From Octopus vulgaris (lineage: Eukaryota): a stretch of DNA of 64,000 nucleotides. Positions 1-64,000 of the stretch are shown here, one piece after another. Positions within the stretch are counted from its first letter, which is position 1; every line of letters begins with the position of its first letter. The stretch covers positions 196,044,001 to 196,108,000 of the forward strand of contig OX597814.1 of NCBI GenBank assembly GCA_951406725.2, in the 5' to 3' direction. Below the pieces are notes generated by a model that did not search any database, was not told the origin of the DNA, and saw only the letters and a list, made by a program, of their open reading frames with translations. A program made the translations under genes and the position numbers.

Positions 1-32
1 CTAGGGTGAGCTACTGCTATGTCTAGCAGAGT

Positions 33-84
33 ACCGATCACTGAGGATGACTGTAATAAGGTCGAAACCGCGTGGTCTGTTGGT
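33..84 (+). ncRNA. Type I hammerhead ribozyme, intact core
   Basis: Stem I ACCGA(T)CA/TGTTGGT; CTGAGGA at 41-47; stem II GAC..GTC; GAAA; stem III CC-gcgt-GG; cleavage triplet GTC ending at 77. Confidence 0.8.
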
Positions 85-380
85 CTCACCAGATGGAATA
101 GTAGAGTTCTCTCCCCACTTGCAATATATATCGTGTACGAGCCGCTCTGAATAACCAGCTAGAGGAGGCGTGTTCCTGGGGTTAAAATAGATGAGTCGGC
201 TTTATTGAGATGACGATAAACATTATTTCTCAGTATAAATGTATATATATGTGTGTCTGTGTGTGTGTGTGTGTTCGTGTGTATGTGTGTATGCGAGTGT
301 GTGTATTTGTATCTGTGTTTGTATTTTTTTGTTAAGCCGCTTATATAATAAGCCACGATATCGCGGTGCTGCAAAATATC

Positions 381-630
<250 letters not shown>

Positions 631-1071
631 ACACACTCACACGCAGACACATTCACACAAGAACATACATAGAATATTTAGAGACACACACATTTATAAC
701 ATATTCTCTTGAAACCAAGTCTGGTAAAATATTGTGTATGATATTTATAGACAGCGACGAGAAGAAGACGATGTCTCTCTAATCTGCGTTTGCTTGCGTA
801 GTGTTAACGTATGTTTACTTTACTCTTCTATATAATTTGTCTCTAAGATTTCTCCTATCAGTTATCTCAGAACAGAAGAATGTATATTTGAAATGCTTTA
901 TGGCTTCCATGGTTTCTTGGACTTAGTATTTGCATGCGTTATCCCAATCATTATATACTTATATAACACCCCAGCCCGTACACAGAGCTCTATACACGCA
1001 TAGAGGCAGATACATGAAGACACGCACATACATGCAGACACAAGGAACAAAGAAAATATGTATTCCTCATC

Positions 1072-1172
<101 letters not shown>

Positions 1173-1284
1173 CATATATAAGATAAAATTTGGAAAAGGA
1201 TGCGTGGCGTTCGATCATATAATAATATAAATAATATATAAATATATGGATATATACATACATATATGTACATATCTACATATA

Positions 1285-1676
1285 GGCGCAGGAGTGGCTG
1301 TGTGGTAAGTAGCTTGCTAACCAACCACATGGTTCTGGGTTCAGTCTCACTGCGTGGCATCTTGGCCAAGTGTCTTCTGCTATAGCCCCGGGCCGACCAA
1401 TGCTTTGTGAGTGGATTTGGTAGACGGAAACTGTCGTATATATGTATATATATATGTGTATGTGTGTGTATGTGTTTATGTGTGTGTTTGTCCCCCTAGC
1501 ATTGCTTGACAATCGATGCTGGTGTGTTTACGTCCCCGTAACAAAGCGGTTCGGCGAAAGACACTGATAGAATAAGGACTGGGCTTACAAAGAATAAGTC
1601 CCGGGGTCGATTTGCTCGACTAAAGGCGGTGCTCCAGCATGGCCACAGTCAAATGACTGAAACATGTAAAAGAGAA
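1285..1676 (+). mobile_element. tRNA-derived SINE family A (octopus-type, internal TA/TG tract), near full length
   Basis: Head GGCGCAGGAGTGGCTGTGTGGTAAG with B-box-like GGTTCAGTC and tail GGCGGTGCTCCAGCATGGCC..TGACTGAAAC. Further copies or fragments at ~2010-2420(-), 3865-4050, 9160-9305, 12640-13027(-), 15470-15660(-), 24307-24700, 38395-38590, 46055-46398(-), 50960-51410(-), 56000-56460(-), 56575-56790(-). Confidence 0.9.
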
Positions 1677-1677
1677 A

Positions 1678-1709
<32 letters not shown>

Positions 1710-1958
1710 GCATATATCGGTACAGCACACAAAAAAACGTTGAACACAATGAGAAACGAAAACATAAAAACAAAAACATAGAATCGAACTTTTTTTCAAA
1801 CAATGAAAAAAAGCAGAGAAATAAGACATACAACACAAAGAATATTCCCCTTCTTCAGTTGTCCCTGTTTCCTCTACTCCGCATTACGAAGGTAAGGACA
1901 AGACGCGACTTCGTTAAAACAGTCCTTCCCGCATAGCAAATTAAATAAAATATATATG

Positions 1959-1992
<34 letters not shown>

Positions 1993-2439
1993 TATAGATA
2001 TATATTGCATGTTTCAGTCATCGTGGCTGCGACCATGGTGGAGCACCACTTAAAAGGGTTTTAGTCAGTCAAAGAAATCGACGCTAGAACTTATTCTTTG
2101 TAAGTCGAGTACTTATTCTATCGGCTTCTTTCGCCGAACCTCTAAGTTACGAGGACATAAACGCACCAACATCGGTTGTAAAGCGATGGTGGGGAGACAA
2201 ATACAGACACAAAGACACACACACACACACAGATATACATACATATATACATATATGTATATATATATGACAGGTTTCTTTCAGTTTCCGTCTACCAAAT
2301 CCACTCACACAGGCTCTGGGCAACCCGATGCTATACTAGAAGACACTTGCCCAAGTTGGCACGCATTGAGACTGAACTCGGAACCATGTGTGTGGGAAGC
2401 AAGCTTCTTACCTCACAGCCGTGTTTTATAACCTAGATT

Positions 2440-3600
2440 GAAGTGAGAAAATCATTTTACTATAACCGTTTCCAATTGTTTCGTCAGAAATTCGATCTCA
2501 TGAATATTGCCATATTCAATATATGCAACTATTGAATCATTACTTTTTCCCGTAATATTTCTATGATCATTATATTCCTCACTAACTGTAGTTGTCATCG
2601 TTATGCTTACATTATATATCAGATTATTATTAGTGTCTATGTCATATTTATTCAATTCATTCACACTTACTTGGCCGGCTTCTATGTTATCACAGTCACT
2701 ATAATTATTACTCTTGCTATTGTTCATCTGGATAGGCTTCCTTGAATGATTTTGGAATTACACGTGGAATTAATATACCTGATCATACCACTATATTCCT
2801 CTTTCATTGTACCTATCATAGGGGGCACTAAAAATTCTGTACGCATATGTTAAAGAATTTCCATGGGGCCTTAAATTCATGTTCCACTACCTGTCTGGTG
2901 GGTCCGAAGCTTCCACACATAGTGATTGCATAGGATCGTTATTTATATCAGTCTTGCCTTTATTCTTATAAATTTCACCAATCCCCTTATTGCTTGTGGT
3001 GTGTCTATTAGTTACAATATTCCTATAATTATCATTATCCTATTCGTTATTACGTGCCTATTCGTATTATAACCAGCACATTTGTATTTTACGATGCTTT
3101 GCTGATTTATTTTCAGGTTTCTATTGTTACTTTACAGTTGACCGTCCTGTATTCCTTATCTTCTTACTTTTTAGTTTTATATTAGTACAGCCAGTCTGCG
3201 TTTCTCCCTACATATAGCAATACATTTCACATTTTCACTACAGTCGGTCTTATCTAATGCAACCCGGATTTCATTTGAAACATAATTTATATCCCCACGA
3301 GATCTGTAACTAGTGCTGGGTCACTAGATCCCATTGATACGTTGAAATAATCCATTATATCACCACGGTCTCATCGTTTTCTTTCATAGTTTACTAAAAT
3401 TTTACCTGTAGTTAAAATTATGTCAATATCAGACTTAGATAAAGTCGAGTTCTCCATGGCAAATATCAAAGTCCTTATTCAATAGAAATGGATTCATAGA
3501 AAGTGCATGAAATTTGTATGTTTTGTCATTCTCTAGGTTTTGAGTAATAAAGACTGACGGATTTGTAAATTCGTAAGAATAAATTTGAAATTGGAGATTT
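2440..3600 (-). mobile_element. Highly decayed Penelope-like element, RT fragment
   Basis: Minus-strand translation near 3270-3520 reads ..LSKSDIDIILTTGKILVNYERKR*DRGDIMDYFNVSMGSSDPALVTDLVGI, matching the PLE RT motif FDVTMGSxDGAEVCELVG. Boundaries approximate. Confidence 0.6.
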
Positions 3601-4815
3601 AAAACATTTTTTTATTTGTGTATATAAAAGTAGAAGAATATTATTTAAGTAGATGTACTTAGAAATTTATTTTCATTATTCTTTTTTCTTCTCGGAAAGA
3701 TGGATCTTGCAGCGTTTGCTACTATAAGCATTCTGTTGTTAGATGGAGTTATCTAATTACTGGGTGTTCCACAGAAATTACTGAGCGTGTCTAAACGGAA
3801 GCCGAATTCCTGTGACATAATGTATCACAAGTATGTGAACTTTACATCACTGAGAAAATTCTACCGCTCGACAACCGGTGTTCGTGTATTTACGTCCACG
3901 TAGCTTAGCAGTTCGGCAAAAGAATTCTATACAATAAGTACCACGCTTAAATAAATAAGTACTGCGGTCGATTCACTCGACTAAATGTTCTTCTACGTGG
4001 TGCTCCAGCATGGTCGCGAACTAATTCTTGAAATAAGTAAATGACAAAAGATAAAAAAGTTTTCGTTTCTTCTTTGGAAAGAAAATTCTTCCGAGGAGAA
4101 AGACTTCTAATAACAAGGAATGAAATTCTTCCCGTCAGTTTCAACACGCATGCGTTCAGGCCGTCGAAAATGTAAACAATCTGCTCATTGAATTAAAGAG
4201 CGAAGTGGTCGAGTATTCCAAAGAAGCGTGTACCGTCTATGTAATTCTGAAGCACAATCACTTACGATGACCGTCTGAACAAAGGGCTTCTTATACGTTT
4301 CCCACTTACCCAGCTTTACTTCGGCCTCCGATCAACCCAGTCTGTGTTCAGTCGATGGGAGGCTCTGGTAAAGACACACTGAATCTACCCCGCATTGGGA
4401 CTGAACCAGAGACCTCGAAGTAACGAAGTGAATTTTCCACCAAATCTACCACACCTCAGTTCCTCTGAGCACCAGTCTATGTATGTGTGTATGTATGTAT
4501 ATATTTGTACGCTATGTATACATGTGTTTTTACACTGAGTGTACAATAATTTGTATGTAAACGAAATGCTTTTATACTAATATCATTAGTGACTTTTTTA
4601 CTTCTTTCGCGAGGTGACAATAAGCGTAAAAACCAGCAAGAACTTTATAACTCAAGTGGGTAATTCTCTTCCAATTTCTGATGCACTCTGTTCAGGGTCT
4701 GACATAACAGTAATGGCTTTTAAAAAGACATTATTATCAAACACTTGTCGTGTCTTTTCCTCTAAACTTCAGGTCGTGTGTACGTAATCAGCACATACTT
4801 TCATTTTTATGCATG

Positions 4816-4847
<32 letters not shown>

Positions 4848-5067
4848 TGTATGTATGTATGTATGTATGTATGTATGTATGTTTGTAAGTATGTATGTAT
4901 GTATGTATGTATGTATGTATGTATGTTTGTATGTATGTATGTATGTATGCTTGTTTGTATGTATCTATCTATCAGCCTATCTATATGTATACTTATGCGA
5001 CTGTCTGCATATATATTTATGCAAATGTAAGTACATACATGTATAGATACACACACATATATATATA

Positions 5068-5106
<39 letters not shown>

Positions 5107-6259
5107 GATATCCCATAGTGGGTTACATTCGTAACCCCTATCTTACTTTGTACTATATATATATATGTACTGTCCCACTCTTCCTCTCCTTCTTCCTCCC
5201 CCTTTCTCACTCTCCCACTCTCCCTCCCTCCTTCGTCTTCTCTCTCTCTCTCTCTCTACACATGCACACACACACATCTATATACTGCCCATCTATGGAC
5301 ATTCATTTATGCTGTTCGTATGTAAGCATGTATGTCTATATGTATGTATATGTAGATATGTATGGAGTCTTCTCTCTCTCTCTCTCTATCTATCTATCTA
5401 ATCTATCTATCCATCTATTATTTTTCATGCTCTCCTTACTCTCCTTCCTCTACTTTCTCCTCCCACAACCTTTCCTCAAATATTCATTCCCCCTCCCCTG
5501 CCTTCTTGCACCGGCACCTTCTCCCTATTCGCACTTCACCCTCCCGCCCGCCTTTTCCCTGGCTCTTTCACTGTCTCTGTTCCGTTGTACTCGACTTTAC
5601 TCTCAATTTACAAAGCACTGTTACATAATTCCATTCAAATTGAATAATACGATAATTCGATTTCATCAAATCTATGTTTAAATAAATCTGATTCCCACCG
5701 AACGCTAATTCATGCCTCCACCTCCCCTTCCTCCTCCTCCTCCTCCTCCTCCTCCTCCTCCTCCAGTTCCTCCTTCTCCACCTTGTACTCCTCTGCCGCC
5801 GCCGCCGCCGCCACGCGAAGATTATAAAAGCGAACCTGATGCCACTTGAGAAATGACATTACGCCATTCTCGACTTGATGGATTCTTCAATGTTATTTAG
5901 TGAAATAGAGACAAATCGATTCTAATGAATCTGACACAACACTGCTTAGTAATAACACGGATGAGTTTTTAAGAAAAACGCACGACACACCAGCATATGT
6001 AATATTCTATACAAGCATACACACATACATACATACATACATACATGCATACATACATACAAACATGCATACATTCATACATACATACAAACATGCATAC
6101 ATACATATACTCAGACAGACATACATACATACATACAGACATGCATACATACATACATACATACATACATACATACATACATACATACATGCATACATAC
6201 ATACATACATACATACATAACGACATACGTACGTACATACATACATAAGCACATATAAG

Positions 6260-6293
<34 letters not shown>

Positions 6294-6343
6294 TGTATAT
6301 ATATATATATATATATATACCTAAGCACATAGATATATATATG

Positions 6344-6432
<89 letters not shown>

Positions 6433-6929
6433 GGGCAGACACATAGGTATATACATGTGTGTATTGGCATATAGAAACATGTACCATTGAAATCACACTC
6501 GTAGAATATATACCTGTGTGTGTGTGGGTGTGGTTATGCATACACAAATGTATATGCAAACGCATTTATATATATGTGCATGTATATACATACATGTGCA
6601 TACGTACGCACATACGCACACACAAAAACAGATAAACACACGCACATACGCGCACACAATAAAATACGCACACACAAAGATACACACATACGCATGCGCA
6701 CGCACTCACACACGCATTTACGTCTTCTTTCCTTCAGCGTTGTCTTTCCTTTCGTGTTCATTTCATTTATGATATATTCACTCATATAAACGTATATATA
6801 TATATATATATACATGTATAAGTATACATATATGTATATGTGTATATATATGTATATGTGTAAATATATGTATATGCATATGTACATAAATGTATAAATA
6901 TATATATATATATAATATTCTATATATTC

Positions 6930-6971
<42 letters not shown>

Positions 6972-6985
6972 AGAGACGAAACCAC

Positions 6986-7070
6986 TATTTTGCAAAACAA
7001 ACAAGGAAAGACTTATCATATTAAAATTTTATGTATTGATTAAGTCTTTCCTTGTTTGTTTTGCAAAATA
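6986..7070. repeat. Fold-back inverted repeat, 30-bp perfect arms, in a TA-flanked element
   Basis: TATTTTGCAAAACAAACAAGGAAAGACTTA at 6986-7015 and its reverse complement at 7041-7070. Confidence 0.9.
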
Positions 7071-7265
7071 TATTTTATAATATTTTACTATAAAATTGGA
7101 TTTAATCCTAAATCTGATTTTTTCCCTGTAAATTTGGATTTATTCCCAATATTTATTATATATATATATAACGAGAATTTACAAAAAAACAAACAAACAA
7201 AAGACGAAGACGGATGTGTAAACAACAAACAGATGTATTAGTTTAACGCTCGGGAAGTGAGAAAT

Positions 7266-7302
7266 TCTTTACGTTTCGAGCTTATGCTCTTCACCAGAAA
7301 GG
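7266..7302 (-). ncRNA. Minimal PLE-type hammerhead, variant core CUGGUGA (family B element ~7170-7368)
   Basis: Minus strand: CTTT CTGGTGA A GAGC ataa GCTC GAAA CG TA AAG. Confidence 0.6.
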
Positions 7303-7384
7303 AACACAGAAATAAACAGGGAGAGAAAATAGAAAAAGGTACAGTGGCTAGCGATCTATCATGGTGAATATATATAAATATATA

Positions 7385-7441
<57 letters not shown>

Positions 7442-7453
7442 ATATATGTATAC

Positions 7454-7507
<54 letters not shown>

Positions 7508-7588
7508 GTATATATATATATGTATATATATATATACATATACATATAGATATAGTTATATATCTATCTTTCTATCTATATTTATATA

Positions 7589-7643
<55 letters not shown>

Positions 7644-7750
7644 ATATAGTTATATATCTATCTTTCTATCTATATTTATATATATATATATAGATATATA
7701 TGCACACACACATATATACATATAATTAATATAATTACATGTACAAACAG

Positions 7751-7782
<32 letters not shown>

Positions 7783-8499
7783 GTCTATGCATATGTAAAC
7801 ATACATACAATGCATGCATACACGCACATACACCGCTTTGTTCAAAGCCTCCCTGGACCTCAAGTGGCCTGAACTCTTTACATGAACACCACCCTGTACT
7901 TAACTCCATGTCCCCCTACATGGCCTTGCTATTTGCTTTTGAGCCAAATTAACTAACTAACTAACTAACACGTATATATATAACCATGCACGCTTCATTA
8001 TACGCACATGCACATACACACGCGGACATACAAAACGTAGTTTATACGCACATGCACATGCATACGCGGATAGACGTATATACAAATAAAAACACATACG
8101 CAAAAACATAGGCTGTAAAACATTCACATTCGCTGCAAAGCTTGAACATCCATATGAGTTATATATGCGTACACAAATACACCCTCCTGTCTGTCAAACA
8201 TACTACACCTGCAGATATATAAACGTATATACATACATGTATGAAGGAAGGAGACGAGTACAACAGATAGACTTTTTATACTCATATATATCCAATCACT
8301 TGCACACATGTATATATGCACACACATACCCATTTGATATATACTACACGCGTATAAGTTACACAATTATAAAGGGTGAAAAATAATATACAGAAAAATA
8401 TATAAAGCAATAAAATATATATAAGAAATATATAAGAAATGTTAAGACATGAAAGGCCTGTACGTGGACATAACATAAAAAGCAGGCTCTCTTTCTGGT

Positions 8500-9147
8500 C
8501 TTGGTGGGAGGGGGCGGGGCAAAAACGTGATAAATGTTTTGCCATATATGGACATGACCCCAAAAGTTCAGTTATTGAATTTAGACATGCAGCTTCGTCT
8601 AAAGAACTTTTCCAGACAGCCATCTTTCCATATCACAAACACCGCACTTTCCACTGCCGTTGGTGTAAGGCTTACACTTGGCCAAGATCTTCCAGTGAAT
8701 CTTATAGTTGACACCTTTTTCTTTTAAAGACAATATATAACTGGATAATTTGGTCGTTTTCCTTTTATCCCAGTGTCTGAAGCTTAAGGCGTGATTGTTG
8801 AACCTGGCTTTAAAAATTTCCCTCTGTGAGACCCACATATTCTTTTGATTAAACTATGTTCATAGTGGGTGTAGAGTCTGCGGTGGCTTCATAAATGATG
8901 GCCTCGGTCATACAAGCTTCAATTTGCGGGCGCAAATTTTTACCTCTGCAGGAACAGCTGGCTTCATTTTGTTGTTTTGTGTGTTGTGTGCAATTGTATT
9001 TTTAAAGTTAGTAGTAGAACTAAAACTATTTTTTAGATCATGCCTGTTTAAAAGCTTCCCATTATTATGATTGATTGGAAAATTCCTATCTATAAGTGAT
9101 AAAAAAAATCTACCTATATTAAAGGTCACTTCGGGGGAGTAAGGTGT
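8500..9147 (-). mobile_element. Penelope-like element fragment: linker plus GIY-YIG endonuclease (frameshifted)
   Basis: Translations TPYSPEVTFNIGRFFLSLIDRNFP.., EAIIYEATADST..KEYVGLTEG, FKARFNNHALSFRH..KLSSYILSLKEKGVNYKIHWKILAKCKPYTNGSGKCGVC, typical of the PLE endonuclease C-terminus. Confidence 0.9.
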
Positions 9148-9421
9148 GTGAACCAGATAATAACGTTTCGTTAAAAGAGACCGATAGAATAAGTTCTAGA
9201 CTTACAAAGAATAAGTCATGGGGTCGATTTCTTCGACTTAAATCCTTTAAGGCGGTGCTCCAGTGTGGCCGCAGTCAAATGACTGAAACAAGAAAAAGAA
9301 TAAAAAGTATATATATAAATGTATGTATATTTGAAAATATAGAGTTCTACTCGAGGATTTTTCTATTTCTCTTATTACACACACACACACACACACACAA
9401 ATATGTATGTAAATATATATA

Positions 9422-9613
9422 CTTTATTTAAAAGCAGCAAAATTCAACAAAACCTGTTACTCGGAGTTTCACGTCCGACGAACGGGAACGTGAAACTCCG
9501 AGTAACAGGTTTTGTTGAATTTCTGCTGCTTTTAAATAAAGCATATTACTCTACCCCTGGTATTTGAGTACTCTTTTTTCCACCTTGTTTCACATTTATG
9601 TGTTTACTCCGGT
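9422..9613 (+). mobile_element. Short TA-flanked element with 5' fold-back and a hammerhead remnant at the palindrome centre
   Basis: Arms 9422-9474 / 9488-9541; CCGACGA ACG ggaa CGT GAAA CTCcGAG TA at 9475-9504; an inverted relative lies at 11479-11598. Confidence 0.7.
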
Positions 9614-9699
9614 ATATATATATATATATATATTTTTTTTTTTTGTTGTACTTGTTTCAGTCATTTGACTGTGGCCATGCTGGAGCACCGCCTTTAGAG

Positions 9700-9858
9700 T
9701 GGTGAAAAAGTACAGCAGGGATCACCACCATCCCCTGCCGGAGCCTCATGGAGCTTTTAGGTGTTTTCGCTCAATAAACACACACAACGCCCGGTCTGGG
9801 AATCGAAACCGCGATCCTCCGACCGCAAGTCCGCTGCCCTAACCACTGGGCCATTGCC
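9700..9858 (-). mobile_element. tRNA-derived SINE family C, head fragment
   Basis: Minus strand GCAATGGCCCAGTGGTTAGGGCAGCGG..GGTTTCGATTCCC (A and B boxes); longer copy at 16760-17139. Confidence 0.85.
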
Positions 9859-9859
9859 A

Positions 9860-10001
<142 letters not shown>

Positions 10002-10225
10002 TAATCAATATAGGGTGGCAAAAAAAATTTTGTAGAATTCTTTTGCCACCAGCGGCCTAGTAGGAAAAAATAAAATAGTCATAAACCATTTTTACGTTCA
10101 ACATCACAATCAAGGAACGGCCATAATAGGCCATTCACCCACTAGAAATAACAGCCAAAAGCTTTAACCGCAAAATAATATTAATACCGTAAACCAGGAG
10201 AAAATTGAAAAACTTTTACCCTGTA

Positions 10226-10332
10226 ATTTCTTAGACGATGCACCGTTTCATCTACCGTTTAATGGTAAACTAACCTGATTAAATTAAATCAAGCCAATCC
10301 ACCATAGGCCCTTAGACTCATCAGTAAGAAAT
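10226..10332 (-). ncRNA. Type I hammerhead ribozyme, intact core, long stem II (unit 1)
   Basis: Minus strand: ATTTCTTA CTGATGA GTCTA..long hairpin..TAGAT GAAA CGGTGCATCG TC TAAGAAAT; perfect 8-bp stem I. Confidence 0.9.
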
Positions 10333-10706
10333 AGCCAAATCGGGACAGATATTTTTCACGAGGCATTCCTCTTGCTGCCTCGGCAATATCTGACCTAAAA
10401 TTTTCAAATCGTCGCACTCGCGCCAAATTTATCGGCAGCAAATGAACCACCGATTCCGTTACGGAACTAACCAGAAAATTCATAATTAATCAATATAGGG
10501 TGGCAAAAAAATTTTGTAGAATTCTTTTTGCCACCAGCGGCCTAGTAGGAAAAAATTAAATAGTCATAAACCATTTTTACGTTCAACATCACAATCAAGG
10601 AACGGCCATAATAGGCCATTCACACTAGAAATAACAGCCAAAAGCTTTACTGCAAAATAATATTAATACATAAACCAGGAGAAAATTGAAAAACTTTTAC
10701 CCTGTA

Positions 10707-10812
10707 ATTTCTTAGATGATGCACCGTTTCATCTACCGTTTAATGGTAAACTAACCTGATTAAATTAAATCAGCCAATCCACCATAGGCCCTTAGACTCA
10801 TCAGTAAGAAAT
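10707..10812 (-). ncRNA. Type I hammerhead ribozyme (unit 2)
   Basis: As unit 1, with one substitution in stem III and a 1-nt deletion in stem II; cleavage site 481 nt from that of unit 1. Confidence 0.85.
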
Positions 10813-11240
10813 AGCCAAATCGGGACAGATATTTTTCACGAGGCATTCTCTGCTGCCTCGACAATATCTGACCTAAAATTTTCAAATCGTCGCACTCGCG
10901 CCAAATTTATCGGCAGCAAATGAACCACCGATTCCGTTACGGAACTAACCAGAAAATTCATAATTAATCAATATAGGGTGGCAAAAAAAATTTTGTAGAA
11001 TGGTTTATGACTATTTAATTTTTTCCTACTAGGCCGCTGGTGGCAAAAAGAATTCTACAAAATTTTTTTTTGCCACCCTATATTGATTAATTATGAATTT
11101 TCTGGTTAGTTCCGTAACGGAATCGGTGGTTCATTTGCTGCCGATAAATTTGGCGCGAGTGCGACGATTTGAAAATTTTAGGTCAGATATTGCCGAGGCA
11201 GCAAGAGGAATGCCTCGTGAAAAATATCTGTCCCGATTTG

Positions 11241-11345
11241 GCTATACTGATGAGTCTAAGGGCCTATGGTGGATTGGCTTGATTTAATTTAATCAGGTTA
11301 GTTTACCATTAAACGGTAGATGAAACGGTGCATCGTCTAAGAAAT
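11241..11345 (+). ncRNA. Type I hammerhead ribozyme (inverted unit; stem I 5' strand partly deleted)
   Basis: CTGATGA at 11247-11253, GAAA at 11322-11325, GTC then TAAGAAAT; GCTATTTCTTA is reduced to GCTATA. Confidence 0.75.
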
Positions 11346-11445
11346 TACAGGGTAAAAGTTTTTCAATTTTCTCCTGGTTTACGGTATTAATATTATTTTG
11401 CGGTTAAAGCAGTGGGTGAATGGCCTATTATGGCCGTTCCTGATT

Positions 11446-11481
<36 letters not shown>

Positions 11482-11597
11482 GGAGTAAACACATAAATGT
11501 GAAACAAGGTGGAAAAAAGACTACTCAAATACCAGTGGTAGAGTAATATGCTTTATTTTAAGCAGATTTTGTTGAATTTTCTGCTGCTTAAAATAAA

Positions 11598-11656
<59 letters not shown>

Positions 11657-14381
11657 TATGTATGTATATATATCTATGAATATACATACATCTCTAAATC
11701 TGAAATTACATACATATATGTACGTGCCTGTGTGTGTGTGTGTGTGTGTGAAATCAAAATATACGTTTTTTAAAGCACATATATGTAGATATAAACGCAG
11801 ACATAGGTTTTTACCTTCCGGCTAACAGAGAAACCTGATCAAAGAGCATGGAAAAAATTTCTTCCTCGAAAAAAAAAAAATCCACTTACGAAAGATGCGA
11901 CAGTGTAAGAAAAGAATCCGTATCAAAACAAAAAGAAAACAAATCACCAATGATGGCATTATTTCATTACAATGACAGAACATCACGAATGTTGCAGAGG
12001 GAGATAGCTGGAGGATGTTACTGTCGCGAGTGTGTTTGTTGGCTGGTCGTAGGCGATGAGTGGTTGAGTTGAATGAAAATGTGTTTCTTGGGCAGCGGTG
12101 CAAACGTATTTGAACGATATTTGCGAACATTTAACAACAATTTTATTTATTGAGCATAGAATCAACTGCATTGGTCTTATACAAAATAACAACAGCAATG
12201 ACTACACACAGAGAGATATTTACTGCTTGGAGTTTACAGGAAGCTTACTGATACAGAAACATGTGGCTGGCCCAGAAAAAAACTGGAAACAATTGTGCAG
12301 TATTAATGGTGACGGTGTCTTCTGTTGTCTGTCTGTCGTCTGCTTTAACCGTCTTCTTGGGTCGTCTGTCTGTGGTAAGTATGGAGACCCATCACGCGGC
12401 TGTCTCGCAATTTTGTTAGGCGAGAGCCGAGACGTGTGAATGAGTCGGTCTCAAAGCTCTGTTAAGAATATGGCACCCAAAGCGGCTCTTTATAGGCTAC
12501 TCTTTTGTTCTTTTACATATTTCATTCATTAGACTGAGGCCATGCTGGAGCACTGCCCTGAGGTATTTTAACTGGATGAATCGACCACAGTACCTTGATA
12601 CACACACAAACACATACACACACACAGACACATATATACTCTTTACTCTTTTACTTGTTTCAGCCATTTGACTGTGGTCATACTGGAGCACCACATTTAA
12701 TCGAGCAAATCGACCCCAGGACTTATTCTTTGTAAGCCTAGTACTTATTCTATCGGTCTCTTTTGCCGAACCGCTAAGTTACGGGGACATAAACACACCA
12801 GCATCGGTTGTCAAGCGATGTTGGGGAGGGAGACAAACGCAGACACACAAATATATACATATATACGACGTGCTTCTTTCAGTTTCCGTCTACCAAATCC
12901 ACTCACAAGGCTTTGGTCGGCCCGTGCTATAGTAGAAGACCCTTTCCCAAGGTGACACGCAGTGGGACTGAACCCGGAACCATGTGGTTGGTAAGCAAGC
13001 TACTTACCACACAGCCACTCCTGGGCCTATATATATATATATAGATATTATATATATATATAGATATTATATATATATATAGATATTATATATATATCTA
13101 TCTATCTATATATATATATATATAGGCTCATATATATGTAGACATGTTAAACCTGATACTTATAATCTCGATCTCTTTTGAACCAAAAAGTAAACGGGGA
13201 CATTAACACCCCAACACCGCCAACACTCTCAAGTGGTGGTAGGGACAAACACAAACACGCGCGCACACATATACGAAGGACTTGTTTTCAGTTTCCGTGT
13301 AGAAGACACCAGACCAAGGTGCCACGCATGTGTACTGAATCCAGAACCATGTGGTTGAAGGTAATCTTCAGTCATGTGCCGGCTTCATGATGATTGCCTG
13401 CTTAATAGACCAATCACGTGACACTGTTGTGGCTCGGTCGTGGAGTATGACCAGCTATTAAACTGTTTGGTTTCCAATCACCGCTACATTACTACTCTGA
13501 TATTCTTATATTCTATGCTATTTTACAGAGTTGACAAGCAAGGAATGGTGACCATTACCTTGTTCAGGGTCCGCGAGATTTGCGGAATGAATAAAGGGAT
13601 GTATTCTTCTTCAACGCAAGCACGGCTGTGTAGTTAAGAAACACATTTTGTGAAAATATAGTTTTGGCTTCAGTCCCACCGCGCGGTACCTTCAGCAATT
13701 GTCTGCAGCTATAGTCCTGGGTCAAACGTATTTGGCAAACGGAAACTCTCCTCGGCTGGTAGTTACCACGAGGCTGAATTCTTTCTCTCCACAATATATC
13801 AGATTTCTCGAATATTCTTGTCGTTCATGTTTTCCTTGCATGCGTCAATTTAACGTGCAACAGTTTAACAAAATTGTGGTTGTATTCTGTCAACATAACG
13901 TGACAGTCCCGTAAAGGGAATTACACCACCGCTATTTAGCCCTAGGAAGCATCGACGCTTCCTGTCGGCTTTGACACATTTCCTGTGGGCTTATATTTGC
14001 GAAGGAGAGTCAAAACACTCACGGCATCAAGCTCACTGCAAAGGTAATGATTATAGCCCTTTCCTCTGATTCACCAAGAAAAATAAAACTAAACTCCTCA
14101 AAGAACAACTGAACATTGCTAAAAGCAAATAAATACCAGGTGGTGATGTTTAGAGATGCCTTGGATTAAATCTATTATCTAAAGAACTTACAACGTTAAG
14201 TTAAAACATTGTGAATTGTCAATTCCCACGTTTTAAACGTTTTAGCAATTCATTGCCGTAGACCGGGACTTCAATTATCGATTCCAAATGGATAAAAGAC
14301 AAAGTTAACCTCGGCAGGTTTTGAGTGCAGTAACCGGAAGTAATACTGCAATGCATACTACCCACATTATAACGTCTTGAA

Positions 14382-14578
14382 AGGCGGCGAGCTGGCAGAA
14401 ACGTTTGTCGTTACGTTCTGAGTTCAAATTTCGCCAAGGTCGACTTTGCCTTTCATCCTTTCGGGGTTGATTAAATAAGAACCAGTTACGTACTGCGGTC
14501 GATATAATCGACTTAATTTCTTTGTCTGCCCTTGTTTGTCCTCTCTGTGTTTAGCCCCTTGTGGGCAGTAAAGAAAAT
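14382..14578 (+). mobile_element. tRNA-derived SINE family D (single unit, internally deleted)
   Basis: AGGCGGCGAGCTGGCAGAA head, GAGTTCAAATT B-box-like motif and core GTCGACTTTGCCTTTCATCCTTTCGGGG. Confidence 0.8.
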
Positions 14579-16759
14579 ATATTATAACGTCTTGATAATT
14601 CACCACTATCATTACCGCTGTAAACTTCGTTATTATACTATCTTTGAATTAAAATAACGAAGTGATAGTGTGCGTCCAGTACAATAACAAGAACTAGGTC
14701 TAAACAAAAGTTAAATTACCTAAAATTACATTCTCTCGTCTTGCACCAAGTAAGATACTTCGAAAGTTTAGTCGTAGATACAGGCAAATTGGCCTCGTGT
14801 CCAAAGGCCAATAGGGCTAGTTACCCGGTTTTCATGACGCGTAACTGGCCGAAATTAAAACAATCCACCTTAATGGAACGCCAATGTGTCGCAGGTACAC
14901 TCGTTTACTGCTCTGTGGATGATAGCAACGTGAAATGAAGTATTTTGCTTAAAAAAACAACGCACCTCATAGAATATAAGAATATCAGAGTAGCAATGTA
15001 GCGGTTTCGATAATCGAAACCATTATCTTGTGAGTAACAAACATCCTAACAATTAAACCAAGCACCTTCACATTCGTAAATTTACTAAAATAAAAATCTG
15101 AAATCAGGCGTCATGTGAGCCTAAGCACCAGCAGTAACATCAATGAGCATGAAGCAATTAGAGACACGCTGTTTGGTCACTTTGATCTTATCGTCTTAAA
15201 GAACAGACATCCGATGGATGATGTGAATTCTGATACGTTGTATTCGGTAAGCCCCAAAACAAATACGACGTACTGGTCATGGCTGAATTAATGTTCAATC
15301 CTTGGCCTTCTCCATCTGGTTTTGCCTGAGGCTAAACCACAATATTCAGAAAGTCCAGAGCAAAGAAACGAAGCGAGTAAGCTTCCGTGTAGTTGTTTGA
15401 TAAAATTCCTGCAAGTTCATCTTGCAATCCCTACATTGTTTTTGAAACGAATACCCTACTCTCTTTACTCTTTTACTCTTTTACATGTTTCAGTCATTTG
15501 ACTGCGGCCATGCTGGTGCACCGCCTTTAGTCGAGCAAATCAACCCCAGGACTTATTCTTTGTAAGCCTTATTCTATAGTAGAAGACACTTGCCCAAAGT
15601 GTCACGGAACCATGTGGCTGGTAAGCAAGCTACTTACCACACAGCCACTCCTGTGCCTATTTGTAAATTCTAAAACTTTAGTTAACATCCTTACAAAACA
15701 CGAAGTCTATGGACATTGTTTAAGTCTCTCTGGCTTAAATTCATTGTTTCGAATTTATATGTATATAAAAATTGATTAGGGCAAATATTGAGGTCAGTGA
15801 GCTGGCAGACTCATTAAAAACGTCGGATAAAGTCCTCAGTGAGATATCTTCCGATTTAGTATTTCATTTTTCTGAGTCCAAACTCCGCCGTGGTTCACTT
15901 TGCTTGCGTGATCGATAAAATAAGCGCAAGCCAAATACTTCGCCCCGTTCCTTAAAATCATTTACCTTGTGTCGAAATCAGCAAGGTTATTGTAAGCACA
16001 AAATTACAGCTGGTATGTTACCTTACGTAATAGTCCTATCGGAAACGTTACACTTTTCCCCTTTCATGCGGAAAACCAATTTATTCCACTTTGAATACTT
16101 TGCTATTAGTATTCCTGATATTGGTCAATACCAGTTTAATGAGATCTAGCTGTTTACTTTAGTAGAATTGTTATCTCGCTGAAGTAAGATAATAATTACA
16201 TTTCCAGTCTTTCTTTAAACATTTCATTGCATTTACACCATTGATATGTGATTTAGAACAGCGGTCGACATGTTTATCGTCAAGTTTTTTTTTAACTGAT
16301 GGAGCAGATCAATGATGAAAGTAATTCAAACAAAACTATTGACCATATGTTTTTGTACAAAGAGTATGTACCCAGTACCTTATCTAATATGTTTCTTCGC
16401 TTTCGAGATAATATTTTGAAGGAGATTAGGCTGCTATTTCTAGCAGATTGATTGATCGCACAGGGGCTCCCACGTCGCCATGATTAGATCAAGATTCAAA
16501 CGAAAGGTGGCCGTCACGTAAATTTGTTTCCCGTTCAAGTGAAAGGTGGCCGTTGTATAACGTATCTTCCACTGTCACTTAACCAGCTCGTCTCATAAGC
16601 AACTTTGCTGTTTAAATAAAAAGTGGCCGAGTTATTTCTCATTTCTTTGGACATAAATGTTTAAATTATGCAAATTACCTCAACCATAAATGTTTTCTAC
16701 TCTCTTCTTTTGGATAAGGCTAAGTTCATGGGCGACTAGCAATAAGGTCGGACGATTAC

Positions 16760-17139
16760 TGTTGCTGCTGTTGCTGTTGAGTGAACAGTCTTCGTCCCAG
16801 AGCTCGCAAGATGGGAGAAGTCCGAAACGTGGTCCTTTGCTATTCGTAAGACCCGCAGAAGAGAAAGCAGGTCAACCCCCGACACCGAGAACATCGGCGG
16901 ATGGATGAATGTGCATCCAGAGTCAGCGGTTGCGCAGGAAGTCAGGGACAAGAAACTGGAAGAAAGAGTGAGAGAATGTTGGGGCGAAAGAGTACAACAG
17001 GGCTCGCAACCACCCCCTGCCGGGGCCTCGTGGAGCTTTAGGTATTTTCGCTCAATAAACACACACAATGCCCGGTCTGGGAATCGAAACCGCGATCCTC
17101 CGACCGCGAGTCCGCTGCCCTAACCACTGGGCCATTGCA
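16760..17139 (-). mobile_element. tRNA-derived SINE family C, longer copy
   Basis: A and B boxes at the 17060-17139 end, near-identical to 9720-9858; (CAG/CAA)n-like tail near 16760. Confidence 0.8.
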
Positions 17140-17410
17140 CATCCACGGACGATTGCTGTTCTGATGATTGCTATTGAGCCAGAAACACGCCTTCATGACT
17201 GTCTTCTGCAGATAACAAGCCTGTCCTTTATGGCATGCCAGTTTTTTAGTGTATACTTGGTACTTGAGATTATCTCCCTTTCTTACGTGGAGCTGGTCAT
17301 TAATGATATTAGGTAATTATGATACATCAGAGTCGGAGATAATTTTAATAAATCAAGAATTTATGTTATATAATTTTTTATATAACTCTCTTTGTCTGTG
17401 TCAGTAATTA

Positions 17411-17824
17411 CGGATCTTTTCGGTTTGAACGGCAATTTTTTCTAGCGGTGTCATATGAAATTGTCACCCATAATTATGACCCTAGAAACGATCTATTGCA
17501 TTTCAATCTGTTTTAGGGTTAGGGGTGTATGGAAGGGTATCTTTTTTTCTTCAGAAATGTAAATAAACCCAATCTGTTTCTTAAACGAGAGACATATTCA
17601 TACAGCACAGAATGCTTTTTAACTCAATAGACGTCAGTGATTGGTCGAAATTGTAGAAATTGAAGAAAAAAACCCAACAAATATCTTACAAACTATAGAA
17701 TTTTCTCAATAAAGCCAAGAGAAAAAGATGTTTTATAAACACATTCTACCAGTATACGAAGTTTAAAATGTTTTAATTACCTAGAAATTATGTTAAAAAC
17801 TGCCGTTCAAACCGAAAAGATCTG
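17411..17824. mobile_element. MITE with ~29-bp TIRs and internal TTAGGG-like repeats
   Basis: TIR GGATCTTTTCGGTTTGAACGGCA..TTTT and its reverse complement; second copy in opposite orientation at 41584-42046. Confidence 0.85.
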
Positions 17825-18616
17825 CAATTACATTAGCTGGCACCATGATTTAACCGAGAAGTGACCTTCACACGAACGACTTTCAAATATAAGCGAAAGG
17901 TTAACACTTTAATAAAGGAAAAAAAATTTAGAGAACTATTATTTATACGGCAATATATTAGTTTCCAATTCTCTATTCATTTCCTAAACAAAACCGGCAA
18001 ATTGCTGATAAAGCCACATTGATTTCGCAGACTGCTTCATTGCTGCAGGTAACTTTACATTACTCACATTTATAAAGTTATCCTCTAAGTTGCAATTCTT
18101 CTAATTCTACTTCTCTCTCTCTTCCCCTCCACTACATTCAATATCAAAGATAACATTCGTTATTAAGTTTACTTATTTAATCTTCATTGTAAGCTGATGT
18201 AGTAGTGACTGGTGAGTGTTACACTGATACTGTTTTTCGGATTTTTTTTCTCTCTCTTTCAATATCTACAGAACCAAGATATATATGCATTAATCTGTTT
18301 ATAGACGTAAATGATTTATTTATTTATTTGTTTAAACACACACTTATCAGTCACTTCTATTGTTTATTGTAGAATCAAAACGCTCGTTTGTGTTTGATTG
18401 TATTTTCTGTTCAGTTAGATAAAATGTTGAATTTTTTTTTTGTTTACATTAACAGGCGCAGACATGGTTGTGTGGTTATGAAGCTCGTGTTGTGGTTTTT
18501 GGTTTCAGTTCCATTATCCAGCACCTTGGGTAAACATTTAGATTATATAAACCTGGTCCGATCAATGCATTGTGAGTGAATTTGGTAGACAGAAACTGTG
18601 CTGAAATCCATCGCGC

Positions 18617-18668
<52 letters not shown>

Positions 18669-18988
18669 TATAAGTGGAAGGGCAGGCAACAGATTGCTTT
18701 GTCGCATACCGAAAGATTTAGAAATAGCAGTCAACGACAGTTTTCTACAAGTGGGGCTCCATATACGACATAACCCTGCAATTCATATATGCAAAAAATG
18801 AGGAATAAATAAACGAAAGCATTGCCTTACCGTTAATAGCGAACATGTTTCTAGATCGGAGGTGAGAAAAATTACCTCATGTCTTTCTTCAGCACTATCT
18901 TCGTTAGATTTATCAAATGACACCCACCTCCACTTTTGACCATGCGACATCAAATGATGGGAGAAAGTGAGCATATATATATATATGT

Positions 18989-19049
<61 letters not shown>

Positions 19050-19769
19050 AATATGAGTGAGAATCAACTATGTGGACGCTCTTACGCTAGAGATAGATCA
19101 GCAAGGGTCCCAACCACTAAGAATTGTTCTCAAGAAAAATTTAGCACACTATGAACGTAAGCGAGCAGGACAAATGAAAAATAACAAAAATATAGATTAA
19201 CCCCATACAATTGTTTCTCTGTTAATAAATTATGCAATTTTACTTACATAATTAATCCTCAGATCATTGGTGAAGCACGTCATACACTTAACGATCACTC
19301 TGAAAGAACGGTCTACCAATAATAACATTTCTCCCGAGTCTTTGATTATTTTTACTTCCTTTTGAAAAAGCGAAATTTCCGGATCATTAAATAACGTAGG
19401 TAAGGTAATACATTATCTTTTCTGGTTTGTTTTTCATTCATTTGCGTCACATTAGAAATCTTGCTTAACTTCTCACCTTCATCATTCAATGTTTTTGCAA
19501 ATAAATATCATGTATATAAATATTCAAATTACAAATACCGATTTATACATACTATTTCTTTATTACCCACAAGGGGCGAACTCCGATTTATACATACATC
19601 CATACAAACACCCACACACCTACACACACACACTCACACAAGTAAAACACACACACACATAGGTGCATGCATGGCTATGTGGCAAGAAACTTGCTTCCCA
19701 ACCACATGGTTTCGAGTTCAGTCTCTCTGCGACCAAAGCTTTGTGAGAGGGAAACCGAGAAAGACCGTC

Positions 19770-19827
<58 letters not shown>

Positions 19828-20085
19828 ATTTTTCCCTTGTTAACAATTAAGACGGAAAAAATATATAAATATTTACCAGGGTAGCAAAGAATCACACAAG
19901 TAAAAAGGTTATAACTCCTTGTTTTTAAATGTAGAAACTTCGGGTTTACCTGAAATATTTTCTATAATATTTCTATACGCTACCTTTGACGTTTTTTGAA
20001 ACAAACTTAATAGCGTTTATTTAATCATTATACATATCCATTATTTTCTGTTAAAATGTCTTATTGACGAGTTTCATTTCTTCAT

Positions 20086-20170
20086 TTCCCTGATGAGAAG
20101 ATTACATTGTTTTACACCATTTTATTCCTTTGGAATAATTCGAGTGTAATCTTCGAAACATGCGTCGGCA
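20086..20170 (+). ncRNA. Type I hammerhead ribozyme with long stem II
   Basis: CTGATGA at 20090-20096; 10-bp stem II GAAGATTACA/TGTAATCTTC; GAAA at 20155-20158; CATGCG TC; weak stem I TTCC/GGCA; followed by (TA)n. Confidence 0.75.
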
Positions 20171-20221
20171 GTAAAAGAATTTGAATAACACCTGCGTTTA
20201 ACTCCATATATATATATATAT

Positions 20222-20926
20222 ATTTGCGATATGCATCTCAAACGCAATGAAATCGAAATAATTTTTAAATGGATCATCACTAGTAATGAAAATTGGATCG
20301 TCTGCAATAACAGCAATGGAAAACGATCGTGGTCCAAGTGTAATAAACCACCACAAACCATATCGTATGCTGAATTGCATAAAAATCGTCATGCTATCAA
20401 TTTGGTAAGATTAGAAAGGTGCTGTTTATTTTGACCTACTTCCAAGAAACCAAACGATCAATTGAGATGTTTACTGTCAACAACTAAGGAAACTGGAGGA
20501 AGGAATAAAAGAAGAACGGCCAGAATTGGCAACTCGTAAAGGAATTGTGTCCAGCATGACAACGTTAGACCACTCAAATTTTGCTAACTTAGTTATTGAG
20601 ACTTGGTTGGGAAGTGACGCCACATCTACAATATAGCTCTGATCTTGCACCATCAGATTACCATTTATTTAGGATTTTGCGAAATTCTTTGAATGATAAA
20701 ACTTTCAATAATGATGACGACCAGAAATCGCACTTGCTTCAGTTTTTGGTTGATTAGCACAAGAATTTCTATAAGCACGGAATCATGAAGTTACTAGAAA
20801 GATAGCAAACGTTCATCGAACAAAATGGAAACTATATAATTGATTAAAGTCCATTCTGGGTTTAGAAAAAACAATGACTTTTATTTCACACTAAAAAACC
20901 GAAATTACTTTCATGCCGACCTAATA
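20222..20926 (+). mobile_element. Decayed mariner transposon, 3' part with TIR
   Basis: Translates to CDMHLKRNE..IITSNENWIV..KRSWSK, RPELATRKGI, HDNVRP, GWEVTPHLQYSSDLAPSDYHLFR, EQNGNYIID*; ends AATTACTTTCATGCCGACCTAA-TA. Confidence 0.92.
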
Positions 20927-21175
20927 TTTACAAACTGTTGTGAGAAAATGTGAAAAAAAATTGTTATTATGAGTTGGACTCATAAGTAGATAAAGCTATA
21001 AGCAATAGCGTGTAAATATTTGATGAACAAAAACACCTTCGGAAAAAAAAACTTGAAGACACACACACACATACCCATACATACACATACATACATACAT
21101 ACATATATACATACAATCATACATACATACATGCATACATACTTACATACATACATACATACATATATACATACA

Positions 21176-21223
<48 letters not shown>

Positions 21224-21382
21224 CATATATACCAAATATATACGTTTTATTTATTATTTTGCACATTACTTAATCATAGGTATATTATTGTTATTTTATA
21301 TTTAATATTTCTATTATATGTAATTTTCTAGATGGTGTAATTTAATTGTTCATTTTGAATCGATAAAATGTGTTTTTTTCTA

Positions 21383-21437
<55 letters not shown>

Positions 21438-21531
21438 ATATTTTGTGAAATTTGATTTAGTATGTCAAAATTGAATTTTTCCCTGTAAATTAAGAATAAT
21501 ATTCCCTCAAATGATTATTATTATTATTATT

Positions 21532-22691
21532 CTATGTTTGTCTTTTGCTTTATGTCTGTACAAGTTGGCTCCAAGTCTCACCCAGAGACCGCAAGAGACA
21601 ACAGGTTGGAAGTTCTGTACCATATATTTGGTTTTTTTTTTTTTTTTTGGTGTTGTACTAGTGAATGTCTAATACATAAAAAAAAAAAATAAATAAAAAA
21701 AAAAGTTTGTTTTAAACCTTGGGATTACATAGAGAGTATTTTGCGTAGGATATGAGCAGTTCCCATGAGCACTATCTTTTGAATTTCTGCCATTTTGGAG
21801 TTTCCTGGTATCTGAGTTAGGTAGCAATCAGTCCCTTTCGCTATCATTCCCAGGGCACCTATGACAACAGGTATTGTTTTAGTCTTCAGGTTCCACATTT
21901 TGCTGATTTCTATTTCAAGATCTTTATATTTGCTCAGTTTTTGGTAGGTCTTGACAGATACGTTTATATCGATTGGGACAGTCATATCAATGAGGAGGCA
22001 TGTTCTTTGTCTGAAGTCTTGCAATATAATGTCTGGCCTATTTGCATCTATCTTCCTGTCAGTTTGAATGGTGAAGTTCCAGAGGAGTGAGATGTGGTAA
22101 TTTTCAAGTACGGGAGGTGGATTGTGTTCCCACCAGTTTTTTTTCATTGGGCAAATCCAGGTTTTTGCAAATTACCCAGTGAATATATTGTGCAGCTCTA
22201 TCATGCCTACTGAGGTACTCTGTAGGCGCTAGAAGACTGCATTTCGAGACAACATGGTCAATGGTTTCATTTTGTTGTCGGCATACACGACATGTTGGGC
22301 TACTGCCGTTCTTTAATATGTTGACCTGGTAGTTTCTTGTTGGTAGGCATTGATCTTGAGCTCCTATGATAAACCCCTCTGTTTCAGATTTTAAGCCAGA
22401 GGCCATTAGCCATTGATGGGTCAGGGCTTTGTCGATATCTGCATTATTCGCTCTCTTTGGGTATTTGCCATAGAGAGGTTTTTCTTGCCATTTATTATTC
22501 AGAATATCTAAGGCCGCAGTTTTGGCACGGGTTTTCATGCGCCTAGCTTTTTCTGTGCTTGTTTCTTGTATATCTATCTCTAATTCCGAAATTGGTTGTA
22601 TTCGGAATTCACTTAGATATTCCTTTGCCTGTTTTGTGACTGAGTATGATGCTTTCTTGTTTTCATGTTTTGAGACAAGTTTTAACATCCA
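21532..22691 (-). mobile_element. 5'-truncated R4/Dong-type non-LTR retrotransposon (CCHC knuckle plus restriction-like endonuclease), one frameshift
   Basis: ORFs 22104-22688 and 21725-22147: ETEGFIIGAQDQ, CRVC..H..C, RHD, NRPDII..LIDMTVP, KLSKYKDL, IPVVIGALG, MGTAHILRKIL; (TAA)n at both ends. Confidence 0.93.
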
Positions 22692-22778
<87 letters not shown>

Positions 22779-23438
22779 GGTGTTGTTTAGTACAGATTCA
22801 GTCTATTAAATTATACTCACAATGTATTAATCAACTGGAGGCTATCGCAATAAACACTCGCAATCGGGTTGGGGATGCGAACTTCTTAAACACTCAACCA
22901 TGCCTGCAACTCTATATGTATATACAAACTAATCAAGCTAATATTGATGAAAAAGAAGAGCTGAGTTGTTTATGTACGATGCCTTCTGATTGTTGAAAAT
23001 AATTTGGAAAAAGATAAAGATGGAAAACTAAAAATACATTTTCAGACACGACAGAAAATATATATAAAAAACAATCGGCAGAATTTGGAAAAGTAAATAG
23101 TTTTTTTTATAATGAAACCACACGATCGCTAGGTGTAAACATAGCAGTACGAGATTATTCATGTCAGGTATACATCAGATATCAGGTAAACATCAAATCA
23201 CCTGATCACACAAGCCAGGTAAGTTAGTTAATTCAATGTAAGGTGAGAGTATCATAGTGTCTGAATATTTACCTTTACAAGTAAGAACGTGTTGGGATTT
23301 AAATACATTACAGAAATGGAAATGGGCAAATATATATATAAAGGGAAATTTTACGAAAAAAACAACAACAAAAGACGAAGACAGGTGGTGTACAAAACAA
23401 ACAGATGTATTAGTATAGCGCTCAGGAATAGAAAAAGT

Positions 23439-23474
23439 CTTTTACGTTTCGAGCCTACGCTCTTCTACAGAAAG
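23439..23474 (-). ncRNA. Minimal hammerhead, variant core CUGUAGA (family B element ~23341-23527)
   Basis: Minus strand: CTTT CTGTAGA A GAGC gtag GCTC GAAA CG TA AAAG. Confidence 0.6.
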
Positions 23475-23583
23475 GGACACAGAAAAAATAAGGAGAGTAA
23501 AAAATGTGTGTAGTGGCTAACGAGATACATAGATACATAGATACATATTTACTCAAATGTTTACCTCTATTTAACCATCTCAC

Positions 23584-23637
23584 ATAGTCTCTTATGAAGG
23601 GATATCCATAATATCCCAGAAACAGCTGTAAGACTAT
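23584..23637 (+). ncRNA. Type I hammerhead with mutated core (CUUAUGA), family E
   Basis: ATAGTCT CTTATGA A GGGATAT ccata ATATCCC A GAAA CAGCTG TA AGACTAT; 7-bp stems I and II; palindromic stem III. Confidence 0.7.
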
Positions 23638-23706
23638 ATCTATATCTCTTTCCTTATAAATGTCCTAAAAACTCCTCACAGCCTTGGCTTTGTTATTTCA
23701 TTTTGC

Positions 23707-23796
<90 letters not shown>

Positions 23797-23968
23797 GTGT
23801 GTGTGTGTGTACTGTCTGGTAAGGGGCTTGTTTCATAATTATATGGTTCCGGGTTCAGCTTCTTTCATTGGCACATTTGGCAAGTTTCTTCTAGTATTGC
23901 CTCGGAACCAAATCCTTGTGAGTGGATATGATAGACGGAAAATGAAATTACCCTATCGTGTATATGTG

Positions 23969-24017
<49 letters not shown>

Positions 24018-24468
24018 ATGCATGTGTGTGTGTGTGTGCATTTCTGTCTCTGTTTATTCCCTCTCCGTCGCTTCGCAACCAGTGTTAGTGTGTTTATGTC
24101 CGATATGAAGCAGTTTGGCAAAAAAAAAAGATAAAAAAAAAACGATAAAATTTGTACGATAAAAAAACGATAAAACGATAAAGTACAAGGTTTAAAAGAT
24201 AACTATTGGCGTCCATTTGTTCAGCTGGCTAAAATTCTTCTTAGCGGCGCCTCATCATGACCACAGTCTAAAGAGTGAAACGAATAAAAGACAGAAAATA
24301 AAGAATGAGTGGCTGTGTGGTAAGTAGCTTGCTAACCAACCACATGGTTCCGGGTTCAGTCCCACTGCGTGGCATCTTGGGCAAATGTCTTCTGCTATAG
24401 CCCCGGGTCGACCAATGCCTTGTGAGTGGATTTGGTAGACGGAAACTGAAAGAAGCCTGTCGTATATA

Positions 24469-24513
<45 letters not shown>

Positions 24514-24910
24514 CGCTTGACAACCGATGCTGGTGTGTCTACGTTCCCGTCACTTAGCGGTTCGGCAAAAGAGACCGATAGAATAAGTACTGGGCTTACA
24601 AAGAATAAGTCCCGGGGTCGATTTGCTCGACTAAAGGCGGTGTTCCAGCATGGCTGCAGTCAAATGACTGAAACAAGTAAAAGAGTAGAAGAGAGTAAAG
24701 AGTATTCCATTGTTTCAGAGTTCTGTTTTGTTATAACCAGAAAGAAGTAACGAAAGTAGCATCGCCCTTTTAGCTCGTTCAGCTTCTCTCAACTGATCAA
24801 TGCACCAATTGAGTAAACCTATAAATAACGAACCTATAATGACTACTGGAAACATCTGTAAGTCAAATTTTCTCCAATAAAGGAGAAATATATAATGACT
24901 ATTATTTATA

Positions 24911-25680
24911 AGAGGCGGCGAGTTGGCAGAATGGTTAGTACACCGGGCGAAATGCTTAGCGGTATTTCGCCAGTCGCTACGTTCTGAGTTCAAATTCCGC
25001 CGAGGGCGACTTTGCCTTTCATCCTTTCGTGGTCAATAAATTAAGTACCAGTTACGCACTGGAGTCGATGTAATTGGCTTAATCCATTTGTCTGTCCTTG
25101 TTTGTCTCCTCTGTGTTTAGCCCCTTGTGGGTAGTAAAGAAATAGGTATTTCGTCTGCCGTTACGTTCTGAGTTCAAATTCCGCCGAGGGCGACTTTGCC
25201 TTTCATCATTTCGTGGTCGATTAAATAAGTACCAGTTACGCACTGGGGTCGATGTAACTGACTTAATCCGTTTGTCTGTCCTTGTTTGTCTCCTCTGTGT
25301 TTAGCCCCTTGTGGGTAGTAAAGAAATAGGTATTTCGTCTGCCGTTACGTTCTGAGTTCAAATTCCGCCGAGGTCGACTTTGCTTTTCATCCTTTCGGGG
25401 TCGATTAAATAAATACCAGTTACGCACTGGGGTCAATATAATCGACTTAATCCGTTTGTCTGTCCTTGTTTGTCCCCTCTATGTTTAGTCCCTTGTGGGT
25501 AGTAATGAAATAGGTATTTCGCCAGTCGCTACGTTCTGAGTTGAAATTCTGCCAAGGTCGACTTTGCCTTTCATACGTTCGGAGTCGATAAATTAAGTAC
25601 CAGTGAAACACTGAGGTAGATGTAATCGACTAGCCTCTTCCCCCAAAATCTCAGGCCTTGTGCCTCCAGTAGAAAGGATT
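24911..25680 (+). mobile_element. SINE family D with internal 184-bp tandem concatemer
   Basis: One head, then GGTATTTCG.. units starting at 24961, 25145, 25329 and 25513. Confidence 0.9.
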
Positions 25681-25897
25681 GTTTATACCTTGTCTTGTAT
25701 ATAACTCTGTGTAAAAACCAGTATGACAGGAACACAACCAAAGATTTGCAATATACGCGGATGATGAACAATAACCTCGGACTCTGCCACAAGAATACGC
25801 GGAGTTCTTTATTTATCTAAACAATATTCTTTACCTGGTGTACTCATAGACGGCTTCTAAAATAATTTTGCTAATATTTCGGTATATATATATATAT

Positions 25898-26272
25898 AGA
25901 CGAAAGGTATTTTTCTATCAGGATAATGCTCGGCCACATACAGCGAGGATGACATTCAAAAGACTGGAGCAGTTTTAATGGGAAACGAAGCCCCATCTAC
26001 CATATTCGCGGGCATTGTCCCATTTGATTATCGTATATTCTACATTTTTCAAAATTATTTGGATGGAAAGAAATATGAATTCCGTGGAGGTATATTCTTC
26101 GTCACGGACAAGTGAATTTTTGAAGAGGGTCCTTGCAAGTCTAGCAGATAGATGGAAGAGGATAGTAGAAAATGAAGGAGAGTATATTTTAGGTTACAAA
26201 AGAACATTGTTTATATAAATTTCGAAAAATATAAAAGTATATAAAAAAGCATTATTTATACGGTGACCCAAG
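25898..26272 (+). mobile_element. Decayed mariner 3' fragment
   Basis: RKVFFYQDNARPHTARMT..PHLPYS..; DRWKRIVENEGEYIL; TIR-like end CATTATTTATACGGTGACCCAA. Confidence 0.88.
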
Positions 26273-26306
<34 letters not shown>

Positions 26307-26309
26307 ATA

Positions 26310-26385
<76 letters not shown>

Positions 26386-27311
26386 TTGTGCACTGGTCCA
26401 TCGCTGTACTCAATCGAGTGAAAGATAAACAACATTCGATTTACACAGGAAACATATGTCAGCAACTAGCTACTATAAGTTTCAGATTCAGGCTGAACAG
26501 TAATTCGTCAGGCTTGTTCATCATCACTACTCCATAGAAAACTGTCAAGTTACTATACTACCTGTGCATGAAACCTATAGTAGCTCATATAAATTCTCTG
26601 ATTTTAAAACACCCATTTTTTTAAAAATAAAAATAACGAGTTTTATAAAGCAGCAAAAATTTACACTACATATTTGTTAACTGAATACCGAGTTAATTTC
26701 ACTTCACAGATGTTCTTTCCGTCACTTTATATTTTGTATTTATTTTCTGTTCATTTTTAGAATTTCATCTGCGTATGATGCGTAGATGAATTGTTTTATG
26801 GACAGTTTTATGCGTGGGATTTTCCTTTGCTTTAATCTTTCTCCTGTTAATCAATACAATAGATTTTTTCGATAAGCTAAGATAGTGCCCGTGGCACGTT
26901 TTATTGTAGTGTTTTCATATGAGAAAGGAAGAAAGATTTCCTTGGATGTGAAATGTAACTGAAATAGTTGATATGGAAGGTCCTCCTATAAAGGTCCTGA
27001 AGGGCAAAGTATTGCTTAACTGGGGCCTGCATTAACTCTAACAAGCCACGAACAAGGGCGTTTTCTTCACTGGGTTTCCACGCGGTTTTCGTCAACCAAA
27101 TTTTCTTGACATGGTTTTGATCGACCTGGAGATTTACAAAGTATAATTGCCAACATGGAACACAACCAGATGTAACTTATCAATAACTACTTAAACATGA
27201 ACATGTGAACCGCACATCGACACTGAGCTAGTTTCTTAAAATTGCTAAATCTTAAATAAAAAACACAAAACACAAACCTACATAATTTCTGTTCACACGC
27301 ACACACACACA

Positions 27312-27351
<40 letters not shown>

Positions 27352-27413
27352 AGGTAAGTCTAAGGGAAACGATTATTTCTAGCATACATAGATTTATAAT
27401 ACACGCATACACA

Positions 27414-27478
<65 letters not shown>

Positions 27479-27525
27479 ATGTATGTATATATCTATATCT
27501 ATCTATCTATATATATATATGTCTA

Positions 27526-27647
<122 letters not shown>

Positions 27648-27821
27648 CATACACACACACACCGACATACATATGTATATATTAGCGTACATTAACATTT
27701 AAATTTCTTAATTACAATTTCACACAGTTCGTCTGTGCTGATGAAAAAATTGCTTCCATTTGATTGATTATGGAAATATTAACACAGTTTTTACAGTAAG
27801 AATTAGTTTAAAAGATATACA

Positions 27822-27940
<119 letters not shown>

Positions 27941-28153
27941 ATATCTATCTGTCTGTCTAGCAATTTGTCTGTCTACATATCCGTCTGTCTGTCTATCGCC
28001 TTTTATTTGTATCTCATGCTCCATCTGCTTCTTCTTCACTTTACCCCACCTCCCAACACTCTTTGTTTATATATTGATATAAATGTTTGTGTGAATGTGT
28101 GTCTCCATTCAGAGATCGCTGCACATATTTGTGTACTTATTTTTACACGTATG

Positions 28154-28207
<54 letters not shown>

Positions 28208-28569
28208 TACACATAGACACATATATATACACACATGTGTGTGTGTTCTAATGGAGGAAACATATGGCTCATGTCTTGAATTGTAAAAGAAACTGAAAAT
28301 TAATGAAATACAATTAATGAGGAAACAGTATAAAAAATAATAAAAATATCCTGCAGAAAATCTAAAGTAAAAAGAATGAAAAAAACGTAAAATCAGTATA
28401 AAACACCATCTCATTTATAGAAAACTAATGTTTGAATCTCACTTTCCTTCAGGAGAAGAAAATATTGGAAGAAATTCGTAGCAGACCTACTTAAATTGCC
28501 TACAACATAAACATTTATATTTACTCGAAGATAATCTAGAGCAATGAAAATATATACAAATATAGAAGA

Positions 28570-29300
28570 ATAACATGTCTGCTGTCTAGGTGTGTGTGTA
28601 TGTATGTATGTATGTATGTATGTATGTATGTATGTATGTATGTATGTATGTATGTATGTATGCATGTATGTATGTGTGTGTGTATGTATGTATGCATGTA
28701 TGTATATATGTATTTATGTATGTATGTATATGTATGTATGTATGTATGTATTTATGTATGTATGTATGTATGTATGTATGTGTGTGTGTGTGTTTATGTA
28801 TGTATGTATGTATGTATGCATGCATGTATACATGTATGTATGTATGCATGGATTGATGTATGTATGTATGTATGTATGCATGTATGTATGCATGCATGTA
28901 TGTATGCATGCATGTATGTATGTATGCATGTATGCATGAATGTATGTATGTATGTATGTATTTATGTATGTATGTATGTATGTATGCATGCATGCATGCA
29001 TGAATGTATGTATGCATGCATGTATGTATGTTTGTATGTATGTATGTATGGATGGATGGATGTATGTATGTATGTATGCATGCATGCATGCATGTATGTA
29101 TGTATTTATGTATGTATGTATGCATGCATGTATGTATGTATGTATGTATGTATGTATTTATGGATGTATGCATGCATGTATGTATGTATGTATATGTATG
29201 TACGTATGGATGTACGTATGTATGTACGTATGTACGTATGTATGTATATGTATGTATGTATGGATTGATGGATGTATGTATGTATGTATGTATGTACGCG
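28570..29300. repeat. Long degenerate (TATG)n tract
   Basis: Directly visible; source of the spurious MYVC/HTYI ORFs. Confidence 0.97.
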
Positions 29301-29432
29301 CGCATATATGTATAGGATGCCACACTTAGCTGGCAAGTACATGTTATGGTTCCGTACTGCTACTGTTTCTATCTCGTTCAGAGATTTAATTTAACATTCT
29401 CTCTCATCTACGAGACCAGCGACAGCGAGTCG

Positions 29433-29502
<70 letters not shown>

Positions 29503-29752
29503 GTAGTAATTTGCGAGTGGATTGAGCTTCCATCACTAGGTGGTGATTAACACACGCTGAACCACCTAGAAACTCAAGTCCGTATGTATCACGTAAGGCT
29601 AGAGATGGGACCAATAATCTCCTCTCCCAAATACTAATTGGACACAGAATGTGTTTCGTTAGCCAGCAGGAGGAGATGTCTTCCTGGGGCTATGAACATC
29701 AGTAGCACTCTACCGTACAGGATGTCACACTTAGTTGGCAAATAGATGCTAC

Positions 29753-29792
<40 letters not shown>

Positions 29793-29799
29793 AACCTAG

Positions 29800-31133
29800 A
29801 AGTATATAAGAAAAAAACTTTATAGTTTCTTTAAAAGATATGGTTTAAGTATTACTATATATAATGAGAATTTTAATTTTAATTATTTAGATGTTAATTT
29901 TAATCTTATTGCGGGTAAAACACAACCATATCATAAACTTAATGAGAACCTTAAATATATAAATGTTAATAGTAATCACCCACCATCAATTAAAAAATCG
30001 TTGATTAATAATATAAGTAAACGTATATCATTACTTTCTTATGATTTAGAGATTTTTAATAAACATGCTCCTTATTACAATGAGGCCCTTAGAGAGGCAG
30101 GTTATAATAGTAATATTACATTTTTTATTAAAAATAAAGATAAAACTATTAATAATAGAGATAAAAATATTAATAATAATTATAATAATTTTGTTAGTAA
30201 TATTGGTAATAATCTTAGTAATTATAAAAATAAAAATAATATAAATAAAAATAAGAATAAAAATAAAATTAAAAATAATATCGTTAATAATTCTTTAAAT
30301 GTTAATTATAATTTTAAATTTAAATCTAATAATAATAATAATATGATAAACAAATATGATAATAATAATGGTAATTATAATAATGATAGTTTTAATAATA
30401 ATAATAAGAAAAATAAGAATAAAATTTGGTTAATATGGTGCTCAAGTTAAAACGAACATTATTAAAGAGATTTTAGATATTATTGAACTATTTATTCGAG
30501 ATAATCGTAAATATAAAAACATTTTCTCTAGTAATAATTTTGGAGTAGGTTATTCTACCACTAATAGTGTAGGTAACATTATTTCTTCTTTTAACAAATT
30601 TAAACTGAATAATTTTTATAAAAATAAATTATATAATAATACCAATAATAAAAAAGATAAGACACTCATTAACTGTACATGTAGAGATAAAACTAAATGC
30701 AAATTAAATAATAAATGTGATATTTAACGATGTAGTGTATAAATGTATAGTTACATTACATTATGAGAATAATAATAATAATAATAATAATAACTCAAAC
30801 GCAATATATATAGGGTCCACTTCCTGTAAAATAAAATTAAGAATTGCACAGTATATGCATTCATTTAAAAATAAAAACTTAATTAACTCCACTGGACTTA
30901 GCAAGTACATTTGGGGACTTAAATCCCAAAATATTAATTATGATTTATCATGGGAAATAATTAGTAAGGCTAAATCATATAGTATAGGAGGGAATTTTTG
31001 TTATTTATGTTCAAATGAGTTTAAGGAAATTTTATTTTATAAGGATGATAATCTAGTGAATACTTGGGATGAGCGCAAAATAAAATGCAGACACAAGTTA
31101 CTTTACTTATATAATAAGTTCCTTGATAAATAA
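29800..31133 (+). mobile_element. 5'-truncated Penelope-like element: RT C-terminus, Asn-rich linker and GIY-YIG endonuclease (frameshifted)
   Basis: NYLDVNFNL..PYHKLNENLKYINVNSNHPPSIKKSLINNISKRISLLS..APYYNEALREAGY; NCTCRDKTKCKLNNKC; VVYKC..IYIGST..STGLSKYIWGLK..WEII..CYLCSNE..KCRHK; begins right after (TA)n. Confidence 0.93.
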
Positions 31134-31249
31134 TGAATATTTCTTAGCCTTAATTAGCTCCTTATTTGTTGATTTATGTAATAGTCTTCTAAATATAGTA
31201 GATGATTTATAGTACTTATTACATTAGTTTATTTTAGTTATTTAGGTTC

Positions 31250-31478
31250 TAAGACACTCGTCCTGGCGACATGAAAATTCGCTCGTGCCTGTGCCACGTT
31301 GAAAGCACCCAGTACACGCAGTAACGTGTTTGGCGTTAGGAAGGACCTCCAGCGGTAAGAACCAAGCCAAATCACATTGGAAGCTGATGCAGCTCTCAGA
31401 CCTGTCAGCTCTGGTGAAACCGTGGAGCCCATGCTAGCATGGAAAGCGGACGGTAAAGGAGGATGATAATGATGATGA
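31250..31478 (+). mobile_element. 3' end of an RTE-tailed SINE/LINE, decayed
   Basis: TTGGCGTTAGGAAGG..CCATGCTAGCATGGAAAGCGGACGGTAAA followed by a (GAT)n tail. Confidence 0.55.
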
Positions 31479-31567
31479 CAAAATATGTATGTATATATAT
31501 ATATATATATATATATACACTTTTAGTCTCTCTTTTACTTGTTTCAGTCATTTATCTGTGGCCGTGC

Positions 31568-31625
<58 letters not shown>

Positions 31626-31663
31626 TGAATATATATATGTGTATATATATTATATATGTATAA

Positions 31664-31723
<60 letters not shown>

Positions 31724-31732
31724 AGAGAGAGA

Positions 31733-31790
31733 GAGGTCGTCGTCGACTTACGATACATCCGACTTATGACCAATCGACTTTACGACGATT
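31733..31790 (+). mobile_element. Possible Tigger/pogo-like terminal repeat remnant
   Basis: AGGTCGTCGTCGACTTACGAT..CGACTTATGACC..CGACTTTACGAC, iterated CGACTTACGA motif; no partner TIR seen. Confidence 0.35.
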
Positions 31791-32115
31791 GGAGCAATTA
31801 TAAATAGTCCAGTTGAAATCTAATGGGTTTAATTTCTTAGAAATTAACCCATCTGTGGATGATGTCAGCTAACAAACGCCTCCCATAGGTTTGGTTATCG
31901 ATCGCCATTGTATTGGATGACTATCCTGTTGCGAAGACATCGAGGCAACCTCGTATTTGTTTATAAAACGACGACCCTGAGACTCCGAAATTTATGACTG
32001 ACGCTAGTATAATAATATAATACAGAATTCTGTGTTTGTGACTTTTACCCGAGAATGAACCCTAAAAATGTAGAAATATAAAACAAAGCTATGTAGGCCT
32101 ATAGGCATATACTAA

Positions 32116-32163
<48 letters not shown>

Positions 32164-32561
32164 TGTTTCTAATATTGGCACTGTACCTGGGGTTTGGGGG
32201 ACGGGGCTAGCCACGTACATCGGCTCCAGTGCTTCACTTGTACTTTATTTTGTCAGATCCGATAGAATAAATGGGTGAATACACGACGGGATTTGAACTG
32301 AAAATTTAAAAAGCCGGAAGGAATGCTGCTACGAGGTTTACCTGACCAGTTACAGGTTCTGCCAGGTTCGCACCTTAATAATAATCCTTTCTAATTTGAG
32401 ACCAAGTTTCGAAGTTTCGTGGGCGTGGGCTGGTCCGTTACATTGCACAGAGCCACCCAAATCGTTCTCCTTCACACGTACCCAGACGCACACACACACA
32501 CACATACATACATACATATATATATATACATACATACATACATACATAAATGGATACATTA

Positions 32562-32620
<59 letters not shown>

Positions 32621-32712
32621 ATCCAAATATGAACAAAGAGAAAACACAACAACCCGAGGGCGTGGAACAAGTATAGTGTTATTGGACGCTCAGGAAAGGA
32701 AAGAAAGGAGGA

Positions 32713-32745
32713 TTTAATGTTTCGACCGGAGCTCTTCGTCAGGAA
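32713..32745 (-). ncRNA. Minimal hammerhead (CUGACGA), slightly decayed; family F element ~32617-32815 inside (TA)n
   Basis: Minus strand: TTC CTGACGA A GAGC tcc GGTC GAAA CA TT AAA. Confidence 0.6.
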
Positions 32746-32812
32746 CACAGAAAAAGGAAAGGCCCGAGGAAGGGAAGACGGGGAAAGAAAATCACCAACG
32801 ATACACACGCGG

Positions 32813-32848
<36 letters not shown>

Positions 32849-32974
32849 GTGAAGTAAACATCAGATACTTTGTCCCACGTAGAAACTGCTGGAAATATTG
32901 AGAGGTTTTGCAAACACTTCTAAATGTATTACAATGTTGGAAACCCTTCGGTATCGTCAGCATGTTTCTCAGGG

Positions 32975-33024
<50 letters not shown>

Positions 33025-34234
33025 ACACACGCACACACCGCACACGTATATATGTCATTGTTCACTTGTATTTCAAGGTTTCTCACCTATATAGAAAGAG
33101 CCAGTTTCTTACTTAGATCCAAGGCCCCTTCATTGGAATTTTAATATCAGACAATAGGGTATGTAGGTATGTATGTATGTGTGTATGAATGTGTGTATGA
33201 ATGTGTGTATGTATGTATGTGTGTATGTATGTATGTATGTATGTATGTATGTATGTATGTATGTATGTATGTGTGTATGTATGTATATGTGTATGTATGT
33301 ATGTATGTACGTATGTCTGTGTATGTATGTGTGTGTGTATGTATGTGTGTGTGTATGTATGTGTGTATCTATGTATGCATGTATGTATGTATCTATGTAT
33401 GTATACTTGCCATTTTTTTTGTTTTATGTATGTCTTCTCATGCATATAGTTGCATATCTAGACATGCTCATATATACTTAACTGATACACTTTCTGTATG
33501 CATGTATGTATGTATGTATGTATGTATGTATGTATGTATGTATGTATGTTTGCATGATTATATTACTTGAAGTCTGAACAGACATTTTACACGTGGCTAA
33601 TGAATTATCTAGAAGTGAGAAAATACTAAATTTAAAATAGAATAAATTTTAATTTCTACGCAGATGGAAAGCAATACACGCTATGGCGTGAACGTGCAGG
33701 CACACATTGAACCGACGGTTTTACTATCAACATGCCTTTGTTTTACAGTTCTATTTTAAATTAATGTTTATACATGATATGAAGTCGTCAGACGGTTACA
33801 CTTGCACGAATAACTGTAAAGATGAAAGAAAAAAAACGCACAAGAAGTATAATTTATTGCAATGAATGCAATAATTTGGTAAAAAAAAATAAAACAAAAT
33901 GAATCAACACCAAGAACACAAATATATTCTGTCTAATGGTACAAGAGAAAGGTGGATGTGATTCTATGATTACTAGTAATGATTCGTTTTAGCGGTCTTT
34001 ATTGTAATTCTCTAATGTGGTGCTACGTCGATGATGTTCTCAAATTGTTAAGTTTCTGTAAAAGCATCATTATAGCTCGTACGAAAACGAAACAATAGAC
34101 TGAACACAGGCGCGTATGTAGTTGTGTAAATAAATATGTACAGATATGAACAGGTGTTCGTTTATATGAACCAACATATTCGCAAGGATTTATGAATGCG
34201 TCTCTTGTGATATTGACACGTGACTATATATATA

Positions 34235-34268
<34 letters not shown>

Positions 34269-35295
34269 TTACGGCTTTCTATATAGGTATATGGACGTTT
34301 GGAAACTGGTTCTTATATATTTAATTCCACATTATATATAATATTCTCCCTCTCTTCCTCTGTATCTGTCCATCCGTCTGTCTGTCTGTCTGTCTCTGTC
34401 ATTCGCTCTATTTGTCATTTACTTTGACACTGTCTGCGACTAAGTCTATATCTCCCTCTCGCTCTCTGTATATGCATATATGTATGCATGTGCGTGTGTG
34501 TATGTATGCGCGTATGCATGTATATGCATATGTATGTATGTATCTCTGTATGTATGTATGTATGTAGGTATGTATGTAAATTAAGTATGTATATGTGTAT
34601 GCCGTTTAAATATGCACATATACTCATTCATACATACATATATATATATATTTCCGTACATGTCTATGAATTTGAATATGTGTGCAAATACATACATGCA
34701 TACAGAAAGACAGACAGACAGATATACACACACATGCATTTGTGTGTACATACGTTTATCAATACATATGTTTATATATATATATATATATATATATATT
34801 ACACACACATTTACATATATATATGCGTGTGTATGTGTGTATATATATATGTATGTATATATATGTATATATCATATATATATATATATATATTATAGAT
34901 ATATATATATACAGATATAAATATACTTATATATATATGTATGTATGTATATACATACATATATATAAGCGCATATTTGCTAGACAATACTTGGCGCGGA
35001 AGAATAATTTGTAGAGTAATCCCATTAGCAAAAGCAATAACGTTTCCATTAAAAGACATTTGACATATTTTTTGCAAAGAATCGTGTAACCCGGAGGAGA
35101 ACACTCATCAAATCTTTAAAAGTTTTTACAATCTAGTTATTGTTGATTAACCATAATATCAAAGTAATGGCAATATGAAGAAAAATGCGTTCTTTATTTA
35201 ACAGCCGTAACAATAGACGACGTCGCAAACAGAGGCAGGTTGTTCTCGTTAGGAAATACACATACACTCACGTCTGCGCACATATTTACATTGGC

Positions 35296-35403
<108 letters not shown>

Positions 35404-35460
35404 TTAATGGATTTGGGTAGCTTGTATTTGTATATGTATGTATATACATATATACACATG

Positions 35461-35507
<47 letters not shown>

Positions 35508-35949
35508 CACCCTTATACATATATATATATATATATATACATAGGCGTGCCTATGTGCATGTATGTATTTAGATAATGGATATATGTATTTATATGATGT
35601 ATAGACTAATGTTTAAGCACATTGTCACCAATTATTGTGTATGGACACACACACACACATACACACACACTACTTTATCATTATATATGTATGTGTGCTT
35701 GTGTGTGTATATATGTGCGTGTGCATATGTTTATGCATACATACTGCAACACATATTTTGTGTGTACGCACATGTGTGATATATGTGGAAATGTCAACGT
35801 GTGAATTACACACGATTGTCTACTTTCGTTGTTGATTGTATCAAAATATAGGTATATATATCTTTATGACTATCCATTTGTAAACACACATACATACATA
35901 GTTTCATATATCTATCTATATATACATACATATAGATAGATATATGTTA

Positions 35950-36240
35950 CAAACTACTTGATTTCGGCATTGTGGGAAAACTTGACGAGTTGCTATACGA
36001 CTTTCTAAAATATAGATATCAGGCAGTGTTGTCCAATGGGGCCACGTCAAAGGAAACACAAATAGTAAGTAATATTCCACAGGGCACTGTCTTCGAGTCA
36101 GTGCTATTTATAGAGGCCTTCTCAAACCTGCCCTCAGCTTCTCGGATAGCCACCCTCGCTATCAATACAGATGGCACAAAATCTCTCAGACACTACAAAG
36201 TCCTGGAAATACTGCGCATCTGCAACGGGAATTGGACACA

Positions 36241-36333
<93 letters not shown>

Positions 36334-36524
36334 CTGAGGTCAACAACATGCAGTTTAATGCAGGACAATTGCAAACCCTGCACAACCAAGCTGAACGACA
36401 TGCAGACAGGATATAGTGGCTCGGGGGGAATTGCAATCCTTGAATCAAAATCAATGCGTGACCTGGGCATTGACAGGAGCAATGATGCATCTTTCAAGGT
36501 GCATATTACTAATTTGGTAATAAA

Positions 36525-36528
<4 letters not shown>
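35950..36528 (+). mobile_element. Decayed CR1/L2-like LINE RT fragment interrupted by a microsatellite
   Basis: GIVGKLDELLYDFLKYRYQAVLSNGATSKETQIVSNIPQGTVFESVLF..TDGTK; WAEVNNMQFN; MRDLGI..FKVHI. Confidence 0.85.
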
Positions 36529-36586
<58 letters not shown>

Positions 36587-36642
36587 CGGAGATGTACTCG
36601 CATAGCAAGTAATTTGATCTGAGATCGTGTGCTGAAACGAAA

Positions 36643-36940
36643 ACAATTGCAGCGTGGAAGGTGTTTATAAGCCATTTAAGAAACACACAAAAGCCGTTCG
36701 ATTCACTCCAACATTTAAGTTTAATTTGTCAAAATATTTTCGTCGCTAAAATCCGCGACCTGTTCACTGACAAAGTCCGTGCTGCATCACGAGAGATGCA
36801 GCACGGACTTTGTCAGTGAACAGGTCGCGGATTTTAGCGACGAAAATATTTTGACAAATTAAACTTAAATGTTGGAGTGAATCGAACGGCTTTTGTGTGT
36901 TTCTTAAATGGCTTATAAACACCTTCCACGCTGCAATTGT
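36643..36940. repeat. Perfect fold-back palindrome, 146-bp arms and 6-bp spacer, in a TA-flanked element
   Basis: 36643-36788 is the reverse complement of 36795-36940. Confidence 0.95.
36809..36858 (+). ncRNA. Type I hammerhead with G3-C8 core variant (mirror copy at 36725-36774 on minus)
   Basis: TTTGTCA GTGAACA G GTCGC ggatttta GCGAC GAAA ATAT TT TGACAAA. Confidence 0.75.
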
Positions 36941-37315
36941 ATATATATATATTCCTTCAGCCTTTAGAAGTCATAACATAGCAGTCTTGTGAAGAGAGAA
37001 CAGTAATGTGACAAATACCTTATGATATAGCATGAAATTATACCCACCTCATTGTGGATTAACCATAGATAAATTCATCGTCTGTGAGTATGAAATTCCT
37101 CCTCATATCTCTGGAAATTTACATCTACACTACGGATTAATTCACCTTCTCTGTGAAGCTAATAAGCTTTTTTAAAAACCTGTGATAAGACTGTGCATCA
37201 TCATTAAAGAACTTCGGAAGTCTGTTTACAACCTAAATCTGCTTTTAATGAAATTATCTCCAATACTTCATGAGTATAGCCTCACCCACTAAGATGTTTG
37301 GAGAACTCATATGTG

Positions 37316-37405
37316 TTTTAGCTGATGAGTACGGGACACTTTTATCTGCTGCAATATTTGCACTTTTAATAAAGCCTGTCTTTGTATGAAACAATTGTAC
37401 TAAAA
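37316..37405 (+). ncRNA. Type I hammerhead ribozyme, intact core, long stem II
   Basis: TTTTAG CTGATGA GTACGGGACA..TGTCTTTGTAT GAAA CAATTG TA CTAAAA. Confidence 0.88.
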
Positions 37406-37433
37406 ACTAATCCATTCTTGTTGCTTCTTTCTC

Positions 37434-37527
<94 letters not shown>

Positions 37528-37554
37528 GAGAAAGAAGCAACAAGAATGGATTAG

Positions 37555-37644
37555 TTTTAGTACAATTGTTTCATACAAAGACAGGCTTTATTAAAAGTGC
37601 AAATATTGCAGCAGATAAAAGTGTCCCGTACTCATCAGCTAAAA
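37555..37644 (-). ncRNA. Type I hammerhead ribozyme, mirror copy
   Basis: Reverse complement of 37316-37405. Confidence 0.85.
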
Positions 37645-38356
37645 CACATATGAGTTCTCCAAACATCTTAGTGGGTGAGCTATACTCATGAAGTATTGGA
37701 GATAATTTCATTAAAAGCAGATTTAGGTTGTAAACAGACTTCCGAAGTTCTTTAATGATGATGCACAGTCTTATCACAGGTTTTTAAAAAAAGCTTATTA
37801 GCTTCACAGAGAAGGTGAATTAATCCGTAGTGTAGATGTAAATTTCCAGAGATATGAGGAGGAATTTCATACTCACAGACGATGAATTTATCTATGGTTA
37901 ATCCACAATGAGGTGGGTATAATTTCATGCTATATCATAAGGTATTTGTCACATTACTGTTCTCTTCACAAGACTGCTATGTTATGACTTCTAAAGGCTG
38001 AAGGAATTTTTGTGGAGCAAAGAAAAAGAAAATAAAAGGAAAGAGAAGAAAAGAGACAAGGAAAAGGAAAAAAGAAAAAGAAAAAAGAAAAAAGAAAAAG
38101 GAAAAGAAAAAAGTAAAAAGGGGAGAAGAAAAGAAAAAAGAAAAAGAAAAAAAGAAAAAAGGGAAAGAAGGGAGAAAAGAAAAAACGCCCACATAGAGTA
38201 TACTATGACAACTGAGAGGGAAAAGGGGTCGCAGGTGACCAACTACACAGAAGAATTTGTAGACGGCCTGGCTGGCTTCGAAATTTGCAGGAATCTAAGA
38301 ACTATAAGGAGAATATTATTTTTGACCAATAAACAGCTATTTATTGCCAGTCTGGC

Positions 38357-38398
<42 letters not shown>

Positions 38399-38955
38399 TG
38401 CATGTATTTGTGTGTCTATGTTTGTCTCCCCTCATAACATCGCTTGACAACCGATGCTGGTTCGGCAAAAGAAACCTATACAATAAGTACAAGGCTTACA
38501 AAGAATAATTTCTGGGGTCAATTTGTTCGATTAAAGGCGGTGATCTATCATAGTTACAGTCGATTGACAGAAGCAAGTAAAAGAATAAAAAATGTATACA
38601 TGCAATGATCATATATATGTACATATATTCTCACACTTACATACGCAGGTGTCTATGGAAATACAGTCCGGCATGCACTCCAGAATATCAATTAATATGC
38701 TATTCAGTTTTTTCGCAAACATTGAGGGATGAATTTTATTCAAATATGTGATTGTGAAAATGCGTACACGCTTTTAGCAAGACTCCCGAAAGACAAAAGG
38801 CATCTGACATTCCCATGAATCGTACGACACAATTAATTTCGCTTCGATACATGCTGTCTTTTTAACGCAAGATGTCGTTGTGAAGTTTTTCTCTCAGACA
38901 AAAACCTCAGCAAAAAGTTAAGTTCATCACAATATATTTGAACAATACGGAAATT

Positions 38956-39803
38956 TTATTCATCAAAGTAAGTACCATTACAATCAGCAAATTTTTGCCA
39001 ATGAGTTATAAATTTGTTTATTCTGGCAATATAAAAAATTTGGAGTACTGGCGCTCACTTTCAGCATCGATTTGATTTTTTAACTCCTTCTCCCGCAGGA
39101 AACCATAAAGGCGCTTGAAAAGTGGTAGTCAGTAGGAGAAAGGTCTAGAGAATAAGCGGGGTGGGGAAGAACTTCGTAGCCAGGTTCCCTCAACTTGTGC
39201 AGCGTCATTAGTGAAACGTGTGGTCGAGCATAGTTATGAAGAATGATTGGCCCTCTTCTGTTGACCAATTTGGGATGGAGGAGTAGTAGTTTTTAGTTTA
39301 ATTTAGCAATATCACGGAAATATGTTTCTATTTCCGGGTTTTAAGAAGTTACAGTGGATTAGTCCGGCAGTACACCACCAAACAGTCTCCATAACCTTTT
39401 TGAAGAACTCGGCTTTATGGGCTTGAAAAGTGGTAGTCAGTAGGAGAAAGGTCTGGAGAATAAGCTGGCTGGGGAAGAACTTCGTAGCCAGGTTCCCTCA
39501 ACTTCTGCAGAGTCATTAGTGAAACGTGTGGTCAAGCATTGTCATGAAGAATGATTGGCCCTCTTCTGTTGACCAGTCTGAGACGGAGGAGTAGTAGATT
39601 TTCGTTTAATTTGGCAATATCACGGCAATATGTCTCTATTTCCGGGTTCTAAGAAGTTATAGTGGATGAATCTAGCAGTACACCACCAAACAGTCTCCAT
39701 AACCTTTTTGAAGAACTCGTGTTTAGGGGCTTGAAAAGTGGTAGTCTAAAGAATAAGGTCTAAAGAATAAGTTGGGTGGGGAAGAACTTCGTAGCCAGGT
39801 TCG
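38956..39803 (-). mobile_element. Decayed mariner fragment with a 308-bp internal tandem repeat
   Basis: NRRGPIILHNYARPHVS..GYEVLPHPAYSLDLSPTDYHF; WQKFADCNGTYFDE*; repeat starts at 39113, 39421 and 39729. Confidence 0.9.
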
Positions 39804-39931
39804 GATTTGTACGGACGAAATGTCGCTAAGCATTCTGCCAGCCTATTCTGCATACTAATATTACAGTTTCAGCATTCACCTGTTTTAATGAAAGCAAACT
39901 GTGGCCAAAAGTTTAAAACAATGCAATTATA

Positions 39932-40715
39932 TTATTTTCTACACTAGGCGCAAGGTCCGAAATTTTGTGGGGAGGGGGACAGTCGATTGGATCGACTCCT
40001 GTATGGAACTAGTACTTAATTTGTCGACCCCGAAAGGATGGAAGGCAAAGTCGACCTCGGCGGAATTTGAACCCAGAGCGTAACGACAGACAAAATACTC
40101 TAAGCACTTTGCTCGGCGTGCTAACGTTTTTGCCAGCTCGACGCCTTAAGGTACATTATATTATTCCCAATTGTGCATAGCCGAATGAAACATGGTGTAA
40201 ATTTCTATGTAATTCTGATATGATAAATAGATATAGTGCAAACGTTTCTAGAAACATTCTCAAAAATTTTCAAAGACAAATTATAACGACAGACAAAATT
40301 AAGTCGATTACATTGACCCCAGTGCGTAACTGGTACTTAATTTATCGACAGCAGACGAAATACCGCTAAGTAAGGCCCGAAATTTTTTGGGAGGAGGCCA
40401 GTCGATTAGATCGACCACTGTATGCAATTGGTACTTAATTTATCGACCCCGAAAGGATGAAAGGTAAAGTCGACCTCAACGGAGTTTGAACTCAGAACAT
40501 AAAGACAGACAAAACACCTATTTCTTTACTACCCACAAGGGGTTAAACACAGAGAGGACAAACAAGGACACGCAAATGGATTAAGTCGATTATATCGACC
40601 CCAGTGCGTAACTGGTACTTAATTTATCGACCCCGAAAGGATGAAAGGTAAAGTCGACCACGGTGGAATTTGAACTCAGACAAAATACCGCTAATCATTC
40701 TGTCAACTCGCCACT
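39932..40715 (-). mobile_element. Cluster of SINE family D copies and fragments
   Basis: Repeated TCGACCCCGAAAGGATGAAAGG..GTCGACC..GGAATTTGAAC blocks. Confidence 0.85.
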
Positions 40716-40880
40716 TTATCTGCATACTAATATTACAGTTTCAGCATTCACCTGCTTTAGTGACAGCAAACTGTGGCCATAAGTTTAAAACAATGTAATT
40801 TTATTTAAAACAACGTAGGTATATTTAGTTACACAGGATAGTTTTCTATACATACATACACTACATATACTTACTTATGC

Positions 40881-41002
<122 letters not shown>

Positions 41003-41583
41003 ATATGCCTGTGTGTAAGTGTATGTGTGTTTATACAGACTGGGCGGGAGAGGGGGAGAGACTTGCTGAAAGTGAAGGAGATGTTTTTGTTCGTTTTTCC
41101 AGCTTTAAAATAGTTACTCTTTTAGTTTTGTTTTTGCTTTTTTTTCATATTTTTTATTATTTATTGTTCTCTGTTATTGAAATAGAAAAGAACACGAGGA
41201 GAATCGTCTGGAACAAAGTTGAATATAAATTAAATTCTGTCAAGTTACTCTCTCCTGTGTAATTAGTAATTTTGTTTAATTAGTTTTCGTCGAACCCAAT
41301 TAATGTTTATTATTTAATAAAACAGAAGATTACATTAAAAAAAACCCAGCAAGAGGATGACTTATTAATCTATCTTGAGTTTTCATGTTTGGTCACCCGC
41401 AGGATGATAGTGAAAAGCTAAATATGCAGAAAAGAAAGTAAAAAGCAAGTCACGTGGCTTTTATTCTTCGTGGTTACACAATACAACGTACAAAAGAGAC
41501 AAAATGAAATCGGAAATTATCGCTGCAGAGGTTACCACCTCAAACGGATATAGGAGTGCAGACGCTACGTTTGATGAAACTCA

Positions 41584-42046
41584 CGGGATCTTTTCGGTTT
41601 GAACGGCAGTTTTTTAAAAATAATTTCCACAGTAACTAAACACTTTTAAACTTCGTATACTGGTAGAATGTGTTTATAAAACATCTTTTCCTCTTGGCTT
41701 TATTGAGAAAATTCTATTGTTTGTAAGATATTTGTTATTTTTTTTCTTCAATTTCTGCAATTTCAACTAATCAATGTCGTCTATTGAGGTGAAAACATTC
41801 TGTGCCGTATGAATATGTCCCTCGTTTAAGAAACAGATTGGGTTTATTTACAGATTGGGTTTATTTTCTGAAGAAAAAAAGATACCCTTCCCTCCACCCC
41901 TAACCATAATTAACCCTAACTAACCCTAACTAACCCTAACCCTAAAACAGATTGAAATGCAATAGATCGATACTAGGGTCATAATTATGGGTGACAATTT
42001 CATATGACACCGCTAGAAAAAACTGCCGTTCAAACCGAAAAGATCC
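41584..42046. mobile_element. MITE, same family as 17411-17824, with expanded TAACCC-like repeats
   Basis: Same TIRs; CCCTAACCATAATTAACCCTAACTAACCCTAACTAACCCTAACCCTAA at ~41898-41945. Confidence 0.87.
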
Positions 42047-42491
42047 ACTCATCGACTCTTAACACATATTTCATTTTTTTACTTGTTCCAGTTATTGTTC
42101 TGCAGCCATGGTGTATCGCATTGAAAGATCAGTCGAATAAATCGTACCTCCCAGTATTTATGTACGTTTTTTTAAAGTCTCGTACGTATTCTATCGGTTT
42201 TTATTTTTACCGAACTGCAATGTTAACGAGGACATGAACGAGTGGACATTGATTGTCAAGGATTCATGAAGACAAACACAAATACAAAGATAGACGCAAC
42301 TACACACGCCCTCACTCTCTCTCACTCATTCTGTCTCTGTCTATCTGAGTCTCTCTCTCTCTCTTTCTCACATACACACGCACACACACATACACACACA
42401 CACACACGTACATATCTGATGGACCTTCAAAACATTTTCCGTCTACAAGGCTTTGATCGGCCCGGAACAGCAGCAGACGACACTTGCCCAC

Positions 42492-42546
<55 letters not shown>

Positions 42547-43077
42547 TGAGTGAGAGAGCAGTGCATGCCATGAAAGTGACACTGGGGTAAAATATACGAA
42601 GCCCAGTATACCCATGATTACCCGTCGATAAGGGTACACTAGGCACATGCATCACCACCATATGTGCGCGACATGGTGATATCATATCAAGATAAACAGC
42701 ACAAGACCTTGCAGGTGGGGCCCAGTTAAAATTTTCTTCTGGTCGAGTAGCACATCCCGCTCAAAAGGTCTCTGAATAAGGGTTGTTTAAAGATGTTGAA
42801 CATGAATTATTCAAACCCCAAAGAATCCCTCTCAACACATGGCTATGATGCTCCCCCACTACTTCTGCTCGTGATCAGAGATGCACATATCGTCAGCCAC
42901 TAAGGGACATGCTGAACTGGTTAAGATCAAACAACTGACAAGCAAATCTGTGGTATTGAGCAGAATATTTACTGTAGCCCATCTTTTATACCAAGACAAA
43001 ACAACGTTCATGATAACACTTCCAATAAGTTAAGATCAGAAGCCACGAGTGCCACTGCCTGGTACTCGCATAAGGGC

Positions 43078-43080
<3 letters not shown>
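42547..43080. mobile_element. Unclassified ~530-bp non-coding element inserted in (TAA)n
   Basis: Complex sequence bounded by (TTA)n on both sides; no informative ORF; mobile status is inferred. Confidence 0.5.
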
Positions 43081-43117
<37 letters not shown>

Positions 43118-43139
43118 GTTATTATTATTATTATTAATC

Positions 43140-43784
<645 letters not shown>

Positions 43785-43952
43785 TCTTCTTATTACTATT
43801 CTGTCTTTACGTTCTGAGTTCAAATTCCGCTGAGGTCGACTTTACCGTTCATCATTTAGGGGTCGATAAATTAAGTACCAGTGATCCACTGGGGTGAACG
43901 TAATCGGCTTGCCCCTCCACCAAATTTCAGGCCTTTTGCTTTTAGTAGAAAG

Positions 43953-44067
<115 letters not shown>

Positions 44068-44312
44068 TGTTGTTGTTGTTGTTGTTATAGTAGTCGTAGT
44101 GTTAGTAGCGGTAATAGTACTAGTTTCTAAAATTGCAAGAGATGTCGTAGCTGGTACTTTAGTAGAGGTCTGAGTTTTCGTATCTTTGATGTATCGATAA
44201 TGGATCCGCGGTTAGGTGTGATGGAATAGGAGAGTTTTATAGTGGATCCCTTATACCTAATGGAACGATAACTGTGTCTGTTGTCAGTTCGTCGCGTTTC
44301 CCTTTCCGTTAC

Positions 44313-44360
44313 CTAATGCTGAGGAGGAGATAACAACACCGAAATGCGTGCATCCATCAG
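44313..44360 (+). ncRNA. Type I hammerhead ribozyme, intact core, weak stem II
   Basis: CTAATG CTGAGGA GG..CC GAAA TGCgtGCA TC CATCAG. Confidence 0.7.
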
Positions 44361-46978
44361 TTTGATTAAAGAGCAGTTCGATCTGACTTGGTGTGTTTAG
44401 ACTTATTTGTCTACAGCGAGAAATTATATTTATGACAAAATGCAGTAATTGGATTTCTTACAGTTTCGAATACGCCTCAAGCTAATTTGAACTGGTAGCA
44501 AGTTTTTAATGGAGAATATAAAGGATACTAATAATTTTAGCAACATCTATTCTGTGGTTAAAGCTACAATTAAGAACGGTAGTGTGAAAAATCAACAATG
44601 CGTACAATTATACGCGAAGCTTGAATACCTTTAACGACAACTATAATAATTTGGTACCTCTATGAGTAATAACAATAATTATAATATGAATTATCCTAAC
44701 TATCTCAATCCTAATAACGATGACCGTATCACTCATAATTCTAATGATAGTACTAACAATCACGCTAACTATGCTGGAGCAGCTAATAATACATTCTTCA
44801 TAACCCTCAATGGCATGCATTTTCAGAGTACCTCTAGCAAAAGCAATTGCCCTTTCAGACGAAATTAACTCATGTTATCGCAGAGATTACAGAACTTTCT
44901 CTTGTTACTATAAACCATTATCCTCTGACTGAACTAATTAAGCCGCCCTTTCTACGCTATCTTTCATTATAATACTTCATCATCAACGATTGTATTCTTT
45001 CTACTGATATATTTAGCTATAATCAAGGTTTTTTCTCGTCTTCAGCTCTCTACCGCCGGCGTTTTCCACTCCCTTCACTTTCTGACTTGCACGTCGTTAT
45101 ATTTACTGGATTCCTCCCCTGCTTTTATTTATCTTTGCTTTCGATGCAACAGACAACACTTTACAATGTCCTTCTACATCCCGTTAGCATCTTATAAGTT
45201 TTATCTTTATTTTCTTCGTCTCTTATCTCCCTCTTTTGCCCCTTTTTTTTTATTTGTTGTATACCATGCGTCTGCTTATATCTATGGAATTAACCACCCA
45301 TTACTATTTTTTCACACTCTTAATTTCTTCTTTGCTAGATACCGACCAGCATTTGATCTGGTTTCCGTTTACAATTTCCGTAATTTTTAATATTATTTCC
45401 AATTTTATTTCTCTTTTCTTGGTGCCATTAACCAACGTCTTTTAATAACCAACTCCACCTCAGCAACCCCACCACTTCTCACTCAATCCAATATTTTCCT
45501 GCAGTTTTCTTACTTAATCCTCACTCTACGGTTCTTGTCTCCTTTTTCCTTTTGAACTTAACAATATTCATAACTGATTTAGTTACCAGAATCTTCTAAT
45601 AAGGACATCATCTTGCAATAAGAATTTCGCATAAACCGTGCTGATTCATACACGAACAATATTATTGGACCACATAAAATAACATACATAGTTATGACCC
45701 AGTCATAACCATTTATATTCATGTATATATCTCCACAGTGGTGTATGTAAAGATAAGAATTTATTCATTACATAAGAATTTATTCATTACCTTTAGACGC
45801 AACTTTCTATGTCAAATTATTACTTAAGCCTGCTTTGTTGATCTGTATTTTCTGCTCTCATACCTGTTCGACAAAGATTGTTCGTATAGCTACCTGTCCC
45901 AGAGGAAGGAGCTGGGGGTTTAAGTTTCAATTCCTTGTTTCTTTACTATTGTATAACGCATACGTCATACATACACACGTTTACACACATTCACGCACCC
46001 ACACACTCACACACAAACACAAACACATGCTTTCATATATATACTTTTACTTATATCTATTTCAGTGTTGTTTGACTGCGGCCATGCTGGAGCACCACCT
46101 TTAGCCGAGCAAAGCGACCCTAGGACTTACTCTTTGTAAACCCAGTTATTATTGTATCGGTTTCTTTTACCGAACCGATAAGTGACTGGGACGTAAACAT
46201 ACCAGCATCGGTTGTCAAGCGATGTTGGGGGGACAAACACAGATACACAAACACACACACATATATATATACGGGTTTCTTTCAGTTTCCACCTACCAAA
46301 TCCACTCACAAGGTTTTGCTCGGCCCTGAGGCTATAGTAGAAGACACTTGCCCAAGGTATCACGCAGTAGGACTGAACCCGGAACTATGTGGTTGGTTCA
46401 CTAGTTGATGTGCAGAACTTCAAACTAAACCTCAATCACACAGACCAATTTCATCATTTTTGGAAGGGATACCTAAATATTGTTCCACTCTTCCTCCTTT
46501 TAAATCTAATTGTATTATGTTCTTAAGCTTACATGAAACTAAGTATATCCAACGATATATAAACTCTATGTAAATATAACGTATTCTATTAAATACAAGG
46601 TCGCTTATGGAATATAACTAGTTTCCCGTTCCGAGGTAGTAATCTCCTTATTTGGGATGCTGGGACACCTTCTCCAGCGGCAATTTGGTGTATTTAGCAA
46701 CCAGTCCAGGCTCCATTGCTCGCCAGGTCAAGAAGCACGAACTGTCAAAGCATCGGTCGCTCTTACAGGTTTGTGGCCAAGCCTGTGGTAGTGAAGTGTT
46801 CCGGCGTCCTCTACTCTCGGGCGACATTCCTGTTCACTGCTATTAGGGCGGAGATGGCTATTGGCAAGTGCAAGCGCCCTGAGTCGGAATCCAGCTGGTG
46901 CCGATAGAAAGACAATGAAAGATAAAATAAAAGATATGTTCGTTAGCAATACAGTTATCAAGTGTTTGAATTTCTATG

Positions 46979-47578
46979 GGTGGCGAGCTGGAAGAAGCGC
47001 TTGCACGCCAGGCGAAATACTTAGCGGTATTTCGTCTGTCGCAATGTTCTGAGTTCAAATTCTGCCGAGGTCGACTTTGCCTTTCATCTTTTAAGGGTCG
47101 ATTAAATAAGTACCAGTTACGCACTGGGGTCGATATAATCGACTTAATCCGTCTGTCTGTCCTTGTTTGTCTCCTCTGTGTTTAGCTCCTTGTGGGTAGT
47201 AAAGAAATAGGTATTTCGTCTGCCGCTACGTTCTGAGTTCAAATTCCGCCGAGCTTGATTTAGCCTTTCATCCTTTCGGGATCGATTAAATAAGTACCAG
47301 TTACGCACTGGGGTCGATATAATCGACTTAATCCGTCTGTCTGTCCTTGTTTATCTCCTCTGTGTTTAGCTCCTTGTGGGTAGTACAGAAATAGGTATTT
47401 CGTCTGCCGTTACGTACTGAGTTCAAATTCCGCCGAGGTCGACTTTGCCTTTCATCCTTTCGGGGTCGATTAAATAAGTACCAGTTACACACTGGGGTCG
47501 ATATAATCGACTTAATCCGTTTGTCTGTCCTTGTTTGTCCCCTCTATGTTTAGCCCCTTGTGGGCAATGAAGAAATAA
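46979..47578 (+). mobile_element. SINE family D, 184-bp concatemer (3 units)
   Basis: Units start at 47026, 47210 and 47394. Confidence 0.9.
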
Positions 47579-48352
47579 GAATTTTCTATGGATGGTTACA
47601 CGCCTCACTCAACTTTAACGACGTGCGCCAATGTTAGAAATTAACATAGATTTATATCAGAGTAAAGACCTGCTAAATAACAGTGTATCGAAATATAGTG
47701 ATGTAGCTCTAATTACTTTAAAAGTCTACAAACTTTGAATCGTGAATCTTTAAGATACCAATTGTCTCAATGCTAGACATTAGATACATTACGTCTGACA
47801 AGTGATCTACAAGTGTCCAAGTTCTAGAGACCGAAGGCTAGCTGTCAGCATTGATGTTAGAAAATACATAATACGCTAATGAATGCATATAAATCTCCTT
47901 CTCAATATGGTAGCCGTCAGCAAACATCGTTTTCGGTTTACATTTGTTATTTGCTGTTTTACTTCTTTTTTTTTTTATTAGCTGTTACTTTAAATAGTTC
48001 TTGCATCAGACTTTATTGATGACATTTTGGCAAGTTTTGCGCGACATATAGCCTGTAATATTGACGCTAGCGGTTATTGAAAGCTAAATAAAAATGAAAA
48101 GCAAAAATTGGAAAAATAACAATACGTGTTCATTTATATGCAATAGAATCTCTGTCAGAGAAAAAAAAGCTCACTGGTAAAAGTATCTGTGAAAGTAGTG
48201 GCCGAGGGAAACACTTTAATATATGTAATTGTAGACCAGGAAATGAACTGATCCTGTTTCTGGGGGAATAATGGCGTGTCACTTGACATCTTTTCGTATC
48301 ACATTAGTTACGAAAATACAAATAAAGCGTGGGTTATAAATGTATAAATATA

Positions 48353-48918
48353 TATTTCTTTACTACCCACAAGGGGCTAAACACAGAGAACACAAACAAG
48401 GGCAGACAAACGGATTAAGTCGATTATATCGACCCCAGTGCGTAACTGGTACTTATTTAATCGACCCCGAAAGGATGAAAAGCAAAGTCAACCTCGGCGG
48501 AATTTGAACTCAGAACGTAGCGGCAGACGAAATACCTATTTCTTTAATACCCACAAGGGGCTAAACACAGAGAAGACAAACAAGGACAGACAAACGGATT
48601 ACGTCGATTATATCGACCCCGAAAGGATGAAAAGCAAAGTCAACCTCGGCGGAATTTGAACTCAGAACGTAGCGACTGGCGTAATGCCTATTTCTTTACT
48701 GCCCACAAGGGGCTAAACACAGAGAGGACAAACAAGGACAGACAAGCGGATTAAATCGATTATATCGACCCCAGTGCGTAACTGGTACTTATTTAATCGA
48801 CCCCGAAAGGATGAAAGGCAAAGTCGACCTCGGCGGAATTTGAACTCACAACGTAACGGCGTACGAAATATGACTACGCATATCACCCGACGTGCTAACG
48901 TTTCTGCCAGCTCGCGCC
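48353..48918 (-). mobile_element. SINE family D concatemer (3 units; middle unit has a 32-bp deletion)
   Basis: TATTTCTTTA.. at 48353, 48537 and 48689. Confidence 0.9.
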
Positions 48919-49175
48919 ATATAAATGTATAAATATATACAGAGTCACATCATCCATGTTGGGTTTAGTCTCATCATTTTGAAGTGAGGATAGAAAAGAC
49001 TTGTTTCCTAGTATTTAACAATTCATCTCGACTGGTTTATCTCATTTTCCCCGATGATAGTCGCTGCTGAAAGATACGTATTAGAGCATATACAATCATG
49101 GACCTAGGTATAAACTCATTTATCTAATGGTACGAAGTTGACATTGAATCGTCATTTCGATACAATCAAGTATAA

Positions 49176-49418
49176 ATCGTGACGTATATTTGCCATTTGA
49201 ATATGGCTAAACCCTAGGTTTGTAGCCCCAGGAAGACACCTCCTCCAGCTGGCTATAGACACACTTTCTGTGCCCTATCAGTATTCTGTGCCTATCAGTG
49301 CCCTATCAAATACTGATAGGGCGCAGAAAGTGTGTCTATAGCCAGCTGGATGAGGTGTCTTCCTGGGGCTACAAACTTAGGGTTTAGCCATATTCAAATG
49401 GCAAATATACGTCACGAT
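49176..49418. repeat. Fold-back palindrome, 110-bp arms, stuttered spacer
   Basis: 49176-49285 vs 49309-49418 with few mismatches. Confidence 0.92.
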
Positions 49419-49763
49419 GTGTTGCCGCTACTGTTTATAACTCGCTCTGAGATTTATCATTATTCAAGTATAAATTCTCTACTAGGAATGACCAAGTTTT
49501 TAAAAATCTGCAGGATCTCACGCATAAGGGAATTTTACATTGCTTATAAACTCTATATTTAGAAGGACTCATATTAAACTCTGTTGGAATTTTGGATTTT
49601 ACACAAAGGACATTGGAATATTGCATATATACCATTATGTCTATAAAACAGATTTACAAATTCAATATCCACACATATATTACATCTATTTTCTTTCCTC
49701 CACCTCATTCTCTATTTCGTATCACATCGAAACCAACTATGGCTTAATTTTTCCTCTCACACC

Positions 49764-49815
49764 GTCTTCGATGAAAGGATATTATTAATAAATATCCTAG
49801 AAACAGCTGTAAGAC
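49764..49815 (+). ncRNA. Type I hammerhead with mutated core (UCGAUGA), family E
   Basis: GTCT TCGATGA A AGGATAT..ATATCCT A GAAA CAGCTG TA AGAC; homologous to 23584-23637, with a compensatory G-C to A-T change in stem II. Confidence 0.7.
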
Positions 49816-49958
49816 CTTCTATCTATAAATGCTCTAATATCTATACAGCCTTATTTTTTTTATCTTATTACGCAAAAAATTCTCATATACATAGGAATAT
49901 GTACTTACATAAGTGCCAACGAGGGTACGGACGTCGCAATATATATATTATTATTATT

Positions 49959-50411
<453 letters not shown>

Positions 50412-50460
50412 AAAAAAAGTCAAGATAGAAAATGCTAAAATAATTTTATAAAAAACATTT

Positions 50461-50496
50461 CAGTGCCGGTTTCAGTCATTGAGACTTTTTCAACTG
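50461..50496 (-). ncRNA. Minimal hammerhead-like motif with U3-A8 core variant (U16.1 mutated)
   Basis: Minus strand: CAG TTGAAAA AGTC tcaat GACT GAAA CCGG CA CTG. Confidence 0.55.
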
Positions 50497-51222
50497 TAAC
50501 AATTAAACAATTAAATTCAGAAAAAAATTAAAAGGAAAGTTTTTTTTTAAAAGAATATTTGTATATGTTTCTTTACTGCCCACAAGGGGCTAAACACAGA
50601 GGGGACAAACAAGGACAGACAAACGGATTAGGTCGATTACATCGACCCCAGTGCGAAACTGCAAATACATGTGGTATTTTCCTTGTTTCTGCCTGCCTCT
50701 GTCTCTCTTGTTTACTCTTGTGGGTTCGAGGTCGTTGTGAATTCTTGGCAGAGAAGAAGGAGAAGAAAAAGAAGACGAAGGAGAAGAGAAGAAGAAGAAG
50801 AAGAAGAAGAAGAAGAAGAAGAAGAAGAAGAAGAAGAAGAAGAAGAATGCTGGAGTGCCATGACAGTAGAATGTTGAATGGTCAGCTGCGCTGCTGCCCC
50901 GAAAATGACCCACAGTGGGTGATAGCAGTCGTTGTTTAATTGACGTATATATATATAGCATTTATTTGCTTCGGTTATTATATTGCCACCATGCTGGGGC
51001 ACCGCCTTGAACAATTTTTGTAGAAAAAGTATATTACAGTATATATCATTTTTTAGCGCGAGGTACTATTTCTATCGGTGTACTTTTGCCGAAACGCTAC
51101 GTTCGAGGATCCGCTAAGTTACCGGTGTTGGTGTGTTTGTAAACACAGGAACACCGAGACAAGCACAGGCATACACAATCACACAAAAACACATATACGC
51201 ATGCAAGCACATACACTCACAC

Positions 51223-51264
<42 letters not shown>

Positions 51265-51792
51265 CCTCGCACACACACACACACACACTCACACAAACAC
51301 TTTGGGTTTCTTCCCTGTTCCATCTACCAAATGTAGAAGACACTTGCCCGAGGTGCCACAAAGTGGGTCTGGACTCGGAATCATGTGTCTGGAAAGCAAA
51401 TTTCTTACCATTCATAGACATCAGTTCCTACACACACACACACACATACACACACACACACACATACGCACACACATGCTGTATGTCGTCCGTAATTCAG
51501 TTTCCAATCACACCAAATTTATTGGATTATTAGCTTTATTTTTATCTCGTTGCGTCTTCATGTTTTTGGTGATATCTAATATCTCATAATATGATAACAA
51601 CTAAAAGCATTAGATTATTAGAAACCTTAGAGTGTCGCGACAACAATAACAACAACAACAACAATAACACCTATCTTGTGGTTTCGAGTTCAGTTCTATA
51701 ACATGTCACATATGGTGTCTTCTATAACCCTTCGACGAACAGTACCTAGTAAGAGAATCTGATATACTTAACCTGCACGGAAGCCCAATGTT

Positions 51793-51850
<58 letters not shown>

Positions 51851-51953
51851 TATATAACGGGAAGCTTTATGAAAATAAACAAAAGGCGAAGGCAGGTGGA
51901 ATACAAATAAACGATTGTACTAGTATGGCGCTCAGGAATATAAATAAAAAAAG

Positions 51954-51991
51954 TCTTTTACGTTTCGAGTCTACGCTCTTCAACAGAAAGA
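51954..51991 (-). ncRNA. Minimal hammerhead, variant core CUGUUGA (family B element ~51855-52083)
   Basis: Minus strand: TCTTT CTGTTGA A GAGC gtag ACTC GAAA CG TA AAAGA. Confidence 0.6.
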
Positions 51992-52080
51992 TACACAGAA
52001 AAGAAACACAGAAAGAAACAAGGAGGGAAAAAAAAGGAGAGAAAAAAAAAATGCGTGCAGAGGCTAGCGAATCAACATGG

Positions 52081-52113
<33 letters not shown>

Positions 52114-52349
52114 AATACTTATTTGCTGGAAATAGGTAGAAACCGTCGGTCTGGGAAATAGTTGAAATGGTAAATGTTTTTAATTTTCATTTCTTTCGTG
52201 AATTTATCTTTTTTGTGTTCTAGCACAACGCTTTCCTATTTGGAAGCCTCTTATTTTATTTCTATATGAATAATATATAGTCTAATGACTAATTCGCTTT
52301 TTGTGCTAGGCTACTGGTAATAATAATTTATTATTACCCTATTTTATTA

Positions 52350-52432
<83 letters not shown>

Positions 52433-52438
<6 letters not shown>

Positions 52439-52680
52439 AAAATAAGCAACAAGTATATCCGAGGCCATGTGGTACAATCGTTTCATGCTACTTCATTTTA
52501 TTAAACACTGTGGGTATTACATCACTTTTAAAATGTCGAGCAATCTTCAGCCACTTATAGACAGAAGATTGTTCGACAATTTAAAACTGATGTAATACTT
52601 ACAGTGTTTAATAAAATGAAGTAGCATGAAATGAATGTACCACATGACCTCGGATATACATGTTGCTTATTTTGATTATA
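52433..52680. repeat. Diverged fold-back inverted repeat, ~116-bp arms, TA-flanked
   Basis: 52433-52548 vs 52564-52680 with multiple substitutions. Confidence 0.88.
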
Positions 52681-52752
52681 ATCACCCCATGGATTTATAT
52701 GGATAATACTATACAAAATACTGGTGCTTTTGACTTAAGAACCATATTGATC

Positions 52753-52810
<58 letters not shown>

Positions 52811-53333
52811 TTAACAATTGAGGATAAAATCTTTAAAAGAAATTATCAGTAGTCAGCGTGAAAAACCTCGTAAGACAAAAAATCCGTAAATTCTTCCTCT
52901 TTGAAAATATTCATTTATATTATATTGAGGGTACTACTATTCGTAGATACCAACACGCTAAGAGGGACCAATGCGGTCAAAACTACTAAAAATAAACAAA
53001 ATTTTACCGAATGCAAAACTTCAAAACACATCATTTTAAAAAAGAATTCAGTTACATATCACATGTGATTTCGCATTTAATGCAGAATATGCATTTCATG
53101 TTCATCAGTGCAACAAACTCAAGAAATATAAGAGAAAAACATAACATTACAAACTCGATAGCCAACCGTAGAATTCGTCGTAGCATGTACGAATGTTTAT
53201 CTTTACATATCTATGAAAATGGCGGGCTTATTCGCAATGCATTTCGGTAACAAATTGTCTAGTCGGAATAAAAATTCAGTATTGAACTATTCCGGTGAAA
53301 AATATAAATTAACAATTGAGGATAAAATTGAGG

Positions 53334-53378
<45 letters not shown>

Positions 53379-54041
53379 ATATATATATATACATACATAC
53401 CTCTTTCGTGTATAAATACTATTATATATGAACAAATATTGTCTACTGACTTTATTACGCATGTTAGCCACGGGTATGAACATGTTTCTAAATTTTCTAC
53501 CCTTATCATTTTCACAGTAAATGTTTCGTAGCTTCAAAGCCTTTCTGGTAAAAATTTTTAAATTTTTTATATTATTTGCTGCCGAATGTAACTGCGCTTG
53601 CGCGTTGGATTTGAAAATTATAATGTATAAGTATGTAGTTTTTTTTTTTTCCGAAGTGTTCTGCAATCTCACTTTTTTCTCACTGAATCGCGAAGTTAGA
53701 AGTTAGGGGCTGCAACCGATGTAGCACCAGCAAAATCCGTCGAGGAGACAAACACAAATATAGGGACGCACACACACACACGCTAGCAAAGATATATACA
53801 AGGGGAAGGATCCAAAATTTTTTTTGGGGGGTAGGATGGGGTTTGCCCAAAACTTTCCAAAAATAAAATACTATATAAGGTGGGAATTGCAATTCTTAAC
53901 AAACGGACCCATTTGTTGTAGCAGACCATATGCATATGAAACTGTTCCCCGAAAAACCTTGGTCCCGATTGTTTTGCTGTCGGCTCGGCTAGAAAGGGTG
54001 TTGCCTGGACAACTAGGGCAGCACCCCTGCATCTGCAACTG

Positions 54042-54210
<169 letters not shown>

Positions 54211-54222
54211 GCTAGCTATCTC

Positions 54223-54273
<51 letters not shown>

Positions 54274-54523
54274 GAGGGTACTACTATTCATAGATACCGC
54301 ACGCTAACTACTGATAATTTCTTATAAAGATTTTATCCTCAATTTTAAATATATATATATATATACCAATGCTACTCAATTTCCATTTACCACACTAACT
54401 TCCCTGGCATTAATCGGCTCGAGGCTATTGCAGGGGTCACCTTCCGAACATGTCTTGCAGTGGGAGAGAACCGCAACAACATGGCTGTGAATTGAGGTTT
54501 TTAACCACACAAGCATACCTTCG

Positions 54524-54588
<65 letters not shown>

Positions 54589-55653
54589 TTTATTGTTTTC
54601 ATCAGCTAAACTCAAGGCAGTACGATAACAGAAAGAAATAGAAGAATAATAGACTGAATCCAAAACTACATTTTATTAAGACTGCTTTATTGCTTCTACT
54701 ATTTATCTCTCTTCTTTAGTACTACGAAGCCAAATTTTAATACATTTATAACTATATTGTAAACGGTAACAAAAGCGGCCTATTGAAATGGTTTCATTCA
54801 ATATACTTCTGTCTTCTGGTGATTTGCAATGTAAGTATAATTCAGATATGTATTAGAAGTAGTTATCTCAATCAAGATATCTTCAAACTGTTCGCATGTT
54901 ACTTGTATTCAAAACGTTAGTGATAAATCATTCACGTACAGTGTACCTCAGAGAACTATGGTAGGTTTGTTTTTCCCTGATGTGACTCTGGCTTCGTCAA
55001 GTTAATATGATGTACATATGCTTCGTGAGGTTAATATGAAGTACATATGCTTCTTACAACCGAATTTAAATTCATATTGTTTCCATGAATGGATCCGTAT
55101 ATACATATATACATACATACCTACATACATAGATGCATAGATGCATTCATACATACAATACATACACACATACATATATACACACATACATACATACAAT
55201 ACACACACATACATACATACATACATACAAAAAGGCATACAATATACACACACATAAATACAATACATACATACATATAATACACACATACACAGATACA
55301 TACATAAATATATACATGCATACAATACATACACGCATACAATACATACAATATCTGCGTAGATACATACACTATAATACACACACATACATACATACAA
55401 TACACACATTTATACATACACACATACAATACATACATACAATACACAAACGCGCACATACATACATACATACATACATACATACGTATATACATACAAA
55501 CATACATACGTAGTTCATAGACGAGATCCAGGTACTCTCCTCCATATAGAATACACTTTGCAGTGCTCAAGAGATTTAAACATGAGCGGGTATATAAATC
55601 AATGTAGGGATAATCAAATTAAACAGATCAATATATAAACTACTCTGTCTACA

Positions 55654-55890
55654 TACACGACGTCTGATCAATAAGTATTCGGGCTGCTGCTTTGGTACCG
55701 AAGCTAAAGCACGCAGAGTAAAAGAGATTCGCAAAGATTGACCTTCAACTCTGTTGTACATAGCGGAAGTGAGCTAGAACGCTAAAACTTAGTGCGCATG
55801 CACAGCAGAGTTCAAGGTCAATCTGAGCCAAGCAGCTTTAGCTTCGTTACTATGTCAACAGTCCGGGAACCTGTTGATCAGATCAGGTAT
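55654..55890. mobile_element. Palindromic mariner-type MITE, decayed
   Basis: TA-CACGACGTCTGATCAATAAGTA.. end; internal pairs CGAAGCTAAAGC/GCTTTAGCTTCG and AGATTGACCTT..CTCTG/CAGAG..AAGGTCAATCT. Confidence 0.7.
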
Positions 55891-56218
55891 ACATATTTTG
55901 TATTTTATATAATTTATATATTCATGTGTCTAATTCGTTTTATCTCTACATTTACTTCAAGACACACATACATACATGCATTTTTTCTTTTTGTTCTTTT
56001 ATCTGTTTCAGTCATTTGTCTGTGGCCATACTGGAGTCCCGTCTTTAGTCAAGCAAATCAACCCCAGGGTTTATTCTTTGTAAGCATAGTACTTATTTTA
56101 TTGGTCTCTCTTGCCGAACCTCGAAGTTACGGGGACGTATACACACCAACGTCGGTTGTCAAGCGATGTTGGGGGGATAAACACAGACACACAAACATAT
56201 ACATACACACACACACGC

Positions 56219-56298
<80 letters not shown>

Positions 56299-56520
56299 GA
56301 CGGGCTTCTTTCAGTTTCCGTCTACCAAATCCACTCACAAGGCTTTGGTCAGCCAGAGGCAATAGTAGAAGACACTTGCCCAAGGTGCCACGCAGTGAGA
56401 CTGAACCCGGAACCATGTGGTTCATAAACAAGCTACTTACCACACAACCACTCCTACGCCTTTATTTATTTAAACATACATACATGCATGCATACATACA
56501 TACTTACACACATACATGCA

Positions 56521-56558
<38 letters not shown>

Positions 56559-56824
56559 GTATATATATATATCTTCTTTTATTCTTTTATCCATTTGACT
56601 GTGGCCATGTTGGAGCACCGCCTTAAAGGGTTTTAGTCGAAGAAATCGACCGTAGGACTTATGTGTTGTAAGCCTGGTACTCAGTCCATCGAACTCATAT
56701 GACAAACTGGTAAGTTACAGGGACGTAAAGACGAAAACATCGGTCGTCGAGCGATGGTGAGGGAGACAAACACAGACACGAAGACACACACATATGTATA
56801 TGTGTATATATGTGTATGTATGTA

Positions 56825-56875
<51 letters not shown>

Positions 56876-57078
56876 AACAAAAACGCAATAGAGGACAATA
56901 AAACATTCGCACTGATAGGCAATACAAAGGCAGACAGGAAAAACAACAATTAGAAGCACAAAGAAAAAAAGAACGAGTCGTTCGTGGTCGTATTTCTTCA
57001 GTCAAGTTACCAAATGTCCTTACGATTTCGGGTAGTTACACTTAAGATATATATATATGTGTGTGTGAGTGTGTGTGA

Positions 57079-57117
<39 letters not shown>

Positions 57118-57119
57118 CG

Positions 57120-57150
<31 letters not shown>

Positions 57151-57157
57151 ATCTATG

Positions 57158-57416
57158 TTTTGTACAAAATTAAGGGTAAAACCACTATAATGATTTTATC
57201 AAATGATCAGCATGAAAGAAATTATAGATGTTGTTTTTAGAGCCATTTGGCGTCTATTTCTAGCGTGTTGGTGTGGTTTATCAGAACCCTTTAATATAAT
57301 TATATTTCATAATTATAAATTAGTATAAATTGTAACCTGTCTCGTTATTTTTTAATTTCTCGCTAGCCACTTGATAAACCAATTAAAGCGGTTTTATCCT
57401 TAATTTTGTATAAAAT
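57158..57416. repeat. Diverged terminal inverted repeat, ~48 bp
   Basis: TACAAAATTAAGGGTAAAACC..TTTATCAAATG vs CACTTGATAAAC..GGTTTTATCCTTAATTTTGTA. Confidence 0.65.
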
Positions 57417-57831
57417 ATACATTTTGCTCCCGATGAAATTGCATTTGCTGCGATATTATTTTCATAGTAAAAACAGTTGGTTGAAATGAAAGAAACTTAG
57501 ATTTAACTAGTATATACATGGAAATGCTTGTATACAATCTTACGGATGTATGTTTGTATGGGTATGTATAAATGTATAAATGTATATACTCTTGTCATGT
57601 TGTACTGATGAAAGCAATGAGTTTTACAACCCTAAACCAAAAATCGATGAACAATTAACCAATTAAAAAAAAAACTATTCATTTTTTCATCAGTACGCTT
57701 AAAACTTGTACTAACGGTGTGGAGATGTGGTTTTTAGAGCATAATAGTGTATATTTCTAGCGCGTTGGTGGGTATATCCACACACTTTAATATAATTATA
57801 TTATATACTTATAAATATATATCTGTATGTA

Positions 57832-57886
<55 letters not shown>

Positions 57887-58147
57887 ATATATATATATAG
57901 ACATATATATATATATATGTGTGTGTGTGAGTATGTATAAATATGTACGAAAATTCCTATGTATACGTATATGTATATAATTATATAGGTGTAAGGGAAT
58001 TATATATACATATGTATACGCGTAAAACGTGTTTAAATTTTGTTTTACTTAGAAAACATGGCTTAAGTTACTATATATACATACGCTTAGAATCATACCC
58101 ATGCACTGTTATGTATACATATATACACACCCACGATTACACGAATT

Positions 58148-58184
<37 letters not shown>

Positions 58185-58342
58185 ACACATATATATATAC
58201 CGATATATTTCCACATATATGTATACATACATACATATATAAGTATAAATATCTTTATATATATGTATGTATATATATATGTGTGTATATGAACATATAT
58301 ATTTATATATACATACACACACATATAGATACATATATATAC

Positions 58343-58389
<47 letters not shown>

Positions 58390-58390
58390 C

Positions 58391-58478
<88 letters not shown>

Positions 58479-59409
58479 ATATATGTATATTTGCACATGT
58501 ACATATATATTAGTGTGTGTGTGTGTGTGTGCGTGTCAATAAAGCTGTAAAATATTAACTCACCTTGCATATTCAAAGCCATAAAAACGGTTTTTGGTGT
58601 TTTTCTCTTAAATTCCTTTTGTGTCAGAGATCTAGAGAGATATTTTTAGGTTGTAGATTGCAACAAAATATAATTTCTGAATCTCGTTTAAGACTAACAC
58701 ACGCATACACACACGTATATATGCCTATGTACGCATATGATCATGCATACACACACACACATATGTATATATATATATACACCCCCATATATATAAATCT
58801 ATATAGATATATATGTATAAGTGAATATGTATCACGCGAAGGCACGATTTATTTGTGTGCATACGTGTACATGTGTACATATGCAACAATGTGGACTTGT
58901 CTTTATGCAAGTGTGTATATATAAATGTATACACACATTTTATAAGTTTCCCATCTATCCAATAAATATGAATGTCATGTCCCTTTTGACACGCACATAT
59001 ATATCTATATACACATACTTACATTGACACAGATATGCAAAACCGCCTACACACATATACGTACGCACCATATTTGGTGTTCATGCGTGAGCACATGTAT
59101 CAAAACACACACTCACAAGCATAAACGCGCACATACACACATGATCGTGTGAGCGTGTGTATATGTTTTTATATAAATATCTAACATACACATATATATA
59201 TATACATACATATGTACATATATATATATATTTATATATATATATATATGTACACACATACATATATATATATATAATATCTATGCATATATATATATAT
59301 ATATGTGTGTATGTGTGTATAAATGTGCACACACACACACATATATATATATACATTACGTACTACATACATCTATATGTTTGTATATATATATTCATAT
59401 ATATATATG

Positions 59410-59520
<111 letters not shown>

Positions 59521-61097
59521 TTATATGTATTTGTGTGTGTGTATTTATCTGTATATATGCACTTCTATGCATACGTACGCGCACCCACACATGCAAACAT
59601 AAACTTTAATATACGTACGCAGATTTTTGTGTGTGATTGTATGTGTTTGTAGGTGCGTGCGCATATGTGTATTGCGATAGACTTTATCGATAGATGAATG
59701 GGTCAGTATGGCTCATATTATTAATTCATATTGGCATCTATCTCTTAAAATATGAAGATATAACGCACAAAATTGGTCGTAAAATCCATGATGTGAACTC
59801 GCCCGCTTATTGATATTATTTCTTTATGGAATTTTGGTTAGAACAAAAAGCAAAAATTAATAATAATATTAAAGGAAAAAAAAACGAAAAAAAAACGTAA
59901 AAGGAAAATGTCAAAAATGACACTAAAAAATATATTTTTTTAGTGTTTAAGTATATCAGGGGAGAAAAGGAAAAAAAAAAAGAAAGTAAAACGCGATAGA
60001 AAAAAAAAAGAAAGAAATCCTTTTCCATCATTGATCTTGTCGACATCAAACATTATGTAAATGAGTGACTGTACCCCCAATAAATATTCTCATAAAAGAA
60101 TTCAGGTGTTATCAAGAATCCGCTAACAAATTTCCCGAGATCGACTATGAAAAATCTTACTGCCCAAATTTTTCGTTCATCAAAAAAGGTCTGCGTTGTT
60201 TTATTTTCCCGAAATACAAAAATATGAAAGTATACATATAATATTGACCGCAGTGTATCACTGGTTTATGAAATCATATCTTACAATTATATCTCCTATG
60301 CTTTGCAACTATATGATGCAATACCATACAGCAATCATGCTGCTTGCTATCTGCTTTTCGTATTATATCTTTTTGTGATGTTTTTATCTTGATATTTCGT
60401 TTTGCTTCGATAAAAGATGATTTATATGGTGGTCAAACAATCACTCATTTTGTGGGGCGTTGCAACCGATCTCTCTCTCTGTTTTTTTTTTTTTTTTTTT
60501 TCTCCATCGATTTAGAAATCATGTGAAAAATAAATTTCCTCAGCGAGTTTTGAGCTGAAACTGTAAAAGGATTCACCTAATTGCAGCATGGTTGCAACAT
60601 GACGTCCGTTATCCACAGCTTGATCAAACGTTCTCCATCCACCTCTGCCAGCCGTGTCAAAATATAGGAAAACCATGTGATATCTAGTCACGGGTACGGT
60701 AACTCTTTTATTTTTGACTTCTTGTTGTCATTGGACAGCGGCTATGCTGAGGCACCGCCTTGAAAACTTTATTCGAATAAATTGACCCAATATATATAGA
60801 TTCCTTCAAAGAATACCAGATAAGCCACCCATAATTGGATACAACTCACCCAACAAGAACTCACTACTTGAACAAAACTTGACTTAAACAGGATTCGAAT
60901 AATCCTATCAGGTGGTGCTATTAAGTTAGACATGGCCTGGACCAATCTTTGGTCGAAACATATCTAAGTTATCTAAGTTATATATATATATATAGTTAAT
61001 CCAAACATGAAAACACAAAGATAAAACACAACAACGCGAGGACGTGGAACAAGTATAGTGTTATTGGACGCTCAAGAAAGGAAAGAACGAAGGAGGA

Positions 61098-61130
61098 TTT
61101 AACGTTTCGAGCGGAGCTCTTCGTCAGAAA
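61098..61130 (-). ncRNA. Minimal PLE-type hammerhead, intact core (family F element ~60995-61290)
   Basis: Minus strand: TTT CTGACGA A GAGC tcc GCTC GAAA CG TT AAA; palindromic AACGTT stem III. Confidence 0.78.
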
Positions 61131-61289
61131 CATAGGAAAAGGAAAGATCCAAGGACGGGAAGACGGAGGAAAAAAATCGCCAAATATATACACGCGGTCG
61201 AAGAGCAAAATTCCTTCAGATATTTTATTAGCAGCATCAAATACAATTGGGTGACGGTTAAACGCTTTGTTGAAGAAAAGGTGTCTCAC

Positions 61290-61334
<45 letters not shown>

Positions 61335-62082
61335 TGAAGCCTGGTGCTTATTGTACGCACATGTGAGTAGAATGCAACATCAAAGAATCGCAAGATGACT
61401 TCTAGAAGACCAGAAGAAGAGCCAACAGGTAGAGACCTAGAGATAGACCAAAACCGTGACTGTACATCGGTATTCACATTTTCAGTTGGTCATGCTTGGA
61501 AATCCAGCCAGAATGTCTGACGGTAGTTGCTTGAATTTGGGCCCAATAGAGGCTGTGTGGGGGCTTGTGGACTCTACCCTACTAGCCTTCCAGGAACAGT
61601 TGGCGAAGATGAATAGATAGGTGGATGGCAAATGTACCTACGCCGATTGTCAAGCGATGTGGTGTACAAATACTAACATAACACACACACGCACACACAC
61701 ATACACACCCACATGCACGCACACACACGTACACACATACATATGCACACGCACACATACATAAATACATACAAAGATACATTCATGATGGCTGTCTACT
61801 TATTAACCGAACATGACCATCACTGACCAAGCATGACAATCACTGACTGGTTCTGCCTACAAGAACAGAAAATGTTAAGTGTTTAATGCCCTGCACTGGC
61901 CGAGCAAGTCCTAGTTGACCCGACCATGCGACAGGTTGTACTGCGTTACATGTAATTAATTGCGCTCGAGAGCGATCTAAATTACACGCATGCATTCATA
62001 CATACAAGCACACACGCAAACACACGCTCACACACACACACACTCATGCACACACCTATATATGTGTGTGTATGTATATGTA

Positions 62083-62128
<46 letters not shown>

Positions 62129-62129
62129 T

Positions 62130-62208
<79 letters not shown>

Positions 62209-62340
62209 TATATATGTATATATATGCATATATATATATAAAGTTAATCCAAACAAGAAAGCACAAAAAAACACAACAACGCGAGGACGTGGAACAAATA
62301 TAGTATGATTGGACGCTCAGGAAAGAAGGAAAGAAGGAGG

Positions 62341-62375
62341 GTTTAACGTTTCGAGAGGAGCTCTTCGTCGGAAAC
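62341..62375 (-). ncRNA. Minimal hammerhead, family F, core CCGACGA
   Basis: Minus strand: GTTT CCGACGA A GAGC tcc TCTC GAAA CG TT AAAC. Confidence 0.6.
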
Positions 62376-62964
62376 ATAGGAGAAGGAAAGATCCTGAAAA
62401 GAAAAGACAGAAGAAAAAAATCGCCAACGTACCGTCACATCTGGGGTCACATTTTGAAAGACCGGAAGGAAAAGGGTGAAGAAAGATGTTTTCAAAGACA
62501 GAAGAGTAGTATTGTCAAAGACAGCAGAATGGTAGGAGGGAGAATGTGTGTGTAAGTGTGGATATGAGCGTGCGCGGAGGTCTGCGTGTGCGTGTGTATG
62601 TGTGTGTTGTTGTAGCTGTAAACAAAGGGCTACTAGTGGGCTGGCTAGTTTGTAAGGCTAGTAGAATAAGGAGTGGTGTTTTTGTCCCTGCCACAGGTCA
62701 GTCCTGTTACTTTGAAGTATGTATGTGTGTGCGTATATGTATATGTATCGTGTGTGTGTTTTGTTTGTAGTGTGTGTGTGTGTATGTATGTGTGTGTTCG
62801 TGTGTGTATGCGTAGAGTTTGGGTGTGTGGCGAATAACTGTGCTATACTTAGTGTATGTGTGCGTGTGTGCATGTACGTGCGTATGTGTGTATATACGTA
62901 TGTATAATTGTCTGCATGTATGTATAATTGTGTGCCGTGTGTATGGGATGTATGTGTGGGTTCA

Positions 62965-62999
<35 letters not shown>

Positions 63000-63532
63000 G
63001 CGTGCGTGTCGTATGTGCGTGTAGTTGTGTGTGCGTGTACGTGTGCGTTTGTATGTGTGTATGTGTAAGCGTATATGGATGTATATGCGTGTATCCGTAG
63101 GGTTGTGAGTTTTGGGTGTGTGCATTGGTGTGCGTGTGTGCGTGCGTATGTGTGCGCATGTTTATGTGTGCGTATCTGTATGAGTATTGTTTGTTGGAGG
63201 TATATGTGGGCATCTGTGTTGGTGTGTGTGTTTGTACGTGTGTATGTGTGTGTGCGTGTATTGTATATATATATATATATATATGTGTGTATGTGTGTGT
63301 ATACGTGCGTGCGATTGAATGTATGTATACATGTGCGTGTGTGTACAAATGTAGAGGTTTATATGTGTGTATATATATGTATGCAAGCACGCACGTTATA
63401 GTTGCAAGATTGATGGAAAAAATTTGTGAGGGCGTATAATCCAAACATGAATAAAGAGAAAACACAACAACGCGAGGAGGTGGAACAAGTATATTGTTAC
63501 TGGAGGCTCAGGAAAGGAAAGAAAGAAGGAGG

Positions 63533-63567
63533 ATTAAATGCTTCGAGCGGAGCTCTTCGTCAGAAAT
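63533..63567 (-). ncRNA. Decayed minimal hammerhead, family F
   Basis: Minus strand: ATTT CTGACGA A GAGC tcc GCTC GAAG CATTTAAT; GAAA mutated. Confidence 0.5.
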
Positions 63568-64000
63568 ATAGGAAAAAGGAAAAGTCCAAAGAAGGGAAGA
63601 CGGAGAAAGAAAATTGCCAACGATGCACAGGCGGTCACATATTGGAATAGCCGGAAGGGAATGGGTGAAGAGAAAAAGTTATTTCAAAGACAGGAGTGTG
63701 TAAGAGAAGGAGGCATGTGTGTGTATGTGCGTGCGCGCTGTTGTGTGTGTGTGTGTGTGTGTGTGATTGTGGCTGTTTATGTATGTGGTAGGGCTTAGTA
63801 TCGTTTAGGTCGTAGGAAGAATTTATAGTAAGAATTTTGGTAGGAGTGGCTGCCTGTTGTGTGTCTACCTACACATGTGCGATGGAGAATGGTGAGTAGA
63901 AAGTACCGGTAGTTTGAAGTATGTGTGTGTGCGTGTATGTATATGTAGTGTGTATGTATGTGTCTGTTCGTGTGTATATGCATATATATATATGTATATA

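Follow-up and report, generated by a model that had tools for sequence, protein, structure and literature searches.

Architecture of the locus

The window, i.e. the whole 64-kb stretch of DNA that was analysed, harbors a head-to-head, two-armed insertion in (TA)n, which is oriented with the fixed terminus E2 to the left and the fixed terminus E1 to the right (Table 1). Its two full direct units of 485 and 478 nt, already recognized in an earlier reading made from the letters of this stretch (the sequence-only reading), are 97% identical, and the insertion in (TA)n stated there is borne out by TA tracts on both sides. The third, partial unit was described as continuing the direct tandem. Only 45 nt do so; the segment from 10999 to 11450 is inverted and carries its hammerhead on the plus strand. 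Monomer positions are given on the hammerhead strand, window positions 10587 to 10103 corresponding to 1-485 and the cut lying at 354/355.

Table 1. Features of the insertion, in window positions. Entries without strand are left empty in that column.
Feature	Position	Strand	Remarks
(TA)n target, left	9863..10003		
Left arm	10002..11009	- (RNA sense = minus strand)	order: 45-nt partial, unit 2, unit 1; 3' end is E2 at 10002, 5' end truncated at ~11009
Unit 1	10002..10486	-	485 nt
"Tail"	10002..10102	-	~101-106 nt between E1 and E2, at this end only
Most conserved block of the family	10113..10137 (monomer 451-475)	-	0.21% variation; small hairpin just upstream of E1
Hammerhead 1	10226..10332	-	type I, intact; predicted cut 10234/10233
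Unit 2	10487..10964	-	478 nt; several apparent private 1-2-nt deletions
Hammerhead 2	10707..10812	-	core intact; stem III mismatch C15.2-A16.2 (AUC triplet); predicted cut 10715/10714
Direct partial	10965-11009		45 nt
Head-to-head inversion junction	10999..11009		~11-nt overlap
Right (inverted) arm	10999..11451	+	~452 nt; 3' end is E1
Hammerhead 3	11240..11345	+	5-nt deletion in stem I; site 11337/11338
(TA)n target, right	11449..11479		

Hammerhead 1 consists of an 8-bp stem I, a 5-bp stem II followed by an internal loop and a 19-bp hairpin extension, and a short stem III with a palindromic UGCA loop. The two predicted cleavage sites on the minus strand are indeed 481 nt apart. The assignment of an intact type I hammerhead to each full unit holds for the 8-bp stem I and the CUGAUGA and GAAA motifs, but not for stem III of unit 2, where the mismatch likely weakens cleavage. 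Hammerhead 3, to judge from its deletion, is likely dead. As read from its sequence, the window copy is thus partly damaged, with one of its three hammerheads flawless, one mismatched and one broken. Efficient release of a ~481-nt RNA from this copy, as formerly proposed, is unsupported, since of its hammerheads the upstream one carries a mutation, and RNA reading through the whole locus would be expected to fold back on the inverted arm.

A small non-coding element in (TA)n flanks the locus on both sides (9417-9633 and 11459-11600). Both copies contain an inverted, palindromic junction and have 108 nt in common at 96% identity, in opposite orientation; the element may be another non-autonomous PLE derivative.

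Family size and insertion termini

The host genome (2.8 Gb, 227 contigs) was searched with unit 2, which gave 682 first-look candidates; the best-scoring 40 of the 682 yielded 194 matches. The ends of the copies, abutting (TA)n, fall at two fixed sites, E1 (monomer 485, with short variants) and E2 (101-106), the latter located ~103 nt further along the RNA. Exact E1+(TA) matches numbered 429 and exact E2+(TA) matches 642 on the forward strand alone, with none for the reversed-pattern controls of either; the reverse-strand E2 count of 1968 is inflated by a variable gap in the pattern. Extrapolation gives an estimate of ~1300 E2 ends and more than 1000 copies in the genome. One hammerhead variant alone gave 426 matches. 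The unit sequence was also present in DNA contigs of a second organism and in one unclassified run of a third. A check of copy number, suggested along with the first description, shows a multi-copy, dispersed family, which occurs as dimers to multimers and has no LTR structure. Collapse or duplication during assembly, the caveat attached to the window copy, is unlikely to account for the family, since arrays of up to eight full units are found at many dispersed loci and the unit-unit junction is present in contigs of independent runs.

A total of 120 loci was read (40 taken by best score, 46 from among the 100 listed E1 places and another 34 drawn from those listed for E2), comprising 124 elements, of which 93 are two-armed and head-to-head, 30 one-armed and one complex. 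Among the two-armed elements, E1 is paired with E2 in 86, while E1+E1 and E2+E2 were not found in any; in the other seven, one end is unclassifiable (gap, contig end or rearrangement). Both flanks are (TA) in 105 of the 121 elements located away from edges; 80 of the 120 loci had been picked by TA-containing patterns, and the 40 loci picked by score show (TA) flanks too. The number of full units per element ranges from 0 to 8 and the 5' truncation is variable. An ORF encoding RT and GIY-YIG was found in none of the 124 elements, the arms of which continue into more units or (TA)n.

Inverted arms made of tandem repeats and a TA context would also be compatible with a foldback DNA transposon or MITE, or with a satellite formed by unequal crossing-over, the hammerhead being incidental in either case. 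The two ends differ, however, in 86 of 86 classifiable two-armed elements and are identical in none. Furthermore, 30 elements possess a single arm, inner ends are variably truncated, the arrays are short, dispersed and of fixed phase, and the unit diverges except for its invariant ribozyme core. This explanation is already largely refuted and is considered very improbable.

The monomer and its hammerhead

Monomers of the family are 484-491 nt long; the GC content of the unit is 36.8%. Folded as a circle, the monomer reaches -138.8 kcal/mol compared to -107.6 ± 5.9 kcal/mol for 60 shuffled sequences (z -5.2), in line with the earlier description of the unit as hairpin-rich. The conserved hairpin upstream of E1 (Table 1) is a candidate recognition site for a PLE protein. 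The longest frame in the unit comprises 66 aa. A frame of 64-66 codons after E2 was considered as a gene and rejected, as only 7 of 36 recurrent substitutions are third-position changes; it stops after 26 codons in 26 monomers, and the corresponding place in a sister family (see below) has no ATG.

The match to the Rfam Hammerhead_1 model is below threshold (22 bits, E 0.092, gathering score 34), probably owing to the 68-nt stem II domain. Across 75 loci, an intact hammerhead was found in 191 of 203 full monomers and the core in 201; 46 of the loci contain at least two intact hammerheads. Ten core positions are invariant in all 75 loci, G12 varies in 1.3%, and H17 is exclusively C or A. In 47 distinct sequences, 97.7% of the stem cells are paired. 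Double-sided (compensatory) stem changes were counted in 8 cells, a value reached by 1 of 500 shuffles; the 3 covarying pairs lack significance, as 165 of 500 shuffles attained that number. The structure tested was itself derived from a family member.

Loop III is palindromic in 200 of 200 cases (UGCA in 180, UAUA in 20). As a 12-bp self-duplex, stem III has an energy of -17.5 kcal/mol compared to -0.2 kcal/mol for the hairpin, and because of this far higher stability cleavage is predicted to occur in a dimer. The minimum free energy fold of the isolated hammerhead is an alternative one (-34.7 kcal/mol); the canonical structure, evaluated directly, lies 3.9 kcal/mol higher at -30.8 kcal/mol. 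The hammerhead of each unit is predicted to self-cleave, likely as a dimer.

The unit was present in contigs of 13 runs from four studies that are only guessed to be RNA and in which DNA carry-over is possible. All 30 unit bins were covered in the three guessed-RNA runs compared, in contigs of unreadable strand and without a silent control. The unit was absent from three guessed-RNA runs of a fifth study, and the single run on record as RNA contained 4% of the unit words and was left aside. A monomer junction in such contigs is not diagnostic of a circle, since the same junction occurs in genomic DNA.

Clonality of the arrays and the template

Median divergence inside a locus is 0.21%, be it among units of one arm (221 pairs) or across the two arms (95 pairs), compared to 4.56% for the 20,187 pairs from different loci. 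In 18 of 28 loci no relative is closer than the opposite arm, ties included, so that both arms derive from one template lineage. The predicted cut site is spanned by 154 of 218 arms, which rules out cut linear monomers as the main template. The 5' ends of the arms accumulate at monomer 355-384 (38 of 211, whereas the adjacent bins contain 10 and 15; binomial p 1e-5, with the two arms of one locus not being independent counts). This peak overlaps a hairpin at 364-393, where stalling or self-priming of the RT could have caused it. Together, these data are compatible with cut RNA occurring alongside circles or uncut multimers as templates.

Fold-back and double priming were compared in a mirror test of junction positions, arm lengths and variants. 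The two arms have their junction positions no more than 15 nt apart in 19 of 86 elements (permutation mean 6.8; as high in 0 of 10000 permutations). After subtraction of the tail, the arms are equal in length in 18 elements, the E2 arm is longer in 32 and the E1 arm in 36. Shared variants do not lie at mirror positions between the arms.

Circles are, on balance, the somewhat more probable template. A tenable variant of the preferred explanation (see below), rated by us with reserve and covering all cases in which circles are not the template, is mobilisation by PLEs from uncut linear multimers of homogeneous source arrays or by template jumps between monomers. The element would then be a non-autonomous PLE (a multimerised pLTR), in which the hammerhead serves for RNA processing only. 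Such a variant is in accordance with unprocessed RNA as the dominant substrate of PAc (PMC11167929) and with the non-autonomous PLEs of Chlamys, which insert as multicopy head-to-tail arrays and belong to a clade reported to be devoid of canonical HHRs (PMC8557442). Moreover, in five loci a private substitution occurs in each of the two arms yet is missing from some units, a pattern more readily explained by a multimer template or by gene conversion than by a pure circle. Against it stands the near-clonality of the arrays: of the 138 substitutions within loci, 129 occur in a single unit (L101, which holds two separate elements, was excluded from this count), and in 18 of 48 multi-unit loci a private substitution is common to all units. 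In addition, long arrays are found repeatedly in subfamilies that differ by up to 13%, 5' truncation notwithstanding, so that the number of units presumably has to regrow.

PLEs of the same genome and a sister family

PLE families for comparison were found by protein searches, in a survey of the genome that was not exhaustive. One of them, presumably Neptune-like according to its motifs (a Pfam search gave no match), has intact frames of 1310-1312 aa in copies ~99% identical to each other. In all four of its two-armed loci, the ends occupy two sites, one each, that lie 56 nt from each other, and in a second such PLE family two ends ~55 nt apart were recognized by eye. As the insertions of the repeat share this two-armed, two-ended shape with PLEs of the same genome, copying and insertion by a PLE are likely.

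The Neptune-like copies (loci L163-L168) are very young, two-armed insertions in (TA)n with a 56-nt tail. Their pLTR contains a hammerhead-like motif with the atypical core CUGAUGC; a scan of the PLE loci for hammerheads with strict stems gave no hit, while cores are visible by eye. Another intact PLE family of ~840 aa is Asn-rich and mostly lacks (TA)n flanks, and two 784-aa frames encoding RT and GIY-YIG follow an overlapping upstream frame of ~435 aa, where a frameshift or an intron is possible (set of loci L169-L173 and L176-L182 for both). The window itself contains a broken PLE relic (29800-31133, plus strand) with the C-terminus of the RT, a linker and GIY-YIG, belonging to a sister subfamily of the 840-aa family.

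The relic had been taken to indicate the class of the helper. This is unsupported, the pLTRs of its family being dissimilar to the unit (p 0.58 and 0.87). Overall, six PLE families or subfamilies were compared with the unit by their pLTR/UTR regions, and no significant similarity was found either by permissive blastn or against shuffled sequences (p 0.41-0.87). The conserved hairpin upstream of E1 visibly resembles a hairpin at the ATG of the Neptune-like PLE, which at p 0.41 is a lead only. A helper link deduced from two loci adjoining Neptune-like copies (L081 and L102) was rejected, because ~2-3 such cases are expected by chance according to our own estimate from the candidate count of that PLE.

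The order of elements in the unit, with the hammerhead, E1 131 nt later (~127 nt in the Neptune-like PLE) and then the tail, would also suit a mere terminal repeat (pLTR) of an ORF-bearing PLE, with the loci as its truncated copies, and the elements read are only 124 of an estimated more than 1000. None of these 124 runs into a PLE ORF, however, and the frame after E2 shows no coding selection, has early stops and lacks an ATG in the sister family. We regard this origin as improbable.

The sister repeat is 491-492 nt long and 64.6% identical to the unit over 500 columns (E 1e-41), with 972 candidates in the genome. Its ends are homologous to E1 and E2. Of 19 loci read, 10 are classifiable two-armed, eight one-armed and one is cut by a gap; E1 and E2 are paired in all 10 of the former (by eye). 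The hammerhead has the same core and, by eye, different but complementary stems. Sister copies were located at L156:45-385 and in L189-L208. Fragments 70-85% similar to both repeat families (L190:92-201, L057:6595-6682 and L099:4912-4950) suggest further related repeats.

Interpretation and comparison with known elements

By its sequence, the family is one of young, dispersed, non-coding tandem repeats. It is quite probably a non-LTR retrozyme that works like a non-autonomous PLE and is integrated in trans by a PLE protein with RT and GIY-YIG. The retrozyme or PLE-derivative interpretation put forward by the sequence-only reading is supported, and more strongly than that reading itself could do, by the dispersed family, the conserved and covarying hammerhead, the lack of an ORF and the PLE-type footprint. 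The direct-tandem anatomy, the efficient 481-nt release and the relic as a pointer to the helper are not supported.

In the proposed mechanism, arrays would be transcribed from the hammerhead strand and the transcripts would self-cleave to linear monomers, some of which would be ligated to circles as in the retrozymes of mussel and axolotl. A PLE protein, probably as a dimer, would nick both strands of a (TA)n target, and would build two arms from one template lineage, one with an E2 end and one with an E1 end; this would involve either priming twice, or priming once followed by fold-back and resolution at E1. The RT would round the circle or follow an uncut multimer; between 0 and 8 full units would result, and synthesis would often stop near the 5' end made by the ribozyme. 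Finally, the two truncated 5' ends would be joined, often at microhomologies or palindromes. Counted against this explanation are the alternative minimum free energy fold and the non-significant number of covarying pairs, the lack of a helper match among the six PLE families or subfamilies, the failure of 8 of 9 Xenopus dimers to be cleaved in vitro (bioRxiv 10.64898/2026.07.22.740005) and the dispensability of HHR cleavage for PLE insertion in vitro (PMC11167929).

The signature published for PLEs comprises an inverted, 5'-truncated copy, a tail at one end and a preference for (TA)n (PMC8557442, PMC3846280); the tail lies between two internal sites at which the RT starts, with cleavage and extension of both strands (PMC11167929). 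EN+ PLEs (Neptune, Hydra, Naiad, Penelope/Poseidon; PMC8557442, PMC3846280, PMC11167929) have in common with the family described here partial tandems, an inverted 5'-truncated copy, the tail at one end, (TA)n targets and a type I hammerhead upstream of the 3' termini. Unlike them, the family has no ORF and no detectable homology to the PLE families compared, and its tail is longer (~103 nt, compared to 30-40 nt in published EN+ PLEs and 56 nt in the local Neptune-like family). Non-autonomous PLEs of Chlamys such as MRC1 (PMC8557442) are likewise non-coding, multicopy head-to-tail and PLE-dependent, but as a rule have 3' sequence in common with an autonomous family, and their clade is the one without canonical hammerheads.

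With the metazoan non-LTR retrozymes of coral, Mytilus and axolotl (PMC7229834), the family shares non-coding tandem repeats with a type I hammerhead per unit, a GC content below 45%, a structured monomer, a short stem III with palindromic loop and the presence of PLEs in the genome. It differs in its 68-nt stem II domain, and its circles are predicted ones. The monomer of 484-491 nt is longer than the 170-400 nt given in PMC7229834; the large size pointed out earlier is not exceptional, as animal retrozymes range from 51 to 972 bp (bioRxiv 10.64898/2026.07.22.740005). Inverted two-armed insertions, paired E1/E2 termini and (TA)n targets are not mentioned in the passages of PMC7229834 compared. 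The words "inverted" and "orientation" occur 0 times in its main text, and its supplement may list inverted copies or cephalopod repeats. Judged by titles and the openings of abstracts, with Repbase and Dfam outside the scope, no paper was found on a cephalopod retrozyme or on paired termini in retrozymes; "ribozyme" occurs 0 times in the available part of an octopus repeat annotation (PMC13282606).

PLEs have been named a strong candidate for mobilising animal retrozymes (PMC7229834). A 2026 preprint bases its case on co-occurrence and pLTR phylogeny, with the mechanism said to remain to be elucidated (bioRxiv 10.64898/2026.07.22.740005). The element class is known; here, the insertions themselves bear the PLE signature, in a clean and countable form (86:0:0) to which an intact PLE of this genome provides the counterpart. 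Their value lies in this integration footprint on a retrozyme, and the strict pairing of E1 and E2 constrains models of PLE integration. Given the young, intact PLE ORFs and the existing in vitro PLE assay, the identity of the helper and the choice between circle and multimer become accessible to direct experiments.

More tentatively, circular ribozyme RNA may be the direct template of a PLE dimer that always resolves its ends as E1 and E2, the retrozyme being a long-evolved, helper-dependent RNA replicon. If so, the loci would be genomic footprints linking animal retrozyme circles to PLE enzymes, the PLE "tail" would reflect an obligatory asymmetric pairing instead of an optional extra, and no homology to the helper would be left in a retrozyme lineage that comprises two families of 65% identity and possibly others.

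Other repeats in the window

Elsewhere in the window, fragments of a non-LTR retrotransposon ORF are located at 21725-22802 on the minus strand, with a zf-RVT match below the cut-off. Other tandem repeats were found at 24961-25631, 47026-47584, 48460-48772 and 39109-39802, with units of 184, 152 and 308 nt.
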